Shown here: in pieces, positions 1 through 64,000 of the stretch
Numbering within the stretch: the first letter of the stretch is position 1
Layout of the letters: each line of letters begins with the position of its first letter
NCBI GenBank assembly: GCA_963747695.1
Contig: CAVVFV010000003.1
Coordinates: 17,296-81,295, forward strand
Origin: Candidatus Falkowbacteria bacterium
GTDB taxonomy: Bacteria; Patescibacteriota; Patescibacteriia; Patescibacteriales; WJLG01
Direction: 5' to 3'
DNA: 64,000 nucleotides
Program-made: the position numbers and the translations under genes
Notes under the pieces: model-generated
What the model was told of the DNA's origin: nothing
Databases searched by the model: none
What the model saw: only the letters and a program-made list of their open reading frames with translations

Positions 1-408
1 GACTGCAAAACCGATCAAAGCTCCGACGGTGGCTTGAAGCGGCGTATGCCCGATTTTTTCCAGAAGATGCGGATAAGTTTTATCCAAAGGTTTGTCCGGT
101 TCTTCTTTTAAATCTTTAACCAGGATATTAAGCACGCGTCCGTGTTCGCCTAAATAACGCCGGATTCCGACTGCATCTCTAATGACAATGACGCCAAACA
201 CCAAACTGATCGCAAAAAGAGGGGAGAGGATGCCATTTTCCAAGCCAATAGTGGTCACTAGCGAAGTGACGAGCGCCGCATGCCCCGAAGGCATCCCGGC
301 ATAAGACATAATGCTCTTGACCGAGGGCTTTTCGTGATTGGATTTAATGAAAAACTTAGCGGTTTGAGCGACCAACAACGCAACGAGCGGCAAAATTAAA
401 TATTGCAT
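1..408 (-). CDS. Divergent PAP2 / DUF212 (acid phosphatase/vanadium-haloperoxidase-related) membrane protein, truncated by window edge
   Basis: Own translation from ATG at 408: MQYLILPLVALLVAQTAKFFIKSNHEKPSVKSIMSYAGMPSGHAALVTSLVTTIGLENGILSPLFAISLVFGVIVIRDAVGIRRYLGEHGRVLNIL. The GMPSGHAA and RDAVGIRR segments fit the DUF212 pattern. The ORF runs off the window start. Confidence 0.6.
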   Translation of the reverse strand, partial: MQYLILPLVALLVAQTAKFFIKSNHEKPSVKSIMSYAGMPSGHAALVTSLVTTIGLENGILSPLFAISLVFGVIVIRDAVGIRRYLGEHGRVLNILVKDLKEEPDKPLDKTYPHLLEKIGHTPLQATVGALIGFAV

Positions 409-424
409 ATTTTTTGGATTATAG

Positions 425-496
425 ATTGTTATACTGTTATATTGACATATTGTTAGTCGCTAAAACGTTGTACAGCAATATAACAATATGACAATG
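425..496. repeat. Imperfect inverted repeat built from TGTTATATTG/CAATATAACA words
   Basis: Left arm attgttatactgttatattgaca pairs with the reverse complement of the right arm cagcaatataacaatatgacaat (about 19/23). It lies between the gyrB stop and the downstream gene start. Same word family as 9459-9536. Confidence 0.6.
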
Positions 497-520
497 AGAA
501 TGCGCTTCCTACACGCATCT

Positions 521-2536
521 TTATATATCGAGGTTCTTGACTTTCTTGGCGTGCGTCTGAATAAAGTGTTTCCGGGGCGCGACATCATCGCCCATCAACA
601 TATCGAAAATTTCATCGGCCGATTGCGCATCGTCCAAAGTCACCTGTTTCAAGATGCGCCGAGCCGGGTCCATCGTCGTTTCCCAAAGCTGCTCCGGATT
701 CATTTCACCTAAACCTTTATAACGCTGAATGCGCAGATTAGCCGCCTTTTTGGATTTATCATCATCGGCCTCTTCGGCGGAAAGATCATCACCCTCGGCA
801 ATCTCCTCGATCTCTTCAACTTTTCCGCCCATTTTTTTAATGATGCTGATTTTTTCTTCGTCCGAATAAGCGTATTCGATTTGCGCTCCCTTTTTGATCT
901 GATACAAAGGCGGTTGGGCGATATACATATGGCCATTGGTGATTAACGGTTCAAAATGGCGATAGAACAAGGTTAGCAACAGAGTGCGGATGTGAGCGCC
1001 GTCGACATCAGCATCAGTCATGATAATAATGCGATGATAGCGCAATCTGGTCAGATCGAATTGTTCGTCGATGTTCGTGCCCAAAGCGATGACTAAATTC
1101 TTTATTTCATTGTTAGCGAGCATTTTATCCAATCTGGCCCGCTCGACGTTAAGGATCTTGCCGCGCAAGGGGAGAATCGCCTGGAATTTCCGGTCGCGGC
1201 CTTGTTTGGCCGAGCCGCCGGCGGAATCGCCCTCGACGATGTATAATTCGCACTCTTCCGGACTGTTACTGGAACAATCAGCCAGCTTACCCGGCAAGGT
1301 CATTCCCTCTAAAGCACCTTTGCGCAAAATCGAAGCGCGAGCGGTACGTGCCGCCATTCGAGCCATGGCCGACAGAACACATTTACCGATGATCGCTTCC
1401 GCATCTTTCGGATGTTCCTCGAGGAAATCGGCAAAAGCCGTGCCAAAAACCTGCTCGACCGCAGTTTTAATTTCTGCATTGCCCAGCTTCGCTTTGGTCT
1501 GGCCTTCAAATTGCGGATCTTTCAATTTTACGCTGATGATCGCCGTCAAACCTTCTCGGACATCGTCACCGGTCAGATTCTCGTCTTTTTCTTTGATCAA
1601 ATTATGATTGCGGGCATAGGCATTGAGCGTTCTGGTCAAAGCAGTCTTAAAACCGATGATATGAGTACCGCCCTCGGGATTATAAATATTGTTGGCAAAA
1701 GGCAGCACTGATTCGTTGAATTCGTCATTGTATTGCAAAGCAATTTCCACCCGCGAACCTTCAAATTCTTTATCCACATAAAAAATATTTTCATGCTTGA
1801 CCGTATTATTACGATTCAAAGCCTTGGTATAAGCCTTGATGCCGCCTTCAAAATGGAATTTATATTTCTTTTCCTGACCCTTCGTTCTTTTATCATTAAC
1901 CTCGATGGTGATCCCTTTGGTCAGATAGGCTTGCTGGCGCAGGCGAGTCAGAACTTTTTCCCAATCAAATTCCAATTCGGTAAAGATAGTCGGATCCGGT
2001 TTAAAAGTGATAATCGTGCCGGTCCCCACGGCCTTACCGATCGGTTTGGCTGCAGATTTGGGCTTGCCCCGATGATATTCCTGAACCCAGGCTTTGCCAT
2101 CGAGATGGACCTCTGCTTTCATGTATTCGCTCAAGGCATTGACGACCGAAACGCCGACGCCGTGCAAACCGCCCGAAACTTTATAGCCGCCGTCACCGAA
2201 TTTTCCGCCTGCATGTAATTTCGTTAAAACTGTTTCCAGCGCTGAAACTCCGGTAGCTTTATGTTTACCGACGGGAATGCCGCGGCCATTGTCGATAACT
2301 TCGACCATTCCGTCGGCAAGAAGCGAAACCGTGATGTAATTGCAAAATCCAGCCATTGCTTCATCAATGCTGTTATCGACCACTTCCCAAATCAAATGAT
2401 GCAAGCCGGTAGCCGAGGTCGATCCAATATACATTCCCGGCCGCTTGCGTACCGGTTCAAGCCCTTCAAGGACGGTGATCGAGCTGGCGTCATAAGTCGA
2501 TTCTTTTTTCTTCTTTTCCAGTTCTTTATTAGTCAT
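521..2536 (-). CDS. gyrB: DNA gyrase subunit B
   Basis: 671-aa ORF. N-terminal GHKL ATPase motifs ([33 protein letters not shown]), Toprim ([15 protein letters not shown]) and C-terminal [19 protein letters not shown]. Confidence 0.97.
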
Positions 2537-2539
2537 ACT

Positions 2540-2580
2540 TTAGGTACTTAGTTGATTAGGTAATTAGGTGCTTAGTCCTG
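2540..2580. repeat. 8-nt periodic word array (TAGGTACT TAGTTGAT TAGGTAAT TAGGTGCT TAGTCCTG) abutting the gyrB start
   Basis: Read directly. Shares the 12-mer gttgattaggta (2551-2562) with 53601-53612. Confidence 0.7.
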
Positions 2581-2820
2581 ATGATTATTTACCTAATATT
2601 AAACTAAAAAATGATAATTATTTTAAATGAAAAAATCGATTTTATTAATCAATTTATCTAGTATAATTATAGCAAAATATCAGAAGACAGGCAAGCGATT
2701 TTTTGTTGATAAATCAGTGATTTTCACTTTACAAAATCTTTAAAAAATGTCGATGAATAATCAGCTCTGCATTTTTGATTTTTATTTTATTATGCTAAAA
2801 TGAAAACGTAATGAAAAATT

Positions 2821-3726
2821 ATGCCCGATAAGAAAAACGACATCAACTTGAACCGTTACGAGACCGACGTCGCCGGCGTCTCGATGAAAACGCTGGAAGC
2901 CGGTTTGTGGTGGACGAAAAATCGTGCGGCCCTGAAGATCGCTTTGATTGTCTTTTTATTACTGGTATCAATAGCCAGCTGGAGCTATACGATTTACGGC
3001 TTCGGTTATTACCTTTTCGTGGGGATGAACGCCGACGAACAGATGGCCAGGGCGATGGCGGAAATGACCACGGTCAATCATAGCTATCTCGTCCAGATCG
3101 CGCCGAAAAATTTGATTTTGTCACCGGCCGGCTTTTTGCCTAACGGAAACAACTATGATCTCTATCTGCAGATTACCAATCCCAATTCCCGGTGGTGGGC
3201 AACGTTCGATTATTGTTTTGCCCTGCCGGATGGGGAAAAATCGTGCGGTAACGATTTCATGCTGCCGGACAATAATAAATATCTCCTGTCTTTGAACGAT
3301 CCATTCAAAGCAAATCCGAATAATTTGAATTTTTCCCTGACTAATCTGGTTTGGAATAAGATCGATAATCATCAAATCAGCGACTGGAGCAGCTATCTGG
3401 CCAATCGTTTGAATATCGCCATAGCCAACCAGCTTTTCACGCCGGCGGAAAACAATACCGTCTCGGAGAAGGTTCCGCTAAACAGCCTGACTTTCACAAT
3501 TACTGATAACAGCGCCTATAGTTATTTTTCCGTTCCGTTGACGATCATCTTGACCAATGGCAATCGTCTCGTCTATATTGATCGATACACCCTCGACAGC
3601 CTGACCTCCCATCAATCACGCCCGGTGGAAATAACCTGGCCCGGAACGATGGGCGGCGTAACCGGTATCGATATTACGCCGGATTTGAATATTTTAGACC
3701 AAAGCATCTACCAGCAACCGAAATGA
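2821..3726 (+). CDS. Hypothetical membrane-anchored protein
   Basis: 301-aa ORF with one N-terminal hydrophobic helix (ALKIALIVFLLLVSIASWSYTIYGFGYYLFV). Its stop overlaps the next gene's start (ATGA at 3723-3726). Confidence 0.6.
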   Translation: MPDKKNDINLNRYETDVAGVSMKTLEAGLWWTKNRAALKIALIVFLLLVSIASWSYTIYGFGYYLFVGMNADEQMARAMAEMTTVNHSYLVQIAPKNLILSPAGFLPNGNNYDLYLQITNPNSRWWATFDYCFALPDGEKSCGNDFMLPDNNKYLLSLNDPFKANPNNLNFSLTNLVWNKIDNHQISDWSSYLANRLNIAIANQLFTPAENNTVSEKVPLNSLTFTITDNSAYSYFSVPLTIILTNGNRLVYIDRYTLDSLTSHQSRPVEITWPGTMGGVTGIDITPDLNILDQSIYQQPK

Positions 3727-4826
3727 ACAAGTTGATCATCTATTTAAAAAATTTCGACTGGGTACTTTTTTTTGCGGTAGTCTTATTGCTCTGTTTCGGA
3801 CTGGTCGAGATCTATAGCATCGCCTTGGGACGGGGGACGGCCGATTTGCTTAATTTCAAAAAACAACTGATTTTCGCCGGCTCGGGCATCATCCTGCTAT
3901 TCATCTTTGCTTTTTTTGATTTCAATTACTTGAAACAAGCCAGTAAATACTTATATGTCTTAGCCGTCGCCTTTCTGGGCGCCGTTTTATTACTCGGCAG
4001 AACCATCAACGGCACTAAGGGCTGGTTCAGCATCCTGGGATTGGGCTTGCAACCGGTCGAGTTTGTAAAAATAATCCTGATTATTTTCCTGGCTTATTTT
4101 TTTTCATCGCGGGCGCTCAAGATCAGATCAACCAAACAACTCATCATCTCCGCTTTGATCTTGCTGCCGCTGGTTTTTTTGACTTTTATCCAGCCTGATT
4201 TCGGTTCAACGGTGGTACTGTTTTTGATCTGGCTCGCGATGCTCGCTGTCGCCGGATTCAATAAGAAATTTTTCATCATCCTGTTCATACTGATTTTAGT
4301 CGCCGGCGCCAGCCTCTGGTTCTTTTCTTTCAAGGATTATCAAAAGCAGCGGATCATCACCTTCATCAATCCTCACTCTGACAGCCTGAATCAAGGCTAT
4401 AATGCCACCCAGGCGATGATCGCCGTCGGTTCGGGAGGGCTGATCGGGCGGGGAGTGGGTTTTGGCTCGCAATCGCAGCTAAAATTCCTTCCCGAAGCCC
4501 AGACTGATTTTATTTTCGCGGTTATTTGCGAAGAATTGGGCTTTTTGGGCGTCGGACTGATTTTCCTGTTTTACGGCATTATTTTTTATCGCTGCCTGAC
4601 CGTTACCCGCAGAATCAACAATGATTTTGGCATTTTTATTATTTTAGGCGGCGTGGGCTTGATTTTTCTGGAAATGTTCATTAATATTAGTATGAATATC
4701 GGATTACTGCCCATTGTCGGGATAGCCCTGCCGTTTTTGAGTTATGGCGGCAGTTCCATTATTTCCACTTTGATAGTGGTCGGTATTATTGAAAACATCA
4801 TTATTAAATCTAAAATAAATTATTAG
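3723..4826 (+). CDS. SEDS-family peptidoglycan glycosyltransferase (FtsW/RodA/SpoVE)
   Basis: 367-aa polytopic membrane ORF with family motifs QPVEFVKI, GSQSQLKFLPEAQTDFIFAVICEELGF and LPFLSYGGSS. Confidence 0.9.
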   Translation: MNKLIIYLKNFDWVLFFAVVLLLCFGLVEIYSIALGRGTADLLNFKKQLIFAGSGIILLFIFAFFDFNYLKQASKYLYVLAVAFLGAVLLLGRTINGTKGWFSILGLGLQPVEFVKIILIIFLAYFFSSRALKIRSTKQLIISALILLPLVFLTFIQPDFGSTVVLFLIWLAMLAVAGFNKKFFIILFILILVAGASLWFFSFKDYQKQRIITFINPHSDSLNQGYNATQAMIAVGSGGLIGRGVGFGSQSQLKFLPEAQTDFIFAVICEELGFLGVGLIFLFYGIIFYRCLTVTRRINNDFGIFIILGGVGLIFLEMFINISMNIGLLPIVGIALPFLSYGGSSIISTLIVVGIIENIIIKSKINY

Positions 4827-4848
4827 TTAATTGGTTAATTAGTTTGCC
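4821..4848. repeat. 8-nt word array (TAGTTAAT TGGTTAAT TAGTTTGC)
   Basis: Read directly downstream of the SEDS gene stop and upstream of L25. Same TAG(G/T)T word family as 2540-2580 and 53581-53626. Confidence 0.55.
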
Positions 4849-4888
4849 TATCATCAACGGTTAACTAGAAATCAAAATAAAATCAAAT

Positions 4889-5587
4889 ATGGATAGTTTA
4901 AAGCTAGTAGCGCAAAAGAGGGAACAAGGAGAAGATGCCAGAACAATGATCAAGAGCGGTTTTGTGCCCGCGGTCGTTTATGGACCTCATCTCAAAGCCA
5001 ATAAGCTGATCAAAGTACCGGCTAACGATCTGCGCAAGATCGTCGCCGCGGCCGGTGAATCAACCCTGATCGATTTGGTCATTGACGGCAAAACGGAAGG
5101 AAAAGTACTCATCAAAGAAGAGCAGCGCGATCCGGTCAAAGATAATTTGATCCATCTTGATTTCTATGAAGTCGATATGACCAAAGAAATCCATGCTGAA
5201 ATTCCTTTGCATTTCATCGGCGAATCGAAAGCGGTCAAAGAATTGTCCGGCGTGCTGATCAGAAGCATCAACGAAATCGAAGTCCGCTGCTTGCCTTCGG
5301 ATTTAGTCAACCATATCGATGTGAATATTTCCGTCTTGAATACCTTTGATGATGTAATCAAGATCCATGATTTGACCTTGCCTAAAGGCGTCAAATTATT
5401 GCACGAAACCGATGACGTGGTGGCGACTATTGCCGAACCGAAGGCGGAAGAAGTCTTTGAAACCGCTCCGGCCGAAGGCGAACAAGTGGCGGCGGTGGAA
5501 ACTGAAGTTGCCGGCGAAGAGGGCGCTGAGGCTGGCGAAGGCAAAGCTGACACTAAATCCGACACAAAGGCCGACGCCAAAAAATAA
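4889..5587 (+). CDS. rplY: Ribosomal protein L25/Ctc with E/A/K-rich C-terminal tail
   Basis: 232-aa ORF. N-terminal L25 pattern (RTMIKSGFVPAVVYG...; LIHLDFYEV; IPLHFIGES). The tail is AEGEQVAAVETEVAGEEGAEAGEGKADTKSDTKADAKK. Confidence 0.88.
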   Translation: MDSLKLVAQKREQGEDARTMIKSGFVPAVVYGPHLKANKLIKVPANDLRKIVAAAGESTLIDLVIDGKTEGKVLIKEEQRDPVKDNLIHLDFYEVDMTKEIHAEIPLHFIGESKAVKELSGVLIRSINEIEVRCLPSDLVNHIDVNISVLNTFDDVIKIHDLTLPKGVKLLHETDDVVATIAEPKAEEVFETAPAEGEQVAAVETEVAGEEGAEAGEGKADTKSDTKADAKK

Positions 5588-5634
5588 CGATCTTAATAAC
5601 TCACACCTAGTTCAGTCAAAAATCAACAAGGGGA

Positions 5635-6714
5635 ATGCTCGAAAATATAAAAAATTATCTGCTCAACCGTTCAAAACTATGGAAAAATTTAATGATTATT
5701 TCCATAGTTTTGTTTATGGCCGTTTTGGTTACCCTGGTCTGGCTATTTTTAAGGCGTCCGGCGCTGCCTGACGATCTGGTTGGGATGACGGCAAAGAATT
5801 CCGGTAATCCGGCTTTAGCGAGCGGCGTGAATCAATGTCCGAATTGCGTCCGCCGGGCGATTGACGGCGTTTACGTCGAACCTCAAGCTGCCAATTTAAT
5901 CCCCTTGGCCGTCATGATCGATAACCACCCGGATGCTCGCCCGCCGTCCGGTCTGGAAGATGCCAATCTGGTCTATGAGGCGGAAGTCGAGGGTTATTAT
6001 ACGCGGCTGATGGCGGTTTTTGCTTCGGACGATAAGATCGCCAAGATCGGTCCGATCCGCTCGGCCAGGCCTTATTTTGTTGATTGGGCCGATGAGCTGG
6101 GCGCGGTTTACGGGCACTGCGGCGGCAGTCCGGAGGCTTTGGTGGATATCGAGCAGAAAGGTTTGACCGATTTCAATGAATTTTACAGCGGCCGGTATTT
6201 TTGGCGCTCGACCGACCGGGTCGCTCCCCACAATATTTATACTTCGTCGGATAATTATCAATCTTTCTTAACGGCTGAAAATGTCGCCACCTCAACCTAT
6301 GCTTCCTGGCAATATAAGGCGGATTCGCCGATCAGCAATCCTTCCTCGACCGACGAAATTTCGATTAATTACCAAGTGCCCGAATTCCGCGTCAAATGGG
6401 TCTATGATAAAACCGACAACGATTACGTCCGCTATTACTCCGATCAGCCGCAGCTCACCGCCGATAAAAACTTACTAGCGGCTAAAAATGTGGTGATCGA
6501 AATCGTTCCGGCCACGGTGATCGACGCCGATCTGCGCCTAGCAATGCAGGACGTCGGCGCCGGCGACGCGACTATTTGCCTGGACGGCGCCTGCCAGAAA
6601 GGCCATTGGGAAAAGCAATCTTCAGCGGCGCGGACTAAATTAACTTATCTAAGCGGCGAGGAGGTAAAATTTAACGCCGGCCCGACTTGGGTTGAGGTGA
6701 TGAGGCCAAACTAA
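5635..6714 (+). CDS. DUF3048-family (YerB-like) secreted/membrane-anchored protein
   Basis: 359-aa ORF with an N-terminal TM helix. PLAVMIDNHPDARPPSGLEDANLVYEAEVEGYYTRLMAVF and IRSARPYFVDWA resemble the DUF3048 core. Confidence 0.72.
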   Translation: MLENIKNYLLNRSKLWKNLMIISIVLFMAVLVTLVWLFLRRPALPDDLVGMTAKNSGNPALASGVNQCPNCVRRAIDGVYVEPQAANLIPLAVMIDNHPDARPPSGLEDANLVYEAEVEGYYTRLMAVFASDDKIAKIGPIRSARPYFVDWADELGAVYGHCGGSPEALVDIEQKGLTDFNEFYSGRYFWRSTDRVAPHNIYTSSDNYQSFLTAENVATSTYASWQYKADSPISNPSSTDEISINYQVPEFRVKWVYDKTDNDYVRYYSDQPQLTADKNLLAAKNVVIEIVPATVIDADLRLAMQDVGAGDATICLDGACQKGHWEKQSSAARTKLTYLSGEEVKFNAGPTWVEVMRPN

Positions 6715-6780
6715 AAAAACAACGGATTTTTTGAATACAAAAAACCCCGGTTATCGCCGAGGTTTTTAGATAGGAAAAAT

Positions 6781-7698
6781 TTACGACTCAATTACGAATA
6801 AACGATCATAGCCGCCCAAATCCTTGAGAAAATCTTTGCGGCAGGCGGGAAAATTATCCCTGATCAGCTTGTCCATGGCGGCCTTTTGCGATTCATCGAT
6901 CTCGCCATAGATGATGATATTTCTTTTATGGAGGCCGAAGCGTTTATTGATCTGCTGGAACAAGCGGCGATAATGATCAAGACCGTCAACACCGGACAAT
7001 AGAGCCCTTTGCGGTTCATGGCGCAGGTCCGGCGATCGTTTGATCTGCGCGGCGGTCAGATAAGGCAGATTAGCGGTGATGATCGTCGGCTGTTTGAAAA
7101 TATTTTTATCAATAACATTAAGCAAATTGCTGTACAAAAAATTTATCCGTCCGCCAACCCCATTTAGCCGGGCATTTTGCCGCGCCACTCCGAGCGCCGC
7201 GCGCGAAATATCCAAACCCCAATATTTAATCTGATGGCCGGATAGATTTTTGGCTAACGAAATAATCACGCAGCCGGACCCCGTGCCCAGATCGATGATG
7301 TTCTTGATCGCGATCTTCTTTTCCCAGGTACTGATGATTCCCCGGCGCCCATGCCTGAAACGCCTTAAGACTTCCTCAACCATCAGTTCGGTCTCGGGGC
7401 GGGGGATTAGCACGTTTTTATTTACCTTGAAGTCCAGTCCATAGAATCCCTGATGTCCGGTCAGATAGGCTAGAGGAACGCCTTTGGTTCGATTGCCGAT
7501 CAGCCGTTTAAATCTGGCCGCTTGATAGAAATTAAGATTTTTTTCCGGGTAAGTGAATAAATATTCCCGGCTTTTACCCAAGATAAGCGACAAAATTTCT
7601 TCGGTTTCGAGATCAGACTGATCGATTTTCATTTTTTTAATTTGCTCTGAACCAAAAATCAGAGCCGATCGGATGTTCATAGAATTTGACAAAAGCAT
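6781..7698 (-). CDS. prmC: Release-factor glutamine N5-methyltransferase (PrmC/HemK)
   Basis: 305-aa ORF. SAM motif IIDLGTGSGCVIISLA; catalytic tetrad reads NLPY (ITANLPYL) instead of canonical NPPY. It is separated from prfA by about 700 bp. Confidence 0.82.
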   Translation of the reverse strand: MLLSNSMNIRSALIFGSEQIKKMKIDQSDLETEEILSLILGKSREYLFTYPEKNLNFYQAARFKRLIGNRTKGVPLAYLTGHQGFYGLDFKVNKNVLIPRPETELMVEEVLRRFRHGRRGIISTWEKKIAIKNIIDLGTGSGCVIISLAKNLSGHQIKYWGLDISRAALGVARQNARLNGVGGRINFLYSNLLNVIDKNIFKQPTIITANLPYLTAAQIKRSPDLRHEPQRALLSGVDGLDHYRRLFQQINKRFGLHKRNIIIYGEIDESQKAAMDKLIRDNFPACRKDFLKDLGGYDRLFVIES

Positions 7699-8027
7699 TG
7701 ACTAATAATTCCTAATTTGTTATTGTTTAATTATAGAGCTGAGTCTGAATCAGGGGCTGAGGAATCACCAGCTATGCACATCCGCCGGAAAGCCATTGCA
7801 TAGACCTAAACAGATTAGGCGAACCAGCTTTAGCACATTCAGACATCCATCGTTAACATTTGGCAACAAGGAGGAAGAATGTCGCCCCAGCTCATTACAC
7901 GGGAAATTTCAGCCGTTGACCATGTTTCTGAAATCTGTACTATTTTCGGGAAAGGAGGTGATACCATCTCGGTTGCGGGATAGTATAAACCGTTACCCGC
8001 CGAAATAGTATCAGAACTTAACGGCAA
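7699..8027. ncRNA. Helix-dense non-coding segment (strand and class unresolved)
   Basis: No credible ORF. Nested complementary pairs read directly: CTATGCA 7772-7778 / TGCATAG 7797-7803; atttcag...ctgaaat near 7906-7934; TACTATTTTCGG...CCGAAATAGTA enclosing GCGGG...CCCGC near 7949-8021. Confidence 0.35.
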
Positions 8028-8397
8028 AATAAGAATTATTATCGATCGGGCGCCACGGCAAATTTGAATCCGGTCGATTTTCCCGGACTCAAATCAGCGC
8101 AGGCATCCGCTAATTGCGCGTACGATTTGTTGCTGATTGGCGCACTCAGGCCAGCGCCCAATAGCCGGAACACCATCGGCGCGGCCAAAAACAGTGAGGT
8201 AAATGCACTATAGCATTTCCACTGTGTTACCCGGGAAATTCTCGCCCTGCGAGCTCTTTCCCGTTTTTTTATACGCAATCCGCTGGAGCCAAAACCGTTT
8301 CGGTCGCAGGCGAGTGGCGGATCGTGAAATCCGGCCGGACGACGGGATAACAAAAGTTGGGAAAGCCGCCAGTCACCGATCAATTGAATTCAGCGAG
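8028..8397 (-). ncRNA. Candidate large structured RNA, copy 1 (paralog of 49943-50555)
   Basis: GC-rich and ORF-poor with many helices, e.g. ATTTGAATCCGG 8062-8073 / CCGGACTCAAAT 8083-8094 (11/12 pairs). Four sequence blocks are collinear with the 49943-50586 element. Strand is inferred from that copy. Confidence 0.4.
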
Positions 8398-9450
8398 TTA
8401 AGCTTTATTTTTCAAAGCTTTTTCCGCCTGCTTGAGGGCGGCGATAATATCTTCCAGATTGTTTTCCATCGTTGACGTGATATTGCTCCAATTCTGTTTG
8501 ATCCGGTGGTCGGTTATCCGGTCTTGGGGAAAATTATAAGTTCTGATCTTTTCGCTGCGGTCGCCGGTACCGATCTGTTTTTTTCGAGCCGCATCCTCGC
8601 GGGACCTTTTTTCCTCTTCCATCTTCGCCGCCAATCGCGAACGCAAGATCATCATCGCCTTATCCTTATTCTGATGCTGGGATTTCTCATCCTGGCATTG
8701 CACCACGACATTGGTGGGCAAATGAGTGATTCGGATAGCCGAAGAAGTCTTATTGACTTTCTGGCCGCCCGGGCCTGACGAGCAATACGTATCGATGCGC
8801 AAATCTTTCGGGTCGATCACCAAATCGACATCTTCGACTTCCGGAACGACCGCGACCGTAGCGGTGGAAGTATGAACGCGGCCCTGCTTCTCGGTCTCCG
8901 GCACGCGCTGAACGCGATGAGTCCCGCCTTCGAATTTCAGATTGCCAAAAACATCCTTGCCTTTGACCCCGAAAACGATTTCTTTGAAACCGCCTAATTC
9001 GTTACGGCTCGATTCAAATACTTCCACTTTCCAGCCCTGCCGTTCGGCAAAACGCGAGTACATCCGGAAAAGTTCGCCCGCAAACAAAGCCGACTCATCG
9101 CCGCCGGCTCCGGCGCGGATCTCGATAATCACGTCTTTTTTGTCGTTCGGATCGGCCGGGTGGAGCTCTTCATCGATCTCGCTTTTAAGCTTCGCCACCT
9201 GCATTTCCGCTCCAGCCATTTCCGCTTGCGCCATCTCCTTCATCTCCGGGTCTTTTTCCTGGGCCGCCAGATCGCGGCTTTGCACAATGACCTTTTCATT
9301 ATTTTCCAATTCTAAAATCTTCGCCAGTAACTCCTTCAAGTTGGCGTGTTTTTTCCCGAGCGAAGCCAATTTGGCCGGATCGGCCGCAATCGCCGGATCC
9401 ATCAGCTGCGCTTCGAGATCATTAAACTGTTGTTTGATATCTTCGTACAT
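8398..9450 (-). CDS. prfA: Peptide chain release factor 1
   Basis: 350-aa ORF with SGPGGQKVNKTSSAIRITHLPT (GGQ motif). The codon-recognition tripeptide region reads RVQRVPETEKQGRVHTS (PET rather than PAT/PVT). Confidence 0.94.
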   Translation of the reverse strand: MYEDIKQQFNDLEAQLMDPAIAADPAKLASLGKKHANLKELLAKILELENNEKVIVQSRDLAAQEKDPEMKEMAQAEMAGAEMQVAKLKSEIDEELHPADPNDKKDVIIEIRAGAGGDESALFAGELFRMYSRFAERQGWKVEVFESSRNELGGFKEIVFGVKGKDVFGNLKFEGGTHRVQRVPETEKQGRVHTSTATVAVVPEVEDVDLVIDPKDLRIDTYCSSGPGGQKVNKTSSAIRITHLPTNVVVQCQDEKSQHQNKDKAMMILRSRLAAKMEEEKRSREDAARKKQIGTGDRSEKIRTYNFPQDRITDHRIKQNWSNITSTMENNLEDIIAALKQAEKALKNKA

Positions 9451-9458
9451 CGAATATA

Positions 9459-9536
9459 TTGTTATATTGCTATATTGTTAAAATATTTTGCAGCGATATA
9501 AATCGCTAAGGATTTAACAATATAGCAATATAACAA
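9459..9536. repeat. Perfect 24-bp inverted repeat (TTGTTATATTGCTATATTGTTAAA / TTTAACAATATAGCAATATAACAA) with a 30-nt spacer holding an inner hairpin
   Basis: Arms at 9459-9482 and 9513-9536 were checked base by base. The spacer contains AGCGAT..ATCGCT. It lies between the L31 stop and the prfA start. Confidence 0.85.
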
Positions 9537-9625
9537 TTTAACAATATTTGTTTAATATAAAACGGCTACGCTGTTCTGTATAGTATGATTATACCACACA
9601 AAAAAACATAGCCGTAATAAGTCGG

Positions 9626-9916
9626 TTATTCCTTTTCAACCCGCTTGGCCGCCCGTTTGGCCGCTTTGGCGGTAAATTTATCTTTTTTGCTGACGTGTTT
9701 CCCGGCGATTTTATTGGACGCTTCCAATTTAGCCTGAAATTTTTCGACGCGGCGGGCAGTATCCACCAACTTCTGTTTACCGGTATAAAAAGGGTGGCAA
9801 GCTGAGCATAGGTCAACTCTCAATTCCGGCTTAGTCGAACCAGTGGTAAAGGTGTTGCCGCAAGCGCAAGTCACCTTGGCATCGGCATAATATTTGGGAT
9901 GAATTTCCTTTTTCAT
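9626..9916 (-). CDS. rpmE: Ribosomal protein L31 (Cys-containing, Zn-type)
   Basis: 96-aa ORF: [10 protein letters not shown]...VTCACGNTF...[15 protein letters not shown]. Confidence 0.93.
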
Positions 9917-10168
9917 ATAAATTATAATTCAAATCCACGAATTATATCCAAATCTATCAATATAATTCGGATGTCTTTTTTCGTAGGATTCGTAGGTAAA
10001 TAAAATAGCATTCGCTAATGCTATGTTTTATGTGTAAATGTTAACATAAAAGATAAAAATAGGCAAGAGAATCCTTTTTGGCCAATTTTTAATTAAAATA
10101 TCGCTCACAATTATCATTGACTGATAATCATACCGATGATATCCTGAAATCATTAAAAAGGAGGAATT

Positions 10169-10363
10169 ATGTACATTAATGATCGTCAGATGAATACGCT
10201 GGAACTCCTGATTGCCGGCTTGGCATTCGGCATTATTTTTGCAGTACTGGTGGTTGCCGAACTAATCAAGACTATCGTTTTACTGCCGACACTCGGAATT
10301 TGCGGTGCCGGTCTGATTCTCAAAACGCGCACGCCGCTACGGATGCCACAGCAAGGCCGTTAA
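10169..10363 (+). CDS. Small membrane protein
   Basis: 64-aa ORF preceded by a strong SD (aaaaggaggaattATG) and followed by an intrinsic terminator. Two hydrophobic segments. Confidence 0.55.
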   Translation: MYINDRQMNTLELLIAGLAFGIIFAVLVVAELIKTIVLLPTLGICGAGLILKTRTPLRMPQQGR

Positions 10364-10388
10364 CCCTGGCGGTTAATGGCCTTTTTTT
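10355..10388 (+). terminator. Intrinsic terminator
   Basis: Hairpin ggccgttaacc-ctg-gcggttaatggcc followed by ttttttt. Confidence 0.75.
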
Positions 10389-10427
10389 ATATGCTATAAT
10401 AGGAAATGAATTCAATCGTTTTAATTT

Positions 10428-11918
10428 ATGGAAGATGATAAACTGACAATCGAGCAAGAAGTGGAAGAAGTGCCGATAATCGACGGCAACATCACGCGCA
10501 ACACTTCCTATTTTACCTTGGCCTTAGTCTTACAGAAGGTTGTTTCCTTTACTTATTTCACGCTGCTCGCCCGCAATCTCGGACCGGAAAATCTGGGCAA
10601 GTACTATTTTGCGATTTCCTTCACGACGATCTTTTCGATCATTATGGATCTGGGTTTGGTCAGCGTCGTCACCCGGGAAGTGGCCAAAAAAAATCAATCA
10701 GCCGAGGAATTGCTCGGCACCGTGTTATCAATCAAGCTGCCCCTGACCTTGCTGGCGCTGGGATGTATTTTTGTCGCGGCGCAGATCGCCGGCTACGGCG
10801 GCGAAATTAAATTATTGGTTTATCTGGCGGCGATCGGAGCGGCGCTGGATTCTTTTACGGTCGCTTTTTACGGAGTCATTCGCGGCTTCCATAATTTATT
10901 CTTTGAAAGCATTTCTTCCGTCGTTTTCCAATTGATCGTGATGACCGGCGGTTTGGTCTTCATCCATCTCGGCTATTCGCTGCCCTTCGTCTTCAGTTCG
11001 CTTGCCATGGCCAGCACTTTCAATTTCATCTATTCCTATTCGATTCTGAGCCGGAAGATCGGCGTGAAAATAAAATTCCATCTTGACGGCCAACTATTGA
11101 AAAAAATCGTCTTGATCGCCGTGCCGTTCGGTATTTTTGCGATTTTCCAGCGCATCTATACCTACCTGGATTCCGTGCTGTTACAGCATTTCGCCGGTAA
11201 TATTTATGTCGGTTATTATCAGATCTCTTTCAAGATAATCTTTGCCCTGCAATTCTTACCCGGCGCTTTCATCGCCTCGCTCTATCCGGCGATGAGCCGC
11301 TACTGGGTCAGCAACCGGCAGCAATTGGCCGTCTCCTTTGAAAAGGCGGTCATCTATCTGGCGATAATCTCGCTGCCGATCTCCGCCGGCGTCATTGCCT
11401 TGTCCGACAAAATAATCTTACTTTTCAAATCCGGCTACGGCGAAGCGATCTTGCCGATGCAGATCGCTATCCTGGCCACCTTGTTCATCTTCATTAATTT
11501 TCCCATCGGCGCTCTGCTCAATGCCTGCGACCGGCAAAAAAATAACACGGCCAATATGATCATCATCACGGTAATCAGCGTTGCCCTGAATTTTCTGCTG
11601 ATCCCGCATTTTAAAGCCGTGGGCGCCAGCATCACCGTGCTTGTCACTAATTTCTTGATGACAATCCTGGGATTCTATTGGGCGAATCGGATCATCAAAA
11701 TCGATGCGCGCAAGATGATCGTCGCTTTTGGTAAAATCGCCTTGGCTGCTATCCTGATGGCCTTAGTTGCTTTCTATCTCAAGACCAAGCTCAATATTTT
11801 CCTTGTCGTACCCGTGGCCGGCATATTTTATTTAATCCTCATCTTCATCTTTAAAACCATCAGCCGGGGAGAAATTATTTACGTCATCCAATCATTTCTA
11901 AAAAAGAAAGTTGTCTGA
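10428..11918 (+). CDS. MOP-superfamily oligosaccharide/lipid-linked glycan flippase (Wzx/MurJ-like)
   Basis: 496-aa ORF with about 12-14 hydrophobic helices. N-terminal pattern NTSYFTLALVLQKVVSFTYFTLLARNLGPENLGKYYF is typical of polysaccharide biosynthesis flippases. Confidence 0.8.
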   Translation: MEDDKLTIEQEVEEVPIIDGNITRNTSYFTLALVLQKVVSFTYFTLLARNLGPENLGKYYFAISFTTIFSIIMDLGLVSVVTREVAKKNQSAEELLGTVLSIKLPLTLLALGCIFVAAQIAGYGGEIKLLVYLAAIGAALDSFTVAFYGVIRGFHNLFFESISSVVFQLIVMTGGLVFIHLGYSLPFVFSSLAMASTFNFIYSYSILSRKIGVKIKFHLDGQLLKKIVLIAVPFGIFAIFQRIYTYLDSVLLQHFAGNIYVGYYQISFKIIFALQFLPGAFIASLYPAMSRYWVSNRQQLAVSFEKAVIYLAIISLPISAGVIALSDKIILLFKSGYGEAILPMQIAILATLFIFINFPIGALLNACDRQKNNTANMIIITVISVALNFLLIPHFKAVGASITVLVTNFLMTILGFYWANRIIKIDARKMIVAFGKIALAAILMALVAFYLKTKLNIFLVVPVAGIFYLILIFIFKTISRGEIIYVIQSFLKKKVV

Positions 11919-11923
11919 AACCT

Positions 11924-13066
11924 ATGACCGACAAAAAACTCCTTTTGATCACTTTGGAATATCCGCCCCTTAAAGGCGGAGTGTCGACGCTTTATAAAAA
12001 TTATGTCGAATCCTGGCCGGTCGGCCGGCTTAATGTTTTGGCCCACGACGCTCTGGGAGTGAAGGATCATGATTCGATCAAGTATCGCCGGCTGGTGGGA
12101 AAAATTATCCGCCCGCGCTGGTTGCCGGCACTTTTCGAACTCTGGGCGGCGATTACTGATCTCGGCCCTGACGTTCACGTCATTGTCGGACAAATACTAC
12201 CCTTAGGTATCGTGGTTTATCATTTATCCAGGTTGCTCAAATTCAAATATACCGTGCTGTTACATGGAATGGATTTTACTCTGGCGACCGCGACCAGACG
12301 GCGGAAAAAAATTACCGGAAAAATCCTTGATCATGCTCAGTCAATAGTCTGCTCCAACAGCTACACCTCCAATTCTGTCAAAGTGTTTGATCCGTCGACT
12401 GCAAAAAAAATGCAAATGATCAATCCAGGGATCGAATCGGGTTTTGTCCGAAATCCGCAGCGCGTCGAGGAATTACGCCGTCAATACGGCTTGGAAAACC
12501 AAACCGTTCTTTTAGGCATCGGCCGATTAGTAAAGAGAAAAGGCGTTGATAAAGTTATCGAGGCGATGAGTGAAATTCTAAAATCAGCGCCGCGAACCGT
12601 TTATGCCATCGCCGGAGCCGGACCGGATGCCGACATTTTTAAAAAAATGGCGGCGGCGCTGCCCGAAGCGATCAGGAATAAAATTATTTTCCTGGGCCAA
12701 ATTTCCGATCTTGACCGATGGGCATGGCTCGAGTTATGTGATATATTTATAATGGTTTCCCGGAATATCGCCGGGGATTATGAAGGTTTCGGCGAAGTTT
12801 ATCTCGAAGCCAACCTGGCGGCCAAACCGGTCATCGCCGGGGACAGCGGGGGAGTGCGCGACGCGGTAATCAACAATATCAACGGCCTGCTGGTTGATCC
12901 GGAACAAACCAGCCAAATTGCCGCGGCCGCTATCAAATTGATCAACAATCCACTGCTAAGGAGAGAACTTGGCGAACAAGGCAAACGCCGGGTGGTGGAA
13001 AATTTCAATTCCCAAAAATTAGTTGCCAAATTATCTAATTTCATTGATTCACCTGACAAAATATGA
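11924..13066 (+). CDS. Glycosyltransferase family 4 (GT-B)
   Basis: 380-aa ORF with C-terminal GT4 pattern EGFGEVYLEANLAAKPVIAGDSGGVRDAV..GLLVDP. Confidence 0.85.
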   Translation: MTDKKLLLITLEYPPLKGGVSTLYKNYVESWPVGRLNVLAHDALGVKDHDSIKYRRLVGKIIRPRWLPALFELWAAITDLGPDVHVIVGQILPLGIVVYHLSRLLKFKYTVLLHGMDFTLATATRRRKKITGKILDHAQSIVCSNSYTSNSVKVFDPSTAKKMQMINPGIESGFVRNPQRVEELRRQYGLENQTVLLGIGRLVKRKGVDKVIEAMSEILKSAPRTVYAIAGAGPDADIFKKMAAALPEAIRNKIIFLGQISDLDRWAWLELCDIFIMVSRNIAGDYEGFGEVYLEANLAAKPVIAGDSGGVRDAVINNINGLLVDPEQTSQIAAAAIKLINNPLLRRELGEQGKRRVVENFNSQKLVAKLSNFIDSPDKI

Positions 13067-13788
13067 TCAGCATAATTATTCCTGTTTATAACCAGGACGA
13101 AAAATTAAGATGCTGTCTTTTCAGCGTCTTGGTGCAAACTTACAAAGATTTCGAGGTCATTGTCGTCAACGACGGTTCAACCGATAAATCGCTGGAAATT
13201 GCCAATTCCTTCCGGGAAAAATTCAAGCTGGCGGAAATAAGTTATAAAGTCATTGATCAGGAAAACAAGGGCGCGCCGAACGCGCGCAATCACGGTTTTC
13301 AGGCCTCCCGCGGGGATTATTTATTTTTTTGCGATGCTGATGTCACTTTGGACCGCAACTGCTTCTGGGAAATGATTAATACTTTGAAAAATCATCCCGA
13401 AGCCGCGTTTGTCTATTGTTCGTTCAAGTGGGGAGAAAAACTTTTCCGCTTCCAGCCCTTTGACGGAAAAAAATTACGGCAGATGCCTTATATTTCGACG
13501 ATGTCGATGGTGCGGACGAAAGACTTTCCCATCACCGGCTGGGACGAGAATTTAAAAAAATTCCAAGACTGGGATCTCTGGCTGACGGTCAGCGAGCTGG
13601 GCGGCCGGGGATTTTGGATCGAGAAACCTTTATTCAGCGTCTGTACCGGCGGCACGATGTCCAGCTGGCTGCCTTCGGCCGCTTATAAAATACTACCTTT
13701 CTTGCCGGCCGTAAAAAGATATAACCGGGCGGTGCGGATCGTCAAAGAAAAACACGGACTACTGTTACCGAAAAAAGAAAAGATATAA
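13063..13788 (+). CDS. Glycosyltransferase family 2 (GT-A)
   Basis: 241-aa ORF: ISIIIPVYNQDE...VIVVNDGSTD...FCDADV (DxD). Start overlaps the upstream stop (ATGA). Confidence 0.85.
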   Translation: MISIIIPVYNQDEKLRCCLFSVLVQTYKDFEVIVVNDGSTDKSLEIANSFREKFKLAEISYKVIDQENKGAPNARNHGFQASRGDYLFFCDADVTLDRNCFWEMINTLKNHPEAAFVYCSFKWGEKLFRFQPFDGKKLRQMPYISTMSMVRTKDFPITGWDENLKKFQDWDLWLTVSELGGRGFWIEKPLFSVCTGGTMSSWLPSAAYKILPFLPAVKRYNRAVRIVKEKHGLLLPKKEKI

Positions 13789-13800
13789 TTTTAAAAATAT

Positions 13801-13910
13801 CATCCGAACCTGCGAAATATCCGAATACAACGAACATTTTTTTCGAACATCCTGTTCGTTTTGTAGAGTTTGTAGTATTCGGATAAAATTCGTAGTATTC
13901 GTATTAATAT
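13801..13910. repeat. CGAATA/GTAGTATTCG word-repeat region (diverged member of the dispersed intergenic repeat family)
   Basis: Contains ccgaatacaacgaaca...tgttcgttttgtag...gtagtattcgg...cgtagtattcgtatt. Related words occur at 16803-16925, 43521-43617 and 48281-48365. Confidence 0.55.
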
Positions 13911-13913
13911 TTT

Positions 13914-15470
13914 ATGGAGCCGATCAAAAAAATATTCAACGGTTATTTTTATGCGATAATCGCGTTCATTGCGGTTATCGAATTAATGTCCTTTTTCGGA
14001 CATATTTTTTTAGACCTCGACCACGAAGTATTCATTCTGGTCGTCTTGCTGACGCTCATCTTTTCCTTGCGGAACATCAAATACGGAGTGTGGATTATTT
14101 TGTTGGAGCTCTTCATCGGCTCGCAGGGGTATCTGCTTCATCTTGATATCGGTTCGGTGAAGATCTCGCTGCGCATCGCTCTCTGGCTGGTGGTGCTTTC
14201 GGTCTGGTTTAAGGACTATTTATTTTCCCTCTGGCACAAAAAAGCCAAGCGGCGTTCGATCTTTACTAATCCCAACTTTCTGGCGATCGCTAATTTCCCA
14301 TATTTCCTGTTACTATTTATTTTTGTGATCTTGGGCGCTGCCATCGGCTTCGGACACGGCAACGAGTTTCAAAATATTTTCTTTGACGCCAACGGCTGGC
14401 TATTTTTTCTGCTGATCTTTCCGTTCTACGAGGCGTTTTTCAATACCGCTGTTTCCGGCGAAAAACCATTCGTGCCCGTTTGGCGGCTGCTGGCCGCCGG
14501 AACCGCCTGGATTTGTTTCAAGACTTTTTTATTATTTTTCTTCTTTACTCATGTGCTGCCGGATTTGAGTATCTGGCACTGGCTTTTGACCGACGAGCTG
14601 TATCGCTGGGTCAGGGATACGCTGATTGCCGAGATAACGGTGATGCCGAGCGGCTTTGTCCGAATCTTCATCCAATCGCAGATTTATGTCTTAATCTCTT
14701 TATTTATCGGTTTATTTGCGGTTAACTTTTATTGGACTGAGATTAAAAAAAGCCGCCAGGCGATAATATTGGTGATCATTGCAGGCGTGGCCCTGCTGGG
14801 AACTTTAATTATCAGTTTTTCACGCAGTTTCTGGGTCGGGGCGGCGGCAGTGTTAATTTTTTACGCCTGGCTGACGATAAAAAAATATGGCTGGAAAAAA
14901 CTTTTTTCCGTTGTTGCCTTGTTATTAATTTCTTTGCTTTTAAGTCTGGCGTTGATTTTCGCGATAGCTCGTTTTCCTTTCCCCCAGCCGAGCGTTAATT
15001 TTGACTTCGCTCAAGCGCTAGGGGATCGCGCCGGCAATCTGTCCGGCGAAGCCGCTGTATCATCCCGCTATTCTTTGCTCGCCCCCTTGTGGCAGAAAAT
15101 CGCCAATGATCCGCTTTGGGGAGATGGTTTCGGCACGACCGTCACTTACCGCGCCAGCGATCCGCGCGTTTTGGCGACCAGCCTGGGCGGAAGCTACACG
15201 ACCTACGCCTTTGAATGGGGCTGGCTGGATATCTGGCTGAAGATCGGGCTATTCGGACTGCTAGCCTATCTCTTATTGATTGGCAAAATAATCCGGGACG
15301 GACTCAGACTGCAAACCTGGCTGGCCGACGCGCTGACCGCCGGATTGTTAATAATCGCAATCGTCAGCTTTTTCAGTCCTTACACTAATCATCCTTTGGG
15401 AATCGGCTATTTGTTGCTCGCCGCAGCCGCGATTTACCAGGATAAGAATGGCACTTGCGCTTGTATCTAG
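13914..15470 (+). CDS. O-antigen ligase/polymerase-like (Wzy_C-type) polytopic membrane protein
   Basis: 518-aa ORF with more than 10 hydrophobic helices and a central loop flanked by SFSRSFWVGAAAV, typical of the O-antigen ligase family. It follows the flippase/GT genes. Confidence 0.68.
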   Translation: MEPIKKIFNGYFYAIIAFIAVIELMSFFGHIFLDLDHEVFILVVLLTLIFSLRNIKYGVWIILLELFIGSQGYLLHLDIGSVKISLRIALWLVVLSVWFKDYLFSLWHKKAKRRSIFTNPNFLAIANFPYFLLLFIFVILGAAIGFGHGNEFQNIFFDANGWLFFLLIFPFYEAFFNTAVSGEKPFVPVWRLLAAGTAWICFKTFLLFFFFTHVLPDLSIWHWLLTDELYRWVRDTLIAEITVMPSGFVRIFIQSQIYVLISLFIGLFAVNFYWTEIKKSRQAIILVIIAGVALLGTLIISFSRSFWVGAAAVLIFYAWLTIKKYGWKKLFSVVALLLISLLLSLALIFAIARFPFPQPSVNFDFAQALGDRAGNLSGEAAVSSRYSLLAPLWQKIANDPLWGDGFGTTVTYRASDPRVLATSLGGSYTTYAFEWGWLDIWLKIGLFGLLAYLLLIGKIIRDGLRLQTWLADALTAGLLIIAIVSFFSPYTNHPLGIGYLLLAAAAIYQDKNGTCACI

Positions 15471-15542
15471 TTTGTACTATATTTAAAGTTATAAAAAATT
15501 CAAATAATGCTGAATTATGCTGATAAATTTATTCTTGAAATA

Positions 15543-15593
15543 ATTTATCATTCCTGCCGTCCGGCAGGCACGTATCATTCATCATTTATCATT
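15543..15593. repeat. ATCAT 7-nt word array plus small hairpin upstream of greA
   Basis: tatcatt...CCTGCCG-TC-CGGCAGG...GTATCAT TCATCAT TTATCAT. Same word as the arrays flanking 37766-38128. Confidence 0.6.
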
Positions 15594-15600
15594 TGCGGTT

Positions 15601-16074
15601 ATGCCCGACCAAATCATCTCTCAAGAAGGTTTTAACAAATTAAATGAAGAGTTGGATTTGCTGGTTAATGTCAAAAGACGGGAGATCGCCGACCGGATTG
15701 AAAAAGCCAAAGAACTGGGCGATCTTTCTGAGAATGCCGAATACCATGAAGCGAAAGATGCGCAAGCTTTTAACGACGGGCGAATCATCGAACTCTCGAC
15801 GCTCCTTAAGAATATTACCGTTGTGGAAAGCGATGGCCATGGCAATGGCAACGGAAAAATCGCGATGGGTTCAAAGATCAAAGCGCATAATGTAAAAACC
15901 GGCGAAGAAAAAAATTTCTCGATCGTCAGTTTTAATGAGGCGGCGCCGGGCGAAGGCAAAATTTCCAATGAATCACCGCTGGGCATGGCCTTCCTGGGGC
16001 GCAAGAAAGGCGAAGAAGTGGTGTTCGAAACGCCAAAAGGGGAGATGAAATACAAAATCTTGGAAATTTCCTGA
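15601..16074 (+). CDS. greA: Transcription elongation factor GreA
   Basis: 157-aa ORF: ...REIADRIEKAKELGDLSENAEYHEAKDAQAFNDGRI..., with a C-terminal FKBP-like domain (SPLGMAFLGRKKGEEV). Confidence 0.93.
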   Translation: MPDQIISQEGFNKLNEELDLLVNVKRREIADRIEKAKELGDLSENAEYHEAKDAQAFNDGRIIELSTLLKNITVVESDGHGNGNGKIAMGSKIKAHNVKTGEEKNFSIVSFNEAAPGEGKISNESPLGMAFLGRKKGEEVVFETPKGEMKYKILEIS

Positions 16075-16198
16075 TCAATCATTGTTTTAGGCAACGATTG
16101 GAGAAGCGAATCACATCTTATAATATTAAAAAAGGCGGCGCTAAGCCGTCTTTATTTATGGCTATTATAATTAATTAATATTGACCATTTTGTCAATA

Positions 16199-16227
16199 TT
16201 GACATGTTTAGCGAGCTATGATAAAAA
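16199..16227 (+). promoter_or_regulatory. Sigma70-like promoter (TTGACA-17-TAAAAA) inside the palindrome TGTCAATATTGACA
   Basis: TTGACA at 16199-16204, a 17-nt spacer, and TAAAAA at 16222-16227. No ORF follows. Confidence 0.55.
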
Positions 16228-16480
16228 TACACCGGGCTAGAACTTCTATGCCCTTGTGCTGTAGGGAGCTTGCCTAAAGCTCTCAGTCTTCCTTGATTAT
16301 TTCTCGTTGGCCCTTCCTGGGAGCAATCCGCGCAATTTATTGCGCCTGCGCCATTTAAAGGACTTGGGTCACGGAAATAATATTGCCCCGTTTGGCGGGG
16401 CGGGGAAGCAGTTGGCCGCGCAAGCGGTCAACCATCACCTGTTTTATTTTAAGCTGACGAGAACCGTCAGAATCAAAAAC
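16228..16480 (+). ncRNA. Candidate promoter-driven non-coding transcript (class unknown)
   Basis: No plausible ORF. Local hairpins GCGCAA-TTTA-TTGCGC, CCCCG-TTTGG-CGGGG, GGCCGC-GCAA-GCGGTC (GNRA loop) and CTGACG-AGAAC-CGTCAG. The 3' end is not defined. Confidence 0.3.
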
Positions 16481-16574
16481 AGTTCAACAAAAAATTTCCA
16501 AAAAACAAATCACCAAAGCCAACCCAAAAAAACACATCCGCACTTTAAAATTTAATTGATTGACATCACCAACC

Positions 16575-16775
16575 CGCCTATCTTTTCTCTATTCCCTCCT
16601 TCTTATCATCTTCCCCGTCTCATTCTTCTTTCTCCTCTTTTCTTTCCTTCTTCCTCTCTTTTTTCAATCAATTACTTTTTCGCTCCTTCCCTCTCATCCC
16701 ATCCGTCCTTTTTTTCTCATCACACTCACGCATCTCGCCCTCGGCCCTATTCTTTTCCGAGGGCTTTTAATTTTC
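16575..16775 (+). other. Roughly 200-nt polypyrimidine (C/T) tract on the + strand
   Basis: Read directly: ctatcttttctctattccctccttcttatcatcttccccgtctcattcttctttctcctcttttctttccttcttcctctcttttttc... with only scattered purines. Confidence 0.8.
16737..16774 (+). terminator. Intrinsic terminator at the end of the polypyrimidine tract
   Basis: GCCCTCGG (16737-16744) / CCGAGGGC (16757-16764) followed by ttttaatttt. Confidence 0.7.
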
Positions 16776-16802
16776 AAGAGACCTCAAAGTTGAAGCATGA
16801 AA

Positions 16803-16925
16803 TAATATAATGCGAATACTACAAATTTTACGCGAATACCGCGAACAGATTAACAAATTATCTTGAAATAATTCGATAAATAGTTCGTAGTATTCGCGAA
16901 CAATTCCCCGTATTCGCCTCATGCT
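16803..16925 (+). repeat. Dispersed ~90-bp intergenic repeat, copy A (upstream of lysS)
   Basis: atgcgaatactacaaattttacgcgaatac...aataattcgataaatagttcgtagtattcgc aligns at roughly 85% identity by eye with 43524-43612. Contains internal inverted arms gcgaatactac / gtagtattcgc. Confidence 0.8.
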
Positions 16926-16928
16926 ATT

Positions 16929-16957
16929 TTGACAACAAACTTTAAATGAATTAAAAT
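16929..16957 (+). promoter_or_regulatory. Sigma70-like promoter for lysS (TTGACA-17-TAAAAT)
   Basis: TTGACA 16929-16934, TAAAAT 16952-16957. Confidence 0.7.
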
Positions 16958-16988
16958 ATCTATATAAATATTAGCAATTTCCTTTCTT

Positions 16989-18506
16989 ATGGGAGAGGAA
17001 AGATTTTTTGTTTATATGTCAAACGAAAAACAAGACAACCTGGTTCACGCGCCGAATGAAAGAGAGGACCGCCTAAAAAAACTCGCGGATCTCAAACAAT
17101 CCGGCATGAATCCCTATCCGGACAAATCGGGCCGGACTCATTCGATTCTCGATGCCCTGGCGGGTTTTGATGACTTTTTGGCGGCGAAAGAAAATCTGGT
17201 TCTTGCCGGAAGGGTGATGATCAAAAGAGAATTCGGCAATCTCACATTTATCGAGCTTTACGACGGCACGGGAAAAATCCAATTGGCTTTATCCAAAAAA
17301 GATCTCGGCGTCGATGAATTCAAAAAATTCGGCAAGCTCATCGATATGGGCGATTTCATCGAAGCTGCCGGCACTTGTTTCGTCACGCATAAAGGAGAAA
17401 AAAGCCTGATGGTATCGGGCTGGAAAATTATCACCAAGGCAATCCTGCCTTTGCCGGAAAAATGGCATGGCTTGGAAAATGAAGATGAAAGATTTCGTTT
17501 AAGATACCTGGATTTATTGACCAATCAGGAAGTCCATAATTTGTTCATAAAAAAAGCGCAATTTTGGGATACTGTCCGCCGCTTCATGCAACAGAAGGGA
17601 TTCCTGGAAGTCGAAACTCCGACTTTGGAAAACACTACCGGCGGCGCCGAAGCCGAACCTTTTCGCACTCACCACAATGATTTTAACTTGGATGTTTATT
17701 TGAGAATTTCGGTGGGCGAACTCTGGCAAAAAAGATTAATGGCCGGCGGTTTTGACAAAACTTTCGAGATCGGCCGAGTTTTCCGCAATGAAGGATCGTC
17801 AGTCGATCATGTTCAGGAATTCACCAATATGGAATTTTATTGGGCGTACGCGAATTATGAAGACGGGATGAACTTAGTCCAGGAACTCTATCAAAAAATC
17901 GCCCAGGATGTTTTTGGTACGACTAAATTTATCAGTAAAAATTATGAATACGACTTGAAAGGGGAGTGGCCGAGAATTGATTATCGTTCGAAAATCAAGG
18001 ATGAGACAGGCATCGATGTTTTATCGGCCGATGCCGGAGAGATCAAGAATAAATTATCCGAATTGAATGTCGATTATGAGGGCGATAGCAAGGAACGCCT
18101 AGTCGATACTCTTTGGAAGTTTTGCCGAAAAAAAATAGCCGGACCGGCGTTCTTGATCAATCACCCGAAATTAGTTTCGCCGCTGGCCAAGTCGCTGCCG
18201 GACAATCCCGAATTGACCGAACGCTTCCAAGTAATTATTGCCGGATCCGAGATCGGTAACGGTTATACCGAATTGAATGACCCCCTGGAACAGCGAGCGC
18301 GCTTCGAGGAGCAGCAGAAATTGATCGATCGCGGCGACAAGGAAGCGATGATGCCGGACTGGGAATTCGTCGAAATGCTCGAACACGGTATGCCGCCGAC
18401 CTGCGGCTTCGGTTTTGGCGAACGCCTCTTTTCCATCCTGGTCGACAAACCGATCCGCGAATGCCAGCTGTTTCCGTTGATGAAGCCCAAGTCGCGTAAC
18501 GCATAA
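16989..18506 (+). CDS. lysS: Lysyl-tRNA synthetase, class II
   Basis: 505-aa ORF. OB-fold N-domain; class II motifs FLEVETPTLE, FEIGRVFRNEG, and GMPPTCGFGFGERL at the C-terminus. The true start may be M10. Confidence 0.95.
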   Translation: MGEERFFVYMSNEKQDNLVHAPNEREDRLKKLADLKQSGMNPYPDKSGRTHSILDALAGFDDFLAAKENLVLAGRVMIKREFGNLTFIELYDGTGKIQLALSKKDLGVDEFKKFGKLIDMGDFIEAAGTCFVTHKGEKSLMVSGWKIITKAILPLPEKWHGLENEDERFRLRYLDLLTNQEVHNLFIKKAQFWDTVRRFMQQKGFLEVETPTLENTTGGAEAEPFRTHHNDFNLDVYLRISVGELWQKRLMAGGFDKTFEIGRVFRNEGSSVDHVQEFTNMEFYWAYANYEDGMNLVQELYQKIAQDVFGTTKFISKNYEYDLKGEWPRIDYRSKIKDETGIDVLSADAGEIKNKLSELNVDYEGDSKERLVDTLWKFCRKKIAGPAFLINHPKLVSPLAKSLPDNPELTERFQVIIAGSEIGNGYTELNDPLEQRARFEEQQKLIDRGDKEAMMPDWEFVEMLEHGMPPTCGFGFGERLFSILVDKPIRECQLFPLMKPKSRNA

Positions 18507-18521
18507 CTCATAACGCGTAAC

Positions 18522-18944
18522 ATGTCGTCTATGAAGATAATAATTTGCGGCAGCATGGCTTTTTCCCGAGAAATGGCTGAATTGGGGAAAAAATTGCAAA
18601 CTAGCGGTCACGAAATTATTTTGCCGCGCAACTGCAATAATTATGCGGAAAGCAAACTGCAAGCGGAAAATACCAACGAATCTGTTCGGAACAAAATTGA
18701 ACATGATTTAATCCGCGATTATTTCCAGAAAATAAAAAATTGTGATGGAGTTTTAATCGCTAATTTCGATAAAAACGGCATTAAAAATTATATCGGCGGT
18801 AATTCATTTCTGGAAATTGGCTTTGCCCATGCGTTGAATAAAAAAGTTTTTTTATTTAATGATATTCCTGACATCGGCTACCAGGACGAAATAATTGCAA
18901 TGAAACCAATTATTCTAAATGGCGATTTAAAAAAAATTATCTAA
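18522..18944 (+). CDS. Nucleoside 2-deoxyribosyltransferase-like small Rossmann protein
   Basis: 140-aa ORF: KIIICGSMAF... and GGNSFLEIGFAHALNKKVFLF resemble the NDT-like D/GxxxE-G-A pattern. Assignment is tentative. Confidence 0.5.
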   Translation: MSSMKIIICGSMAFSREMAELGKKLQTSGHEIILPRNCNNYAESKLQAENTNESVRNKIEHDLIRDYFQKIKNCDGVLIANFDKNGIKNYIGGNSFLEIGFAHALNKKVFLFNDIPDIGYQDEIIAMKPIILNGDLKKII

Positions 18945-18986
18945 AAAATATTTTTCATTTCTAATTTTTAACTTTTAATTGAAGTT

Positions 18987-20300
18987 ATGCTCGATATCAA
19001 ATTCATCCGCGAAAATAAGGAAAAAATTGCTGAGGCGGCCAGAAATAAGAATATCAAACTCGACGTCAATCTTCTTTTGTCAGTCGACGATAAAAGAAGA
19101 GCTTTGATCCAACAAATTGACGAGCTGCGATCTAGGCGCAATGTTCTGGCCGAACAAAATAAAGGGGGTAAGCCTTCAACGGAACAAATCGAAGCGGGAA
19201 AAAAAATCAAGGAAGAAATAAGCGCCCGGGAAGCCGATTTATCGCAGACGGAAGGGGAGTATAGCGACCTGATGGTGCAGGTACCCAATATTCCTTCCGC
19301 TGATACTCCGATCGGTCATGATGAAAAAGATAATGTCGAAGTTTATCATTGGGGCGAGCCGACCAAATTCGATTTCGCGCCCAAATCCCACATCGAATTG
19401 GGCGAGGCTTTGGATATTCTGGATTTCGATCGGGGAGTGAAAGTTGCCGGCTACCGCGGCTATTTTGTCAAAAACGATGGCGTTTTCCTGCAGTTGGCTT
19501 TGATGTTGTTCGCTTTGGATAAACTTGCGTCCCGGGGATTCAAGCCGATGATTCCGCCGACCCTGGTCAAAGAGTTCGCCTTGTTCGGCAGCGGATATTT
19601 TGCCGGCAGAAAATTTAATCCGCAAATTGATGAAATATATAAAATTGAAAACTCTGAGAAGGAAGCTGACGGCAAGACGAACGCTGAAAGCCGCTTTTTG
19701 ATTGGTACGGCCGAGCCTTCGCTGTTGGCGTATTATTCCGGGGAAGTTCTTAATGAAAAAGATCTGCCCTTAAAAATGTGCGGCTTTTCGCAATGTTATC
19801 GCAGCGAAATCGGCAGCTACGGCAAAGACACCAAAGGAATCTACCGCGTCCACGAATTTATGAAAGTCGAGCAGGTTTGCATCTGCCGCAACGATGTCGC
19901 GGAAGCGGAAAAAATGCATCTGGAGATGTCGGAAATTTCCCAAGAATTGCATCAAGAGCTGGGCTTGCCTTTTCGAAAAATTCAAATCTGCACCGGCGAT
20001 ATGTCGGCCGGCAAATATAAAATGTTCGATTTAGAGGCTTGGATACCGAGCCGTAATGGTTATGGCGAAACCGGCTCTGCTTCGAATTTTCTCGACTGGC
20101 AATCGCGCCGTCTGGATATTAAATTCAAAAATGCGGCCGGCGAAAAAAATTACGCCTTTTTGCTTAATAACACGGCTATCCCTAGCCCCCGCATTATGAT
20201 CGCCGTGATGGAAAATTACCAGCAAGCCGATGGCAGCATCGTCATTCCCGAGGTTCTGCGAAAATATATTCCCGGCGGCCTTAGCGTTATCAAAAAATAA
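18987..20300 (+). CDS. serS: Seryl-tRNA synthetase
   Basis: 437-aa ORF. N-terminal coiled-coil MLDIKFIRENKE...; class II core FSQCYRSEIGSYGKDTKGIYRVHEF and ...GETGSASNFLDWQSRR. Confidence 0.95.
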   Translation: MLDIKFIRENKEKIAEAARNKNIKLDVNLLLSVDDKRRALIQQIDELRSRRNVLAEQNKGGKPSTEQIEAGKKIKEEISAREADLSQTEGEYSDLMVQVPNIPSADTPIGHDEKDNVEVYHWGEPTKFDFAPKSHIELGEALDILDFDRGVKVAGYRGYFVKNDGVFLQLALMLFALDKLASRGFKPMIPPTLVKEFALFGSGYFAGRKFNPQIDEIYKIENSEKEADGKTNAESRFLIGTAEPSLLAYYSGEVLNEKDLPLKMCGFSQCYRSEIGSYGKDTKGIYRVHEFMKVEQVCICRNDVAEAEKMHLEMSEISQELHQELGLPFRKIQICTGDMSAGKYKMFDLEAWIPSRNGYGETGSASNFLDWQSRRLDIKFKNAAGEKNYAFLLNNTAIPSPRIMIAVMENYQQADGSIVIPEVLRKYIPGGLSVIKK

Positions 20301-20372
20301 TCATTTTACGTTTTACCAAAGGAGGGGAGTGGATCGACGCAAACTAAGCCGACCCTACTCCTTCATATCTCT

Positions 20373-21230
20373 ATGTCATTACTCGGCTCATATTCAGCCA
20401 AAAAGCACTTGACGATCGATTACCATGAAAAAAAATTGGTAAACCCTTTTTATAAAAAGCGGGAAAATATCATCTCTTTGGCCGGTGTGAAGGGCAAATT
20501 GATTATCATCTTATCCGTCTTGATCTTGATTTTTATCGTCTGGTTTATCTTCATTTCTAATTTTTGGGTGATTAGGAAGATTTCCATTTCCGGAGTCGAT
20601 CAGCTGTCTAACGACGACATCAGCAATCTGATCAACCAGCAGATGCGCTCGGCCAATTATCTCGTCTTGCCGCAAAGGAATCTGCTTTTCTTCAGCGGGA
20701 ATAAATTCGAGAGCACGCTGCAAAAAAAATATCATTTTCAGAAAATCGATGTCAAAAAACAATGGCCGGACTCGCTGGCTATCGCAATCATCAACAAACC
20801 CTTGATTTGCGTCTGGAACGAGGGAGGCCATTATTTTTATACCGATAGCGACGGTTACGCCGTCCAAGAAATCAATGCGCTGGATTTGAAGGGAAATCAG
20901 TACCCGCTAATCATCAATCAATCTTCGCAAAAGATGTATGGGAACAGAATCACCGTCGATCCCGCTTATCTGACTGTCGCCGCCGCGCTTTTCGATAGAT
21001 TTCCCAAGATAATGATCGGCATGACCATCGATCATTTCGTTATCGATGATGACGTTGATACCATCAAATTACTGACACCGGGAGGCCTAACGATCGCTTT
21101 TAATACCAAGGATGATATCGACAAGCAGCTGAATAATTTATCAGTTTTGAAAGATCAGAAACTAAAAGACGATTTTGCGAAACAAAAAATGATCGATTTG
21201 CGTTTTGGCGATAAAATTTATTATCAATAA
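20373..21230 (+). CDS. FtsQ/DivIB-like cell-division protein (TM + POTRA)
   Basis: 285-aa ORF with a single TM (LIIILSVLILIFIVWFIFI) followed by IRKISISGVDQLSNDDISNLI, typical of a POTRA start. Confidence 0.6.
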   Translation: MSLLGSYSAKKHLTIDYHEKKLVNPFYKKRENIISLAGVKGKLIIILSVLILIFIVWFIFISNFWVIRKISISGVDQLSNDDISNLINQQMRSANYLVLPQRNLLFFSGNKFESTLQKKYHFQKIDVKKQWPDSLAIAIINKPLICVWNEGGHYFYTDSDGYAVQEINALDLKGNQYPLIINQSSQKMYGNRITVDPAYLTVAAALFDRFPKIMIGMTIDHFVIDDDVDTIKLLTPGGLTIAFNTKDDIDKQLNNLSVLKDQKLKDDFAKQKMIDLRFGDKIYYQ

Positions 21231-21277
21231 TTTCTGTTAATCGCGAGAACTGCCTGCGATTAGCAGTTGTCACACCT

Positions 21278-21436
21278 ATGAGCAATGAATCAGCGGAAAG
21301 AATTTTTAAATTCGTCTTCTTCCTGGCCATTATCGTTTCTTTGATCCTCGTGATCGGCATCTATATGCTGGTCATCAAGTTCTTGTTAAATTTTATTCCC
21401 GAGATTCGCATTTTGGGCGTCACCATGGTCAATTGA
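21278..21436 (+). CDS. Possible small membrane protein (52 aa)
   Basis: Own translation: MSNESAERIFKFVFFLAIIVSLILVIGIYMLVIKFLLNFIPEIRILGVTMVN. Below the ORF-track cutoff and no SD. Confidence 0.3.
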   Translation: MSNESAERIFKFVFFLAIIVSLILVIGIYMLVIKFLLNFIPEIRILGVTMVN

Positions 21437-21772
21437 TCGCCGGAGGATATAATTTAAAGCAAAAGCAGTGATAGATTACCCGGGACTGATTATCTCCTAA
21501 ATTAGAGCATTTTAGGGCATAATTCGCTTATTTTATACTAATATTAGCAATTATCTTGCTAATTATTTTATTGTGATCAGATAGTATAAGTCCAAATCGC
21601 GTAAAACTATGGTCAAGTATCAAGTTTCTGCAATTTAAAATTATTAGGAACGGATTCAAGAAAGAGTGAGACAAAAAAATAATCGGCCGAGACAATCGGG
21701 ATTGCTTTCAGCGGAAGAGGGAAATTCGAAAAACGGAAAGTCCGGCCAAACGGGCTTATTTAACTAGCCATT

Positions 21773-21800
21773 ACTTCGCTTAATCTACATTATGCGAAGT
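21773..21800 (+). other. dif-like Xer recombination site (11-6-11): ACTTCGCTTAA-TCTACA-TTATGCGAAGT
   Basis: 28-bp site with 11-bp arms that are inverted repeats differing at one position and a 6-bp centre. Resembles B. subtilis dif (ACTTCCTAGAATATATATTATGTAAACT) and E. coli dif in the ACTTC..AA / ..ATTATG arms. It lies 600 bp from a xerC/D-like gene. Confidence 0.6.
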
Positions 21801-21861
21801 ATGATAGATATAAATAAGGGACAGATGTTTTTGAAATCCGTCCCCTTTCTCTGAAAGACAA

Positions 21862-22281
21862 CTAGTATATCGTTGAATGTGATGGCATCCCGTAAAATGC
21901 GCAATGGAACAATTTGGACCGATCCAGTTCCCTGTCCACTAATTCAACGGTTACCACTGCGTCTACATCCGGCATGCTCGTCGAATCGCCAAACTTTTTT
22001 ACAGTGTATTTTCCGTTTTTGGCCGATTCGTTGGGAAAAATAACGATAATAACTTCGCCCTCTTTTAGAATGTCAGCGATTTGCATATGGTAGATCGCGT
22101 CATCAACCCCATTAAGAAGGGCCGTGAATGTATCCGAACCGGCTCTAATGCGAGGCTCCCACTCGCCCTTGCCACAACATGAGCACGGGTTCATCAATTC
22201 CCCGTCGCGAAAATACTTTGTCTGTCCATCAAAAGAGCAGGTATAAATCATTCCGAATTGGGCAATGGCCATAATAGCCAC
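21862..22281 (-). CDS. Hypothetical protein (cassette ORF between dif-like sites)
   Basis: 139-aa ORF with an SD (aaaggtgg) and its own TTGACA-17-TAATAT promoter. No recognisable motif. Confidence 0.6.
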   Translation of the reverse strand: MAIMAIAQFGMIYTCSFDGQTKYFRDGELMNPCSCCGKGEWEPRIRAGSDTFTALLNGVDDAIYHMQIADILKEGEVIIVIFPNESAKNGKYTVKKFGDSTSMPDVDAVVTVELVDRELDRSKLFHCAFYGMPSHSTIY

Positions 22282-22330
22282 CTTTCTTTTTTGTTAAAAT
22301 TATGAATAATTATCACAGAAATGACTTAAT

Positions 22331-22359
22331 ATATTAGCATTTAATATCAATTATGTCAA
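22331..22359 (-). promoter_or_regulatory. Sigma70-like promoter (TTGACA-17-TAATAT) for 21862-22281
   Basis: + strand tgtcaa 22354-22359 and atatta 22331-22336, with a 17-nt spacer. Confidence 0.7.
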
Positions 22360-22366
22360 TAGCAAT

Positions 22367-22394
22367 ACTTCGCATAATATTGTATACTTATTTA
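22367..22394 (+). other. dif-like half-site (ACTTCGCATAA + degenerate right arm)
   Basis: The 11-mer ACTTCGCATAA (22367-22377) is the exact reverse complement of the right arm of the 21773-21800 site. The remaining TATTGT-ATACTTATTTA matches poorly. Confidence 0.45.
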
Positions 22395-22395
22395 T

Positions 22396-23355
22396 ATGTC
22401 AGACAAACCAATCGTTAAATACCTCACTGACTTTCTTGATTACCTGGAAATTGAAAAAGGCCTTTCGGCCAAGACCCAGGAGAACTACACCAGATTCCTG
22501 CAGAAATTTTTTAAATGGCTGGAAGCCGAAAGATTAGGTTCGCTCTCCCCTGCCCGCTTGACTGCGGACCACGTCTGGAAGTACCGGGTTTTTTTATCGC
22601 GCCATATTGATCCACATAAAAAAGTCGGGCTAAAAAAATCCACGCAGAATTATTATCTGATCGCTTTGCGCAGCTTGCTGGAATTTTTTGTGGAAAAGAA
22701 TATCGCCAGTTTGCCGCCTTCGAAAATCAAATTGGCCAAGGATAAATCCGATCATGAGGTCAAATTCCTCAATCTGGGGCAGATCGAGCGCCTGCTTGAC
22801 GCACCCGACACCGGCAACATCATCGGCTTGCGGGACCGGGCTATTCTGGAATCATTCTTCTCTACCGGCTTGCGCATCTCCGAGCTTTCCGGACTTAACC
22901 GCGACCAACTGCGGATAAAAAAGGACACCAAAGAGATTGAGATCGCCGTCGTCGGCAAGGGTTCAAAAGTCCGCACGGTTTATTTTTCCGAGCGCTCCGT
23001 CGATGCTTTGCGCAATTATCTGGATAAACGGACCGATCTGGATGAGGCTTTATTTATAAATTATAAGCCCGGTAAGAATGTCGCTGACAAACCGCGCCGC
23101 TTGTCCAACCGCGCCATCGAAGATATTGTAAAAAAATATGTCCTGATCGCCGGTTTACCCGTGATGGCCACTCCGCACACTTTGCGCCACTCATTCGCCA
23201 CCGATCTGCTCTCGCACGGCGTTGATCTCCGCTTGGTTCAGGAATTCCTGGGTCACCGCAACATCGCGACCACTCAAATCTATACTCACGTCACCAATAA
23301 GCAGCTCCGCGACGTTCACCGCCAATCGCATGGCGGCAAAGATTTAAAAAAATAG
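22396..23355 (+). CDS. Tyrosine recombinase XerC/XerD family
   Basis: 319-aa ORF. SAM-like N domain; catalytic region GLRISEL...HTLRHSFATDLLSHGVDLRLVQEFLGHRNIATTQIYTHV (R..HxxR..Y). Confidence 0.9.
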   Translation: MSDKPIVKYLTDFLDYLEIEKGLSAKTQENYTRFLQKFFKWLEAERLGSLSPARLTADHVWKYRVFLSRHIDPHKKVGLKKSTQNYYLIALRSLLEFFVEKNIASLPPSKIKLAKDKSDHEVKFLNLGQIERLLDAPDTGNIIGLRDRAILESFFSTGLRISELSGLNRDQLRIKKDTKEIEIAVVGKGSKVRTVYFSERSVDALRNYLDKRTDLDEALFINYKPGKNVADKPRRLSNRAIEDIVKKYVLIAGLPVMATPHTLRHSFATDLLSHGVDLRLVQEFLGHRNIATTQIYTHVTNKQLRDVHRQSHGGKDLKK

Positions 23356-23446
23356 CTGATTGGAAACGACTTGATTATTCAGCCTTAGCCTGTTATAATA
23401 CTTAGCTACCGAAAATCACCCAAATCAAAATAAACTGGAGGTTTCC

Positions 23447-23695
23447 ATGTCTCGCCCGCTCTTTGTTTTTAAAAATATCGGCCATTATGTAACTATGGTT
23501 CTCAGCTCTTTATGGTCACACGTAAAGTCGATATCTATCGGGCTTGGTTTTTTCATAGTTATGGGCATCTTGGGAGTAGCCGGTTTCGTGATTTCTCTGA
23601 CCGGCCGGGGTAACCTTGAACATTTTTTAACCAACTTCGTCGCCGACAAAACTGACTTATTCTTGTGGTTCGTTGGCAAGGAAAAAAAGGCATAA
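23447..23695 (+). CDS. Small membrane protein
   Basis: 82-aa ORF with an SD (ctggaggtttccATG) and two hydrophobic helices. Confidence 0.5.
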   Translation: MSRPLFVFKNIGHYVTMVLSSLWSHVKSISIGLGFFIVMGILGVAGFVISLTGRGNLEHFLTNFVADKTDLFLWFVGKEKKA

Positions 23696-23713
23696 ACTTT
23701 GAAAAAATCGTAC

Positions 23714-23746
23714 AAAAAAGGATGCGACTCGGCATCCTCTTTTTTT
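23714..23746. terminator. Bidirectional intrinsic terminator
   Basis: AGGATGC-gactcg-GCATCCT flanked by an A-run and a T-run, between convergent genes. Confidence 0.8.
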
Positions 23747-23757
23747 ATGAAAAAATC

Positions 23758-24990
23758 TTATTGCGGCAGATATTCCATCGGATCGACCGGCACGCCGTTC
23801 AGACGAACCTCAAAGTGAAGATGAGGACCCGTAGTGAATGGGCCGGAACCGAGCGTCCCGGGCGTTCCGCCGCTCAAACCGATCACTTCGCCTTGCGTTA
23901 CATAATCATCGGCATTGACATAGATTTTAGAGACGTGGCCATAGACCGTGGAGAGTCCGTTGCCGTGGATGATCATGATGTAAGCGTAAGCCGTGCCGTT
24001 CATCTGAGCGTGGGCCACATAGCCGGAATCAGCCGCGACGACTTCCGTTCCTTGGCCGGCGCGGATATCGACTCCTGGATGTTCGAACAGATAGCGGAAC
24101 GGATAATCCGGATCGTGAAAATACGTCGTAATGTAATTCTTCGGGACCGGCCAGACTATGCCGTTCGGATTCAACTGGATCTTGCTCTTGTCAAGCGAGG
24201 ACATTTTCTCGCGCACCGTTTTTTCCAGGTTGGTTATCTGTTCATTGGCCGCGTCTTGCTGTTCTTTAAGCTGCTCGACTAAGCCGGTATATTTTGCCTG
24301 GGAATTTTGCGTTTCCGCGAGTACGTCAGTTTTATCTTGCTTGTCGCTTTCCAGCGCCTGCATATTCTGCTTGAGGCTGGCAGCCAAATTCAATAAGTCT
24401 TGATTTTTTTGTACCAACTCGGCCTTCCCCTTCTGGAGATCCGCCTCGTCATTTTTCAAACTATCCAGACTCTGCGCCAACCCGACGTTCACATCTTCCA
24501 GATATTTTATCCGATCAAGAAAATTATCGAGCGAATCGTTCATCAATAGCACCTCCAAAGTACTGACATCTTTTTCCTTATAGATCAATTTGATGGTGGT
24601 GGCGATATCATTTTTTTCTTTATCAATCGCCGCCTGCTTATTGCCGATATCGATATCCGTCTGCTTCATCTGTAAATTAGTCTGGTCGATCTGATTTTGC
24701 GTGCTGGTAACGTCCAATTCGGCGGCAGCGATCCGGTTATCCAAAATCGCCATTTCACCCTGCAGGGTATCGGCTTGCGCCTGGGCTGCCGCGATATTGG
24801 CGGCATATTGCGCCTTTTGCTTCTCAATATCCTGCATTTTGTCTTGGTTGTCTTTGATCTGCTGATTCAATTGCTGGATCTCTTGGGTTGTCTGATCATC
24901 GGTCATGCTATGCGCGATCGTCGAAGTCTTTAAACTTAGCGCAAAAACGCACAAAACAAGGATTAATATTTTTATTTTTCCATTATTCAT
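23758..24990 (-). CDS. M23-family metallopeptidase with long N-terminal coiled coil (EnvC-like)
   Basis: 410-aa ORF with a signal/TM segment and a Q/E/K-rich coiled coil. C-terminal HPGVDIRAGQGT...HGNGLSTVYGH...GPHLHFEV. Confidence 0.9.
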   Translation of the reverse strand: MNNGKIKILILVLCVFALSLKTSTIAHSMTDDQTTQEIQQLNQQIKDNQDKMQDIEKQKAQYAANIAAAQAQADTLQGEMAILDNRIAAAELDVTSTQNQIDQTNLQMKQTDIDIGNKQAAIDKEKNDIATTIKLIYKEKDVSTLEVLLMNDSLDNFLDRIKYLEDVNVGLAQSLDSLKNDEADLQKGKAELVQKNQDLLNLAASLKQNMQALESDKQDKTDVLAETQNSQAKYTGLVEQLKEQQDAANEQITNLEKTVREKMSSLDKSKIQLNPNGIVWPVPKNYITTYFHDPDYPFRYLFEHPGVDIRAGQGTEVVAADSGYVAHAQMNGTAYAYIMIIHGNGLSTVYGHVSKIYVNADDYVTQGEVIGLSGGTPGTLGSGPFTTGPHLHFEVRLNGVPVDPMEYLPQ

Positions 24991-25066
24991 AAGCTAAGTA
25001 TAGCACGGATCGTCCCGATACTCAATATGTTATCAGAATATATTTTATCCATTAAGTCAAATATGC

Positions 25067-25095
25067 TTGACAGCTCCCTCCCCTCTTGTTATACT
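25067..25095 (+). promoter_or_regulatory. Sigma70-like promoter (TTGACA-17-TATACT) upstream of rpmA
   Basis: TTGACA 25067-25072, TATACT 25090-25095. Confidence 0.75.
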
Positions 25096-25105
25096 GGTAA
25101 TCAAT

Positions 25106-25143
25106 AATGAATCAACTTTCACGGATTCATTAATTTTTTTTAA
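25106..25143 (+). terminator. Leader hairpin + U-run (attenuator-like) between promoter and rpmA
   Basis: AATGAATC 25106-25113 / GATTCATT 25124-25131 followed by aattttttttt. Confidence 0.55.
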
Positions 25144-25157
25144 ATTATAAATTTTTT

Positions 25158-25200
25158 GCTACATGTTTTCATGTTCACATGCTCTCATGTTTCAATGATC
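25158..25200. repeat. 8-nt periodic CATGTT word array abutting the rpmA start
   Basis: tacatgtt ttcatgtt cacatgct ctcatgtt tcaatgat, read directly. Confidence 0.7.
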
Positions 25201-25204
25201 AGAT

Positions 25205-25513
25205 ATGTCTCATAAGAAAGCAGCCGGCGTAACCAGATTGGGTCGCGATTCGGCTTCACAAAGATTGGGCGTTAAATTAAGCGATGGCCAGTATGCCAAA
25301 GCGGGCAATATCATCATCCGCCAGCGCGGCACGCAATATTTCCCTGGTAAGAACGTCAAAATGGGCGTTGACCATACTTTATTTGCAATCAAAAACGGTC
25401 TGGTGAAATTCACCCAGAAAACCATGAAGAAATTCGACAACCGGATGAAAAAGGTCAAGGTCGTCAACGTTATTCCCGCCGCTGCCAAGGAAGCTAAAGC
25501 GAAGATAAAATAA
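25205..25513 (+). CDS. rpmA: Ribosomal protein L27
   Basis: 102-aa ORF: [29 protein letters not shown]...[26 protein letters not shown]. Confidence 0.95.
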
Positions 25514-25583
25514 TATTTCCCAATATAAAAACAGTCCTGAATCATCGGGACTGTTTTTTTGTTGAAGAACCTGATCGGCCAAG

Positions 25584-25850
25584 CTAGTCGTCGTAATCTT
25601 TTTCGCCGAATGTGGCAAATTTACGTTGACGGATAGATTGTTCGGCAGCATTTTTCGCCTCGTGTTCACTGAGTTCTTTCGCCAATTTCGGATTTTCCGG
25701 AGTAAAGCCGTGTTTATCCAAGCATTGGGCCAAAGTAAGCTTTCTTCCGGGAAGAAGCTCATCGGCAGTACTCTTATCGCCTAATTCACCGCCAAGATCA
25801 TGATCGGCTTCATAAAAACCGCAATATTTGCAGCTTATTCCGTCAGCCAT
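25584..25850 (-). CDS. Hypothetical acidic protein with CxxC
   Basis: Start re-assigned to the ATG at 25850, preceded by agggggatct (MADGISCKYCGFYEADHD...). 88 aa. Immediately follows the upstream ORF stop. Confidence 0.5.
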   Translation of the reverse strand: MADGISCKYCGFYEADHDLGGELGDKSTADELLPGRKLTLAQCLDKHGFTPENPKLAKELSEHEAKNAAEQSIRQRKFATFGEKDYDD

Positions 25851-25858
25851 AGATCCCC

Positions 25859-26128
25859 CTAATTCAATAGATGTGTCTGATAATCCATTTGACAAGTCTT
25901 CCTTATGCTTCGAAGTATTTCATCATTTTCCTTTTTTTCACGACGAAGCAATTTTTCGAAAGCATTGGAATTCAACGCACTAAAATGTAACGTCGTATGT
26001 TTTCCTTTCGGCAGATCAAGCCCCAAATACTTTTTCATGCTACAAGCTGTTTGCATTCGCTGAATTACTATCGCCAATTTGGCGTTGGTACTCAATGTTT
26101 TTTCCTTGCCATTTTTAACTAATTTCAT
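25859..26128 (-). CDS. Hypothetical basic protein
   Basis: 89-aa ORF with a strong SD (ccggaggaaacaATG). It forms a tight pair with 25584-25850. Confidence 0.5.
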   Translation of the reverse strand: MKLVKNGKEKTLSTNAKLAIVIQRMQTACSMKKYLGLDLPKGKHTTLHFSALNSNAFEKLLRREKKENDEILRSIRKTCQMDYQTHLLN

Positions 26129-26158
26129 TGTTTCCTCCGGTTGATATTAAAATGAACA

Positions 26159-27838
26159 TTATTTATCTTTTTTACTCTTTTTCTTCTTTAATGTCAAACA
26201 AACCTTGATGAATTCGACGAATAACGGATGCGGTGAGAGCGGACGGGAAATATATTCGGGATGGAATTGAGTACCGATGAAAAACGGATGATCAGTGATC
26301 TCCACCGCTTCGACGATCAGACCGTCCGGCGAAGTGCCAGCCACGCGCAGTCCTTTTTTCTCCAGCAATTCGCGATACTCATTATTATATTCATAACGAT
26401 GGCGATGCCTTTCGATGACGATGTCGTCGCATTTTTTTCTGACCTGATAGGCTTGATACAGATGCGTGCCGGTTTTTATTTTACACGGCCAGCCGCCCAA
26501 GCGGATCGTGCCGCCGAATTGCTTTTGGGCGATCAATTCCGCTTGTCCCGGCATAATATGGATAACCGGATGAGTGGTCCGCGGATTGACTTCGGAGGAA
26601 TTCGCATCTTTGAAGCCGAGGACGTTGCGGGAAAATTCGATCACCGCCATCTGCATGCCGTAGCACAGTCCGAAATACGGCTTTTTGTTCTTGCGGCAAT
26701 ATTCGATCGTGGCGATTTTTCCTTCAGCGCCGCGGGAACCCCAGCCTTGCGGAACGATAATGCCGTCATATTTTTTAAGGGAAGCTGTGCCGTTCTTTTC
26801 CATCTCATCGGTGTTGATCCAGGTCAGTTTGGCCTTGCAATCATTGAAAGTTGCCGCGTGTTTCAAAGCTTCAATAACGGAAATGTAAGAATCAGCCAGA
26901 CAAAATTCGCCGGAAGTGAAATATTTTCCCACGATCCCGATCTCCACTTCCTTTTTGGCGTTTTGCCGCTTGGCCACCATGGCGCGCCAGTCTTTCAGGT
27001 CATCTTTTCGTTTGGTCAGGCTGAATTTCTGCAGGATCCGTTCGCCCAGATGATCTTTCTCAAAATTGAGCGGCACATCGTAGATTGAATCGATGTCCGG
27101 CGCCGAGATGACGTCTTCGGGGGCGATTCCGCAATTGATGGCGATCTTAGCGCGGCGCGGCTCGTCGACAGGCACTTCGGCGCGGGCGACGATGAAATTC
27201 GGCTGGATGCCGGCGGCGTTGAGCGAATGGATCGCGTATTGCGTCGGTTTGGTTTTCATTTCACCCAGCTTGGAAGGGATCGGCAAAAAGGAAACCATCA
27301 CGAAAAGGACGTTATCCGGGTTATACAATTTCATCATTCTGGCCGCTTCCAAAAATAGCAGATTTTGATATTCGCCGACGGTTCCGCCGATCTCCACGAC
27401 CATAATTTCCGCGCCCGTCTTATCCACCGCCTGATGGATGCGGTCGATAACTTCCATCGGGATATGCGGCACGACTTCGACGCACTTGCCGGCATATTCC
27501 AGATTTCTTTCTTTCTGGATGACCGAAAGATAAACCCGGCCGGTGGTCATATAATTTTCCCGGTAGATATTCTTATTCAAAAATCTTTCATAATTGCCCA
27601 CGTCCTGATCGGTCTCATCGCCGTCATCGGTCACAAAAACCTCGCCGTGCTCCACCGGATTCATCGTTCCGGCATCGACATTGATATAGGGATCGATCTT
27701 GATCGCCGAGACGTTAAAACCTTTGCTTTGCAAAATCGTAGCGATTGAAGCGCAAGTGATCCCCTTGCCCACGCCGGACATCACGCCGCCGACGACAAAA
27801 ATGTACTTGGTCTTGTCCTTCTTGATTTTATCAACCAT
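26159..27838 (-). CDS. pyrG: CTP synthase
   Basis: 559-aa ORF: KYIFVVGGVMSGVGKG..., and glutaminase domain GLCYGMQ...HRHRYE. Confidence 0.97.
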   Translation of the reverse strand: MVDKIKKDKTKYIFVVGGVMSGVGKGITCASIATILQSKGFNVSAIKIDPYINVDAGTMNPVEHGEVFVTDDGDETDQDVGNYERFLNKNIYRENYMTTGRVYLSVIQKERNLEYAGKCVEVVPHIPMEVIDRIHQAVDKTGAEIMVVEIGGTVGEYQNLLFLEAARMMKLYNPDNVLFVMVSFLPIPSKLGEMKTKPTQYAIHSLNAAGIQPNFIVARAEVPVDEPRRAKIAINCGIAPEDVISAPDIDSIYDVPLNFEKDHLGERILQKFSLTKRKDDLKDWRAMVAKRQNAKKEVEIGIVGKYFTSGEFCLADSYISVIEALKHAATFNDCKAKLTWINTDEMEKNGTASLKKYDGIIVPQGWGSRGAEGKIATIEYCRKNKKPYFGLCYGMQMAVIEFSRNVLGFKDANSSEVNPRTTHPVIHIMPGQAELIAQKQFGGTIRLGGWPCKIKTGTHLYQAYQVRKKCDDIVIERHRHRYEYNNEYRELLEKKGLRVAGTSPDGLIVEAVEITDHPFFIGTQFHPEYISRPLSPHPLFVEFIKVCLTLKKKKSKKDK

Positions 27839-27895
27839 AAATAAACAATGTAAAATTCAAAATGAAAAATTAAAAATATTTTTCATTTTTAACTT

Positions 27896-29200
27896 TTAAT
27901 TTTTAATTGTTTTTAAAATTTCCACTGCTTTATCAAGCTGCGGGTCCTGGCCGGCATTTACCGCCGCTTCGGTGGTCGTCGCGATGATATCCGGCGTGAT
28001 TCCCTGGTCGTTGATCGAATAACCTTTGGGAGTATACCACTTGGCCACGGTAATCTTGACCATCGAGCCGTCGCTCAAAGTTTCCAACGATTGCACCGAA
28101 CCTTTACCGTAAGTTTTTTCACCGACGATCTTGCCCAGGCCGTAATCTTTGAGCGCTCCGGCGAAAATCTCCGAGGCTGAAGCCGAACCGCCGTCAACCA
28201 AAACCACGGTCGGAAAATTCTGCAAATGCTGGATGCCGGAAGAATTGTACTGATTATTTTCGGTCGGGTCAGTCGATTTTTCGCTTACCACCAGCTTACC
28301 GCTCGGCACCCATTCCGAAGCCAGACTGACGGCCGAATCCAAAAAGCCGCCGGGATTATTGCGCAGATCGATGATCAATCCTTTGGGCTTATCTTTCAAG
28401 ACTTCTTGGACGGCGCTTTGAAAAAGTCCGACCGTATCTTCATTGAAATTCGAAACAGTGATGACGAAAATCTTATCGGGCCGGAATTCCGTTTTCACGC
28501 TCTTCACATAAATCACGTCGCGAACGATCGTGATATCTTTGGTTTCCTTGAACCCCTGGCGGAAAATGGTTAAAGTGACTTTGGTTCCCTTGGGACCGCG
28601 GATATTTTCCACCGCCTGATCGATTGTCATATTTAAAGTGGAGGAGCCATTGATGGCGATGATCGTATCGCCAGCTTTAATCCCGGCTTTTTCCGCCGGC
28701 ATATCCGCCAGCGGAGCGATTATGGTGATCGCGTCGTTGCGCAAACCGACTTCGGCGCCGATGCCTTCAAAAGTTCCCGAGAGATCATTATTGAAATCCT
28801 GCGAATCCTTCGGATCGAAAAATACGGTATAAGGATCACCCAGCGAAGCGGCCAGACCGCGCAAAGAACCGTAAAACATTTCCTTTTCATTGAGTTTGTC
28901 CTTGTCGACGTACTTGGATTCCAAAGCGTCCCAAACTTCCCAATATAGATTAAAATTAATATCCTGCGACAAGCGGCCTCCGGTATCTTGCGAGTATTTG
29001 CCGGTGACTTTGCCCAGATAAACCGATTCTTTGTTGGCGAGAGCGGCAACTAATTGATTCTTGCCCGTCACATACATTCCGGCCGCGAATGACAGTAAGA
29101 TCAAAATCACGACCAAAACCACCAGCAACGCCTGGCGCGCCAGATGATGATGATTACTCAAATCCCCTTCGGCTTGCTTCTTCTTAAAAAAATTAAACAT
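27896..29200 (-). CDS. Carboxy-terminal processing peptidase (S41) with PDZ
   Basis: 434-aa ORF with an N-terminal TM; FEGIGAEV...AGIKAGDTIIAING (PDZ); DLRNNPGG, GSASASEIFAGAL, TYGKGSVQ. Confidence 0.92.
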   Translation of the reverse strand: MFNFFKKKQAEGDLSNHHHLARQALLVVLVVILILLSFAAGMYVTGKNQLVAALANKESVYLGKVTGKYSQDTGGRLSQDINFNLYWEVWDALESKYVDKDKLNEKEMFYGSLRGLAASLGDPYTVFFDPKDSQDFNNDLSGTFEGIGAEVGLRNDAITIIAPLADMPAEKAGIKAGDTIIAINGSSTLNMTIDQAVENIRGPKGTKVTLTIFRQGFKETKDITIVRDVIYVKSVKTEFRPDKIFVITVSNFNEDTVGLFQSAVQEVLKDKPKGLIIDLRNNPGGFLDSAVSLASEWVPSGKLVVSEKSTDPTENNQYNSSGIQHLQNFPTVVLVDGGSASASEIFAGALKDYGLGKIVGEKTYGKGSVQSLETLSDGSMVKITVAKWYTPKGYSINDQGITPDIIATTTEAAVNAGQDPQLDKAVEILKTIKN

Positions 29201-29253
29201 TTAACTTAAGAATAAATTAATTAAACAGTTAAAGCTTGAACGATTAATCAAGC

Positions 29254-29844
29254 TCACTTCCTTAAAATTTTTATTGCGTCAATATCCCGAAGATCGATCA
29301 ATTTCGACGGCCGGCCATTGATGACTCCGGCATCGACCACGAGGTCAGGTTTGCTTCTGGGAAAATATTTATCAAGGCGATCGACCCGCGATAACGGTTC
29401 GCGCCCGCTTTGGTTCAAGCTGGTCGAAACAACCGGGCGGTTAAGTTCTTTAATCATTTTAGTAAGAAATCCGCTCTTTGGCAAACGCACGGCCGCGCTT
29501 GCCATACCCGCCGAAACGTAGTCGGGCAAAACCTTTTTTTTGTTTAATATTACTGACACTTTGCCAGGCCAAATTTTTCGTAAATAGGCCCGCTGTTTTT
29601 TATCCGTTTTAAAATATTTTTCTAGCATTTTAAAATCGGAAATCAAGACCAAAAGCGGCTTGCCGGCGGTTCTTTTTTTCAGGCGATAGATTTTATCGAT
29701 TGCCGACTTTTCACTTGCCGAACAGCCCAAACCATAGATGGTATCGGTCGGATAAACTATCGTTTTTCCCGCTTTCAAAAAACCGGCGATCAGGCCGATT
29801 TCTTTTGCGGAAACTTTTTTATAATTTATTCTGATTGTTTTCAC
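29254..29844 (-). CDS. tsaC: L-threonylcarbamoyladenylate synthase (TsaC/YrdC/Sua5 domain)
   Basis: YPTDTIYGLGC, KPLLVLI and VRLP motifs. Start moved to the GTG at 29844, which follows ggagagg. The longer ORF-track N-terminus runs into a REP-like element. Confidence 0.82.
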   Translation of the reverse strand: MKTIRINYKKVSAKEIGLIAGFLKAGKTIVYPTDTIYGLGCSASEKSAIDKIYRLKKRTAGKPLLVLISDFKMLEKYFKTDKKQRAYLRKIWPGKVSVILNKKKVLPDYVSAGMASAAVRLPKSGFLTKMIKELNRPVVSTSLNQSGREPLSRVDRLDKYFPRSKPDLVVDAGVINGRPSKLIDLRDIDAIKILRK

Positions 29845-29865
29845 GTTTTTATTCCTCTCCCCGGG

Positions 29866-29965
29866 AGGCCCACCTACGCTAAAGCTTCGGCAGGGCAAGA
29901 GTGGCCAATCTTTAAAAAAGCTTGCCCAACGAAGCTCCGCCGCGGGGCGAAGTTGGGGGGTGAGT
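29866..29965. repeat. REP-like palindromic element (agcttcggcagggcaag ... cttgcccaacgaagct)
   Basis: Imperfect inverted arms read directly. The segment ggcccacctacgctaaagcttcg recurs, reverse-complemented and diverged, at 35285-35320. Confidence 0.55.
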
Positions 29966-29971
29966 TTCCTT

Positions 29972-30487
29972 TTAAATTAATGATTGAATATTTTTTAAAC
30001 TACCGGAAATAAAGGGCATCAATATTTTAGCAACTCCCAGAAGCCAGGGTGCGATTTTGGAAGTTAACAGCCAAATGCCGACGGACGTGCCGGCCGGCGC
30101 GTATTTAGCCACGACGTAAATTAACAAACCGAGAACGATCGCTCCCACCAGCAAATACAGAATTCCGCCGCCGAGCCGATTGATCGATTTCATAAACGGC
30201 AAGATCGCCAATAGATTATAAGTTTTGTCGATCAGCATAAACACGAAATGGATCACCCAGGTCGAAACGATAAAAATGACGATGAAACAGATCACTTTGC
30301 CGATGTTATCATAACCGCCGAACCAACCCTGCACGTAAGGAAATAAAACCAGAAAAAAATGGCTGGCCAGAAACGCGCCGCCGATGATTCCGATAAAAGC
30401 GCCGACCGCTCTGATCAAGCCGGTGGTAAAGCCGCGTAAGGCGAACAAGCCAAGAATCACGATCAAGATAATGTCGAAATTAGACAT
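29972..30487 (-). CDS. CvpA-family membrane protein
   Basis: 171-aa ORF with four hydrophobic helices. N-terminal FDIILIVILGLFALRGFTTGLIR is typical of CvpA. Confidence 0.72.
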   Translation of the reverse strand: MSNFDIILIVILGLFALRGFTTGLIRAVGAFIGIIGGAFLASHFFLVLFPYVQGWFGGYDNIGKVICFIVIFIVSTWVIHFVFMLIDKTYNLLAILPFMKSINRLGGGILYLLVGAIVLGLLIYVVAKYAPAGTSVGIWLLTSKIAPWLLGVAKILMPFISGSLKNIQSLI

Positions 30488-30491
30488 ATTT

Positions 30492-30535
30492 TGTCATCCT
30501 GAGAAGTCCCGCCTTGCGGGACGACGAAGGATCTG
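30492..30535. repeat. REP-like element GTCATCCTGAG...CCCGCCTTGCGGG...GAAGGATC
   Basis: Hairpin cccgc-cttg-cggg(ac). The same family occurs inverted at 55090-55131 and, related, at 42534-42571. Confidence 0.65.
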
Positions 30536-30617
30536 TTAGGCGAATAAATTTTATAATCCCTGTTTTTATCTATCCTTAGCTTATCATAAGCATATCAACA
30601 ATGAAGGATAAAGACAA

Positions 30618-32168
30618 TTATCCCGGTGTTACCAATCGGGGGAAAAGCGATTCGCCTTTTTTGATCTGACTTTCCGAATATTGCTTAATGATTTTTTCCG
30701 CAGTGGTCGGCATAAACGGCGAAAGCAAATAAGCGATATTCAAAATTTCCTGAGCGATCGGCTCAAGGACTTTTTTGATTTCCGCTTTGTCTTCCATCTT
30801 CCACGGCTTCCTATCGGTCAAAATCACATCACATTCGGTAACTTTTTTCCATAAAACACCAAGGGCTTCGTCAAAAGCATAATCCTTCATCTTTAAACTA
30901 AATTCCAGATACATTTTGCCAAAACCGGTATCCCCTTCCTGGACAACTTCATCATTTATATTCACCGTCATATCATCCGGGTCCTTCAGATTGGTTTCGA
31001 TTTGATTTTTTTCCAATAGCGTGGAAACGCGCGCGGCTAAATTTCCCAAGCCGTTGGCCAAGTCGGCGGTATAAAGTAGGTTCATTTTTTCCCAAGAAAA
31101 ATCACTATCAGCGAACGGCTTAATCTCTTTTAATAAATAATACCTTGTGGCATCGATTCCATATTTATTGATCAGCTCGGCCGGATTGACGACATTGCCC
31201 AATGACTTGGACATCTTCTGCCCGTTAGAGGTGATAAAGCCGAAAACCAAAATTTGTTTGGAATTAGACAATCCCGCCGACATCAACATCGCCTGCCACA
31301 TCGCGGTTTGCTGGCGTAGATTATCTTTGCCGCAGACCTGCAAGCCTGGCCAATAATTATCATAATCACACTCCCCTTTTTCGCAGCGAGCCAAATCGGA
31401 ATCCTCCTTAGCGCCGAGTTTATTCACCCGTTCGCAATGGCAAGGCCAGCCAAGACAAGAAATATAGTTTACCAAAGCATCGAACCAGACATACATCACC
31501 TGAGATTCATCGCCCGGCACCGGAATTCCCCAGGGCATCTTAGAAGCCAAACGGGAGATGGAAAAATCTTCCAATCCCCTTTCCACAAATGATTTTATCT
31601 CGTTCATCCGCCAATCCGGCTTCACGAAATCCGGATTATTTTTATACAAATCCAAAAGCGGTTGCTGAAATTTAGAAAACTTGAAAAAATAATTTTCTTC
31701 TTCAATATTTTCCAAAGCCTTATTCGGATGCAGCGGGCAGCAGCCGTTCACCAATTCCGAATCGGTCTTTTCCAATTCGCAGCCGACGCAATATTTAACC
31801 CTATAATTCTTCTTATAGATATCGCCGTTGGCTTCACAACGTTTCCAGAATTCCTGCGCCGCCAAAATATGTTTTTCATCGGTCGTGCGGATAAAATTCG
31901 TCACGCTCAGATTCAACAACTCTTTCAGACTCCGGAATTTAGCGGCATACTCATCACAATAAGTCTGAGTATCAATGCCCGCCTCCTTAGCCTTCTCATA
32001 TATCTTCTGTCCGTGCTCGTCCGTGCCGGTATTGAAGAAAACTTCATTGCCCAAAAGCCGTTGCCATCTGGCAATCACATCGGCCTTGATAATTTCCGCC
32101 GCAAACCCGATATGCGGATCGGCGTTAACGTATGGAAGAGTGGTAGTGATATAAAATTTATTTTGCAT
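30618..32168 (-). CDS. metG: Methionyl-tRNA synthetase
   Basis: 516-aa ORF: TTTLPYVNADPHIGFA (HIGH), KMSKSLGN (KMSKS), and Zn knuckle CVGCE...CPLH. Confidence 0.95.
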   Translation of the reverse strand: MQNKFYITTTLPYVNADPHIGFAAEIIKADVIARWQRLLGNEVFFNTGTDEHGQKIYEKAKEAGIDTQTYCDEYAAKFRSLKELLNLSVTNFIRTTDEKHILAAQEFWKRCEANGDIYKKNYRVKYCVGCELEKTDSELVNGCCPLHPNKALENIEEENYFFKFSKFQQPLLDLYKNNPDFVKPDWRMNEIKSFVERGLEDFSISRLASKMPWGIPVPGDESQVMYVWFDALVNYISCLGWPCHCERVNKLGAKEDSDLARCEKGECDYDNYWPGLQVCGKDNLRQQTAMWQAMLMSAGLSNSKQILVFGFITSNGQKMSKSLGNVVNPAELINKYGIDATRYYLLKEIKPFADSDFSWEKMNLLYTADLANGLGNLAARVSTLLEKNQIETNLKDPDDMTVNINDEVVQEGDTGFGKMYLEFSLKMKDYAFDEALGVLWKKVTECDVILTDRKPWKMEDKAEIKKVLEPIAQEILNIAYLLSPFMPTTAEKIIKQYSESQIKKGESLFPRLVTPG

Positions 32169-32193
32169 AATAATGAATAATTTTAAATATAAT

Positions 32194-32760
32194 TTATTTT
32201 TTTACACTGGGTCGCAATAAATTATTCCAAAATTTATTCGAAATTTTGTGACTATAATTTTTCCCCAATGCATCGGAAAAGCATACAAATTTTGGATATT
32301 TTTCATATCGATTCAATTCTACCATCAAATAATTCACATATATTACTACTGAGTGAGAATTTTTTTCATCAATAATTTTTGGTAAACCCTTTCCGTAAAC
32401 AAAACCATTGTCAGTTGGAAATATCACAGAATCTCCGTTGTCGAACTGCATAAAAAAATCACAAATGTTTGTAGGTCGCCCGCCAAAATTTTTAATTTTT
32501 ACCGTCATAACCGTAGGTAAGGATCCGGAAGTGTCTATCAAATAACCAGGATTTACGGAAATTTTTATTATAGGTCTCTCTTTATATAATAAATAAAAAA
32601 ATGGTAACAAACCACCTACCAAACCTATGATTGCGGCGAACAGTGGTGTATTAAAAAAAGATTGGTGCTTCAAAACATCTACAATATCTTGCAAGGAAAC
32701 ATTTAATTGACTTAATTGCGGCGAGCTAAAAATAATTGTTGTTGTGGTTGCAATAATCAT
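32194..32760 (-). CDS. Hypothetical single-pass membrane protein (third gene of the AT-rich operon)
   Basis: 188-aa ORF with a TM helix (PLFAAIIGLVGGLLPFFYLLY) followed by a soluble, beta-rich-looking domain. Its start lies 3 nt after the upstream stop. Confidence 0.55.
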   Translation of the reverse strand: MIIATTTTIIFSSPQLSQLNVSLQDIVDVLKHQSFFNTPLFAAIIGLVGGLLPFFYLLYKERPIIKISVNPGYLIDTSGSLPTVMTVKIKNFGGRPTNICDFFMQFDNGDSVIFPTDNGFVYGKGLPKIIDEKNSHSVVIYVNYLMVELNRYEKYPKFVCFSDALGKNYSHKISNKFWNNLLRPSVKK

Positions 32761-32763
32761 ATT

Positions 32764-33858
32764 TTATTTACCAGATTTTGTTCGATTATCCTGTTTACAT
32801 AACATCTGGCAATTTTCCGCGATAGTTTTTCCGCCTTCGTGCCAAGGTTTTATATGGTCGGCTTCCATTTCTTCGATTTCAAAATGCTTCTTGCATTTTT
32901 TGCAGATGCCTTTTTGCTTTTCATACGCTTCACGCTTCATCTTGTCGGTGAAAGCGCGGATATTCAAAAATTTTTCATTTCTGGTTAAAACATATTCGTA
33001 AATACCGGATTTTTTAGTCACATCCTCGTCCTGCATCAACGCGGTTATTTCCTTTTCCAGTTTCTTTGAATCAAATTTTTTGCTTTTGAATTGATTATGC
33101 AACAAACCCCACGGCACAGTGCTCATTTCTCTACGATAATTCGTAAAAGTTTTTCGCACCCAAGCAATTACATCTTGAAAATATTCCCACAGTTCGTCAG
33201 CGTTCTTGTTATGCTGATGTTTGGCCATATAATCCCGGATGTTGCCATTATTTATCCACGAAAGTGCGGCCTCTAAATATTCTTGGCGGATTGGCGAACC
33301 GCTCACTAATTGCCCGCCATCATTTGCCAATAAATACGCCGCACAATTTGATTTGCTAAATTTCAGTTTAGCATCGGAAAGCCACGGTCCGGTATAAACC
33401 GCATTAAGAATTTCTTGATCAGTCAGTTTTTCTCCGGCAATATTGATAATCGTAAACCAATCTATTCTCTCTTTGTCCGTGCCTTCGCAGAAATAAATCA
33501 TCAGCTCATAATCCAAAATTTTATCCTGTTCCTCTTTGGTCAGATTATGGAAAAAACGGTCGTTCAACGAAAAATCTCCGGTAACATATTGCCCGATGCT
33601 GATGGTCCGCTGCTGGCCGTCCAGCACCTCGTAGCCGCCATCTTCTCTGATCATCCAATACATAACGTTCAGCGGAAAGCTGTTCTTGATTGTTTCTATC
33701 ACGGCATTGCGTTGTTTTTCCTTGTACACAAACTCGCGCTGATATTTTGGACGAATATTCAATTTGCCGTCATAAGCCGTCACGCCACCTTCTTTGGCAC
33801 TTTCTTTGTAGCCAGCTATTACTTTACGAATTGAAATTTTATGTAGATCAATTTTCAT
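32764..33858 (-). CDS. DUF262 (ParB-like, GmrSD N-domain type) fused to a C-terminal HNH nuclease
   Basis: 364-aa ORF. N-terminal IRPKYQREFVY and LDGQQR motifs (DUF262). C-terminal CKKCKKHFEIEEMEADHIKPWHEGGKTIAENCQMLCKQDNRTK (HNH with flanking Cys pairs). Confidence 0.8.
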   Translation of the reverse strand: MKIDLHKISIRKVIAGYKESAKEGGVTAYDGKLNIRPKYQREFVYKEKQRNAVIETIKNSFPLNVMYWMIREDGGYEVLDGQQRTISIGQYVTGDFSLNDRFFHNLTKEEQDKILDYELMIYFCEGTDKERIDWFTIINIAGEKLTDQEILNAVYTGPWLSDAKLKFSKSNCAAYLLANDGGQLVSGSPIRQEYLEAALSWINNGNIRDYMAKHQHNKNADELWEYFQDVIAWVRKTFTNYRREMSTVPWGLLHNQFKSKKFDSKKLEKEITALMQDEDVTKKSGIYEYVLTRNEKFLNIRAFTDKMKREAYEKQKGICKKCKKHFEIEEMEADHIKPWHEGGKTIAENCQMLCKQDNRTKSGK

Positions 33859-33859
33859 A

Positions 33860-34951
33860 TTATTTCTTACTTTTAATTAAGAGACGTGCATAGATTGATT
33901 TAAGGTTGTTATTTATCCTTATCGCAGCACGTCTATTTAAATCATTATATTTTGGTGAGTCTTTCACGGTATACATCTTGGTTCGGTAATTGTTGTTAGG
34001 ATCTCTATCAGTAATTCCTAAAATTTCGAATTGCTTAGGGTTGTATTTATCTAGAAAAGTTACGGGTATACCTATTATCTCATTATAATCCATTGGAATT
34101 TCTACAACTTTTGATACTTCAATGGCATTGTAGTTATCGTATGTCGGGTATTCTTCAGTGGTATACTTCTTATAAAGAGTTAGTAATTCATGACGTTTAC
34201 TAATATCAAGATTTGTATACCAACCAGTGTTGCCCATTTTGGCATATTTTTTTCCATCCGTGCCGACAAAAATATTATTCTGCTCATAACTATCTGGTAC
34301 TAAATAAGTTTTTGCACCATTGTTATAACCGAGCCACAATTTATTTTTCTTAACTAACTTAAAAATTTCCTTATAAGTAATTGCGTTCAAGTTTCCAATG
34401 ATCAAAAACTTTTTATCGTATTTTACAAGCTGTGCAACATATTCGCGAAACAAGGAAAAAGGCGGGTTAGTGACAACTATATCTGCCTCTTTTAGCATTT
34501 TAATACATTCCTCGCTACGAAAATCACCGTTGGCTTTGAGGGGTGTAGAAACATTTGCATCGTGCCTTAACAACCATTCGACATCGGGGAGACCGATAGC
34601 ACCATCAGAATTGGAATCTGGAACTTCATTAATTTCAATTTTAAACGGCTCCTTGCCTTTCGGTTTTAATCCTTTGACTTCAAAGAGCGGCAACTGTCCG
34701 CCGGCAATCGGCGACTTTGTATAACTGGTGGTGATTAATTTTTTGAGGCCGAGCGCATTAAAATTAGCAGCGAAATATTTAAAAAAATTGCTCTCAAACG
34801 GATCATCACAATTGCAATAAACAATCTTACCGTGAAATTGTTCTTTGTAGTGCTTGAGCTCTTTTTCAATATCAACCAGCTGGGTATAAAACTCATCTTT
34901 CTTTGCTTGATTTGCCTTGTGTAAATTTCTATTCGATGATTTCTTTTTCAT
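33860..34951 (-). CDS. N6-adenine DNA methyltransferase, EcoRI-methylase-like family
   Basis: 363-aa ORF with DEFYTQ, VYCNCDDPFESNFFKYF and VVTNPPFS (NPPF catalytic motif). Its stop lies 1 nt before the DUF262-HNH start. Confidence 0.78.
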   Translation of the reverse strand: MKKKSSNRNLHKANQAKKDEFYTQLVDIEKELKHYKEQFHGKIVYCNCDDPFESNFFKYFAANFNALGLKKLITTSYTKSPIAGGQLPLFEVKGLKPKGKEPFKIEINEVPDSNSDGAIGLPDVEWLLRHDANVSTPLKANGDFRSEECIKMLKEADIVVTNPPFSLFREYVAQLVKYDKKFLIIGNLNAITYKEIFKLVKKNKLWLGYNNGAKTYLVPDSYEQNNIFVGTDGKKYAKMGNTGWYTNLDISKRHELLTLYKKYTTEEYPTYDNYNAIEVSKVVEIPMDYNEIIGIPVTFLDKYNPKQFEILGITDRDPNNNYRTKMYTVKDSPKYNDLNRRAAIRINNNLKSIYARLLIKSKK

Positions 34952-35011
34952 AAATTAATTTTATCAAATCTTCAACACATGCTATACTAAATTCAGAATT
35001 ACGACGAATTA

Positions 35012-35054
35012 GGTTCTCCAAGGGTTTTGTCCCGAAGAGAGCCTTTTTTATTTT
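35012..35054 (+). terminator. Strong + strand intrinsic terminator with no upstream + strand gene (possible short divergent transcript)
   Basis: GGTTCTC-caa-GGG-ttttgt-CCC-gaa-GAGAGCC followed by ttttttatttt. A candidate TTATCA-16-TATACT promoter (TATACT at 34983-34988) sits about 25 nt upstream. Confidence 0.5.
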
Positions 35055-35073
35055 ATTCAACTTCTTGCCAATA

Positions 35074-35100
35074 GATCCCTCGCGACACGCTCGGAATGAC
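35074..35100. repeat. REP-like element (GTCATTCCGAGCGTGTCGCGAGGGATC on the minus strand)
   Basis: Read directly. Member of the GTCATTCC family. Confidence 0.6.
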
Positions 35101-35125
35101 AAAAAAATTAAATATTACCAATTTT

Positions 35126-35157
35126 TTACCATTTTCGTGACGTCACGAAAATGGTAA
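35126..35157. promoter_or_regulatory. Perfect 32-bp palindrome TTACCATTTTCGTGAC|GTCACGAAAATGGTAA
   Basis: Checked base by base. Its outer arm ACCATTTTC..GAAAATGGT is shared with the 35220-35247 palindrome. Confidence 0.6.
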
Positions 35158-35219
35158 AATTTTGTCTGTGCATAAAATAATTATCCACAACTATTTTTAT
35201 ATAATATTAGCAACTTTAT

Positions 35220-35247
35220 ACCATTTTCCCCGTACAGGGAAAATGGT
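35220..35247. promoter_or_regulatory. Second palindrome ACCATTTTCCC-cgtaca-GGGAAAATGGT
   Basis: Read directly. Lies 62 bp from the first palindrome; the interval contains TTATCCACA (35181-35189) and TATAAT. Confidence 0.55.
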
Positions 35248-35342
35248 CGATAGATTATTTTAATTAATAATGATCTCTTCTAAGCTTTTTCTCGGCGTCG
35301 CGAAGCTTTAGCTGCGGTAGGCCTTCTCGAGAGAGGAATTAT

Positions 35343-35786
35343 TTATTTTAATCTTTCCGCGAAAGCGGCGGCGTCGGCTAAATCTTTTTCATTTGGACGG
35401 TTTTTGGCCAGGCCGCCGAATATCTTGAATGGACCGAAAGTATCGAAACCGCGGCATTGGAAAACGCCCGCCAAGGAAAAGCCTTTAACTTTTAATTTTT
35501 CGGAAAAATTTTTGCCAAATCGGCCGCCCGGGGCGCCGTGAGTGAAAAAGGCAAAAGCTTTCTTGCCTTCCGCGTCGGATAAACCATCGACGAATTTTAA
35601 CATTGACGCGTGAAATTTGCCAAAATATATTCCTGAACCAAAGCCGATCAGATCATAATTCGCCAAATCTTCCGGTTTAACTTCATTCGGCTTTTTCAAA
35701 TCCGCTTCCAAAACTTCGCCGATCTTTTTGGCGATCTTTTCCGTATTGCCGTGATGGATAGATTGATAAATAATTAGAGTTTCCAT
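35343..35786 (-). CDS. Flavodoxin-like protein
   Basis: 147-aa ORF: TLIIYQSIHHGNTEKIAKKI...YDLIGFGSGIYFGKFH, matching the short-chain flavodoxin-domain pattern. Confidence 0.78.
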   Translation of the reverse strand: METLIIYQSIHHGNTEKIAKKIGEVLEADLKKPNEVKPEDLANYDLIGFGSGIYFGKFHASMLKFVDGLSDAEGKKAFAFFTHGAPGGRFGKNFSEKLKVKGFSLAGVFQCRGFDTFGPFKIFGGLAKNRPNEKDLADAAAFAERLK

Positions 35787-35808
35787 ATATTTTTAACACA
35801 CCCCGCCC

Positions 35809-35840
35809 TTCGGGCACCCCTCTTAAATAGAGGGGAATTT
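35809..35840. repeat. REP-like element CACCCCGCCCTTCGGGCACCCCTCTTAAATAGAGGGGAATT
   Basis: Same family as 55354-55396; related CCCCTC..GAGGGG hairpins occur at 54433-54480 and 47903-47937. Confidence 0.65.
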
Positions 35841-36411
35841 ATAAGAATGGGTTTTTGTCGAAAGTGATGATCGGAGTGTGATTATTGATGATGTCCTGGG
35901 GAATATTATATTTTTCATGATAAAGGCGGCCGACCGCGCAGAATTTCGCTTGTGAGTAATCAAAACCGATCTTCTTGCTAACCGACTTTACTGATTCTTC
36001 TGACTGGCCCTCAACTTCAGCGAACGGCTCAAGGAACGGCCAGGTATCAAGGGTGATTACCACGCCGTCCAGTTCCCAGGTTTCCCGCTTGGTTTCCTGA
36101 TAAGATTTCTTGCGGCAGCCGATGCTTTCCAAAAAATCCATCGCACTATCCATATTGTCGATCTTCAAACAGGTCTCTTTTTGATCCTCGATCTTTTCGC
36201 CATCGACAATCTTCAGGCTCATCGTGATCTTATCGCCTTCGTCGCGGACGCGTAGCCAACTGCCGGCGATCTCATTATTCTTGGGCAGGGTAAAATTACT
36301 TCGTTTCATCAAAACTTCCGGTTTGACCAATTGGGCGCCGGCTTTTTTAAGACGAACTCTCACTTCGTCTTTATCGATATTTAGGAATGTCGCTTCGTAT
36401 TCGATCTGCAT
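35839..36411 (-). CDS. CYTH-domain protein (CyaB/ThTPase-like triphosphate tunnel enzyme)
   Basis: Start set at the ATG at 36411 (MQIEYEATFL: the ExExK-type start of CYTH). WLRVRDEG..ITMSLK, and ETWELDGVVITLDTWPFLEPFAEVEG. Confidence 0.8.
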   Translation of the reverse strand: MQIEYEATFLNIDKDEVRVRLKKAGAQLVKPEVLMKRSNFTLPKNNEIAGSWLRVRDEGDKITMSLKIVDGEKIEDQKETCLKIDNMDSAMDFLESIGCRKKSYQETKRETWELDGVVITLDTWPFLEPFAEVEGQSEESVKSVSKKIGFDYSQAKFCAVGRLYHEKYNIPQDIINNHTPIITFDKNPFL

Positions 36412-36412
36412 T

Positions 36413-36658
36413 TTATACTGACATTGAATAAAGTTCTTCCGGCTCCGGTTTGCCGGTCGGCGGCTGAGTCTTCTGGATTCGGGCAACGAACGGCAAAAAA
36501 GTCTCTCCCGGCAGCAATTCGCCTTTGCTTTTCATATCTTCAAAAAGCTCGCCATAAGTAAGTCCGTTGCCGCCCGGCACCATCATTTTTCGAAAAATTT
36601 TTTCTTGCGTTGTTTTATCGGCTGCCTCATCGATCGTTGGATTGGAGATATTACTCAT
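36413..36658 (-). CDS. Small hypothetical protein (paralog B)
   Basis: 81 aa from the ATG at 36658 (MSNISNPTIDEAADK...). Shares VP..G.TYG.LF...K..GE.LP with 36687-36983. Its stop lies 1 nt before the CYTH start. Confidence 0.45.
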   Translation of the reverse strand: MSNISNPTIDEAADKTTQEKIFRKMMVPGGNGLTYGELFEDMKSKGELLPGETFLPFVARIQKTQPPTGKPEPEELYSMSV

Positions 36659-36686
36659 AAAAAATTGAATAAATGAATTAAAAAAA

Positions 36687-36983
36687 TTAAGCGGCTTTGC
36701 GCGGCTGCTCTTCCATACTTGATAAATACCATTTCTTAAAATCAATCGCATCGGCAATATCTGCTGGCAATGATTCACCGGCCCGCTTGGTTTGACTAAA
36801 AAGCTGGCCGTAAGTAGTTGTGCCGTCATAATTCGGAACGATCTCGCTTTGCACGACTTTAAGTTCGACATATCGTTCGGCCTTGGTCATTGGCAGATTT
36901 TTTTTGTCAGATTCATCCAACAACGCTTTTTCCGCGGCACGTCCGAAATAAACCTCGCCGATATTTCCTTCTGGATTTTTCAT
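36687..36983 (-). CDS. Small hypothetical protein (paralog A)
   Basis: 98 aa from the ATG at 36983 (MKNPEGNIGEVYFG...). Contains VPNYDGTTTYGQLFSQTKRAGESLP. Confidence 0.5.
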   Translation of the reverse strand: MKNPEGNIGEVYFGRAAEKALLDESDKKNLPMTKAERYVELKVVQSEIVPNYDGTTTYGQLFSQTKRAGESLPADIADAIDFKKWYLSSMEEQPRKAA

Positions 36984-37010
36984 AAAAAAATTATAATTTA
37001 TAATCAATTT

Positions 37011-37727
37011 CTACCCGACAATGACCACGAACTCCCCTCTTTGGTCGTCAGGCGTCGCTGTTATCTTGGAAATTATATTTTCAATATCGCCGCGATAGAC
37101 GGTTTCGTGCATTTTGGAAATTTCCCGGGCTACTACCACGCTTTCTAAATTTTTCTTTTTTTTCTTCATCTCTTCCTCATCGGAAATACTGGAACTTTCC
37201 TTGGCCGCTTTCAATTCTTCCAAAAATTTAACAATGCGATGTTTGGATTCATAAACCACCACCGGATAATCGCTGGCCAGAATCTTCTTGATGAAAGTCT
37301 GCCGGCCTTTCTTGTGCGGGGGAAAACCCATAAAGATGAATTTATCGGTCGGGATTCCGGAAATCGACAAGGCCGCCGTTACCGCCGAAGGTCCGGGCAC
37401 GGACTCGATCTTCATATCCTCGCCGAAACGTTCTAAAACTTTCTCCACCAAAACGCCGCCCGGGTCGGAAATTCCCGGCGTGCCGGCATCGGTGATCAAC
37501 GCCAGATTTTTTCCCTGTTCTAATAATCTGATGATCTGGTCGACTTTGATATCGTCGGAATGCTGATGATAAGAGATGCACGGCGTTTTGATATTATAAT
37601 GATCCAGCAAAACCCGGCTATTGCGGGTATCTTCGCACAAAATAAAATCCACCTCACCCAGAATTCTAATGGCGCGCATACTGATATCTTCCAGATTGCC
37701 GATGGGAGTACCCACGATGTATAACAT
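37011..37727 (-). CDS. rsmI: 16S rRNA (cytidine1402-2'-O)-methyltransferase
   Basis: 238-aa ORF: MLYIVGTPIGNLEDISMRAIRIL..DFILCEDTR...TDAGTPGISDPG. Confidence 0.9.
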   Translation of the reverse strand: MLYIVGTPIGNLEDISMRAIRILGEVDFILCEDTRNSRVLLDHYNIKTPCISYHQHSDDIKVDQIIRLLEQGKNLALITDAGTPGISDPGGVLVEKVLERFGEDMKIESVPGPSAVTAALSISGIPTDKFIFMGFPPHKKGRQTFIKKILASDYPVVVYESKHRIVKFLEELKAAKESSSISDEEEMKKKKKNLESVVVAREISKMHETVYRGDIENIISKITATPDDQRGEFVVIVG

Positions 37728-37733
37728 AAAAAA

Positions 37734-37763
37734 ATGATAGATGATAAATGATTAATGATAAAT
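37734..37763. repeat. 7-nt ATGAT word array (ATGATAG ATGATAA ATGATTA ATGATAA)
   Basis: Read directly. It is the inverted-orientation partner of the array at 38130-38159. Confidence 0.75.
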
Positions 37764-37765
37764 TT

Positions 37766-38128
37766 TTACGATTTATTTCTTTTATTGCAAGTTAACTGAA
37801 TTTTTCCGAGTATCCTGCAAATCTCATCGCAATCTTCAATTATTGATGCGGCAAATGCTTGTTCTAGAATTTCTCCATCTCGCAAAAGGTTCAGCCAATA
37901 TCTTGTTTCCTTAGCTTCTTTATAAGCCACGTATATCTTGGCAATAAAGTCTTTTTTACTTTGACCGCCGTCCGCCTCCTCAATATTTGCCCCGATTGAA
38001 GATCCACTTCTTAAAACTTGTTTGGATAAAATATATTCCCTTTTTTCAACCGTCAGATATCTATATAATTTAATAATTCTCAAAGAGAATTTATTACTTT
38101 TCTCTTTGATTAAATTACCCTCCTTCAT
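37766..38128 (-). CDS. Four-helix-bundle protein (23S rRNA intervening-sequence protein family)
   Basis: 120-aa ORF: FSLRIIKLYRYL...QVLRSGSSIGANIEEADGGQSKKDFIAKIYVAYKEAKETRYWLNLL. Confidence 0.85.
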   Translation of the reverse strand: MKEGNLIKEKSNKFSLRIIKLYRYLTVEKREYILSKQVLRSGSSIGANIEEADGGQSKKDFIAKIYVAYKEAKETRYWLNLLRDGEILEQAFAASIIEDCDEICRILGKIQLTCNKRNKS

Positions 38129-38129
38129 A

Positions 38130-38159
38130 ATTTATCATCTATCATTAATCATTTATCAT
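38130..38159. repeat. 7-nt ATCAT word array (ATTTATC ATCTATC ATTAATC ATTTATC)
   Basis: Read directly. Uses the same words as the reverse complement of 37734-37763 but in permuted order. Confidence 0.75.
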
Positions 38160-38162
38160 TGT

Positions 38163-39839
38163 CTATTCGATGTCTTCTTTTCTCTCTCTGACGTACTTCG
38201 TCCATTGTTCGGCGATTTCGACGAAGACTTTGAAGGGAGCTTCGATCACGAAATCCATCAGGAACATAAAGACATTGATCTTGGAGAATTTCGCCGAAAG
38301 CCATTTGCCGACCGCCGCGATGGGGATGAAGAAAAAATCCAGGACAAAATTGACCAGATTCTCTTTTTCCTCGACGACGATCAATTGTTGGACGTTCTTG
38401 CGGATGCGGATCGTAAAGAAGCTGACGAAGGCCAAGAAGAACAAAAAGATGACGATGCTCACCCAGGTGAAATGGATCTTATCCAGCACCCAGACCACCG
38501 CTCCGAAAGAAATCAAGAAGGTCAAGGAATAAAGCAGGCTGAAGATAAAACCGATGACCGGCCCCCGGACGGTCGGCTTGCGCAGGACGATGGGATCACG
38601 GCGATTCTTCTCATCGAAAGTTATCTCTTCCACTCCGGACACGACGCGCTTGTTATTTTCGTCCGAGGAAACTTTGGTGAACATGATCGCCACCAGCAAC
38701 AGGAACGGCGGAAAAAGGATGTTGACGGCCAAAGAATAAAAATTGATCGGCTCGCCAAGATATTTCGTTGCCGGAACTTCCAGCAAGACCGCGAAAATCG
38801 TCTTAGTCAGGAAGATATAGATGATACTGTTGATGCCGGATCGCCAGAGACGCGCTTTAGTCTGATTGAATTTTTTCTGAAAATTATTTTTCACCAAATC
38901 GGAAAAAACCTGCGGCTTGTTCTTGATCGTCTCATAAAGGGCCGCCGGGTCTTCTTTGATCATATCGGTAAGAATCGTATAAAAAACCTGGTACTTGTTG
39001 GAAATCTTGTCCAATTGTTTTACCAAAGGATGATCCAGCTGCTGATCGATCGCCGCCTTGAGCGGCAGAATATTGGAGGCGATCTTGGCGAAAGTCTCTT
39101 CGGTCGGATTCCACCAATCGGCGTTATAATATTTAAAAATTATATAGGACAGCATTGAACGGTCGAATTTCAAATAAGTGCGGTAGATGCTCAAATAAAT
39201 CTGGATCGGCAGATCCTTCTCGTAAACGGCAAAATTAACCGGCAACTTGATGAACTTGATCAGATACTCATAGATATTGCTGATCACCATCTCTCTGACT
39301 TTGTCCACTTCGAGGATCGATTCGATCTCGCTAGCAGCGATGCCGATCAGCCAATCACCCAATTCCCTTTTTTCTTTGGTGACGAGCTTAGCCATCTGCG
39401 CGGTGATGCCGTGCGGCATCGCCAATTCGCGCAAGCGGAGATGTTTTTCCAGAATCGCCTTGACTTCATCGATCTTGCTTTCGGGAATCTTGTCATTGGC
39501 GAGATAACCGGCGCGGATCAATTCGGTCAGCAGATTGCGCGAAGTTTCTTCGCTGTTAGTGAACTTCACTGCGCCCTCGATTACCAATTGCCGTTTCAGT
39601 ATCCGGGCGACCGCGTTTTTCCGGTGCAGATGCTCCTCGTTATAATCAACGTAATTGCGGATCTTTTCGTAATAAAAAGCGACCTTGGAGATCAACGCCG
39701 AAACTTTTATCTTCGCCTCGCCCTCGTTTTCTTTCACTTCCTGGTTCTGCTCCCGATAAACTGTTTGGAAAAGTTTTCTGGTGCCTAAAGTAACCGTGAG
39801 CGTCTCATTTTTCTTTTTGGTTAAATGCGGGCTGACCAT
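38163..39839 (-). CDS. Large hypothetical membrane protein
   Basis: 558-aa ORF. The soluble N-terminal about 300 aa is followed by several hydrophobic helices (IIYIFLTKTIFAVLLEV, LAVNILFPPFLLLVAIMF, FISFGAVVWVL, VSIVIFLFFLAFVSFF). Confidence 0.65.
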   Translation of the reverse strand: MVSPHLTKKKNETLTVTLGTRKLFQTVYREQNQEVKENEGEAKIKVSALISKVAFYYEKIRNYVDYNEEHLHRKNAVARILKRQLVIEGAVKFTNSEETSRNLLTELIRAGYLANDKIPESKIDEVKAILEKHLRLRELAMPHGITAQMAKLVTKEKRELGDWLIGIAASEIESILEVDKVREMVISNIYEYLIKFIKLPVNFAVYEKDLPIQIYLSIYRTYLKFDRSMLSYIIFKYYNADWWNPTEETFAKIASNILPLKAAIDQQLDHPLVKQLDKISNKYQVFYTILTDMIKEDPAALYETIKNKPQVFSDLVKNNFQKKFNQTKARLWRSGINSIIYIFLTKTIFAVLLEVPATKYLGEPINFYSLAVNILFPPFLLLVAIMFTKVSSDENNKRVVSGVEEITFDEKNRRDPIVLRKPTVRGPVIGFIFSLLYSLTFLISFGAVVWVLDKIHFTWVSIVIFLFFLAFVSFFTIRIRKNVQQLIVVEEKENLVNFVLDFFFIPIAAVGKWLSAKFSKINVFMFLMDFVIEAPFKVFVEIAEQWTKYVRERKEDIE

Positions 39840-39971
39840 ATAATAAGTTAAAAGTTAAAAGTAAAAAAATTAAACAAAAAATTGCGCCTACTTTAGGCAT
39901 TTTCATTCAAAATTACTCGATTAAAATCACAATTATATTTTACCTGATTTTACTGACAAAATCAACTTAAT

Positions 39972-40007
39972 AAAAAATCCTGCCTATTAAAACGAATAAG
40001 CAGGATT
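39972..40007 (-). terminator. Intrinsic terminator after the secreted-protein operon
   Basis: Minus strand: AATCCTGC-ttattcgttttaatag-GCAGGATT followed by ttttt. Confidence 0.75.
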
Positions 40008-40041
40008 ATCAGGACTTGGCCGGCGAATGACCCGGAATCGA

Positions 40042-40656
40042 TCAATTGCCGAATAGGGTTTGCCAGAAACCTTTTCCGCCGCCGCCCGAAGAGACGCACG
40101 ATCCGCAAACGTCCTCATATGTCCAGTCGACATCCTTAATCGGTTTCTTTTTGCATGGCCAGGTTCTGATATGAGCCTTAACTCCGACTTTACTCCAGGT
40201 TTTTTCCGGTAAATCATACCTCCAGGTATAAACCCGGTAATGCCTTTCAGCTACGGTACCACCGATGACTTTGCGCATAAACGATAATAGGCAAACTTGA
40301 ACAGTAATGTGCCCGTCGCTCTGAAAGGTTTTTTTATTGGCGACCCGAAACACATTGCTCTTGCCACCGGCCGGATAGAACAGCCCTTCGATACGATAAT
40401 CATTATGCACCTGTCCTTCGCAGTCGGGAATTTTTTTAAATTCGATGAATTCCCAGTTGAACACCATCTCTTCGGTGGTATTCTGGTTGGCCTGCTCTTC
40501 CATCTCGTTCTGGATGATGGTTTCGAGCTCGCGATACTTGGCTTTCGGATCCTCTTGGCCGCCGTTGAAGATTTCGTAAAGGCCGCCGAAAGCTGAACTG
40601 CTCATGACGCCGAGCAGGGCGAAAACCATAGCAATGAAAAGGATGCGAATACGCAT
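40042..40656 (-). CDS. Secreted hypothetical protein (family member 1, divergent)
   Basis: 204-aa ORF with an SD (aaaggag) and a signal peptide MRIRILFIAMVFALLGVMSSSAFG. FNWEFIEFKKIPDCEG aligns with the W-x-Y-V-D-C block of the two upstream paralogs. Confidence 0.6.
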   Translation of the reverse strand: MRIRILFIAMVFALLGVMSSSAFGGLYEIFNGGQEDPKAKYRELETIIQNEMEEQANQNTTEEMVFNWEFIEFKKIPDCEGQVHNDYRIEGLFYPAGGKSNVFRVANKKTFQSDGHITVQVCLLSFMRKVIGGTVAERHYRVYTWRYDLPEKTWSKVGVKAHIRTWPCKKKPIKDVDWTYEDVCGSCVSSGGGGKGFWQTLFGN

Positions 40657-40671
40657 TGGGACTCTCCTTTG

Positions 40672-41217
40672 TTAGTTGCGATAATTTTTTTCCATGATCT
40701 TTGTCATATGGGCGATATTTCCCAACGCCGCCCGATCTTCCGCGCAAGCAGATTCTTTCCGCCCGTCATCCCGCGTTCTGACCCGCACATATTTTTCGAC
40801 TTTCTCAAACTTCCAGCAATTATTTATCCGGCTATGGGACAGGAAGCGGAAGCGTAAAATAAAATAGTGCGCGCTGTGGCCGGACACCGGACTAATCTTC
40901 ACGTATACTAATGCCTCGGAAAGCTGGTGGCGATCATCGTTGATCATGCAGATCGAACGAAGATTTTTTCCGCCCTGAATTTCGCAATTAACACATGGTC
41001 CCCACTGCTTGTCGCCGTCGCAGGTCAGAAAATCCTCGCAATCGACATATTCCCAGCCAAAAGGTTTACTCGAACTTTTTTTTGCCTGTTCCTTATCAAG
41101 TGTCATGCTGAGATAAGAGTAGAGCCAGGCTCCGGGAGCCATCCCGTTGAAATCCTCAGCAAAAATCGATACGGCGAATCCGGCCAACAATGCAAGTAAA
41201 AATGCAGCTTTTTTCAT
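40672..41217 (-). CDS. Secreted Cys-containing hypothetical protein (family member 2)
   Basis: Start set at the ATG at 41217, after aagggggttacg. Signal peptide MKKAAFLLALLAGFAVSIFA. FGWEYVDCEDFLTCDG..PCVNC, HYFILRFRF, ACAEDRAAL. Confidence 0.62.
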   Translation of the reverse strand: MKKAAFLLALLAGFAVSIFAEDFNGMAPGAWLYSYLSMTLDKEQAKKSSSKPFGWEYVDCEDFLTCDGDKQWGPCVNCEIQGGKNLRSICMINDDRHQLSEALVYVKISPVSGHSAHYFILRFRFLSHSRINNCWKFEKVEKYVRVRTRDDGRKESACAEDRAALGNIAHMTKIMEKNYRN

Positions 41218-41277
41218 CGTAACCCCCTTTGTTATTAGAATCCCGATAATTATCAACGAACATCCCAAAAACATTTC

Positions 41278-41306
41278 AATATAAAATACTTTTACAATAA
41301 TGTCAA
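41278..41306 (-). promoter_or_regulatory. Sigma70-like promoter (TTGACA-17-TATATT)
   Basis: + strand tgtcaa 41301-41306 and aatata 41278-41283. Confidence 0.7.
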
Positions 41307-41333
41307 TACCTGCGAGCAGATTCGGTTTTACTT

Positions 41334-41370
41334 AAAATAAAAGCCTTGGTTCGAATTTCGAATCAAGGCT
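41334..41370 (-). terminator. Intrinsic terminator
   Basis: Minus strand: AAGCCTTGATTCGAA-at-TTCGAACCAAGGCTT followed by ttatttt. Confidence 0.8.
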
Positions 41371-41375
41371 TATCT

Positions 41376-41576
41376 TCAAGCGCATAGTATGATCACCAAG
41401 CCCAACGAAATAATTGCCTGCCGCCAGCCGCGTCGGAGATGCCAGCCGGCCCAGACGATCATACCCCCGAAAAAGAAAATAATCATATTGGGTGAAATGT
41501 CGCAATGGACGGCTTGGTCGACAAAGCAATTGCAGAAGAGGCCGAGCGGGATAATCGGCATCAAGGTCGATTTCAT
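41376..41576 (-). CDS. Small membrane protein, translationally coupled to the upstream paralog
   Basis: 66-aa ORF. Its ATG overlaps the stop of 41573-42157 (ATGA). Two hydrophobic segments. Confidence 0.45.
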   Translation of the reverse strand: MKSTLMPIIPLGLFCNCFVDQAVHCDISPNMIIFFFGGMIVWAGWHLRRGWRQAIISLGLVIILCA

Positions 41577-42157
41577 CTTTGCCCCCTCGGCAAGCGGAAA
41601 ATCTTCATGTAGTTAAAAACGGATTTGAACCTGGCAATGAAACGGAAGGTTTCCCGATTTTCCGCGCAATCCGCATTTTTCCTTTCCCCGTGTTCATCGG
41701 TTTGAATGATCACTTCCCGGTCAATCCCGATAAAATTATATCGGTAACGCGGAATGCTGTCGCTAAAATATTCAAAGTGAAAATGCAGGACGTGGTAATG
41801 CTTCAGGTTAAGGTCACGCCTGGAATAAGAAACCAAGAAAATCTGCAGATCTTTGTAACTATCAAGATCAAGGAGCAGATTGATCGCCCGGGCGGTACCT
41901 CGACGCGGATCATAGGCCACGCAACTTGAGCAGGGCGCGATCGCCGCTTGGCCGGAACAAGCGGGAAATTTCGAACAATCGACATATCCCCATTGGTGCG
42001 GCGTCTCCCCTTTCGTCTTTTCCAGCGAATCCAGCGTGGAATTGATCAAACTAATCAAAGTCGCTTCCGGAGTGGGAATTTTCAGCGCCGACTTTGTCTT
42101 GGCTGCCGAATCCGCGCCGGCCAAAAGCAATAAGATGAATATTAATTCGCGGAACAT
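41573..42157 (-). CDS. Secreted Cys-containing hypothetical protein (family member 3)
   Basis: 194-aa ORF with an SD (cggaggaaaa) and a signal-like N-terminus MFRELIFILLLLAGADSAA. HQWGYVDCSKFPACSG..PCSSC, HYHVLHFHF, DCAENRETF. Confidence 0.62.
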   Translation of the reverse strand: MFRELIFILLLLAGADSAAKTKSALKIPTPEATLISLINSTLDSLEKTKGETPHQWGYVDCSKFPACSGQAAIAPCSSCVAYDPRRGTARAINLLLDLDSYKDLQIFLVSYSRRDLNLKHYHVLHFHFEYFSDSIPRYRYNFIGIDREVIIQTDEHGERKNADCAENRETFRFIARFKSVFNYMKIFRLPRGQR

Positions 42158-42203
42158 TTTTTCCTCCGATATTTAAGGTATGGCAAAGAACAGAAATCAT
42201 TGG

Positions 42204-42232
42204 AGTTTAACCTTTATCGACCGGATTGTCAA
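42204..42232 (-). promoter_or_regulatory. Sigma70-like promoter (TTGACA-17-TAAACT)
   Basis: + strand tgtcaa 42227-42232 and agttta 42204-42209. Confidence 0.7.
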
Positions 42233-42296
42233 GCAAAAATGCAAAACTAAAAACGGCGCCCCGTTGAGCGCCGCCGGAAATGATTAATATTAAAAA

Positions 42297-42524
42297 TTAA
42301 AACTTGATATACTTATCTAAAAGATTTTTAAAATGCCAGATCTTGTAAGCGCTGTAGAAAAAAACATAAGCGATCACCACGGCGATCAGACCCATCACCA
42401 GTTGCGCCATAAAATTCGTCCAGACGATCAGCACCGCTAGTATCAGCAAGACAATGCCGTTGATCACCAGGACCCGCACCAGCCGATTGACCTTTTTATT
42501 AACCACAGTTGAAATTTTGTCCAT
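42297..42524 (-). CDS. Small two-helix membrane protein
   Basis: 75-aa ORF: ...VLVINGIVLLILAVLIVW...LVMGLIAVVIAYVFFY. A terminator hairpin (ggcggcgctcaacggggcgccg + ttttt) follows. Confidence 0.5.
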   Translation of the reverse strand: MDKISTVVNKKVNRLVRVLVINGIVLLILAVLIVWTNFMAQLVMGLIAVVIAYVFFYSAYKIWHFKNLLDKYIKF

Positions 42525-42533
42525 AAGATTACT

Positions 42534-42571
42534 GCGTCCGCCACAGTCCCGCCAAGGCGGGACGAAGGCGG
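42534..42571. repeat. REP-like element (GCGTCCGCCACAGTCCCGCCAAGGCGGGACGAAGGCGG)
   Basis: Nested hairpin cccgcc-aa-ggcggg inside ccgcc...ggcgg. Related to 30492-30535. Confidence 0.6.
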
Positions 42572-42662
42572 TTTTTATTTTTTATTTAGCTCTATTCATA
42601 TTATAACATAATGTCGGCGAAAGCGGAAAGCCATCTGATTATGAGATCAAATTTACTGTTGC

Positions 42663-42707
42663 AAAAAAAATACCCGAACCAAGAATTTCGTATTCTTGGT
42701 TCGGGGA
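42663..42707 (-). terminator. Intrinsic terminator
   Basis: Minus strand: CCCCGAACCAAGAATA-cgaaa-TTCTTGGTTCGGG followed by tatttttttt. Confidence 0.85.
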
Positions 42708-42727
42708 TAGGTAATCGTCAACGACGC

Positions 42728-43234
42728 TTACAGGCTGTTGATCTCCTCGAAGGTATTCACGTTCGCTTCGACCGCTGGCGCTTTTCCCGCCAATCGCGGT
42801 TCAATGCGGAGGAAGGCGTCGGTGTTGAGAATCTCGATGTCGCCGCCGAGGTCGGGGCGTTCGACATTGAGTTTGAGATCACTCGTTGGCTTGCCCTCGA
42901 CTTTGTGGAGATCGATCTCTGTGTATACATTGGTGACACCGTCTTTGGTCACCGTTCTTTCCCATTGCTCAACGCGCCAGTTGAGCTTTTTTCCGAGATC
43001 CGCTTCGGTGGCCCCGAAGAAATGCAGATTGAGAACTACCGTCTTCTTGCCGTTGACGCGAATCGGAATGCCGCGGTGGAAATGCGCGTCGATCTTGGCT
43101 TCCAGATCCGCTTCGACCCTGTGCATACCGCCCGGATAATTCGGATGAACGATTTCTCTGTCAAGCCTCTTAGCGACGTTTTCGAAAGTCGCGATGAGCT
43201 TGCGTTCCGCCTTCAGACCCTTGCTGTTTTCCAT
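42728..43234 (-). CDS. Hypothetical protein
   Basis: Start set at the ATG at 43234, after caggaggaatc. 168 aa (MENSKGLKAERKLIATFENVAKRL...). It has its own promoter and terminator. Confidence 0.6.
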   Translation of the reverse strand: MENSKGLKAERKLIATFENVAKRLDREIVHPNYPGGMHRVEADLEAKIDAHFHRGIPIRVNGKKTVVLNLHFFGATEADLGKKLNWRVEQWERTVTKDGVTNVYTEIDLHKVEGKPTSDLKLNVERPDLGGDIEILNTDAFLRIEPRLAGKAPAVEANVNTFEEINSL

Positions 43235-43299
43235 GATTCCTCCTGGGGAATGTAAAGGTATATAAAATAATGACCACTCATAATCTTCCGTAACTTTGC

Positions 43300-43328
43300 A
43301 GTTTAGCACGAAATATGGATTATGTCAA
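43300..43328 (-). promoter_or_regulatory. Sigma70-like promoter (TTGACA-17-TAAACT)
   Basis: + strand tgtcaa 43323-43328 and agttta 43300-43305. Confidence 0.7.
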
Positions 43329-43418
43329 TATCAATAAAGCGCCAATTTATTGGCTTTTTTGAATATATCTCAACTTTATGGCAATTCTTGACTCTAAATT
43401 CTAAATTCTTAATTGTCC

Positions 43419-43447
43419 TTGACACCTTTCCCCGTTTCCTGTAATAT
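43419..43447 (+). promoter_or_regulatory. Sigma70-like promoter (TTGACA-17-TAATAT) upstream of secE-nusG
   Basis: TTGACA 43419-43424, TAATAT 43442-43447. It is followed about 20 nt later by a short hairpin GCCC-ggtc-GGGC and tcttttttt (43468-43490). Confidence 0.6.
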
Positions 43448-43520
43448 AATAATGTAATTAAATAAATGCCCGGTCGGGGCTCTTTTTTTATAGAAACATT
43501 ATTTTGTTTTATTCGTGCAC

Positions 43521-43617
43521 ATATGATGCGAATACTACAAATTGTACGCGAATACTACAAACAGATTTCACGAATTTAATTTTAATAATTCGATAAATAG
43601 TTCACGGTATTCGCATC
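43521..43617 (+). repeat. Dispersed ~90-bp intergenic repeat, copy B (upstream of secE)
   Basis: atgcgaatactacaaattgtacgcgaatactacaaacagat...aataattcgataaatagttcacggtattcgc is near-identical to 16803-16895. Confidence 0.8.
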
Positions 43618-43638
43618 ATGTTAACGACATTATTATCT

Positions 43639-43830
43639 ATGCCAAATTTAATAACCAATTACATCAAGTCGTCCATCGAAGAAATGAAAAAGGTCACCTG
43701 GCCGACCCGGAAGGAAACTTATAATTATACGGTTTTGGTGATCCTGATCTCGCTCGGCGTCGCCGCCTTTTTAGGAGCGCTGGATTATATTTTCAGCTGG
43801 CTCTTGCAGGTCGCCCTTAACGCCAAATAA
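43639..43830 (+). CDS. secE: Preprotein translocase subunit SecE
   Basis: IKSSIEEMKKVTWPTRKETYNYTVLVILISLGVAAFLGALDYIFSWLL. Start placed at M8 of the ORF-track model because 43618-43638 still belongs to the dispersed repeat. Confidence 0.8.
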   Translation: MPNLITNYIKSSIEEMKKVTWPTRKETYNYTVLVILISLGVAAFLGALDYIFSWLLQVALNAK

Positions 43831-43872
43831 AATACTCTTAGAAAATTATTTTAACAAGGAAGGAAACGCAGC

Positions 43873-43940
43873 TCGTATTTCATATCTCGTATTTTAAATA
43901 AATACGAAATACCAAATGCGGGATACGAAATACGAATATC
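43873..43940. repeat. ACGAAAT/ATTTCGT word array with inverted symmetry upstream of nusG
   Basis: cgtatttc...cgtatttt aaataa atacgaaatacc...gatacgaaatacgaat, read directly. Confidence 0.6.
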
Positions 43941-43941
43941 T

Positions 43942-44487
43942 ATGGCTAAACAAACTTTAAATCAAGGACGCCGCTGGTACGTGCTCCACACTTCCTCGGG
44001 TTACGAAGAAAATGTCGCGACGAATTTGCGCCAAAGAATCGAAACCATGGATGTGGAAGACCAGATCTTTAATGTTTTGGTGCCGACCGAAAAGAAAATC
44101 AAGATCAAGAACGGCAAGCGCAAAGTCGTGGAAGAAAAAATCTATCCCGGCTATGTTTTGGTGGAAATGATCGTGACTGATAAATCCTGGTACGTGGTGC
44201 GCAACACCCCGAACGTCACCGGTTTCATCGGCACGGGTACGACTCCGACTCCGGTTTCCGAGGAAGAGATCAAAGCGTTGCAGAAACGGATGGGCATTGA
44301 CGAACCGAAATTCAAAATCGACTTCTCGGTGGATTCTCCGGTCAAGATCGTCGACGGGCCTTTCAAAAATCTGGAAGGCAAGATTACGAGCATCGATGAA
44401 GAAAAAGGCCGGGTCAAAGTTTTGGTCAATATGTTCGGCCGCGAAACCCCGGTGGAATTGGATTTTTTACAAATCAAGAAAATATAA
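43942..44487 (+). CDS. nusG: Transcription termination/antitermination factor NusG
   Basis: 181-aa ORF: RWYVLHTSSGYEENV (NGN), PGYVLVEM, and KOW (VKIVDGPFKNLEGKITSIDEEKGRVKVLVNMFGRETPVEL). Confidence 0.95.
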   Translation: MAKQTLNQGRRWYVLHTSSGYEENVATNLRQRIETMDVEDQIFNVLVPTEKKIKIKNGKRKVVEEKIYPGYVLVEMIVTDKSWYVVRNTPNVTGFIGTGTTPTPVSEEEIKALQKRMGIDEPKFKIDFSVDSPVKIVDGPFKNLEGKITSIDEEKGRVKVLVNMFGRETPVELDFLQIKKI

Positions 44488-44620
44488 AAAATTAAAATCT
44501 CAAAATATAAAATTATTGAGTCCGCTCCGGCGGACGAAATTCATTTATTTTTCATTTTGACATTTACATTTTAAATTAAATAATGCCCAAGGTACGCTTC
44601 TTACCGCAAGCTTAAAAAAT

Positions 44621-45052
44621 ATGGCGAAAGCTAAAAAGAAATTAGTCACCCAGATAAAACTACAGATTCCCGCCGGAGCCGCGACTCCCGCGCCGCCGGT
44701 CGGTCCGGCTTTGGGCCAGCACGGCTTGAACATCCAGGAATTCGTCACCAAATTCAACGCGGCCTCGCAGGCGATGAAAGGCGACATTTTGCCGGTAATC
44801 ATCAATGTTTACGAAAACCGCACCTACGATTTCGTGATGAAGAAACCGCCGGCCTCTTCGCTGATCAAAAAAGCTTTGAAGATCGAATCGGGCGCTCATA
44901 ATCCTTTGATGGAAAAAGTCGGCACGCTGACTGATGCGCAATTGACCGAAATCGCCAAGATCAAGATGCCTGATTTAAATACCACTGACATTGAAGCCGC
45001 CAAGCGCATCATCGCCGGCACCGCCCGCCAAATGGGCGTGGAAATCAAGTAA
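44621..45052 (+). CDS. rplK: Ribosomal protein L11
   Basis: 143-aa ORF: [35 protein letters not shown]. Confidence 0.96.
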
Positions 45053-45100
45053 TCTATAATTTAATCAATATCTAATATAATTATTGTGGGAGGATTAATA

Positions 45101-45159
45101 ATTACAAATGACAAATTACAAATTATTTGTAATTTCTAATTTTTAATTTGTAATTTTTT
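45101..45159. repeat. 7-nt TTACAAA/TTTGTAA word arrays in inverted arrangement upstream of rplA
   Basis: attacaa atgacaa attacaa att | atttgta atttcta atttttaatttgta, read directly. Confidence 0.7.
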
Positions 45160-45182
45160 CCGTTGCACCACGATCCAAACGT

Positions 45183-46043
45183 ATGGCGAAAGAAAAAAAG
45201 GCTAAAGTGGCCAAAGAAGTCAAGGAAAAAATCAAGAAGGAGAAAGCGGAAGAAAGTAAAAAAACGGCCCCGACTAAAGCCGCTGAACCTAAGACCGAGG
45301 CAAAGCGGGAAAGCAAAGATGAAAAAGCCCCGAAAGCTAAATCGGAAAAGTCAAATCGCCGCGCCGGAACTCCGCGCCGCCAGAAATTAGTGATTAATTT
45401 TGACCGCAGCAAAACCTATCCGATCGCTGAAGCTATCAAATTGGCTAAAGAAAATTCCCACGAGAAATTCGATGCTTCGCTGGATGTGCATTTCAATCTG
45501 GGAATCGATACCTCCAAAGGCGAACAGCAGGTTCGCGGCACGGTGGCCCTGCCGAATGGCGTGGGTAAAACCGTCCGCATCGTCGCTTTCGTCGAACCGA
45601 TCAAAGAAGCCGAAGCCAAAGCGGCCGGCGCGGATTTCATCGGTAACGATGAATTCATCGACAAGATCAAGAAAACTGAAAAGACCGATTTTGACTTAGC
45701 GATCGCCGAGCCTTCGGTGATGAGAAAATTGGGCGTAATTGCCAAAATTCTCGGCACCCGCGGCTTAATGCCTTCACCGAAAAACGACACGGTTACTCCC
45801 GATCCCATCAAAGCGATCGCTGAATTCAAGAAAGGTAAATTGAGTTTTAAGAATGATGATACCGGTAATCTGCATATTACCATCGGCCGCAAATCTTTCG
45901 CCGACGCCAAGCTGATCGAGAACTTCAATGCTCTGCTGGAAATAGTCAAAAAATCCAAGCCGACGAGTTCCAAGGGAACTTTTATCAAGAACGTTACCGT
46001 CGCCTCCTCCATGGGACCGGGCGTAAAAATCCAAACTGAATAG
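45183..46043 (+). CDS. rplA: Ribosomal protein L1 with a roughly 60-aa K/E/A-rich N-terminal extension
   Basis: 286-aa ORF. The core (YPIAEAIKLAKENSHEKFDASLDVHFNLGID...QQVRGTVALPNGVGKTVRIVAF) is preceded by MAKEKKAKVAKEVKEKIKKEKAEESKKTAPTKAAEPKTEAKRESKDEKAPKAKSEK. Confidence 0.92.
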   Translation: MAKEKKAKVAKEVKEKIKKEKAEESKKTAPTKAAEPKTEAKRESKDEKAPKAKSEKSNRRAGTPRRQKLVINFDRSKTYPIAEAIKLAKENSHEKFDASLDVHFNLGIDTSKGEQQVRGTVALPNGVGKTVRIVAFVEPIKEAEAKAAGADFIGNDEFIDKIKKTEKTDFDLAIAEPSVMRKLGVIAKILGTRGLMPSPKNDTVTPDPIKAIAEFKKGKLSFKNDDTGNLHITIGRKSFADAKLIENFNALLEIVKKSKPTSSKGTFIKNVTVASSMGPGVKIQTE

Positions 46044-46067
46044 AGCCGAATAATACCTTTACCTTAA

Positions 46068-46103
46068 CCCCGCACCATCAAATGGTGCGGGGTTTTGTTT
46101 TTT
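46068..46103 (+). terminator. Intrinsic terminator after rplA
   Basis: CCCCGCACC-atcaaat-GGTGCGGGG followed by ttttgtttttt. Confidence 0.88.
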
Positions 46104-46159
46104 GAAACTTATTCGCCTTTGTGATAAAATATAAGGGTTAAATATTAATTTCAAATCTT

Positions 46160-47008
46160 ATGGAAAACGCTAAACAATTGCGCCCGATCGGCCTTTTATT
46201 GCTGGATACTTGGAAAACTTATCAGGCAAATTGTAAAAAGATTTCTCTGCTGATGCTTTGGGGCTTGATCGGTTTCGTTCCTTACGCCGTGATGATCGCT
46301 CTCAGTCTGGTTTTTGGCCGGCAAGTTGGGATTTTTCAAATTCCACTCGCCGCGATAACTTTTCTCTTTTATCTCGGTCTCCTTTATTGGATAATTTCTA
46401 CCGTCTTGGGACTGGTGATTTTGTTGAAAACCCCGGGGCAAGGAATTATCGAGGTTTTCAATGCCGGCCGTAAATTAGTCTGGGGTTATTTGGCGGTCGC
46501 GTTAATCCTATTTATGTTTGTGTCGCTTTGGTCGCTATTATTTGTAATCCCCGGCGTCATTTTCTATATTTTCTATGCCGTAACGATGTTTGTTTTCGTT
46601 TATGAAGGTTATCGCCGGTCGGCCGCGCTCTCGCGCAGCAAAGAACTGGTGAGCGGCAACTGGTGGCCGGTTTTCTACCGCTTGGCGATCGCCATCGCGG
46701 TTATGATCGCTTTAGCTGTCTTATACTTCTATGCCCTAAACCTGCTCCAGATCACTTGGCTGATTGCGATCATCGCGCTGGTCTACTATGTCGCGGTATT
46801 TTTCTTATTAGTGCCGCTCTATATAACTTATCTTTCCCTCATCTATCATGATCTTGCCGCCATAAAGCCGACCGGTTCTTTGCCCAAAGCAAAGAAAGAT
46901 TACTGGCTGGTAATCGTGTCGGCGATCTACCTGGTCATTGCCTTACTGATCATGTTATCGTTCGCCCTATTCCTCGTCTATTTGATGCAATCGGCAACCG
47001 GATTGTGA
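46160..47008 (+). CDS. Hypothetical polytopic membrane protein
   Basis: 282-aa ORF with about 6 hydrophobic helices. No diagnostic motif. Confidence 0.6.
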   Translation: MENAKQLRPIGLLLLDTWKTYQANCKKISLLMLWGLIGFVPYAVMIALSLVFGRQVGIFQIPLAAITFLFYLGLLYWIISTVLGLVILLKTPGQGIIEVFNAGRKLVWGYLAVALILFMFVSLWSLLFVIPGVIFYIFYAVTMFVFVYEGYRRSAALSRSKELVSGNWWPVFYRLAIAIAVMIALAVLYFYALNLLQITWLIAIIALVYYVAVFFLLVPLYITYLSLIYHDLAAIKPTGSLPKAKKDYWLVIVSAIYLVIALLIMLSFALFLVYLMQSATGL

Positions 47009-47144
47009 TTGTTTGATTAATTTGTTAGAATAAATACTCAAGGGGATTTTCAGGAGTCTGTCTAGTAAGTTGTTTTCGCGCGGAAATGAACTTACCAGAC
47101 AGCCTCCTCAATCCCTTTTTGTAACTCATAATCATAATAATAAT

Positions 47145-47681
47145 ATGGATTTCAAAACCAATCCGCGGAAACGAAGATTATCTTGGGACGAAATGTTTAT
47201 GAATTTGGCAATTATGCTTTCCAAGCGGACCGCCTGTAAATTCCACGAGGCGGGCGCGGTTTGCGTCGATCAGAATCACCGCGTGGTTTCCACGGGATTT
47301 AATGGCCCCACCGAAGGCGATGTCCATTGCATTGAAGTCGGTTGCGCCAAAGTTGACGGCGATCCGGTCACCAAGAAACTAAAACGCTGCCGCGGCGCCC
47401 ATGCCGAAGTGAATGCCGTGGTTAACGCGCAAGACACCACCCGCCTGCGCGGCGCGACGATGTACTCGGTACTCTTCCCCTGCTATGACTGTATGAAAGT
47501 CCTGAACAACGCCGGCATCAAAGAAATAGTCTATCTGCAAATATACGAACGGATCAAAACCGGCGGCGAAGCTAAGGAAGAAGAAACCGAATCGCTGGAT
47601 CTGGCTAACAGCCGCGGCATCAAGATGCGCAAATACGAGGGGCCGATATTTTGTGACATCGACTGCACGAAAATCAGTTAA
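47145..47681 (+). CDS. dCMP deaminase (ComEB-type cytidine/deoxycytidylate deaminase)
   Basis: Start set at the ATG at 47145 (MDFKTNPRKRRLSWDEMFMNLA). Zn motifs HAEVNAV and PCYDC. Confidence 0.87.
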   Translation: MDFKTNPRKRRLSWDEMFMNLAIMLSKRTACKFHEAGAVCVDQNHRVVSTGFNGPTEGDVHCIEVGCAKVDGDPVTKKLKRCRGAHAEVNAVVNAQDTTRLRGATMYSVLFPCYDCMKVLNNAGIKEIVYLQIYERIKTGGEAKEEETESLDLANSRGIKMRKYEGPIFCDIDCTKIS

Positions 47682-47710
47682 GAATTAAGAGATAAGAATT
47701 AAAAATTTTT

Positions 47711-48274
47711 ATGATTTTAGGAATAAAAGAATTACATAAACTTGTTAAGGAGATTAAGCTGGTTGAGGGTCTGTGCGACCGCGAGATGAATAATCCCGAA
47801 GGGGCGGGTTTTGATTTACGCTTGGGCGAAGTTTATGAACTGGAAGGCGATGGTTTCTTAGGCGTCGAAGAGCGCCAAACGCCGGCGGCAAAACTCGTTG
47901 CTTCTCCCCTTCTTTCTAAGGAGGGGTCGGGGGGTGGTTCTGGCGATGAATTTTTCGTTTTTACTCCGGGGAAATATTATTTGATCAAAACGATGGAAAA
48001 GGTTAATCTGCCCACCACTCTTTCCGGCATCATTTTTCCTCGCACCACGATGTTCCGCTCGGGGATCGGAATGTTCAACGGCATCGTCCAGCCCGGCTAT
48101 TCCGGCGAACTGACTTTCGGCGTTTGTAATCTTGGACAATCGAATATCAAAATATCTTTCGGCGCCCGCGTCGCCCATATCACTTTTCACGAAGTGCTCG
48201 GCGAGGGCAATCAATACAAAGGCCAATGGCAAGGAGGACGAGTATCAACCGGAGGTCAGGAAAAACAAATTTGA
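47711..48274 (+). CDS. dCTP deaminase/dUTPase-superfamily protein carrying an in-frame REP-like insertion
   Basis: 187-aa ORF: GAGFDLRLG, PRTTMFRSGI, VQPGYSGELTFGVCNLG. An inserted SPLLSKEGSGGGSG is encoded by a CCCCTTC..GGAGGGG hairpin element. Confidence 0.75.
   Translation: MILGIKELHKLVKEIKLVEGLCDREMNNPEGAGFDLRLGEVYELEGDGFLGVEERQTPAAKLVASPLLSKEGSGGGSGDEFFVFTPGKYYLIKTMEKVNLPTTLSGIIFPRTTMFRSGIGMFNGIVQPGYSGELTFGVCNLGQSNIKISFGARVAHITFHEVLGEGNQYKGQWQGGRVSTGGQEKQI
47903..47937. repeat. REP-like CCCCTT..AAGGAGGGG hairpin element lying inside the dcd-like ORF
   Basis: tctccccttctttctaaggaggggtcggggggtgg. Same hairpin family as the intergenic elements at 35809-35840, 54433-54480 and 55354-55396. 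Confidence 0.6.
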
Positions 48275-48280
48275 TATAAT

Positions 48281-48365
48281 GCTAATTCTCGAATGATGCG
48301 AATCTACGAATATTCGCGTATTCGCTTTATTCGCAAAATTAGCATTGAACTAATTCGTAATATTT
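48281..48365. repeat. CGAATA 7-nt word array (diverged member of the dispersed repeat family) upstream of thyA
   Basis: gatgcgaatctacgaatattcgcgtattcgctttattcgcaaaatt..., read directly. Confidence 0.6.
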
Positions 48366-48369
48366 TTTT

Positions 48370-49365
48370 ATGAATCATCCGGAACAACAATACCTCGATC
48401 TGATGAAAGACATCATAGAGAACGGCACCGACAAGGAGCTTTTTTTTACGCCGGAAGTTTTGGCCGAATATAAGAAGAAGGGCGAGGAACCGCCGTTCAT
48501 CCGCTCGGTCTTCGGTCGGCAGATTCGGTTTGATCTTTCTCAGGGCTTTCCGCTTCTGACGACGAAAAAAGTTTTTGCCCGCGGAATTTTCGAGGAATTG
48601 ATCTGGTTCTTGAGCGGCGACTCCAACATCAAATACTTGGCCGACCATGACGTCCATATCTGGGACGAATGGGCTTGGAAGAAATATCATAAGCATTGCC
48701 TGGCCAACTCCCCTGCCGACGATCTATCTCAGGCGGATTTCATCGCCAAGATAAAATCATTACCGGCCGACGATGAATTTGTTAAAAAATGGGGCGATCT
48801 GATCACTATCTATGGCCGGATGTGGCGGCGCTGGCCGGCTTCGGATGGACGAGAAATCGACCAGCTGGGCTGGGTTATCGAAGGTTTGAAAAGCAAGCCG
48901 TTCCGGAAATCTTACGTGGTCTCCGCCTGGAATCCGGATTTCATCTATGCGATGGCCTCGGAAAAAAACAAGAATGAAGTTCCGCCCTTTTGCCATACTA
49001 CCTATCAATTTGCCGTCACGCACGGCAATCGCCTTAATCTTGGACTTTATCAAAGAAGCGCTGATACTTTTCTGGGCGTGCCATTTAATATCGCCAGCTA
49101 CGCTCTATTATTATTAATGGTGGCTCAAGTTACCGGATTGGAGCCCGGCGAATTCGTCCATACTTTCGGCGATGTCCATCTCTATTCCAACCATTTTGAC
49201 CAAGCCAAGCTGCAGCTTTCCCGCGGTCCGAAACCATTGCCCAAAATAAAATTAAATCCGGCGATCAAAAATATCGACGACTTCAAATACGAGGATATTG
49301 AAATAATCGATTATAATCCCCACCCGGCGATCAAGGCGGAAATCGCCAATATCGGCGGCTTTTAA
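48370..49365 (+). CDS. thyA: Thymidylate synthase (ThyA)
   Basis: 331-aa ORF: FGRQIRFDL, PLLTTKKVF, IWDEW, PFCHTTYQF (catalytic Cys), LYQRSADTFLGVPFNIASYALL. It is longer than typical ThyA because of an internal insert. Confidence 0.95.
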   Translation: MNHPEQQYLDLMKDIIENGTDKELFFTPEVLAEYKKKGEEPPFIRSVFGRQIRFDLSQGFPLLTTKKVFARGIFEELIWFLSGDSNIKYLADHDVHIWDEWAWKKYHKHCLANSPADDLSQADFIAKIKSLPADDEFVKKWGDLITIYGRMWRRWPASDGREIDQLGWVIEGLKSKPFRKSYVVSAWNPDFIYAMASEKNKNEVPPFCHTTYQFAVTHGNRLNLGLYQRSADTFLGVPFNIASYALLLLMVAQVTGLEPGEFVHTFGDVHLYSNHFDQAKLQLSRGPKPLPKIKLNPAIKNIDDFKYEDIEIIDYNPHPAIKAEIANIGGF

Positions 49366-49370
49366 TCAGA

Positions 49371-49430
49371 TAAAAAATAAAAGAGAAAAGAGAAAAAATA
49401 TTTTTTAATTTTTCTTTTTTCTTTTTTAAT
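49371..49430. repeat. Purine/pyrimidine inverted low-complexity repeat (aaaagagaaaagagaaaaaata | ttttttaatttttcttttttctttt)
   Basis: Read directly between thyA and folA. Confidence 0.6.
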
Positions 49431-49437
49431 TGAATAC

Positions 49438-49911
49438 ATGATATCAATGATCTGCGCCGTGGGGCGCAACCGAGAGATCGGTTATCGGAACAAATTGCTT
49501 TGGGACTTGAAGGGCGATATGAAGCATTTTGTCGCAGTGACACGCGGCAAAACGGTCATTATGGGTGAAACGACCTATCATTCGTTATTCATCAAGCCCC
49601 TGCCCGGCCGAAAAAATATTGTTTTGACGTTAAGTAACGATCTAATCGCGCCGGGTTGTGAAATCTCCCACGATTTAAAAGCAATTGCCGAAAAATATCA
49701 GAATTCATCTGAAGAGGTTTTTATTATCGGCGGCGCTTCCATCTACAAACAATTTCTTCCTTATGCCGCCAAATTATATTTGACCTTGGTCGATGATACC
49801 CCGGTTGCCGATACTTATTTTCCTGATTATTCCGAATTTAAAATAATTTCCGAAAGCGAACTCAAAGAAGAAAAAGGAATCAAATTTAAATTCGTCGAAT
49901 TGATAAAATAG
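49438..49911 (+). CDS. folA: Dihydrofolate reductase
   Basis: 157-aa ORF: MISMICAVGRNREIGYRNKLLWDLKGDMKHF...GKTVIMGETTY...IIGGASIY. Confidence 0.88.
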   Translation: MISMICAVGRNREIGYRNKLLWDLKGDMKHFVAVTRGKTVIMGETTYHSLFIKPLPGRKNIVLTLSNDLIAPGCEISHDLKAIAEKYQNSSEEVFIIGGASIYKQFLPYAAKLYLTLVDDTPVADTYFPDYSEFKIISESELKEEKGIKFKFVELIK

Positions 49912-49942
49912 TCGTGGGAACGCAAAATTTTGCGTTCCTACC

Positions 49943-50555
49943 AAAATAAGAAAGGACTGATTCGAGATAAACTCAAATCAGTCCTTACTGGAGGGCCGCC
50001 TTATCGCGGCCCAGACAGAGCAAGCTCGTGGGGAGCTCGCTAGCGGCAAATGGATTCGGGGAAGACGTACACCGGTCTTCACTCCCGCCATGTTGCCGGT
50101 TGCGCGGAAATCGCAATTGTTCGGAGGGCTGTTATGTCTACCTGCTCACAAAACAACGCTATTCCGCATTGATCCGTTCTGGTTCGCTGTGAACGCCGCG
50201 ACGCGTCATATCTTAACGCGCGCGCTGATTGGCCGATACAGCTTCGGCCGAGCGATTGCCGGAACGGATTTTTCTAATAAATTGCCTACCCCGGCAGATG
50301 ACCCGTGAAGATGCTCATGCGCCTCCACGGGATCTGGCCGGTAGTGAGCGGATAATGATGGAGGGTCTTGATAGACCCGCACATCCGCTCGATTCTCCGG
50401 ATACGGACTGTCCGCTCTGTTTCCGCATGCGGAAAGGAGGGCATTCGCTATCCCTTTTACGCTCAATAGCTTTACGCTGGGCGTGCATGATTGCGGGGAA
50501 AGGCAGCGCGTATTCACGAGAGAATCAGACTTTATAAATGTTCAATAGCGAAAAT
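49943..50555 (-). ncRNA. Candidate ~600-nt structured RNA, copy 2 (class unknown)
   Basis: A minus-strand TTGACA-17-TATTAT promoter sits at 50558-50586. A minus-strand intrinsic terminator (AAGGACTGATTTGAG-tttatc-TCGAATCAGTCCTT + tcttatttt) sits at 49943-49986. The interval is GC-rich, without a convincing ORF, and contains many local helices. Confidence 0.45.
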
Positions 50556-50557
50556 AT

Positions 50558-50586
50558 ATAATATCACAAATTAAATTAATTGTCAA
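50558..50586 (-). promoter_or_regulatory. Sigma70-like promoter (TTGACA-17-TATTAT) for the candidate RNA
   Basis: + strand tgtcaa 50581-50586 and ataata 50558-50563, with a 17-nt spacer. Confidence 0.7.
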
Positions 50587-50612
50587 CGGCGTGACAAATC
50601 AAGCAATTATCT

Positions 50613-51170
50613 ATGAAAAATAAGCAAATATTAGCCGTTGTCGGCATGGCCGGTTCTGGCAAAAGCGAAGTGGTAAAATATCTGGCCAAAAAATTAAATT
50701 GGCCGACGGTTTATTTTGGCAGCTTTACTTTTGATTGGATCGAGGATCATCACCTGCCGGTTAACTACGACAACGAAAAAAAAGCCCGCGAGCAGATTCG
50801 CCGAACCGGCGGAATGGGCGCTTATGCCAAATTATCTTTGCCGAAAATTTCCGCCCTGTTGAAAAAAAATAGGGGCGTGATCGTCGAAAGTTTATACAGC
50901 TGGTCGGAATATAAAATCTTAAAAAATAAATACGGCAATAATTTCCAGGTTATTGCGGCGCATGCCTCCCCTGCCGTTCGTTTCAAGAGATTAAAAGCGC
51001 GGACCAATCATCGGCCGATGAAAAATTACACCGAATTCAAAACGCGCGATTATACTGAAATTGAAAATATCGAAAAAGGCGGACCGATCGCGATGGCCGA
51101 TCTGATGATCATCAACGAAGGCAGCCTAAATGACTTGCATAAAAAATTAAATACGATTAAGATAGTTTAA
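50613..51170 (+). CDS. P-loop nucleotide/nucleoside-monophosphate kinase-like protein (CoaE/dNMP-kinase superfamily)
   Basis: 185-aa ORF with a Walker A motif VVGMAGSGKSEV. Its size and layout match small NMP kinases. Substrate unknown. Confidence 0.6.
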   Translation: MKNKQILAVVGMAGSGKSEVVKYLAKKLNWPTVYFGSFTFDWIEDHHLPVNYDNEKKAREQIRRTGGMGAYAKLSLPKISALLKKNRGVIVESLYSWSEYKILKNKYGNNFQVIAAHASPAVRFKRLKARTNHRPMKNYTEFKTRDYTEIENIEKGGPIAMADLMIINEGSLNDLHKKLNTIKIV

Positions 51171-51193
51171 GCACTTTTTCAAGGGAGGCAAAA

Positions 51194-51658
51194 ATGATAC
51201 GGATATCCGCCGAGAAATTACCGGGTCTAGGGATTCTTTCACTGATGCTGATTATTTTCTGGTTCGGTTTTGGATTGCTCTTCTGGTTGACCGCCGCTAA
51301 AACCATTCCGCCGCATCCGGGTTTGCCGAGCGAAATTATGTTTTTCGTCCTCGGCTCGGCTTTTTCTGTCACTTTGATGGTCGGCTACTGGGCAATGATG
51401 CGTGGCGCCGAAGATCTGCCGCTGGTCATCATTATGCGCCTGGGTATGATCGCCGTTTCGATCGTGGTGACAATCATTTTTTATCAAATTATGATGGGTC
51501 ATCTGGTCTTGAGCGGACGGCAACCGGTAGCAACCCAGGAAACCGCTTGTCTGGCCGGGCTGTTGATCTGCCTTTTCTTGGTGGAAACTCTGGTTAACGC
51601 CATAAAAAGAATCACGCCGGAAAGGAGAGTGATCCATGTTCCGAAACAATCTGCCTGA
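51194..51658 (+). CDS. Hypothetical membrane protein
   Basis: 154-aa ORF with an SD (gggaggcaaaaATG) and four hydrophobic helices. Confidence 0.5.
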   Translation: MIRISAEKLPGLGILSLMLIIFWFGFGLLFWLTAAKTIPPHPGLPSEIMFFVLGSAFSVTLMVGYWAMMRGAEDLPLVIIMRLGMIAVSIVVTIIFYQIMMGHLVLSGRQPVATQETACLAGLLICLFLVETLVNAIKRITPERRVIHVPKQSA

Positions 51659-51830
51659 TTACTGCCGGCTCGAATCTTCCCAAATCCTGTTCGTCGGCAT
51701 TCTGATCTGTATCTGCGAAGGCCGAATCAATTTATTCGAACTGATCATCGCGGCGTCAATTTTCTTGTTAATCAAGCCGCGCCATTCCCCTAACCTTATC
51801 GAGACCAACAAAACCTCAACCGGGCCATAA
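51636..51830 (+). CDS. Possible small membrane protein
   Basis: 64-aa ORF overlapping the upstream gene by 23 nt. Its stop lies within a terminator hairpin. Confidence 0.3.
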   Translation: MFRNNLPDYCRLESSQILFVGILICICEGRINLFELIIAASIFLLIKPRHSPNLIETNKTSTGP

Positions 51831-51844
51831 AGCCCGGTTTTTTA
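51818..51844 (+). terminator. Intrinsic terminator
   Basis: AACCGGGC-cataaa-GCCCGGTT followed by ttttt. Confidence 0.8.
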
Positions 51845-51854
51845 TTAACACTTG

Positions 51855-51903
51855 GTCATTCCCGTCCCCGTCGACACAAGGATAAACTCCGGCGGGAATC
51901 CAG
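51855..51903. repeat. REP-like element GTCATTCCCG...CGGCGGGAATCCAG
   Basis: GTCATTCC family; the arms cattcccg / cgggaatc enclose an insert. Confidence 0.6.
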
Positions 51904-52046
51904 TATTATTGCTTGAACCGTCGTTATTATTGAGCGCGTCAATAACGCGATAATCCTTAAATCTTCGCTTGATTTTTACTTTAAAAAGATATAAACTATG
52001 ATTATATTTCTTATTTCTTCTCTCTTAATTTTTAATCGAATTTTTT

Positions 52047-53597
52047 ATGGAATACGACGTCATCATCGGCATGGAGATCCACGCCGAGCTCAAAACCAAA
52101 TCCAAGATGTTCTGCCGCTGCGACAACAATGCCCGCGGTGCCGAGCCGAACACCAAAACCTGCCCGATCTGTCTGGGCCACCCGGGCACGCTTCCCTACC
52201 CCAACCAGCAAGCCATTGAATGGACGATACTTTTAGGTTTGGGCTTGAATTGCCAGATCAACGAGCTTTCCAAATTCGACCGCAAAAATTATTTTTATCC
52301 GGATCTTCCCAAAGGTTATCAGATCTCGCAATTTGAAATCCCCTTCTGCTCCGGCGGTTATCTGGATATCGACGGCGAAAAAATTGCCATCACCCGCATT
52401 CATTTAGAAGAAGATACCGGCAAATCCATGCATCCGGCCGGCCGCGATTATTCTTTGGTTGATTTGAACCGCGCCGGCACGCCGCTAATCGAATTGGTCA
52501 CCGAGCCGGTCATCCGCTCGGCGGAAATGGCCAAAAAATTCTGCCAGCGATACCAACAGGTTTTGCGCTACCTGGATATCTCCTCGGCTGATATGGAACA
52601 AGGCGAGATGCGCTGCGAGGCCAATGTTTCCATCCAGGAAAAAGGCAAATGGAAATATGAAGACGGATTGATCTTACCGATCGGCGATCCCGCCAAGGCG
52701 GGATTAAATCCTAAAGTCGAATTGAAAAACATCAATTCTTTCCGCGCGGTCGAAAAAGCTGTTTTGTACGAAGTTGAGCGCCAAAAGAAAGCCTTAGCCG
52801 ACGGTGAAGAGCTGCGGCAAGAAACCAGAGGTTGGAACGAATCCACCGGTAAGACCGTCCATCAGCGTTTTAAGGAAACTTCGGCTGACTATCGCTACTT
52901 CCCCGAACCCGATATCCCGCCACTCAAATTCACCGGCCAGATGATTGAAGATATCAAAGCCAAATTAATTGAATTACCGAGCGAGAAAAAAGTCCGCTTT
53001 ATGAATGAATACGGTTTTGATGAGACAACGGCGGAAATCCTAGTGACCGACAAGCATCTGGCCGATTATGCCGAGCATGTCGTTTCCGAACTGGAAGCCT
53101 GGATCGTCGCTTGTGGCGACAGCTGGGAACGCCAGAAGAATAAATTATCCAAGCTGGCTTCGAACTGGATGATCAGCGAATTATTCAAACACTTGAACAA
53201 CAATAATCAAACCATTGCTGATATAAAAATCACGCCGGAAAATTTTGCCGAACTGATGACTTTGGTTTATCAAGACAAAATCAATTCTTCTGCCGCCCAG
53301 ACTATTTTAGCGGAAATGTACCGCGTGAGCAGCGGCATTAAACCGGCCGATGGATCCATTGAAACTGCCGATCCAACTGATATTATGCAAAACCTTGGAC
53401 TCGAGCAGATGGACGACACGGCTATGCTCGAAGCGGTCGTCAATTCGGTTCTCGCTGGAAATCCCGATCAAGTCGCCCAATACAAAGCCGGCAAAACGAA
53501 CGTCGCCCAATTCCTCGTCGGCAAAGTTATGGCGGAAACAAAAGGCAAGGCGAATCCTAAGAAGGTACAGGAAATAATGGTTAAGTTACTTAGTTAA
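52047..53597 (+). CDS. gatB: Asp/Glu-tRNA(Asn/Gln) amidotransferase subunit B
   Basis: 516-aa ORF: YDVIIGMEIHAELKTKSKMFCRC, CPICLGHPGTLP, NRAGTPLIELVTEP, and a C-terminal YqeY-like tail. Confidence 0.95.
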   Translation: MEYDVIIGMEIHAELKTKSKMFCRCDNNARGAEPNTKTCPICLGHPGTLPYPNQQAIEWTILLGLGLNCQINELSKFDRKNYFYPDLPKGYQISQFEIPFCSGGYLDIDGEKIAITRIHLEEDTGKSMHPAGRDYSLVDLNRAGTPLIELVTEPVIRSAEMAKKFCQRYQQVLRYLDISSADMEQGEMRCEANVSIQEKGKWKYEDGLILPIGDPAKAGLNPKVELKNINSFRAVEKAVLYEVERQKKALADGEELRQETRGWNESTGKTVHQRFKETSADYRYFPEPDIPPLKFTGQMIEDIKAKLIELPSEKKVRFMNEYGFDETTAEILVTDKHLADYAEHVVSELEAWIVACGDSWERQKNKLSKLASNWMISELFKHLNNNNQTIADIKITPENFAELMTLVYQDKINSSAAQTILAEMYRVSSGIKPADGSIETADPTDIMQNLGLEQMDDTAMLEAVVNSVLAGNPDQVAQYKAGKTNVAQFLVGKVMAETKGKANPKKVQEIMVKLLS

Positions 53598-53626
53598 TTA
53601 GTTGATTAGGTACTTAGTTTCTAATG
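53581..53626. repeat. 8-nt TAG(G/T)T word array overlapping the gatB stop
   Basis: tagttaat tagttgat taggtact tagtttct. Shares a 12-mer with the array upstream of gyrB. Confidence 0.7.
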
Positions 53627-53640
53627 CCCGTATTTATTCA

Positions 53641-53667
53641 GTCATTCCCGCGCAGGCGGGAATCCAG
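53641..53667. repeat. REP-like element GTCATTCCCGCGCAGGCGGGAATCCAG
   Basis: Compact hairpin attcccgc-gcag-gcgggaat. Confidence 0.7.
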
Positions 53668-53685
53668 TAAAAGCGTACAGAGACA

Positions 53686-54324
53686 ATGGAAGATGATTTA
53701 ATAAAAAAAATAATAAAAATTGTCGAAAAAAGAGAGCGCATGGAAGAAGATAATGTGCGCTCTCTAATGATTTTAATTAGAAAGCTTTTAGACAAACTGC
53801 CCCAAAAGGAACAGATAAATTATTTAACTTTAAGACTATTCTGCAACTGGTCTGCGCATATAGAAATTACTCATTCGAATACGGGACTCAGGATACTTGC
53901 CACAATAAACGATGCTGTTGTTGGGGCCATGAAATTACGACGCAATTTCGAAATACGTGCAAAAATATCTGAAGCGATTAGCTTTTCTATTTTACGAAAA
54001 GAATTGATTTCATTTCTTCAGTCTATAGATATTCAGAATATTTTCAGCTCGCACAATGTATGGGGAAATTTTATTTCCATATTAATCGAAATAATACGCG
54101 ACGTTCCAATATCATTTCCTGAATTATCTAAACTAAAAAAATCACAACAAAATATTTACAATGAAATCGCGAATAACCCTATTCGACCGGACTCAGGTGT
54201 TATCTCCATAAAAATTGATTTATTCAAATTTCCGCCTCCAGAAAACGAAATAATGAGCTTATTTATTAAAACAAAAGATACAACAACCTTAATAATTCCA
54301 CTACTGATCAATGTAACATTATAA
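53686..54324 (+). CDS. Hypothetical protein (AT-rich island ORF 1)
   Basis: 212-aa ORF. AT-rich codon usage and no recognisable motif. Confidence 0.5.
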   Translation: MEDDLIKKIIKIVEKRERMEEDNVRSLMILIRKLLDKLPQKEQINYLTLRLFCNWSAHIEITHSNTGLRILATINDAVVGAMKLRRNFEIRAKISEAISFSILRKELISFLQSIDIQNIFSSHNVWGNFISILIEIIRDVPISFPELSKLKKSQQNIYNEIANNPIRPDSGVISIKIDLFKFPPPENEIMSLFIKTKDTTTLIIPLLINVTL

Positions 54325-54326
54325 CT

Positions 54327-54555
54327 TTTGGCTCCGGCAGAGTCTCCTGAAAGGGACTCGGCCGCAAAGTAACGCTGATCACGTCAGAGTCCTCGCGGCG
54401 AGAGACTCTGACGAGACCAAAAAAACGTTGCGAGATCCCCTCTTGAGAGGGGTGGCTCGCGCCACGCGGACGAGGTGTGTGATGATCAGCAATCGCGTCA
54501 GAGTTCAAATTTTTCCTTATAACAAACATTGAAAAATTACCGTTAAGCCACTAAG
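54327..54555. repeat. Composite inter-ORF repeat module, copy 1
   Basis: ttttggctccggcagagtctcc...gcaaagtaacgctgatcacgtcagagtcc and ttccttataacaaacattgaaaaattaccgttaagc recur at 54949-55185. Contains the long hairpin cgtcagagtcctc-gcggc-gagagactctgacg. Confidence 0.7.
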
Positions 54556-54568
54556 AAAAAAAATATAT

Positions 54569-54946
54569 ATGCCTCTGCCAAAAATACTTAATATCGGATT
54601 TAAAATCGATGAGCCGAAACTTTGGGTCATGGATATTCCCGTCGAAAAAATAACCATTGCCGAGATAGAATATAATTTAGATATCCCCTATCTTGAAAAG
54701 GAAGGGACTGATGACTGGAATCTGACGCCCCGGATGCTGATTGAAAATTTAGACAAAGAACCTTCGCATGCCAAAGATATGAATAAGGCTGATTTAAAAT
54801 ACCCCATCGATATATATTTCCATGACGGAAAATGGATCATTCTTGACGGGGTTCATCGATTTACCAAGGCTGTCCGCCTTAACCATAAAACCATAAAAGT
54901 TAGAAAAGTTTCCGATGAGATTGCCCGACTGGTTAAGCGAAAATAA
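54569..54946 (+). CDS. Small ParB/sulfiredoxin-fold (ParB-like nuclease domain) protein
   Basis: 125-aa ORF. WIILDGVHRFTKAVRLNHKTIKV resembles the ParB-like DGxHR motif. Confidence 0.5.
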   Translation: MPLPKILNIGFKIDEPKLWVMDIPVEKITIAEIEYNLDIPYLEKEGTDDWNLTPRMLIENLDKEPSHAKDMNKADLKYPIDIYFHDGKWIILDGVHRFTKAVRLNHKTIKVRKVSDEIARLVKRK

Positions 54947-54948
54947 TT

Positions 54949-55185
54949 TTGGCTCCGGCAGGGTCTCCTCTTTGAGACTCTGTGGCAAAGCGACGCCGAT
55001 CGCGTCAGAGTCCCAATTTTTTTGTCATTCCGACCGAGCGCGCCTCGCGCGAGCGGAGGAACCGCTTCAAGGTTTTTTTAACTTAATGCGATCCTTCGAC
55101 TCCTGCCGCGGCGGCATTCGCTCAGGATGACAATATAAATTAATTTCCTTATAGCGAGCATTGAAAAATTTCCGTTAAAGCACGA
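54949..55185. repeat. Composite inter-ORF repeat module, copy 2 (with two GTCAT-type REP elements inserted)
   Basis: ttttggctccggcagggtctcc...gcaaagcgacgccgatcgcgtcagagtcc, then REP elements at 55024-55063 and 55090-55131, then ttccttatagcgagcattgaaaaatttccgttaaagc. Confidence 0.7.
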
Positions 55186-55440
55186 AGCGTAGAAGCCGTG
55201 CAAAATTGCGTTGTCCGAAGACGGCGCCTCGCCGGCAAGTATAGCAATTTTGCTAGGCTTCATAGCGGAGTGATAGGAAATTTTTCCTGCGAGCAGTTTT
55301 TTGTGCCACTTTTTCCAAAAAAAGTGGCAAAATAGTAATGTAACCAATAGACCCACCCCGCGTCGCCGAGCTCGGCACCCCTCCCAAGAGGGGAATTAAA
55401 TAAAAAAGGGATTTATCGACGTTGCGACAAATCCCAAATA
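55186..55440. repeat. Cluster of palindromic REP-like hairpins
   Basis: caaaattgc...gcaattttg; tgccacttttt-cc-aaaaaaagtggca; caccccgc...ggcacccctcccaagaggggaatt; gggatttatcgacgttgcgacaaatccc. Confidence 0.6.
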
Positions 55441-55679
55441 AGAATGATTCCTAGCTTAGCCTCTCAAGGAGTAAAAGAGGTTTCAGAAAAAGGTACGCGC
55501 GGAAAAAAGTTACTTTTTGCGCCGTGGCGGGACTTTTTGCCGCTTCCGGCCCGCAGCTTGTAACATGCAGCCGTTGCACCTCAATACGATAAGAGTAGCC
55601 TTATTACTCACCCTAATCGCGTTCTAGGAACCAATCGAATCAAATTATCATACTTATTAATTAAGTCAAGCCAATCTCT

Positions 55680-55916
55680 ATGCAGCTCTATAAAACGCGT
55701 CCCATAAGATTTTACGTCATTGCCGCCAGCGTCGCCTGGGTAATCGTGCTTACCATAGTATTTTTCTTCGGTAGCAGCCAAAAATTTCATGACGCGGCCA
55801 TAGTTTGCGCCGGTTTCTATCTCGGCATGCTCGCGATGTTCATTGCCACTAATTTTTACTGTTCGCCGATGATCTGGAAAAACCAAAGGCGGATGAATGA
55901 GTCCAATAAACAATAA
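55680..55916 (+). CDS. Possible small two-helix membrane protein
   Basis: 78-aa ORF with two hydrophobic helices, followed by a hairpin terminator. The competing antisense ORF 55608-55913 looks less protein-like. Confidence 0.4.
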   Translation: MQLYKTRPIRFYVIAASVAWVIVLTIVFFFGSSQKFHDAAIVCAGFYLGMLAMFIATNFYCSPMIWKNQRRMNESNKQ

Positions 55917-55926
55917 TTTTTTAATT

Positions 55927-55964
55927 AAAAAAGCCGCGCCACCAAAAGGAGGCGCGGGAATTTT
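55927..55964. terminator. Bidirectional terminator hairpin
   Basis: aaaaaa-GCCGCGCC-accaaaagga-GGCGCGGG-aatttt, between convergent genes. Confidence 0.65.
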
Positions 55965-55973
55965 AAAAAAATC

Positions 55974-56762
55974 TTAGTAACTTTCGTAACTTTTGATCGA
56001 ACTGCCAAATTCGGTCTTAATGATCAAGGTCGGATATATTCTTATCCCTGCCTCTCTGCCAACGTCCGTCAGCTTGATTTGCACTGGGTAATATACCCCA
56101 AGTGACACATTATGGCATCGCAAATAGACCGAAACCGGCAAATATTCACCCAGACTGAAAATTTGATTTATTTGCGATTGATCGAATCGGTCCCAACCAT
56201 TTTCCGCTTGCGCCTGAAAAAGGGAAATCCGCGCTCCCAAATAAATCTGATTTTTCTCCGACAATTTTAGATCGCCGCTAATTTCCGGACTGATGTTATC
56301 AAGAAAATCCAATAAAGCGTATTTTGAAGGAGAAATTATTCCTCTTTGTTCAAACGTCAGATAGGTAAGGGCGGCACCATAGCCCCTAGTCTCGGTACCG
56401 GGAGCGTTGGTGTAATTTCGCTCTTGAGAGGTAGATAGGTCGAAGATGAAAAAAACTTCGGCGCAGAATCGGATATCGTCATTGTGTAAGACGTATCCCC
56501 CGCCGAAATTGAGCAGGCCATAAGACGGATATCGCAGACGATCAATCGGCGCCCAATTTTTCGGATCGGCATAGCCATCATCCGGATGGATCGGAACTGA
56601 TCTGATTTCCAAAGGCATTTTTTCGACTATGATACCATCGGGTCCGGCATATTCTACGCCGAAACTCCCGGCATTGTGCCAACCTCCATTAGTTGGCGCG
56701 GCCAGAATTGAACAAGCGATTATCAAAGCGATTCCCAATACTCGAGCAATAATCCTATTCAT
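55974..56762 (-). CDS. Secreted hypothetical protein, beta-rich
   Basis: Start set at the ATG at 56762, after aaggaggttgtg. Signal peptide MNRIIARVLGIALIIACSILAAP. 262 aa with alternating hydrophobic pattern, ending ...SIKSYESY. Confidence 0.6.
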   Translation of the reverse strand: MNRIIARVLGIALIIACSILAAPTNGGWHNAGSFGVEYAGPDGIIVEKMPLEIRSVPIHPDDGYADPKNWAPIDRLRYPSYGLLNFGGGYVLHNDDIRFCAEVFFIFDLSTSQERNYTNAPGTETRGYGAALTYLTFEQRGIISPSKYALLDFLDNISPEISGDLKLSEKNQIYLGARISLFQAQAENGWDRFDQSQINQIFSLGEYLPVSVYLRCHNVSLGVYYPVQIKLTDVGREAGIRIYPTLIIKTEFGSSIKSYESY

Positions 56763-56895
56763 CACAACCTCCTTGGCTATATTGTTTAACCGTGATATGT
56801 CAACCAATTGTGAAAGATCAAGCTATCTTTTACCTGACAATAAATCTTAATAAATGTCAACCAATTTGTCAATAGTGTCCATAGCGTTATCTTAA

Positions 56896-58641
56896 ATGTC
56901 TATTCTTCTTCAAGCTACCAATCTAAGCAAAACATATTCAGGCCAGAAAATTTTCTCTGGCCTGACTTTTGCTGTGCAATCGAGACAGAAGATCGGCGTC
57001 ATCGGCCGGAACGGGGCGGGCAAATCGACGCTGTTCCGGATTATCACCGGTGTTGAAGAAGCTGACGAAGGGAAAATCATAATTTGCCGGGAGGCGCGCA
57101 TCGGTTACCTGAAACAGGAAGATGATTTTTCGGAAACTGAAAGCGCGCTGGAATATTTGAAACGGACGAGTGATCAGGAAATCTGGAATATCAGAAAATT
57201 AGCTTCAAAATTCCAGCTTGATGAAGAAAAACTGGATCAAAAAGCCAAGGGACTTTCCGGCGGCTGGCGGATGCGTTTGAAAATCACCGCCATGCTTTTG
57301 GCCAATCCGAATTTATTTTTACTGGACGAGCCGACTAATTATCTTGATTTATCAACTTTGTTGCTGTTGCAAAATTATCTGCAATCTTATAAAGGCAGTT
57401 TTTTGATCATTTCGCACGATCGCGAATTTTTGAAAAAAACCTGTGAAGAAACTTTGGACATCTCCCCGACCGGCTGTTACCATTATCCGGGTAATATCGA
57501 AAATTATCTGGTCTTCAAAGAACAAAAACTCTCTACAGTATTGAAAAAGAATAAAGGTTTGGCGCGCCAGCAAGAACATATGCAGGAATTCGTCGACCGC
57601 TTCCGCTATTCGGCTTCGCACGCCAAACAGGCTCAGGCTTTTATCCGCAAGATAAACAAATTGGAAAACAAACGCATCACCATCGAACATAAGGCCGGCA
57701 TCACCCGCATCAATATTCCCCCGACAGCCAAACGCCACAATCTGGCCTTGCGCCTCAAAAATATGACGATTGGCTATAATCAGGTGCCAGTGGTCTCAAA
57801 TATCGTCCTTGACCTGCCTGCCGGCGAAAAACTGGCAATTTTAGGCTTAAACGGGCAAGGCAAGACCACGCTACTGCGGACTTTGGCCGGTTTCCTGCCG
57901 CCAATCGCCGGTTCATTCCATTGGTCGGCCAATACCAAAATCGCCTATCACGGTCCTGACCCGATCGACAATTTGATCGGTAAGGAACAAGTAGGCGAAT
58001 TCTTGCAGCGGATGGCCACGCCTGACTTAAAAACTCAAGCGGTTTTGAAAATGGCCGGAGATTTTTTATTCCGTGATGATGAATTGAAAAAATCGATCAG
58101 CGTGCTGTCGGGCGGAGAAAAATCCCGCCTGCTGCTGGCCGGATTGCTCTTATCAAAACCTGATGTTTTTATCTTGGACGAACCGACTTGCCACCTGGAT
58201 TTTGAAACGGTGGAAGCTCTTGGCGCGGCGCTGCAGAAATTCAACGGCACAGTCATCTTTGCCAGCCACGATCGCACCTTCAGCAATCTGCTCGCCACCG
58301 GCCTGATGGAAATCAAAGATGGCAAAGCCGCCCAAGTTCTTGGGAGTTATGAGGATTATGTCGATAATCTGGAAAAAGAATTGGAACTGGAACATCACGC
58401 CAAACCGAAGCCGGAAAATAAGCCCGCCGCCAAAAGCAATAATTATGAACAAAAAAGAGCCGCTCAAAAAGAAGCGACCGCTTTGGAAAAAAAATTGGAC
58501 AAACTGAATCTCAAGCAATTGGAACTCTTACAATATTTCTTGGAAAATCCGGTCAACTATGATCCGGCCAAAGTCCAAGAACTCGAAGAAGTGAAAAAAA
58601 TGATCGCTGAAAAAGAGGACCAATGGCTGAAAGTCGGCTAA
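56896..58641 (+). CDS. ABC-F family ATPase (two ABC domains, no TMD)
   Basis: 581-aa ORF: GRNGAGKST and GLNGQGKTT (Walker A), LSGGWRMRL and LSGGEKSRL (signature), LLLDEPTN/FILDEPT (Walker B), and a K/E-rich C-terminal coiled coil. Confidence 0.9.
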   Translation: MSILLQATNLSKTYSGQKIFSGLTFAVQSRQKIGVIGRNGAGKSTLFRIITGVEEADEGKIIICREARIGYLKQEDDFSETESALEYLKRTSDQEIWNIRKLASKFQLDEEKLDQKAKGLSGGWRMRLKITAMLLANPNLFLLDEPTNYLDLSTLLLLQNYLQSYKGSFLIISHDREFLKKTCEETLDISPTGCYHYPGNIENYLVFKEQKLSTVLKKNKGLARQQEHMQEFVDRFRYSASHAKQAQAFIRKINKLENKRITIEHKAGITRINIPPTAKRHNLALRLKNMTIGYNQVPVVSNIVLDLPAGEKLAILGLNGQGKTTLLRTLAGFLPPIAGSFHWSANTKIAYHGPDPIDNLIGKEQVGEFLQRMATPDLKTQAVLKMAGDFLFRDDELKKSISVLSGGEKSRLLLAGLLLSKPDVFILDEPTCHLDFETVEALGAALQKFNGTVIFASHDRTFSNLLATGLMEIKDGKAAQVLGSYEDYVDNLEKELELEHHAKPKPENKPAAKSNNYEQKRAAQKEATALEKKLDKLNLKQLELLQYFLENPVNYDPAKVQELEEVKKMIAEKEDQWLKVG

Positions 58642-58689
58642 AAAAATAACAGGGCTTCCGTTGAGAAACCCTGTTTCGAGCGAACTCTT

Positions 58690-58995
58690 CTAGGCCAATC
58701 CTCCCAAGCGGGAAAGCCAATCTTCCTGCATCACCACGATCACGCGGCCGACTCTTTTTGCCCGAATGCCTTTCACGAGCATCATTCCTATCATCTTTTC
58801 GATGGGTTCGGCATTTTCGTAGGCATCGAGTTTGTGAAGGCATTGCAGGTCCCGCGTAATCTTGGCCAGGTTTTCCATCTCCACCGGGCTGAGGAATGAC
58901 GAATGATGGCCGGAGACCAGATTCCCCTCGATCTTAAAGGTCGCTTCCGAATTTCCCGTACTGGCGTAATGAACCGAAAATATTGAGCCTTTCAT
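58690..58995 (-). CDS. Hypothetical protein
   Basis: 101-aa ORF with an SD-like gaaaggaaagg and a TTGACA-17-TAAATT promoter at 59047-59075. Confidence 0.5.
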   Translation of the reverse strand: MKGSIFSVHYASTGNSEATFKIEGNLVSGHHSSFLSPVEMENLAKITRDLQCLHKLDAYENAEPIEKMIGMMLVKGIRAKRVGRVIVVMQEDWLSRLGGLA

Positions 58996-59046
58996 AAACC
59001 TTTCCTTTCGAAAAAGAGCTAAATGCCTTCACTAAAAGAACCTGTG

Positions 59047-59075
59047 AATTTAACATATTTTTTCATCAATGTCAA
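59047..59075 (-). promoter_or_regulatory. Sigma70-like promoter (TTGACA-17-TAAATT)
   Basis: + strand tgtcaa 59070-59075 and aattta 59047-59052. Confidence 0.65.
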
Positions 59076-59153
59076 CACCAGAAAAACATAGTCAAAATAC
59101 AGGCTGATAATGTATAATTAATAACAATCCCGCGCCAATATCCATATCAATCT

Positions 59154-59888
59154 ATGACTGAAATAAAACCAATCGGATTTACCACCGGCAGTCTATATCG
59201 GTCAAAAATGTCACTGGCGGAAATCGCCGAATTTTATTATTCTTGCGGCGCCAACGCCATTGAGTTAAGTTGGGCGACGCCGGCGGAATTTTTAAGCGCG
59301 GAAATCAGCGAGCGGCTGATCGAGGCGGCGAAAAAATTCGAATATATTTCAATTCACGCGCCTTGGAAAGAAGTAAGCTACGATTCAGGTTCGGAAACGG
59401 AAAAAATCGTTGCGAAATTAAAAATATTCTGTTCTAGCTTGCCGATCAAGGGTATCGTCCTTCACCCGCACATTATCGCCGATTTTGATATTTTAAAACG
59501 ATCTAATCTTCCTTTCTTACTGGAAAATACCGATAAACGAAAAAAATTCGGCATTGCGGCCGGCGACTTCGAAAAACTTAAAAGCAAATGCGATTTCGGT
59601 TTTGTTTTGGATTTACAACATGCTTATGAACATGATCCGACGATGAAACTGGCCGCGGAATTGATCAAAGTCATGGGCGACCGGCTAAATCATTTTCACG
59701 TCAGCGGCGAAAGCGAAGGAGAGATCCACGTGCCGGTACATCTGGCGCGCAACAAAGACGCCATCGCCGCGATATTGAAAAAGCTGCCGGCGGCGCCGAT
59801 AATCCTGGAAGGCATCTTACTTAATGATTTTAAGAAAACTATCGAAGAGGAATTGAATTTCGTGAAGTCAAATTTGTCCGCCGCTTAA
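59154..59888 (+). CDS. Xylose-isomerase-like TIM-barrel protein (sugar phosphate isomerase/epimerase or AP-endonuclease-2 family)
   Basis: 244-aa ORF with spaced metal-ligand-like residues (SIHAPW, VLHPH, LLENT, DLQHAYEH, HFHVSG) typical of this fold. Confidence 0.6.
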   Translation: MTEIKPIGFTTGSLYRSKMSLAEIAEFYYSCGANAIELSWATPAEFLSAEISERLIEAAKKFEYISIHAPWKEVSYDSGSETEKIVAKLKIFCSSLPIKGIVLHPHIIADFDILKRSNLPFLLENTDKRKKFGIAAGDFEKLKSKCDFGFVLDLQHAYEHDPTMKLAAELIKVMGDRLNHFHVSGESEGEIHVPVHLARNKDAIAAILKKLPAAPIILEGILLNDFKKTIEEELNFVKSNLSAA

Positions 59889-59976
59889 GACCATTATTTA
59901 TAAAAATTCATAACGTCAATTTGATTTATCAGATAAAAAATGGCAGGAGCTCTCATGAGGACCCCTGCCTTTGTGT

Positions 59977-60294
59977 TCATTGCCTTAAAAGAAATTTTCC
60001 CGCAACCCTCATCCAGCACTTGTCGCACTTGACGGTGATTGTTCTTCCTTCGAAGGTGTGATCAACCGCGGCTGCGCGGAACATTGATTTCAGCCAATCC
60101 AACGGATCCCTGTTTTTGACCGGTGGGCTGTCATTGAAATTCTGCAGCATTTGTTGCACTGCCTGCAATTCGTCGTGCCCAACATCGCCAATCCCTGATC
60201 GACGCAGAACTTGGACTTTATCGTCCAGAAAACGAAACGTTGTCTGACATTCCGATGACTCCGATTTGATAATAATATTTTCCCAGTTTGGCAT
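59977..60294 (-). CDS. Hypothetical protein
   Basis: 105-aa ORF with a strong SD (aggggggggataATG). Downstream partner of 60363-60722. Confidence 0.5.
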   Translation of the reverse strand: MPNWENIIIKSESSECQTTFRFLDDKVQVLRRSGIGDVGHDELQAVQQMLQNFNDSPPVKNRDPLDWLKSMFRAAAVDHTFEGRTITVKCDKCWMRVAGKFLLRQ

Positions 60295-60362
60295 TATCCC
60301 CCCCCCTAAACGATTAGAGCTTAGTGATGACTGATTATTTTCAAAGACTACACTGACGCTTT

Positions 60363-60722
60363 TTAGCCAATCTGCTGCAACCCTTTAACGCACGACTGGC
60401 TCAATTTTCTCCCCGATTGCGGAGTAAAGATCAACAAATCGTCGCCATCGATATGCCTGATGCCAAAGTTGCCTTCGCCAGGAAACCCGAATTGGCAATG
60501 CTTAAGATTGAACCGGAATTCCTTATTCTCGACCAGTGTCCAGGACGCGGAGTAATTCCGATAACCGCCGTCGTTCCTGGCCAACCAATCAAATTCGATG
60601 ATCACGTCATCGTCATCGACCTCGGCCGATCTGATCGGACCGCGGTACACCAGATCATTGCGAAAATCTTCAATTTCAAACTCGCCGCCGATATATCGCT
60701 GAATTATCTCTTTCATACCCAT
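60363..60722 (-). CDS. Hypothetical protein
   Basis: 119-aa ORF with an SD (ctggaggcgaatATG). Confidence 0.5.
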   Translation of the reverse strand: MGMKEIIQRYIGGEFEIEDFRNDLVYRGPIRSAEVDDDDVIIEFDWLARNDGGYRNYSASWTLVENKEFRFNLKHCQFGFPGEGNFGIRHIDGDDLLIFTPQSGRKLSQSCVKGLQQIG

Positions 60723-60946
60723 ATTCGCCTCCAGATTTTATAATGATCAATCACAATTTGACTTAATAATATCTCATTACCGATGAGTTTAGTCAATGGC
60801 GCAAAAAAATTCGAGAAAACTCCGTCATTTTTAGGCCGCCTAAATTTTTCGCAAAATTTGCGCTAACCGACTTGACCAAATCGCAATTTTTAGATAGATT
60901 GAAATGAAAACCTGTCCTTTGATAATCCACCTTTTCGAGGAGCTGA

Positions 60947-62425
60947 ATGATGAAACCATTCCGTCACGTCCTTTCAGTCAATGATTTTTCCGGAAAAGAT
61001 TTGCTGGAAATCGCCCGCCAGGCTGTTGCGATCCACGATGGCAAGAAAAAAATTGCCAAAAGCCGGCGGCGGGAGAAAGCATCGCTCGCCATCTTTGAAC
61101 CGAGTATCCGGACCATTTCCTCTTTTCATGAAGCTTGCCTGCGGCTGGGCTGGGACATTTTCCAAGTACCGCCCGCTGACAAGACTTCGCTGACTAAAGG
61201 AGAGACGATCTGGCGCTTGGCCAAGAACCTGTTCGACACTTCCACGACTACGCTGATCCTGCGCACCGAGATCGAAGGCGCTCAGCGTTTCATCGCCCAC
61301 CGCGCCGAACAATTAGGCTATGACATCAGCGTCATCAATGCCGGCGACGGCCGCCAGGAACATCCCACCCAGGCCATGCAATTTGCAGCGACTGTTCTGA
61401 AACGCGTCGGCCGCTTGATCGACTTGAAGTATGGATTTTTCGGCGATCTGAAGAATGGCCGCGTTCCTCATTCGGAAGCCATCCTGATCAACAAATTATG
61501 CGCCGAACTTTTCACCGCCTCCGACCAGCAATCATCCCTGCCGGATTACTTCAAAAGATTATTCGGCCATCGCTTTCATGAAAGCGACCAGCTGGAAAAT
61601 CTCAAATCCTGCCACGTCATCACCGGTTTCCGAACCCAGACCGAACGGTTCGGAAATGACCTGCTCGCCTTGCAAAGAGCCCAGGGAAAATACCGCATTA
61701 CCGGCGATAATATCGACATATTCAGGAAAGACGTGATCATCTGCCATCCCCAGCCTTATAACTCCGAATTCTCCCTTGAATTGGAAAATGATCCGCGGTT
61801 AGCCCTGAGTTTGGAAGTCAGGATGGGCGTCGCCACCAAAACTCTGCTTTTAAGCGAAGCACGGGAAAATCGCAACCTTACTAATTTCGATCACGTTAAC
61901 GAAAATTCGATCGAGATCGCCAAGGGGCCGATGCCGGTAAAAGAATATCTAAAAGAAAGAAGGAAAAAAGGCAAGAAAGAAACGCTCTATGGAATGATCA
62001 CGGACGAAGGCGTAATGGTCGATCATATTCAAGCCGGTCTGGGCATTGTTTTCCGGAATTTCCTCATCAAAAACGGAGTAATCCGCGGAGAAGGCGCGGC
62101 CGGATTCTTCGGCGATTGCAATTCCCCCACCATGGGAAAGAAAGACATACTTATCCTCCACGATGTCCACATTTCTGATAAACTAATGCTGGCCATGTCC
62201 GCCCTTTGTCCCTCGGTCACCTTTAATGATGTAAAGGACGCGCGGTACATCCAGTATAAAGTCAAGGCTTCACCAATTGCCGTCGGCTTTGGGAAATGCG
62301 GCAATACCGCCTGCATCACCAACAATTGCGCCGGCGAATGCCCGACCGAGTTCATCAACGAAGCGGATGCGTTGCGCTGCTGCTATTGCGGCATCAGCTT
62401 CCCGCATCGCGAAGTTCTTATCTAG
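60947..62425 (+). CDS. Aspartate-carbamoyltransferase-like catalytic domain fused to a PyrI-like regulatory/Zn domain
   Basis: 492-aa ORF. N-part: FEPSIRTISSF (divergent STRTR), LILRTE, HPTQ, GDLKNGRVPHS, RTQTERF, HPQPY. C-part: VMVDHIQAGLG..., and a Cys cluster CGNTACITNN...CCYCG like the PyrI Zn domain. Confidence 0.7.
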   Translation: MMKPFRHVLSVNDFSGKDLLEIARQAVAIHDGKKKIAKSRRREKASLAIFEPSIRTISSFHEACLRLGWDIFQVPPADKTSLTKGETIWRLAKNLFDTSTTTLILRTEIEGAQRFIAHRAEQLGYDISVINAGDGRQEHPTQAMQFAATVLKRVGRLIDLKYGFFGDLKNGRVPHSEAILINKLCAELFTASDQQSSLPDYFKRLFGHRFHESDQLENLKSCHVITGFRTQTERFGNDLLALQRAQGKYRITGDNIDIFRKDVIICHPQPYNSEFSLELENDPRLALSLEVRMGVATKTLLLSEARENRNLTNFDHVNENSIEIAKGPMPVKEYLKERRKKGKKETLYGMITDEGVMVDHIQAGLGIVFRNFLIKNGVIRGEGAAGFFGDCNSPTMGKKDILILHDVHISDKLMLAMSALCPSVTFNDVKDARYIQYKVKASPIAVGFGKCGNTACITNNCAGECPTEFINEADALRCCYCGISFPHREVLI

Positions 62426-62432
62426 TTGAGCA

Positions 62433-62458
62433 AACGGACCACCCCGGTCCGTTTTTTT
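62433..62458 (+). terminator. Intrinsic terminator
   Basis: AACGGACC-acccc-GGTCCGTT followed by ttttt. Confidence 0.8.
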
Positions 62459-62528
62459 CATTGACAATCGATTAAATCATTGTTATATTTTTCTAATTGC
62501 TCATTTCACAATCCAGAAAGGAAATCTT

Positions 62529-63500
62529 ATGAAACCGATAATATTTATCGACGGTGACCATGGTACGACCGGCTTAAAAATCCGCAAGCGGCTAAGTGGA
62601 CGGTCTGACCTCAATATCATCAAGATCGATCCCAAAAAAAGAAAAGATTCGGAAGCGAAGAAAAAATTCTATCGCGATACTGAAATCGATCTGGCAATTC
62701 TCTGTTTACCTGATGACGCGGCCCGGGAAGCGGTGGGATTTATCGATCAGCGGCGGACGAAGATATTCGATTGCAGTAACGCGCATCGCTGCGAACCAGG
62801 CTGGACCTTCGGACTGCCGGAACTGCTCCAAAAAGGGCGCGGCTATGAAAAATACCGGAAGTTGATCAAGACTGCCAATTGCGTCAGCGGCGCCGGCTGC
62901 CACAGTGCAGCAGTGCTACTGATGCTTAATCCGCTTTCGGTTTCGGGTCTGATCGATCCGTGGCTGCCGGTCTTTTGCTGGTCGATCAGCGGGTATAGCG
63001 GTGGCGGCAAGGAAATGGTCAAAAAGTATCGATATCTGCCGCACAAATCAGCGGTTGAAGTATGCTGCCGCGAAATCAGTCTGAATGCCCGACACAAGCA
63101 TCTGCCGGAAATGCAAAAATATTCATTTCTGGAGCGGGAACCGATATTTCTCTCTTTTGTCGAAAAGAAGGTATACCAAGGAATGAAAGTCGGCGCGGCG
63201 CTGGTCAGCGATAATCGCGGCTTCTTTACTGCTGAAATGATCCGCTCCGAATTGGAAAAAACCTATCGGGGAGAGAAATTCATCAGAATTGCCAGCCGCG
63301 AAGAAACAGAAAAAATCGGTGACGAACTTTCGGCTCGGGCGCTCGTTAATACCAACCGGGTGGTTATCCACGTTTACGGCAAACCCGGAGTCATAAATAC
63401 CGTGGCTCTGCTGGATAATCTTGGTAAAGGTTCATCGGGCAACGCTGTCCAGTGCGCCAATCTGATGCTGGGACTTGAAGAAGCAACCGGCCTCATCTGA
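62529..63500 (+). CDS. argC: N-acetyl-gamma-glutamyl-phosphate reductase-like (short, type-2 ArgC form)
   Basis: 323-aa ORF: IFIDGDHGTTGLKI, active-site-like GAGCHSAA, SGYSGGG, and C-terminal LLDNLGKGSSGNAVQCANLMLG. Confidence 0.75.
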   Translation: MKPIIFIDGDHGTTGLKIRKRLSGRSDLNIIKIDPKKRKDSEAKKKFYRDTEIDLAILCLPDDAAREAVGFIDQRRTKIFDCSNAHRCEPGWTFGLPELLQKGRGYEKYRKLIKTANCVSGAGCHSAAVLLMLNPLSVSGLIDPWLPVFCWSISGYSGGGKEMVKKYRYLPHKSAVEVCCREISLNARHKHLPEMQKYSFLEREPIFLSFVEKKVYQGMKVGAALVSDNRGFFTAEMIRSELEKTYRGEKFIRIASREETEKIGDELSARALVNTNRVVIHVYGKPGVINTVALLDNLGKGSSGNAVQCANLMLGLEEATGLI

Positions 63501-63506
63501 CAACAA

Positions 63507-63541
63507 AGGCGGGTGGAAAATTCCACCCGCCTATTTTTTTT
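63507..63541. terminator. Bidirectional terminator between argC-like and miaA
   Basis: AGGCGGGTGG-aaaatt-CCACCCGCCT followed by atttttttt. Confidence 0.8.
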
Positions 63542-64000
63542 CCCAAAATTCTTTGATCATTTTTTCGGCCTCAGTCTGATCAGTCAGCCAATTTATCTTC
63601 CGCTTCTTTTCCCAGCGTTTGAACCAGGTCAGTTGTTTTTTGGCGAATTGATTACTGGCGCGATCCAATAATTCCACCATCTGGTCATATTCGATTTTTT
63701 CCTGGATGTATTGGGAGATGAATTTATATTCTAGTCCGAATGATTCTAAGCGCTCCCAACTTAATCCAGCCTTGTCGTGCAGATCGCTTACCTCCTGGAT
63801 CAGATTTTCTTTTTCCAAACGATCGATCAAGCGGCGATGGATCCGCTCGGCCAAAACTTCTTTGGGCCAAGTAAGCCCCAAGAGCAGGAAATCGTAATTA
63901 TGGTCATGACTCGGAATCGACGGTTGAGTAATCGAGACCGGTTTCCCAAACACTTCCAAATATCTGATCAGGCGGCGCTGATTATTTTTGTCGCTATTAT
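63531..64000 (-). CDS. miaA: tRNA dimethylallyltransferase, C-terminal part (gene continues beyond window)
   Basis: The frame stays open to the window edge. Own translation upstream of the ORF-track start gives NSDKNNQRRLIRYLEVFGKP, matching the MiaA RRxIRALEV block. Downstream: ERIHRRLIDRLE...QFAKKQLTWFKRW. Confidence 0.85.
   Translation of the reverse strand, partial: NSDKNNQRRLIRYLEVFGKPVSITQPSIPSHDHNYDFLLLGLTWPKEVLAERIHRRLIDRLEKENLIQEVSDLHDKAGLSWERLESFGLEYKFISQYIQEKIEYDQMVELLDRASNQFAKKQLTWFKRWEKKRKINWLTDQTEAEKMIKEFWEKK

Follow-up and report, generated by a model that had tools for sequence, protein, structure and literature searches.

In the window, by which we mean the whole 64,000-nt stretch of DNA that was analysed, prfA (8398..9450) and prmC (6781..7698) both lie on the - strand and are separated by 699 nt. 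The database sequence of PrmC (P0001) is 100% identical to the product of this gene, but starts at M7 (ATG at 7680), and the gap measured from that annotated start is 717 nt; the separation of about 700 bp pointed out in an earlier note on this DNA is thus confirmed with either start codon. The same note was right in taking the two genes as normally adjacent, as the gap between them is 30 nt or less in 83 of 136 distinct related loci (it is at least 120 nt in 40 of them). The density of helices that it had noticed also exceeds chance, the MFE z-score of the spacer against shuffles being -3.87 on either strand and that of the predicted transcript described below -3.0 (100 shuffles). Additionally, the spacer contains no protein-like ORF, as had been supposed: ten ORFs had no match in Pfam and the codon-position pattern is flat. 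For instance, the 114-aa ORF of the - strand has codon-position differences of 7:7:9, with no coding signal. The spacer can be divided as follows:

7698..7726, + strand: extended sigma-70-type promoter (promoter scan, 9/12 matches, TG present)
7733..7860, + strand: 5' domain, with helices P2 (7772-7778 / 7797-7803) and P3 (7805-7809 / 7815-7819), from RNAalifold
7868..7896, + strand: helix P4, AAGGAG (7868-7873) / CUCAUU (7891-7896), from alignments A4 and A5
7879..7983, + strand: mini-ORF of 34 codons (MSPQLITREISAVDHVSEICTIFGKGGDTISVAG) behind a strong SD, overlapping P4, P5, P6 and P7
7912..8025, + strand: central domain, with P5 as its long-range closing helix, GCCGUUGACC (7912-7921) / ACUUAACGGC (8016-8025)
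7948..7970, + strand: hairpin P7, from the curated alignment
8026..8231, + strand: lineage-variable 3' module, from alignment A2
8232..8270, + strand: predicted intrinsic terminator, from the sequence and the MFE structure
8271..8397, no strand given: 127 nt without assignment, from the terminator to the stop codon of prfA; from the sequence

The predicted transcription signals are found on the + strand. The promoter is composed of a -35 box, TTGACT (7698-7703), a 17-nt spacer ending in TG and a -10 box, TATTGT (7721-7726), which would place the transcription start at ~7733. A distance of 18 nt separates its -35 box from the start codon annotated for prmC, which is read from the other strand, and the TTGACn-N16/17-TGn-TAnnnT layout can be read at the equivalent place in the homologs of this unit (7/7). 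At the other end, a nested stem, CGGGAAA..CUCG/CGAG..UUUCCCG, is followed by seven U (8264-8270), and homologous CCGGAGAA..UUCUCCGG-U6-7 terminators are present in all family members. The GGGAAA..CTCG..CGAG..TTTCCC pairing of the earlier note does exist and is this same stem before the run of seven T, which a simple terminator scan missed because its 'loop' contains the inner stem. The predicted RNA, of ~540 nt (538 nt), would span roughly 7733-8270, with its 5' end ~50 nt from the start codon of prmC and its course leading away from that gene. When the helices are read as + strand, the curated alignment contains ~9 G.U cells versus one A.C cell, and a U.G wobble in the conserved 3' hairpin (8193-8227) also fits this strand. 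The conserved promoter, the stem-loop with its U-tract, the excess of G.U and this wobble consequently place the RNA on the strand opposite prfA and prmC. By these predicted signals, the unit has a promoter and a terminator of its own, on one strand and conserved, as an independent sRNA/ncRNA gene would. By contrast with the + strand, the promoter scan of the spacer yielded no separate prmC promoter and no sense-strand promoter or terminator.

Judging from the sequence, we consider it probable that the spacer holds a gene of its own, for a structured RNA of ~540 nt that is encoded on the + strand (~7733-8270) and antisense to prfA/prmC. The earlier note had offered two options, and this reading retains part of one of them: a structured RNA gene is supported by the conserved helices, the seven relatives and the absence of a coding signature, but its embedding in the operon in the sense direction is not. 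The other option, a long regulatory leader for prmC, is contradicted by the directional signals and the G.U pairs, which favour the opposite strand, and by an RNA that runs away from prmC.

The evidence for structure comes from compensatory changes that keep the helices among only eight related sequences, all from one narrow clade, which makes the covariation statistics weak. The consensus that RNAalifold derived from whole units, in a raw MAFFT alignment, was poor. With an unbiased MAFFT alignment of six members, RNAalifold predicted P2 (8 pairs) and P3 (5 pairs), with pairing kept in 7 of the 13 pairs despite changes on both sides; the curated count gives both helices as 100% paired. The 7772-7778 / 7797-7803 pair described earlier is thus recovered independently as P2, and covaries. 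A third helix, P1, probably closes P2 and P3 into a three-way junction. The 3' strand of P4 is CUCCUU in most members (CUCAUU in the window), and the helix is paired in 77% of cells in the MAFFT alignment A4 and in 94% in the curated A5; AAAGAG/CUCUUU in one homolog (L001) is a compensatory change. For P5, the unbiased MAFFT alignment A4 shows 88.5% pairing and double changes in 5 of 10 pairs, values that 0 of 500 shuffles reached (slid controls gave at most 47%), and another homolog, L195, has GUCGUCAAAU/AUUUGACGAC, that is, three compensatory pairs. The latter lacks hairpin P6.

Hairpin P7 presents AGGUGAUA (7956-7963) between GG (7954-7955) and CC (7964-7965), and its outer stem varies between CGGGA/UCUCG, CGC/GCG, GGGA/UCCC and GGUUGG/CCAACC, a variation seen in the curated alignment only. 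Over the whole curated set, pairing is found in 98% of cells and double changes in 23 of 34 pairs, in an alignment that was fitted to the helices by hand and is the source of the strongest covariation counts. P2, P3 and P5 are kept through compensatory changes in the unbiased alignments, so that folding with covariation support, one of the checks proposed in the earlier note, spoke for the helices. The 3' module has ~200 nt in the window and ~20-170 nt in other members. It contains hairpins at 8062-8094, 8139-8164 and 8193-8227, the last of them conserved with L001, from which it differs in the stem by an A-U to G-C change and by the U.G wobble mentioned above. The CAGTG..AAATGC..GCATTT..CACTG hairpin listed earlier is real as well, with an A-U to G-C change versus L001.

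Two copies of AAGGAGG are found 84 nt apart in this RNA. The first (7868-7874) is followed by four nucleotides and by the AUG of the mini-ORF (7879), which lies in the loop of P4. The second belongs to P7, whose motif GGAGGUGAU (7954-7962) complements the canonical 3' tail of 16S rRNA, AUCACCUCC, a general bacterial consensus that may not be that of this organism. An exact match to GGAGGTGAT occurs once in the 64 kb, in P7, and an SD-like motif precedes only ~9 of the 57 long ORFs of the window. The GGAGGUGAU motif is present in 8/8 members, 37-44 nt after the 5' strand of P5 in seven of them and ~25 nt after it in L195, and the mini-ORF stop follows at 5-33 nt, with all three stop codons used. 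In partition-function folding, the exposure of the P7 motif and the masking of the SD were inconsistent between members.

These motifs raise the question of whether the transcript is an ordinary mRNA for a real protein of 26-37 aa, the structure of the RNA only stabilising or regulating it. An SD, a start codon and an open frame are indeed present in 7/8 members, with a strong SD 4-8 nt before the AUG and 26-37 codons, and some more distant relatives (L013, L016, L025, L056/L063) have small opposite-strand genes in the prfA–prmC slot. However, the codon-position differences of the mini-ORF are 36:31:32, without third-position excess, versus 32:8:244 for prfA, used as a control, and across the eight members the frame is not conserved, so no purifying selection on the peptide was detected. 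The only 'conserved' residues (Q-L-L, and K-G-G-D or G-K-E-V-I) fall together with motifs of the RNA, the latter of which, GGAGGUGAU, is read in two frames, as KGGD or as GKEVI. Additionally, the ORF is broken in L166 (UUG plus 7 codons) while the RNA motifs are retained there, the peptide has no Pfam match, and ~350 nt of conserved or structured RNA lie outside the ORF. We therefore regard the small-protein mRNA as unlikely, although the retention of the ORF in 7/8 members with a well-spaced SD leaves some chance of a translated product. The product would probably act as RNA, and translation of the mini-ORF, if any, would matter as an act and not for its peptide.

Comparison with relatives, another check proposed in the earlier note, showed that the RNA of the spacer is conserved in seven further distinct relatives. 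A core HMM searched against the window and 195 loci found exactly eight distinct members, and the seven homologs, from related Patescibacteria, share with the unit studied here the prfA–prmC slot and an identical orientation. The unit is single-copy in the window and in the loci by the core HMM, and strictly syntenic. Its length varies across members from ~300 to 555 nt, being 302 nt in L166 and 538 nt in the window, and in the short forms it directly adjoins the stop codon of prfA and the start codon of prmC. The third codon positions of prfA are ~40% different between member genomes; despite this divergence, the RNA motifs are kept together with an 85%-identical block of 105 nt (blastn versus L001 gives 85% identity, over 8177-8281 only).

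The slot itself is variable. Sister genomes carry unrelated antisense units in it (L083, L164, L166A/L195A), and in the close relatives L082, L165 and L167 there is no unit and prfA and prmC overlap. Since close relatives have other units or an empty slot, the antisense RNA unit must be dispensable. Such variability, together with a 17-nt imperfect inverted repeat (7703-7719 / 8025-8041) that flanks the core, might be expected of a non-functional filler or the remnant of an insertion (a mobile element or a decayed gene) in which helices are incidental. Although this would explain the patchy occupancy, it does not explain why motifs and helices are kept by compensatory changes when synonymous sites have diverged by ~40%. 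Moreover, the comparison of slot borders with empty sites revealed no target-site duplication and no terminal repeats, in the homologs there is no sign of the inverted repeat, a BLAST search against phages and plasmids gave no match for the spacer unit, and Pfam showed no transposase or other coding remnant in the spacer. A MITE or IS remnant was rejected on these grounds and because of the single copy, so the match to a mobile-element remnant that the earlier note had named as refuting its proposal did not appear in repeats, borders or phage and plasmid searches. Filler of any kind is, in our opinion, very unlikely.

Less probable still is a functional RNA on the - strand, either a structured intercistronic leader of prmC or a sense-oriented RNA gene. 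Folding is equally good on the two strands (z = -3.87 for both) and, given that the scan revealed no promoter for prmC alone, the spacer is probably traversed by a sense transcript; on that strand, CCUCC-type sequences could mask ribosome binding, and the hairpin at 8062-8094 pairs slightly better, since its A.C mismatch on the + strand would be a G.U. However, two conserved signals that have a direction, the promoter and the stem-loop plus U-tract, point to the + strand, the G.U pairs of P5, P3 and P7 would turn into A.C mismatches on the other, and L082, L165 and L167 overlap prfA and prmC without any leader, while others hold unrelated sequence in the slot. Finally, a type I toxin-antitoxin-like module, with a toxic peptide encoded on an SD-masked structured mRNA and the sense transcript as antitoxin, would fit the ~30-codon ORF, the SD sequestered by the internal anti-SD hairpin P4, the long-range helices and the patchy presence and absence, but it is hardly credible for peptides that are neither conserved nor hydrophobic or membrane-spanning, with no dedicated antitoxin promoter found in the promoter scan and a single-copy, strictly syntenic unit of which L166 has a broken ORF but has conserved the remainder.

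No known RNA family accounts for the unit. The covariance-model search suggested in the earlier note found no family at the gathering threshold in the spacer (Rfam 15, 0 matches in the whole window), and the best spacer match at E <= 10 was c4-a1b1, with 18.9 bits versus a threshold of 46.7. A permissive Rfam search of the spacers of the seven relatives and of a second element of the window, at 49943-50586, gave only chance-level matches, and ARAGORN found no tRNA or tmRNA. By eye, GGGGCUGA at 7753 resembles the 5' end of tmRNA, a likeness that no other feature bears out; RNase P, 6S and SRP RNA are absent from the Rfam lists at E <= 10, and their hallmark motifs were not seen on reading. In viral contigs, the pattern CCGTT..GRAAGGAGGTGATC has 27 matches, none of which is a family member by HMM (the best has E = 0.004 and is partial), and they were treated as chance strong SDs. 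Full-text literature searches found no relevant description of non-coding or regulatory RNA in Patescibacteria or the candidate phyla radiation. We consequently propose the unit as a candidate new structured or dual-function RNA, of an undescribed family so far present in only eight related Patescibacteria.

With respect to what an antisense RNA gene might do at this place, the unit would be transcribed against any prfA-to-prmC read-through. As it opposes such read-through, and the short forms show no sense promoter or terminator, its likeliest effect would be in cis, with transcriptional collision and sense-antisense pairing setting prmC expression independently of prfA. The two SD-like elements, one masked by P4 and the other displayed on P7, would engage the anti-SD of 30S subunits, and from this arrangement we infer a cis-antisense, ribosome-engaging RNA. 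A more specific proposal, to which we give only a small chance, is that the release-factor module is regulated by this antisense RNA, acting as a sensor of ribosomes. The masked SD-AUG mini-ORF and the loop complementary to the 16S tail would then report free 30S subunits or the efficiency of termination, and translation of the mini-ORF would unfold P5-P7, altering the reach or stability of the antisense RNA against prfA-prmC. The expression of the RF1 methyltransferase would thereby be tuned in a genome that has largely abandoned SD-led initiation. Given the unrelated units found in the slot and its emptiness in some close relatives, any effect in cis could be a generic one, or insertions may just be tolerated at this place.

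Several known systems resemble this RNA in part. Dual-function small RNAs, such as SgrS/SgrT, RNAIII/delta-haemolysin and SR1/SR1P, share with it the promoter-to-terminator unit, the structured RNA of a few hundred nucleotides and the short ORF with its own SD. By contrast, the spacer RNA is longer than most of them and has no homology to them by Rfam, its peptide is not conserved, no trans target is known and its gene sits within the junction of an operon in antisense orientation. Cis-encoded antisense RNAs and 'excludon'-type convergent units also oppose a neighbouring operon, are fully complementary to any read-through and have a promoter that abuts the start of the downstream gene. A purely antisense mechanism, however, needs no conserved internal structure, whereas the spacer RNA has covarying structure, an SD-AUG and an SD-mimic loop, and its effect on prmC is only putative. 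The type I toxin mRNAs hok, tisB and aapA1 share with the spacer RNA an ORF of ~30 codons, long-range helices and an SD that an internal anti-SD masks, but in the spacer RNA the peptide is neither hydrophobic nor conserved, there is no separate antitoxin RNA gene and the unit is single-copy and syntenic. OLE, ROOL, GOLLD, HEARO and the raiA motif are likewise long multi-helix RNAs with their own promoter and terminator that were found comparatively; the spacer RNA differs from them in its SD-AUG mini-ORF and much narrower distribution, and has no Rfam 15 match at E <= 10. Lastly, the frameshift site of prfB (RF2) contains an internal SD element, and here too an SD-like sequence lies in a short frame before a stop, at a release-factor locus, although on the strand opposite the release-factor gene and with no evident frameshift product.

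As a candidate new RNA family in Patescibacteria, whose genomes are tiny, the unit combines a clear gene structure with covariation-supported helices and has two unusual features: a perfect complement of the consensus 16S rRNA 3' tail in a genome with few SD-using genes, and a fixed antisense position between the genes for RF1 and for its methylating enzyme. Should the RNA prove to engage ribosomes or to set the levels of prmC, it would provide one of the few ways of approaching translation control in a lineage that is uncultivated. Additionally, unrelated small antisense genes seem to have settled repeatedly in the prfA–prmC slot, which makes it a tractable case of gene gain and loss within a normally fused operon.

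The earlier note had also split the spacer into a left half without counterpart in the window and a right half paralogous to the 49943-50586 element. The first statement holds by blastn and the core HMM, but the second does not: blastn is blank (also against all slot units), the core HMM has no match, and Smith-Waterman scores of the right half versus 49943-50586 are at shuffle level, reached by 24/200 and 9/200 shuffles in the two orientations. The promoters and terminators of the two elements are predicted on opposite strands. The shared words GCTGATTGGC and GCCGGAAC were rejected as evidence of paralogy, being short, not collinear with the other short match and sense in one element versus antisense in the other. 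The division itself is misplaced, as the family's conserved core corresponds to the left part and the right part is composed of the lineage-variable 3' module, the terminator and the 127 nt.

This last stretch (8271..8397), for which the promoter scan was blank on both strands, may be the prfA 3' UTR or the remnant of a second unit. The short members L002, L085 and L163 are entirely without it. On the - strand it can form a long imperfect hairpin, GGUGACUGGCGG...CCGCCACUCGCC, with an inner hairpin, CGGAU..AUCCG, in place of which L001 carries GGGAU..AUCCC.

The earlier note had described a helix-dense interval of about 700 bp between prfA and prmC, and its measured length is 699 nt (717 nt if prmC starts at its seventh codon, ATG 7680, as in the database protein P0001, a 100% identical PrmC). 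The locus and the predicted signals on its opposite strand are:

6781..7698, - strand: prmC (gene call)
7698-7726, + strand: promoter, TTGACT-17-TATTGT
7879-7983, + strand: mini-ORF of 34 codons
8232-8270, + strand: terminator, CGGGAAA..CUCG/CGAG..UUUCCCG + U7, read from the sequence and the MFE structure
8398..9450, - strand: prfA (gene call)
9626..9916: rpmE, with prfA and prmC downstream of it

Related loci were collected with a PrfA query, 80 of them among species-representative genomes and another 80 among metagenomes; close PrmC homologs led to a few others. By its PrfA relatives, the window belongs to Patescibacteria, close to Falkowbacteria. The two genes are indeed usually adjacent: in 83 of 136 distinct loci the gap does not exceed 30 nt, and in 40 it reaches at least 120 nt. 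The folding energy of the spacer beats dinucleotide shuffles on both strands (z = -3.87 each), in agreement with the helix density first noticed. The Rfam search that had been proposed returned no family at gathering score in the whole 64 kb, where ARAGORN found no tRNA or tmRNA either.

Blastn with the spacer retrieved a single relative, the locus L001, with 85% identity over 105 nt at 8177-8281 and weak similarity within the left half. By alignment and motif reading, a common core was recognized in L001 (equal to L081), L002, L085, L161, L163 and the second units of L166 and L195. An HMM of this core matched those seven relatives and the window, and nothing further in the rest of the window or the 195 loci; thus, the family consists of eight distinct members, all of them in the prfA-prmC slot. 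The comparison with relatives had been suggested before, as had the lack of any counterpart of the left half within the window, where the HMM finds no second site.

In all eight members, the prmC-side end carries TTGACn, 16-17 nt ending in TGn, and TAnnnT, read on the strand that does not encode prfA and prmC. At the other end, a G+C-rich stem precedes a tract of six or seven U, again on the promoter's strand; in short members, this tract is complementary to the final codons of prfA and its stop codon. The conserved helices hold about nine G.U cells versus one A.C cell, and a G.U pair becomes an A.C mismatch on the other strand. The directional promoter, the stem-U end and the G.U excess thus argue for a gene on the + strand, and a promoter scan of the minus strand of the spacer detected none. 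The unit is predicted to be a promoter-to-terminator gene at about 7733-8270, antisense to any read-through from prfA to prmC, and very probably represents an independent structured RNA gene.

Folding with covariation support was another suggested check. The helix P2 (7772-7778 with 7797-7803), already proposed in the note, was independently predicted by RNAalifold when given the 5′ domains of six members in an unbiased MAFFT alignment, together with P3 (7805-7809 with 7815-7819), and changes on both sides keep pairing in 7 of their 13 pairs. For instance, P2 reads UAUGCA/UGCAUA, UGCGCA/UGCGCA, CAGACA/UGUCUG, CGCGCGA/UCGCGCG or CACGCGA/UCGCGUG among members. Pairing in the long-range helix P5 (7912-7921 with 8016-8025) amounts to 88.5% in the unbiased MAFFT alignment of the core, and five of its ten pairs change on both sides; the observed values were not matched by any of 500 shuffles, slid partners reached at most 47%, and L195 has three compensatory pairs. 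In P4, 77% paired in the same core alignment, the Shine-Dalgarno (SD) sequence AAGGAG (7868-7873) pairs with CUCCUU, which in the window is CUCAUU (7891-7896), and leaves the AUG in the loop, and L001 has the compensated version AAAGAG/CUCUUU. A curated helix-only alignment gives 98% paired cells and double changes in 23 of 34 pairs, values biased toward the helices to which it was fitted.

The motif GGAGGUGAU (7954-7962) is kept in all eight members, 37-44 nt past the 5′ strand of P5 in seven of them and about 25 nt past it in L195, which has no hairpin P6. It may form the loop of a GG/CC-closed hairpin, P7, whose outer stem varies among members; this model is tentative because thermodynamic folding does not leave GGAGGUGAU consistently unpaired. 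The canonical 3′ tail of bacterial 16S rRNA is GGAUCACCUCC. GGAGGUGAU is its complement, a comparison made with the general bacterial consensus. Of the 57 ORFs in the window with 150 codons or more, only about 9 are preceded (-20..-4) by an SD-like motif, AAGGAGG occurs 13 times versus 6.4 expected, with two copies within the spacer element, and GGAGGTGAT is found once in the 64 kb. The SD-like motifs of the spacer RNA stand out in this genome. A -10-like box lies 6-7 nt ahead of the ATG in several window ORFs, as upstream of 22396(+), 42611(+) and 24990(-), which, together with the scarcity of SD-like motifs, suggests that leaderless or SD-independent initiation may be widespread here.

A strong SD lies 4-8 nt ahead of an AUG in seven of the eight members, followed by an ORF of 26-37 codons. 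In L166, the frame is reduced to UUG plus seven codons and the RNA motifs are retained. Differences by codon position in the mini-ORF (first 14 codons, four indel-free members) are 36:31:32, versus 32:8:244 over 100 codons of prfA from the same genomes, and the minus-strand ORF of 114 codons gives 7:7:9 against L001. The apparently conserved residues coincide with RNA motifs: Q-L-L is the anti-SD sequence CAG CUC CUU, and both K-G-G-D and G-K-E-V-I are GGAGGUGAU, read in two different frames. This flat pattern, the frame-switching motif and the broken L166 frame speak against a small-protein gene, whose defining tests the unit fails, and place the constraint on the RNA; the peptide, if translated, would be immaterial in sequence. 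Ten ORFs had no Pfam match, in line with the description of the spacer ORFs as not protein-like.

The note had left a choice between a structured RNA gene and a prmC leader. The former is sustained by the promoter, the terminator and the compensated helices; the latter fails the tests that define a sense-strand leader, with the signals on the opposite strand. The unit resembles type I toxin mRNAs in part and fails their defining tests as well. A mobile-element remnant, a match to which would have refuted the note's reading, finds no support: the slot borders, compared with empty sites, show no target-site duplication or terminal repeats, phage and plasmid searches gave no match, the element is single-copy, and the 17-nt A+T-rich inverted repeat bracketing the core (7703-7719/8025-8041, 88% complementary, its left arm within the promoter spacer) was not seen in homologs. 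The spacer RNA matches no Rfam family and would be a new family among bacterial structured or dual-function small RNAs, of narrow phylogenetic range. It is like dual-function sRNAs in some respects and cis-antisense or excludon-type RNAs in others, and we found nothing comparable in the literature on Patescibacteria.

The product of the unit is presumably RNA. Its promoter lies 4-18 nt away from the start of prmC and would fire against read-through from prfA, no other source of prmC transcription being visible; the antisense RNA would thus be expected to collide with the sense transcript and pair with it, uncoupling prmC from prfA. Additionally, the masked SD-AUG and the SD-mimic motif could mediate contact with 30S subunits. 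An independent + strand RNA gene combined with cis-antisense as its main function seems a reasonably likely reading; taken singly, cis-antisense as the main function is doubtful.

Within the right half, the 3′ module at 8026-8231 varies among lineages, its length being about 20 nt in L002 and about 170 nt in L001. Only its last part is common to L001, including the CAGUG..CACUG hairpin listed in the note, with an A-U to G-C change. The 127 nt from the terminator to the prfA stop (8271-8397) fall outside the predicted RNA, contain a long imperfect hairpin with an inner CGGAU..AUCCG (GGGAU..AUCCC in L001) and are missing from short members; they may represent the 3′ UTR of prfA or what is left of a second unit. 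The proposed paralogy of the right half with 49943-50586 is excluded: blastn and the core HMM found no match, Smith-Waterman scores in both orientations were no better than shuffles, and that element showed no similarity to the slot units of relatives. It is itself a self-contained unit between folA and a gene for 185 aa:

50586..50558, - strand: promoter, TTGACA-17-TATTAT (11/12 positions, TG present)
49986..49952, - strand: terminator, 15 bp

This unit (49945-50586) is about 600 nt long, has an MFE z of -8.07 and no Rfam match, and may represent a large structured non-coding RNA.

The slot is polymorphic within the closest clade, where PrfA identity is 79% or more: L082, L165, L167 and the contig of P0023 have no spacer, and the remaining relatives have one of 400-1040 nt. 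It recurrently houses antisense units, and no fewer than four mutually unrelated kinds occur in this clade:

Kind 1: the window's RNA family
Kind 2: L166 unit A (about 2160-2500) and L195 unit A (about 2090-2500), antisense, promoter-to-terminator, mutually homologous
Kind 3: L083 3781-4184 and L164 2034-2500, antisense, promoter-to-terminator
Kind 4: L161 unit 2, 1465 to about 1900, antisense, promoter-to-terminator

The units of kinds 2 to 4 are unrelated to the window's family, and the homology within kind 2 makes it a second candidate RNA family. In L164, prfA (956-2033) is called as two pieces of 264 and 82 aa, possibly because of a frameshift, pseudogenization or an assembly error. In more distant Falkowbacteria-like relatives (L013, L016, L025, L056, L063, L044, L009 and L011), this slot is occupied by protein ORFs on the opposite strand, preceded by a strong SD and mostly of about 110-135 codons as read by eye from the spacer sequences; those of L056 and L063 are homologous, and the L011 slot spans about 1.6 kb with several ORFs. 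Among L001/L081 and many PrfA-query loci, the MAG record titles are apparently wrong, one being "Candidatus Nanoarchaeia archaeon" and many "uncultured Gammaproteobacteria"; the MAGs so labelled carry the rpmE-prfA-prmC-DUF3048-rplY neighbourhood, as in Patescibacteria.

Follow-up and report, generated by a model that had tools for sequence, protein, structure and literature searches.

We propose that the 28-mer at positions 21773-21800 is very likely the chromosomal dif of a genome from Candidatus Falkowbacteria (Patescibacteria), a lineage in which dif and the recombinase gene are physically linked. At dif, a Xer tyrosine recombinase adds a crossover, and chromosome dimers are resolved in this way at the replication terminus. 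For the locus as a whole, we lean toward a reading in which dif and xer form a linked unit, the gap between them is a slot with fast turnover, a half-site near xer is a probable Xer operator, and Xer-driven insertion is possible. Positions refer to the window, the 64-kb stretch of DNA that was analyzed; WIN denotes its dif-xer locus, and L-numbers (L001, L309 and so on) denote the loci of relatives and contigs compared with it. The features are:

21773-21800, plus strand: dif-type 28-bp site, 11-6-11, with left arm ACTTCGCTTAA, center TCTACA and right arm TTATGCGAAGT
21818-21844, minus strand: hairpin GGGACAGAT / ATCCGTCCC followed by a T-rich tail, after the cargo stop codon; probable terminator
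21862-22272, minus strand: cargo gene for a 136-aa protein (family A), divergent from xer; the longest reading reaches GTG 22281
22331-22359, minus strand: promoter-like site of the cargo gene, TTGACA, 17 nt, TAATAT, with an upstream TG (consensus scan)
22365-22378, plus strand: 14-nt inverted copy of the right half of dif, with the Xer-arm half-site ACTTCGCATAA at 22367-22377
22383-22388, plus strand: putative xer -10 hexamer TATACT, read from the sequence; ends 7 nt before the ATG
22396-23355, plus strand: xer, a 319-aa tyrosine recombinase of XerC/XerD type (Pfam, NCBIfam, orthologues)

A dif-type site beside a XerC/XerD-type gene

The preliminary description placed a 28-mer (ACTTCGCTTAATCTACATTATGCGAAGT) at 21773-21800 and an 11-mer at 22367-22377 on either side of one small gene next to a xerC/D-like gene, and both were found at these positions, as were the inverted arms of the 28-mer with their one differing position (ACTTCGCTTAA versus ACTTCGCATAA). 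Many copies of the 28-mer, which it had named as counterevidence, did not turn up: the sequence is single-copy in the 64-kb window even at 3 mismatches, and 100 shuffles gave 0 matches. Its proposal of a dif-like Xer site beside a recombinase gene is supported by the presence of the site in relatives, a conservation profile like that of dif, a flip in pooled GC skew, and gene convergence. The site has the 28-bp 11-6-11 layout, likeness to dif, one better-kept arm and conservation among relatives that characterize dif-type sites; it is identical at 19/28 positions to E. coli dif as printed in PMC2731167, and the passages of that paper on proteobacterial dif describe the same pattern of conserved and variable arm and center positions.

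Among 80 Candidatus Falkowbacteria relatives (10-kb loci), the site was found upstream of xer in 78, and the loci of the other two include 95 and 762 nt of upstream sequence. Nearly all relatives have one full site per 10-kb locus, and L302 has two. The exact 28-mer also occurs in 25 further metagenome contigs, with xer to the right in 22; two have no xer within 1.8-2.9 kb, and one ends 57 nt past the site. Across the 78 sites, the right arm and center are essentially invariant, apart from the second base of the center, which is the variable center position, and the outer left arm varies. Site positions 8-30 are nearly invariant in about 100 genomes, with conservation reaching the AT at 21801-21802, and the surrounding intergenic DNA is unalignable between relatives. 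The left arm does not covary with the right arm, and in most relatives the arms are unable to pair, suggesting that the conserved entity is the DNA sequence and not an RNA hairpin; a terminator-hairpin reading of the 28-mer was rejected for this reason. Because Rfam (E up to 1) gave no match over 20500-24000 and a scan of the whole 64-kb window found no tRNA or tmRNA, the site does not lie beside a tRNA-type integration target or a known RNA.

The downstream gene encodes a protein that matches Pfam Phage_integrase (138.5 bits) and Phage_int_SAM_1, as well as the NCBIfam models for XerC (227.9 bits) and XerD (223.2 bits), both under their equivalog cut-offs. Its score against XerS (119.7 bits, cut-off 267) indicates that it is not XerS, and it scored 102.4 bits against the integron integrase model (cut-off 265) and a weak 71 bits against tyrosine-type DNA invertase models (cut-off 221). 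Orthologues in 80 genomes have 65-92% identity, and one xer gene was noticed among the part of the window's ORFs searched against protein families. The near-identical arms of the site in the WIN clade would be compatible with one protein binding both. The motif TGnTAnnnT precedes the xer ATG by a median of 6 nt in 55/98 unique loci; a promoter scan that requires a -35 element made no call at the putative xer -10. Judging from the position of this hexamer, the xer mRNA would be leaderless or nearly so.

Two observations bear on the position of the terminus. Pooled over 78 relatives, mean GC skew ranges between +0.06 and +0.17 across all 500-nt bins to the left of the site and is negative in 11/12 bins to the right, so that the sign flip of the mean falls at the site, a signal confounded by shared gene order and gene strand. 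The window's own skew change is weak, with positive values only at 17-21 kb and mixed values before that. Genes in the window lie on the plus strand up to the site and on the minus strand after it, converging on the site. In the two complete chromosomes of the comparison set, CP066698 and OW818634, xer is found about 204 kb into a 977-kb record and 85 kb into an 896-kb record; these are record coordinates and not distances from the origin.

Placement of a site immediately upstream of its recombinase gene, clade-wide and at the terminus, is described in PMC1914069 and PMC2731167 for xerS-difSL of Streptococcus and Lactococcus and for xerH-difH of epsilon-proteobacteria, and the site-gene pairing in 78/80 relatives resembles these units. 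A -10-like hexamer that ends directly before dif and faces xer in 47/95 loci matches the speculation, in the part of PMC1914069 on difSL, that this site lies within the recombinase promoter or downstream of it. Unlike the XerS system, the recombinase here is of XerC/XerD type by score, and the site is a classical 28-bp 11-6-11 dif, unlike the 31-bp difSL. In addition, inserted genes can part site and gene here, with extra half-sites at the promoter, for which the accessible portions of the XerS papers contain no similar report. These findings extend the design of site and recombinase as one unit beyond XerS and XerH to a XerC/D-type enzyme, which bears on how such units evolve. Our literature search found no paper linking dif or chromosome-dimer resolution to Patescibacteria or the Candidate Phyla Radiation. 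A defined dif could serve as a terminus marker for assembling and orienting genomes known only from metagenomes.

Turnover of small genes between dif and xer

The gap between dif and xer is a hot spot in which unrelated small genes turn over rapidly. The counts of half-sites and gap lengths cover 97 unique loci, 62 with a gap of less than 200 nt and 35 with a long gap; spacing is typically 50-130 nt, and is 595 nt in the window. At least 11 unrelated types of small ORF occupy the gap across relatives, every one of them read from the minus strand; the cargo ORF points the same way in each of about 20 filled loci. Nearly all filled loci have one gene per slot. In L005 the gap contains three ORFs, and a scan with a position weight matrix (PWM) showed no site between them that rose above background; an integron-like array was rejected on this basis. 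Each cargo family is restricted to one small subclade, always in the dif-xer slot.

Turnover is evident even among close relatives. The comparison of empty and occupied sites that the preliminary description called for was carried out, and empty sites are present: among relatives at 89-95% Xer identity, L306, L295/L296 and L002 have empty gaps of 78-80 nt, and others are filled with cargo A (WIN, L081, L001), a 108-aa ORF (L309) or a 47-aa ORF (L294/L303). By eye, the empty gap of L002 resembles the gaps of the distant relatives L032/L033, and we therefore take the empty gap as the ancestral state. Between WIN and either L309 or L294, the ends of the gap are kept (dif and terminator on one side, half-site and promoters on the other) and the ORF differs; the ends are likewise kept between WIN and L006, with unrelated cargo.

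In the window, the slot holds the gene that the preliminary description read as 21862-22281 with its own promoter and Shine-Dalgarno sequence. The consensus promoter and a GGTGG ribosome-binding site are indeed there, and the gene lies on the minus strand; the GTG at 22281 sits within GGTGG, and the predicted start is most likely the ATG at 22272, giving 136 aa. The product is identical to database protein P0001 and has no match in Pfam or NCBIfam. A word-indexed protein search with it returned only itself, and a set of 1.84 billion representative proteins contains 3 members of family A. Its homologues are an ORF in L001 (35% identity), P0002 in L081 (43%) and one 50-aa fragment; a Cys/Gly-Trp-Glu motif is conserved in the family. 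Every member with readable context occupies the same dif-xer slot, with none seen outside. Relatives carrying the ORF without flanking sites, also named in advance as counterevidence, were not encountered, as the homologous ORFs of L001 and L081 keep both sites. An AlphaFold model of the protein, built from a 3-sequence alignment, is all-beta with a pLDDT of 56.6.

The flanks of the cargo gene are shared more widely than the gene itself. Its -35 element and adjoining bases (GTCAATAG) are common to relatives with different cargo. The hairpin after its stop codon, which a consensus terminator scan did not report, is conserved in an alignment of WIN, L309, L294 and L081, and homologous hairpins follow dif beside other cargo.

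A half-site at the xer promoter

The second site is longer than first reported, with a perfect 14-nt inverted repeat joining ATTATGCGAAGTAT (21789-21802) and ATACTTCGCATAAT (22365-22378). Its 11-mer lies 18 nt before the xer ATG (22396), directly upstream of the putative xer -10. The significance of this site comes from the 14-nt identity and its recurrence in relatives, and not from the 11-mer by itself, which is not rare: at up to 1 mismatch, 64 kb should hold 1.74 of them. The idea that the second site is a degenerate dif does not hold: it is a single, inverted arm and not a degenerate 28-mer, and its remaining 17 bases are unlike dif (PWM score of -10.4, compared to -2.3 for the best background position). 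An extended terminal inverted repeat was also considered and rejected, because the order of an additional 11-nt repeat and the 14-nt repeat does not fit such a structure.

Half-sites recur exactly and at the same place in 13/97 unique loci. All 14 of them occupy one of two positions, immediately before the xer -10 or in the stretch from the promoter to the ATG, and L309 has one in each. They are found in 11/35 long gaps compared to 2/62 short gaps (Fisher p = 0.0002, uncorrected for phylogeny) and are absent from 24/35 long-gap loci; outside the clades with palindromic arms, filled gaps are mostly without one. In the WIN subclade, whose Xer proteins are about 89-95% identical, half-sites are present in all filled slots and in none of the empty ones. 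L285 has a half-site without cargo, in a region nearly identical to that of WIN. WIN, L285 and L006 share 27/28 bases at the half-site, though their xer DNA is only 69-80% identical.

One interpretation of this placement is that the half-site is an operator for xer, with predicted Xer binding and autoregulation, and we put the chances of this at about even. A solitary Xer arm abutting the xer promoter would allow Xer to control its own gene. Such a role would arise once an inserted gene parts xer from dif; in many relatives, a -10 box oriented toward xer immediately precedes dif. The operator idea does not explain how exact 14-18-nt copies of half of dif came to be present in three or more distinct lineages (the WIN clade, L075/L291/L292, and L079), and these copies point to a recombination or duplication event.

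Routes of gene entry and related systems

Xer-dependent integration beside dif is a plausible route of insertion, which we advance tentatively. Homologous recombination through the conserved ends would fit the exchange of genes equally well. A bolder proposal, which we think unlikely, is that the Xer/dif unit doubles as a gene-capture platform, in which a fixed frame (dif and terminator on one side, Xer half-site and divergent promoters on the other) would swap single foreign genes by Xer recombination. If so, it would be the chromosomal counterpart of the Acinetobacter dif modules or of a one-cassette integron, and tailed phages with dif mimics would feed the same site. The slot offers about a dozen natural alleles in near-identical backgrounds, which can show whether a housekeeping Xer captures chromosomal genes.

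Separately, dif mimics that share these arms were found on tailed-phage contigs, where no Xer-like gene lies close by, suggesting that exploitation of Xer plausibly exists in this lineage. In two of these contigs (L127 and L224), both arms of the L062 host site are matched, together with 4/6 center bases. In reverse complement the phage sites begin with ACTTCGCATAATAT, a 14-mer common to most second sites. A search of a viral collection with the 14-mer gave mostly chance or coding matches and needed a left-arm filter, and many matches of a 16-base pattern proved to be conserved giant-virus coding sequence and not dif. No ORF from any gap matched the phage loci by tblastn.

The preliminary description suggested that the small gene may be cargo of a Xer-mobilized cassette, resembling an IMEX or a dif module, bracketed by the full site and the half-site. 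In a fuller form of this account, the two sites would be borders at which Xer swaps cassettes between genomes, and the promoter, possibly along with the half-site, would have come in with the cargo through Xer recombination at or next to dif. What stands of this idea is that gap content varies and the second site recurs; we find mobilization of the cargo by Xer rather doubtful. Unrelated cargo sharing one slot that is empty in very close relatives, the strict pairing of half-site and filled slot within the WIN subclade, the conserved ends around differing ORFs (WIN compared to L309, L294 and L006) and the evidence from phages that Xer can be exploited in this lineage all favor it, as does a geometry like that of the Acinetobacter "D module", with the conserved arm inward on both sides and the sites inverted (PMC13141974). 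Yet the second site is one arm followed by 17 bases unlike dif, it abuts the xer promoter in every case, and it is found without cargo in L285 and missing from 24/35 long-gap loci. Simple integration at dif leaves a direct repeat. The inverted orientation seen here could not result from such integration, and recombination between the sites would invert the segment instead of excising it. No cargo was observed in inverted form; the ORFs are all on the minus strand. A simple attL/attR pair from integration at dif was rejected, because it predicts a different orientation and degeneracy in the other arm. Also against a cassette are the three ORFs of L005 without an internal site above background, a family A with 3 members, none seen outside the slot, that has diverged in place to 35-43% identity, and cargo without matches in phage contigs.

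Inverted conserved arms around a promoter-bearing segment, together with the weak invertase-model matches (71 bits, cut-off 221), could instead indicate a switch, with Xer flipping the segment to toggle the cargo gene or xer. The single orientation in all of about 20 filled loci, the lack of a second arm at the second site, and a recombinase far nearer XerC/XerD than invertases make this extremely unlikely. Alternatively, the small ORF and half-site may be what is left of the body and one hybrid junction of a phage or other Xer-exploiting element that integrated at dif and was mostly deleted. The phage mimics, with L127 and L224 matching L062 in both arms and 4/6 center bases, and the 14-mer that phage sites have in common with most second sites lend themselves to this account, and the palindromic left arm of the WIN clade could stem from such an exchange. 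We nonetheless judge it very unlikely, as the cargo has no phage-contig match and no phage-like gene was recognized in any gap, the cargo genes do not look to be decaying (strong promoters, ribosome-binding sites, terminators and conserved residues are intact), and the second junction it predicts, in which a chromosomal right arm would stand next to xer as a direct repeat, does not match the sequence. We give almost no credence to the view that the locus has no function, the palindrome being a terminator or a chance inverted repeat and the recurrence of the 11-mer accidental. In its favor, the 28-mer lies between convergent transcription units, and chance alone would place 1.74 such 11-mers in 64 kb at up to 1 mismatch. 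Against it, the palindrome is not followed by a T-run, its arms do not covary and mostly cannot pair in relatives, bases 8-30 are kept across about 100 genomes amid unalignable intergenic DNA, and the half-site is exact in 13 loci at the same place.

The linked dif-xer unit with its slot, which we favor, shares features with several known systems. Like Acinetobacter dif modules, which are small, often single-gene units bounded by inverse Xer sites, and which as "D modules" have the better-conserved arm inward, are shuffled among replicons and can be "empty" (PMC13141974), the WIN locus has its conserved right arms pointing inward, and L285 resembles an empty module. The Acinetobacter modules have two complete 28-bp sites and form plasmid arrays in which the same module appears in many contexts; here, one complete site and one arm lie on the chromosome at a true dif, and no cargo family extends beyond the dif-xer slot of a single small subclade. 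As in integrons, a tyrosine recombinase gene and a recombination site are neighbors, the captured genes point away from the recombinase gene, and the recombinase-side -35 and adjoining bases (GTCAATAG) are common to different cargo; unlike integrons, there is no IntI-type integrase, the L005 genes have no attC-like sites between them, and nearly all slots hold one gene.

The locus is like IMEX in having foreign DNA directly beside dif, without a recombinase of its own and with a good and a degenerate site (PMC5357621; PMC9765430). IMEX are kilobases long with two dif-like sites in direct repeat, compared to one 136-aa gene and a single inverted arm here, and unlike IMEX, the insert was never found elsewhere and no phage form with attP was seen (1.84 billion representatives, phage contigs). 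The dif mimics of the phage contigs do resemble IMEX attP sites, with the same arms and a different center, and contigs with matching mimics provide a route to host assignment for phages of uncultured bacteria.

A dif site linked to xer, probably at the replication terminus

A 28-mer with nearly identical arms lies upstream of the tyrosine recombinase gene (xer) of the window; its arms differ at one position, as first described, and a search allowing up to three mismatches found no other copy in the window. The features of the locus are the following.

21773-21800: 28-mer dif site, ACTTCGCTTAATCTACATTATGCGAAGT
22272 (ATG), minus strand: likely start of the cargo ORF, located in the gap between dif and xer (longest reading from the GTG at 22281); the ATG start gives 136 aa, identical to the database protein P0001
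22367-22377: half-site, a single Xer-type arm, ACTTCGCATAA, 18 nt before the xer ATG
22383-22398, plus strand: putative extended -10 to start region of xer, compared with the 45 nt before xer in relatives
22396-23355, plus strand: xer tyrosine recombinase, 319 aa, ATG at 22396

The Xer protein scores 227.9 bits against NCBIfam XerC and 223.2 against XerD, both under the equivalog cut-offs and far above its XerS and integron integrase scores. Its best 80 matches in a collection of species-representative genomes, at 65-90% identity, belong to Candidatus Falkowbacteria or unclassified Patescibacteria. The right arm of the 28-mer is found upstream of xer in 78 of these 80 loci; in the remaining two, the sequence before xer is just 95 and 762 nt long. 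Site positions 8-30 (TTAAT[A/C]TACATTATGCGAAGTAT) are nearly invariant across relatives; variation is found in the outer left arm and, within the centre, at its second base. Proteobacterial dif sites have the same conservation profile, with a better conserved XerD arm, most conserved inner parts, and position 13 the most variable (PMC2731167). The 28-mer is identical to E. coli dif, as printed in the same paper, at 19 of 28 bases. A hairpin or terminator reading was ruled out because the left arm changes while the right arm is constant, so that no hairpin is preserved. Conservation, profile, absence of a hairpin, and similarity agree, and the assignment as a dif site is solid on each sequence-level criterion tested.

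The dif site lies 50-130 nt upstream of xer in most relatives. In the unit described in PMC1914069, the xerS-difSL site adjoins the recombinase gene upstream, and difH-xerH has the same linked arrangement in most epsilon-proteobacteria (PMC2731167); the linkage here is the same, but it joins an XerC/D-type protein to a classical 28-bp site. Linkage is not universal among carriers of the 28-mer, because two contigs have an identical copy with no xer within 1.8-2.9 kb (L290, 6218-6245; L300, 13166-13193). The neighbors of these two sites differ, namely a NifS-like protein with a toxin-antitoxin-like pair, and a 1005-aa helicase. In 47 of 95 loci, dif is immediately preceded by a -10-like hexamer. 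Before xer, 55 of 98 loci have an extended -10 (TGnTAnnnT) whose end is a median of 6 nt from the ATG, with no ribosome-binding site between. Given this placement, Xer bound at dif may affect xer transcription, and the xer mRNA may be leaderless in the Falkowbacteria lineage.

The neighbors of the dif-xer locus are core genes. A class II D/K/N-type aminoacyl-tRNA synthetase, seryl-tRNA synthetase, and an FtsQ-type POTRA protein lie to the left, and an M23 peptidase, CTP synthase, an S41 peptidase, Sua5, and MetG to the right. Many of the comparison loci, including L001, L003, and L004, come from records titled “uncultured Gammaproteobacteria”, “Nanoarchaeia archaeon”, “Methanosarcinaceae archaeon”, “Planctomycetota”, or “Bacillota”; the 65-90% identical Xer and the same gene order suggest that such public labels on these Patescibacteria assemblies are wrong.

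Relatives provide good evidence, and the window weak evidence, that the site is at the replication terminus. When 78 loci are combined, all 500-nt bins left of the site have a GC skew between +0.06 and +0.17, whereas 11 of the 12 bins on its right are negative. The xer gene, on the plus strand, has a skew near zero or negative, which argues that gene strand is not the sole cause of the flip; shared gene order confounds the pooled signal. In the window, genes are on the plus strand up to the site and then on the minus strand to about 42 kb; its own skew is weak, with a cumulative maximum near 20-21 kb that is local only.

A fast-turnover slot between dif and xer

The gap between dif and xer is a fast-turnover slot. 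It is at least 200 nt long in 35 of 97 unique loci and holds ORFs of at least 11 unrelated types, all on the minus strand. Comparing empty with occupied sites, as the preliminary description had proposed, revealed that empty and differently filled gaps are interleaved in the loci nearest to that of the window. Because L002 has an empty gap that looks, on visual comparison, like those of L032 and L033 (about 73% Xer identity), we take the empty gap as ancestral and filled gaps as insertions.

Table. Cargo types in the gap, by comparison locus
Family A: window, L001/L288, L081
Family B: L005 (two copies), L006
Family C: L053, L064
Family D: L054, L061
Single types: L004/L304, L022, L023, L030, L079, L309, L294/L303

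Table. Xer identity to the window and gap content
Window, L081, L001: 100%, 92%, 90%; cargo A
L306: 94.8% (partial, 116 aa); empty, 80 nt
L309: 92.5%; 108-aa ORF
L294/L303: 91.3-91.6%; 47-aa ORF
L295/L296: 90.6%; empty, 79 nt
L002: 89%; empty, 78 nt

The cargo ORF of the window does have its own consensus promoter, as noted previously: TTGACA-17-TAATAT plus an upstream TG precede it, and a hairpin with a T-rich tail follows. The GTG at 22281 sits inside a GGTGG ribosome-binding site. The cargo family, A, has three members among 1.84 billion representative proteins, and all those with readable context are in the dif-xer slot. Members are mutually 35-43% identical, whereas their Xer proteins are about 90% identical; invariant Cys, Gly, Trp, and Glu positions argue that family A is a real gene. 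The protein matched no family in Pfam or NCBIfam, and its structure model is poor (pLDDT 56.6).

Long gaps without ORFs in L076 (4815-5000), L056, and L071 contain short direct repeats (GCTCGCAATGACAA three times in L076) that look like small repeat elements. To the left of dif, the window has 336 nt of non-coding DNA (21437-21772) following a 52-aa membrane-protein ORF. This stretch had no match in Rfam; its end is formed by a hairpin and T-run, about 12 nt short of dif. Relatives, too, are commonly rich in T from -17 to -12 of dif, and some of them have the small ORF in this stretch instead.

The half-site and the question of gene capture

The 11-mer reported to recur in front of xer is part of a longer, perfect 14-nt inverted repeat (21789-21802 and 22365-22378). 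With one mismatch allowed, 13 of 97 unique loci carry the arm in their gap. On the xer strand it invariably reads ACTTCGC[A/T]TAA, and in 13 of 14 cases the next bases are TAT. Its reverse complement matches the right half of dif plus the flank consensus (ATA-TTATGCGAAGT-ATTG). The second site is real, recurrent, and matches half of dif, but its remaining 17 bases are unlike dif, and it is not a degenerate dif. Its position relative to xer is constant, in either of two placements.

Table. Placement of the half-site
Immediately upstream of the xer -10: window, L285, L006, L291, L292, L079, first site of L309
Between promoter and xer ATG: L001, L081, L294, second site of L309; L005 also abuts the ATG

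L309 therefore has two half-sites, one on either side of the xer -10. The window, L285, and L006 share 27 of 28 bases at the half-site, although the cargo of L006 is unrelated and the xer genes of these loci have diverged to 69-80% DNA identity. Half-sites occur in 11 of 35 long gaps compared to 2 of 62 others (Fisher p = 0.0002), and, within the clades with palindromic dif arms, in 10 of 21 long gaps compared to 2 of 15 others (p = 0.04), both tests ignoring kinship of loci. L302 has two full dif-like sites (52-79 and 130-157), 50 nt apart, upstream of xer.

The most exciting aspect of the locus, beyond the useful dif assignment, is the unproven possibility that the slot captures or exchanges genes through Xer, as was envisaged for the window's ORF. 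Slot turnover, empty alleles, and conserved ends around differing ORFs fit this reading, and so does the presence at both ends of a conserved arm pointing inward, a feature of the D modules of Acinetobacter (PMC13141974). However, the second site is one arm only, and an inverted pair cannot result from integration at dif; inverted arms would invert the cargo rather than excise it, yet no inverted cargo was seen. Cargo and half-site also occur separately: 24 long-gap loci lack the half-site, and L285 has one of the window type 21 nt from dif with no cargo gene between. L005 holds three ORFs with no internal site, and no cargo family was seen outside the slot. Allele exchange by homologous recombination, acting through the conserved ends, would account for the replacement pattern equally well.

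Given its constant placement at the xer promoter, the simplest function of the half-site would be that of an operator. A terminated, oppositely oriented cargo gene would separate xer from dif, and a putative Xer-binding arm at the new xer promoter would restore feedback on xer. An operator role leaves unexplained the origin of exact half-dif copies in at least three lineages, which suggests a recombination or duplication event; for this reason the operator and cassette ideas are not exclusive. The locus differs in at least one defining feature from each of the XerS-type, IMEX, dif-module, and integron classes, and in its working would come closest to a linked unit of the xerS-difSL type that has gained a variable slot resembling a single dif module. 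A literature search found no paper connecting dif or dimer resolution with Patescibacteria.

Dif-like sites on phage contigs

About a dozen tailed-phage contigs in IMG/VR, retrieved by a pattern search, carry 28-bp sites in which Falkowbacteria arms flank other centers: L127 (1803-1830), L224 (1156-1183), L210, L222, L252, L264, L265, L266, L273, L284, L246, and L215. The site of L127 and L224, ACTTCTATTAA-TGTATA-TTATGCGAAGT, matches the host site of L062 in both arms and four of six center bases. These sites are intergenic; by PHROGs annotation, they separate the small from the large terminase gene or immediately precede the large one, and no Xer-like protein is encoded in the stretches fetched. 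Tailed phages that exploit Xer could use them as attachment sites; equally, they could serve multimer resolution in plasmid prophages, a lifestyle that PMC8026635 discusses. Judging only from the site match, Falkowbacteria are candidate hosts.

A 12-bp palindrome, GCTAATATTAGC, is located 20 nt from the site in L127 (1771-1782). It is not over-represented within the window alone, where it occurs at 21537-21548. With up to one mismatch, it lies 223-261 nt upstream of dif there and in 13 other host loci (L081, L006, L072, L079, L001, and others), amid otherwise unalignable intergenic DNA, and may be a promoter or regulator-binding site.

Follow-up and report, generated by a model that had tools for sequence, protein, structure and literature searches.

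To our knowledge, few structured RNAs of bacteria exceed 500 nt. The OLE, GOLLD, ROOL, HEARO and raiA RNAs have each opened a biochemical or structural line of research, and the large, ornate ROOL and GOLLD RNAs often occur in prophages near tRNA genes. OLE RNA alternates numerous helices with stretches of high conservation and is thought to act as a ribonucleoprotein scaffold of unknown biochemical function (PMC9723947, PMC12286853). ROOL and GOLLD are multi-domain accessory RNAs of ~580-800 nt, patchy in distribution and unknown in function, which assemble into RNA-only homo-oligomers (PMC12286853). OLE, ROOL and GOLLD are all large accessory RNAs that build ribonucleoprotein or RNA-only assemblies (PMC9723947, PMC12286853).

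To this group of large RNAs we compare a locus in a 64,000-nt stretch of DNA from Candidatus Falkowbacteria (hereafter, the window). A first-pass annotation of the window had proposed that it encodes a large structured RNA that varies in its insertions and fits no known class, and the relatives, transcription signals, compensatory changes and lack of an Rfam match reported here agree with that description. We conclude from the sequence evidence that positions 49941-50551 of the minus strand very probably constitute a genuine new stand-alone gene for a structured non-coding RNA of ~610 nt. Promoter and terminator, conservation, compensatory base pairs and the absence of an Rfam match together identify a real structured RNA of an undescribed family, which among the kinase relatives examined is narrowly distributed within a small clade of Patescibacteria. 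We found no description of such an RNA for the Patescibacteria or the Candidate Phyla Radiation (CPR) in Rfam 15 or in the literature searched.

Locus and transcription signals

The RNA lies between two plus-strand genes. On its 3' side it adjoins folA (49438-49911; DHFR_1 Pfam match, E = 9e-48), and on the other side is an AAA_17/AAA_18 P-loop kinase gene of 185 aa (50613-51170) whose closest solved relatives are AdkA-like/UPF0200 archaeal proteins. The thyA gene is upstream of folA, and the other flanking genes encode a small membrane protein and gatB. Since genes for dCMP deaminase and dCTP deaminase are also present in the cluster of relatives, the region can be assigned to dTMP synthesis. 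The elements of the locus are listed below with the helix labels used throughout; L003 and L006 are related loci.

50586..50558, minus strand: sigma-70-type promoter, with the -35 box TTGACA at 50586-50581 and the -10 box TATTAT at 50563-50558
49941..50551, minus strand: predicted transcript of ~611 nt, which starts ~7 nt past the -10 box and finishes with the U-tract, as read from sequence signals
50391..50526, minus strand: basal helix P3 (GAUUCUC..AUACG / CGUAU..GAGAAUC) of the minimum free energy fold, enclosing the variable arms of the 5' domain
50346..50390, minus strand: hairpin P4, GAGCGGAU ... CCAUCAUU-AUCCGCUC, a helix retained in relatives
50342-50345, minus strand: junction ACUA, preceding P5
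50291..50341, minus strand: hairpin P5, CCGGC ... GCCGG plus an inner stem, with a compensatory change in L003
50266..50290, minus strand: A/U-rich linker joining the two domains, from the alignment
50174..50267, minus strand: lineage-specific insertion that L003 lacks and that differs in L006; it holds the third sequence block discussed below for the prfA-prmC spacer
50104..50167, minus strand: long hairpin P6, GCGGAAUAGCG ... GCGAUUUCCGC (helix 2 of the alignment; 19 pairs, 7 of them double-changed)
50044..50099, minus strand: hairpin P7, GGCGGGAGUGAAGACCGGUGUACGUCUUCCCCGAAUCCAUUUGCCG, the most conserved block, near-invariant among the window, L003 and L006
50019-50041, minus strand: hairpin P8, which with P9 forms helices 7-9 of the 3'-domain alignment
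49993-50012, minus strand: hairpin P9, GGGCCGC..GCGGCCC, likewise from helices 7-9 of the 3'-domain alignment
49986..49941, minus strand: intrinsic terminator with a 15-bp stem (49986..49952), a 5-nt loop and the U-tract UCUUAUUUUG
49917..49939, plus strand: separate hairpin GGGAACGCAAAAUUUUGCGUUCC, an inverted repeat directly past the folA stop codon

The promoter matches the consensus at 11 of 12 positions, with a 17-nt spacer and a TG-extended -10 box (TTGACA-17-TGnTATTAT), and its position places the putative transcription start at ~50551. Its -35 box is 27 nt from the start codon of the kinase gene. The plus-strand hairpin at 49917..49939 is probably the folA terminator and lies outside the RNA. 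Because the RNA gene converges on folA and diverges from the kinase gene, it is the leader of neither: what follows it on the minus strand is its own terminator, beyond which lies the 3' end of the oppositely oriented folA, an arrangement that does not fit a riboswitch or other cis-acting leader. Its sequence signals are instead those of an independent gene, with a promoter and a terminator of its own on one strand and a position outside any same-strand 5' UTR.

The G+C content of 49900-50500 is 0.52-0.57, compared with 0.36-0.44 in the flanks and a window mean of ~0.45. In a rough map that took open reading frames (ORFs) of at least 110 aa as genes, the RNA interval was the sole gap of more than 250 nt with a G+C content above 0.5; the upper prfA-prmC spacer went unscored as a gap in this map because a 114-aa ORF (8039-8383) was taken as a gene. 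The minus-strand TTGACA-17-TATTAT promoter, the hairpin and U-run terminator on the same strand and the raised G+C content that the first-pass annotation had reported were thus all confirmed, and the annotation of the flanking genes was correct for folA (49438-49911, plus strand), prfA (8398-9450, minus strand) and prmC (6781-7698, minus strand).

Homologues and synteny

Related loci were retrieved through kinase homologues 71-83% identical to that of the window, and those homologues that carry names come from metagenome-assembled genomes of Patescibacteria or Candidatus Falkowbacteria. Two Logan contigs hold a stretch identical to the window (L001 being one such contig). The window RNA is present at the syntenic position in four further Patescibacteria metagenome sequences (L003, L006, L013 and L019), which were recovered, in the homologue search that the first-pass annotation had proposed, by running nhmmer with a profile HMM for which the window, L003 and L006 supplied the sequences. 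The matches are as follows; those of L006, L003 and the window match by construction because the profile was made from them.

L006, 3226-4019: homologue, nhmmer E = 4e-232
L003, 3302-3994: homologue, nhmmer E = 6e-197
Window, 49933-50612: the RNA itself, nhmmer E = 6e-184
L013, 3-463: homologue cut by the contig end, nhmmer E = 5e-32
L019, 88-191: first ~100 nt alone, at a contig end, nhmmer E = 6e-8

The homologues can be aligned over the promoter, the 5' end, the P4/P5 core, the 46-nt hairpin GGCGGGAGUGAAGACCGGUGUACGUCUUCCCCGAAUCCAUUUGCCG and the terminator, and between these parts they differ by lineage in insertions of up to ~100 nt. Their shared gene order consists of folA or a GNAT gene, the RNA and the AAA_17/18 kinase gene. 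In all loci retrieved with upstream sequence, a gap of 430-1160 bp separates the kinase gene from folA or from the gene for a GNAT acetyltransferase, except in L015, in which folA overlaps the kinase gene and both gap and RNA are absent. Missing from at least one close relative, the RNA is therefore dispensable or lineage-specific. A TTGACA-N17-(TG)-TAnnnT promoter directed away from the kinase gene occurs in all ten syntenic gaps examined (the window and nine relatives), at a constant distance from the kinase start codon.

Fold and compensatory changes

The minus-strand RNA folds with a minimum free energy of -255 kcal/mol, far more strongly than dinucleotide shuffles of it (z = -9.1). Folding of the plus strand is of similar strength, so that energy alone cannot assign the strand; G-U cells outnumber A-C cells by 24 to 6, which favours the minus strand as the RNA. 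The predicted fold has two domains, a 5' domain in which P3, P4 and P5 are arranged around variable arms and a 3' domain made up of P6-P9 and the terminator.

Compensatory changes back ~170 base pairs in total over the two domains, a count that is indicative and not R-scape-grade, since the tested structures were derived from the same sequences, four or five related homologues; the trend it shows is nonetheless clear. Each domain was assessed on three to four sequences in plain MAFFT alignments, partly adjusted by eye. For the 3' domain (window 49940-50175, L003 and L006), RNAalifold predicted 76 pairs, with standard pairing in 96.8% of cells and 14 of the 76 pairs altered on both sides. None of 500 shuffles attained these values, and when partners were slid by 1-3 columns, pairing was 41-48% with one or two double-changed pairs. 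The terminator stem (helix 10) contributes two pairs that are double-changed in relatives. The P4-P5 core, assessed on L003, L006 and L013, has 43 pairs, 91.3% paired and 7 compensatory, values attained by 2 of 500 shuffles, while slid controls gave 0-2 compensatory pairs. The whole 5' domain of the same three relatives has 95 pairs (90.3% paired), 18 of which are compensatory as against 2-3 after shifting. With the folding energy, these values bear out the account that the first-pass annotation gave of a structured region with many helices.

Individual helices follow the same pattern. A helix equivalent to P3 is present with compensatory changes in L003, L006 and L013. In L003 the CCGGC/GCCGG pairing of P5 has become CCGGU/ACCGG, and the inner stem has been swapped for another pairing sequence. 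The 5' domain of L003, L006 and L013 is closed by a long-range helix, P1 (UUUUGAUCA / UGAUCAAAA), which in L006 is altered to UCUUGAU / AUCAAGA and whose 3' strand lies directly upstream of the equivalent U-rich linker in all three. A search by eye found neither a conserved K-turn in P7 nor a conserved anti-terminator pairing nor conserved CCUCC motifs of the anti-Shine-Dalgarno-like type.

The 5' domain of the window RNA is more diverged and aligns poorly with that of its relatives. Model R1, which represents the relatives' P4-P5 core, missed the window's own RNA with default filters; with filters off it matched 50271-50404 at 13.6 bits (E ~0.09), a full-length alignment and the second-best match in the window. 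Within the window RNA, the modules P4-P5 and P6-P7 resemble each other. The P6-P7 model weakly matches P4-P5 of the window (13.3 bits), which hints at an internal duplication of modules.

Coding capacity

The interval was described in the first-pass annotation as having no protein-like ORF. Stop-free ORFs of 103 aa (minus strand) and 102 aa (plus strand) do exist; neither has a Pfam match, and a search of 1.84 billion representative proteins returned zero homologues of the 103-aa ORF. The interval carries no called gene in the identical contig L001. Translated similarity among the homologues occurs in all six frames and shifts from one frame to another inside single blocks, and 1-nt indels occur inside the best-conserved block. 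This comparison, which had been put forward as a check for a decayed gene, revealed no consistently kept frame, and the reading as non-coding stands.

Known RNA families and distribution

At the gathering score, Rfam 15 returned nothing in the whole window or in five related loci, and in E-value mode the region, the spacer, seven related loci, the L003 gap and P6-P9 alone gave unrelated low-scoring noise only. A match to ftsZ-DE was rejected, as it scored 30.9 bits against a threshold of 72 and covered just the two terminal hairpins. ARAGORN detected no tRNA or tmRNA across the window, Rfam likewise no tmRNA, and RNase P models had no match at E <= 10. The P4 strands of RNase P RNA are conserved as GGAAAGUCC... 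and ...ACAGAAnCCGGCUUA; by eye, the RNA has no P4 motifs of the GGAAAGUCC / ACAGAAnCCGGCUUA type, no tag reading frame and no tRNA-like end. The searches, in which GOLLD, ROOL, OLE, HEARO and raiA were included as had been suggested, agree with the first-pass annotation, which could not match the RNA by eye to RNase P, tmRNA, SRP, 6S or group I/II introns.

An exact 20-mer from P7 had no match in 185,579 GTDB species genomes. The same 20-mer had one match in JGI metagenome contigs, which was dismissed as chance (it lies inside a giant high-GC ORF), and four matches of a 17-mer in IMG/VR were likewise attributed to chance, none being upheld by nhmmer. Phage and plasmid records had no BLASTN match to the RNA. 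A kinase-anchored protein scan of GTDB genomes identified one locus, L017, which carries the type B RNA described below.

Related RNA types at the same locus

At four related loci (L008, L011, L014 and L017), the gap is occupied by RNAs of 360-485 nt, here called type B, whose promoter is that of the window RNA and is spaced identically from the kinase gene. Type B RNAs show no similarity to the window RNA by BLASTN or nhmmer. Their layout, with a long basal helix, a GGAC...GUCC hairpin and a second hairpin, follows the order P3/P4/P5, and the P4 motif CCAUCAU-N-GUCCG is common to the window, L011 and L017. Their 3' domain is different or far shorter and lacks P6 and P7; L014 retains a P9-like hairpin and a similar terminator. 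Immediately downstream in L003 and L014 is a second, different RNA with its own promoter (type C). We read the locus as a putative nest of fast-evolving RNA genes, with motifs as the sole link between type B and type A, the type of the window RNA.

A separate observation, which hints at a domain swap, is that the window RNA joins a type-B-like P4 to a type A 3' domain.

The prfA-prmC spacer

The first-pass annotation had proposed that the RNA has a paralogue in the prfA-prmC spacer (8028-8397), citing four shared blocks. Exact shared words do exist in the same order and orientation (11 nt at 49942/8025, 11 nt at 49971/8087, 10 nt at 50224/8132 and 8 nt at 50258/8164), but they do not rise above chance across the window. 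By Smith-Waterman comparison of the RNA with the spacer, the score is ordinary, with 34% of window segments scoring as well. The collinear chain of words is in the top 0.2-1.3% of 1234 segments, which means that 3-16 other segments do equally well or better. By our own calculation, the two-block match of 9+8 nt with flexible gaps in block 3 is expected about once by chance per window-wide comparison. The pattern GCTGATTGG-N10-40-GCCGGAAC matches these two places alone, a match set aside as weightless because the pattern was derived from the same two places.

Searches for homology were equally negative. BLASTN with a word size of 7 gave no alignment to 8020-8400 at E <= 10, a BLASTN comparison with 15 related RNAs linked the spacer to none of them, and nhmmer with the family profile found nothing in the spacer at E <= 1. 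When models R1 (P4-P5 core) and R2 (P6-P7) were applied to the entire window with filters off, neither listed the spacer, and for R1 this test is of low power because the window's own core scores just 13.6 bits.

Blocks 1 and 2 correspond to the terminator U-tract and stem, and on our reading of the sequence the partner to which the word CUGAUUUGAG pairs is another one in the spacer than in the RNA. Block 3 is within the insertion that L003 lacks and in whose place L006 has unrelated sequence; the pairing that was said to be kept in it comes down to a pair of GC hairpins, unrelated to each other, flanked by short words in common. For block 4, the spacer sequence reads as having no 5' partner strand for helix P4. 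Neither significant similarity nor a common helix layout emerged, and we do not sustain the description of two paralogous copies. The spacer itself is a stretch of ~700 nt, non-coding-looking and modestly structured (z = -3.3); it is an odd non-coding stretch and a question separate from the RNA.

Alternative explanations

That the spacer at 8028-8397 holds a second copy, making the RNA a multi-copy family in this genome, is unlikely. The ordered words, the rank of their chain and the modest structure of a non-coding-looking spacer would fit such a history, as would the 5' end of the spacer, where UUCAAUUGAUCGG reads much like the family 5' box and can pair with CCGAUCGAUAAUAAUUC ~330 nt downstream, much like P1. 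Against this stand the negative BLASTN, nhmmer, R1 and R2 results, the missing link to the 15 related RNAs, the ordinary Smith-Waterman score, the two-block match expected about once by chance, and the position of the blocks in a terminator and a lineage-specific insertion, with P4 unable to form. The claim is weakly supported and should be dropped. An unlikely explanation, too, is that the RNA is a cis element of the dTMP cluster, which would insulate or terminate folA, compete with the kinase promoter or regulate folA and thyA through antisense read-through. Wherever the RNA occurs, it has a fixed position, flanked by the kinase gene on one side and by folA or the GNAT gene on the other, the -35 box is just 27 nt from the kinase start codon and hairpins stand back to back at the folA end. 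This synteny may, however, be plain inheritance because the relatives are close. The strong terminator and the second hairpin separate the RNA from folA, so that there is no antisense overlap, and ~170 conserved base pairs far exceed the needs of an insulator, with no conserved anti-terminator pairing seen.

A housekeeping RNA (RNase P RNA, tmRNA, SRP RNA or 6S RNA) that has diverged past recognition by models would likewise be highly structured and have a gene of its own with a strong consensus promoter, and none of these RNAs was detected within the 64-kb window, though their absence says little because the window is a fraction of the genome. We consider this highly improbable: no model matched even at E <= 10 on short stretches, the RNase P P4 motifs, tag frame and tRNA-like end are not seen, and the type of RNA changes between genomes whose kinases are 71-79% identical and is absent from the L015 locus, a rate of turnover unlike that of housekeeping RNAs. 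Least credible is a decayed or unrecognised protein-coding gene. The stop-free ORFs on both strands, and the small ORFs that gene callers place in the equivalent gaps of L003 and L014, are what would suggest one; the lack of Pfam matches, of homologues of the 103-aa ORF and of a called gene in L001 argues against it, as do similarity that is independent of frame and strand and switches frame, 1-nt indels in the most conserved block, and substitutions that compensate base pairing. A stand-alone structured RNA gene thus remains our preferred reading of the interval.

Function and significance

For the stand-alone RNA, its strong promoter together with its dense structure would fit a stable molecule that is abundant and acts in trans. 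We tentatively propose that it might bind a protein or another RNA, as a scaffold or platform; with no sign of a partner protein, this role is a guess by analogy with OLE, ROOL and GOLLD. In such a mechanism, the near-invariant P7 hairpin would be the contact site for the partner, and the peripheral arms, free to vary, would be tolerated decoration.

On a broader level, we hold it to be an evenly balanced proposition that the window RNA founds a new class of multi-domain RNAs, large in size (0.36-0.75 kb) and confined to one lineage of Patescibacteria, which would reside in an "RNA-gene nest" inserted into the dTMP cluster, with up to two or three types (A, B and C) driven by near-identical consensus promoters and with domains swapped or duplicated. 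Given how tiny CPR genomes are, a well-conserved non-coding structure of 600 nt that follows a consensus promoter probably does not lie idle. The unusually fast replacement of one RNA type by another among close relatives could aid the study of module exchange in large RNAs, with the practical limit that the RNA is carried by a handful of metagenomic sequences.

Comparison with known systems

Among described structured bacterial non-coding RNAs, the raiA motif and HEARO/omega RNA resemble the window RNA in having their own transcription signals. The raiA motif is ~200 nt long, compared with ~610 nt here, and HEARO accompanies an IscB nuclease gene that is absent near the window RNA; neither gave a covariance-model match. 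OLE RNA (RF01071, ~600 nt, Bacillota) is like the window RNA in size, in being a stand-alone gene and in its mix of many helices and conserved stretches, but it belongs to another phylum and gave no covariance-model match, and the window family is narrower and faster-changing. The OLE ribonucleoprotein is recognised by co-occurrence with oapA, oapB and oapC. The immediate neighbours of the window RNA are folA and the AAA_17/18 kinase gene. The window RNA differs from ROOL and GOLLD in that it has no covariance-model match to them, no tRNA genes in the window and no true match in the IMG/VR contigs, phage records or plasmid records searched; it is like them in being large, multi-domain and patchy in distribution.

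RNA types at the folA-kinase locus

The window RNA (type A), a predicted structured non-coding RNA between folA and the AAA_17/18 kinase gene, is one of several RNA types found at this locus among the loci of kinase homologues fetched from related sequences. Type B RNAs, which lie behind the conserved promoter of the same locus, are 360-485 nt long and differ from the window RNA, sharing with it only the layout of helices P3/P4/P5 and the motif CCAUCAU-N-GUCCG. Their positions are:

L008:3576-4000, type B RNA
L011:3235-4000, type B RNA
L014:2500-3000, type B RNA
L017:about 2450-3000, type B RNA

Two loci carry a further candidate gene for a structured-looking RNA (type C, ~350-440 nt), which has its own TTGACA promoter and follows immediately downstream of the first RNA; the two copies share 75-76% identity, and Rfam has no match to either.

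L003:2842-3300, strand opposite to the kinase gene, type C candidate RNA
L014:2108-2500, strand opposite to the kinase gene, type C candidate RNA

The gap in L018 (2298-3000) is AT-rich (39% G+C) and does not resemble types A, B or C. On the strand that does not encode the kinase it contains three or four TTGACA sites that look like promoters, and a short stretch rich in hairpins comes after each of them. In L015 (2543-3579), a close relative, folA and the kinase gene overlap by 4 nt and the RNA gene is absent; this makes the RNA locus look like something inserted into an ancestral operon, unless L015 has lost it.

Modules within the window RNA

The window RNA's own P4-P5 gives a weak hit (13.3 bits) to the covariance model built on P6-P7.

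50290-50393, P4-P5 module
50042-50170, P6-P7 module

Both modules contain ..YCCGC-N4/5-CCGGC.., and this similarity points to a possible internal duplication of a hairpin-junction-hairpin module. The top match in the window to R1, the model of the P4-P5 core built from relatives, sits in the AT-rich rpmE-prfA intergenic region (9548-9641, minus strand; 15.1 bits, E about 0.03); it appears to be a fortuitous match to a hairpin resembling a terminator.

Repeats and the prfA-prmC spacer

Tandemly duplicated sequence with a ~621-nt period (54326-54555 and 54947-55187; blocks 81-84% identical) covers a 125-aa ORF plus the non-coding stretch after it. Two other repeat groups were observed, the first an AT-rich, partly palindromic intergenic family, TTTTTCATTTTTAACTTTTAATTTTTAATTG, with at least eight sites in the window, one located between thyA and folA; the second comprises blocks of GCGAATACTAC-like units, whose direct copies share 89% and 79% identity and whose inverted arms show 83-86% complementarity.

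18913-18986, 27840-27914, 44546-44583, 45094-45161, 49363-49437, 52008-52043 and others, TTTTTCATTTTTAACTTTTAATTTTTAATTG repeats
16805-16922, 43521-43614, 13868-13904, blocks of GCGAATACTAC-like units

The spacer between prfA and prmC (7699-8397, ~700 nt), where the first-pass annotation had placed a paralogue of the window RNA, lacks a convincing ORF on the strand of the operon and has no Rfam match. It folds modestly more strongly than shuffles (z = -3.3), and GAAUUCAAUUGAUCGG/CCGAUCGAUAAUAAUUC pairing could close its first ~370 nt. A 34-aa ORF, MSPQLITREISAVDHVSEICTIFGKGGDTISVAG (7879-7983, plus strand), runs counter to prfA and prmC, with AAGGAGG 4 nt 5' of its ATG; read on the minus strand, this stretch is GGUAUCACCUCCUUUC, which is similar to the 16S rRNA 3' end.
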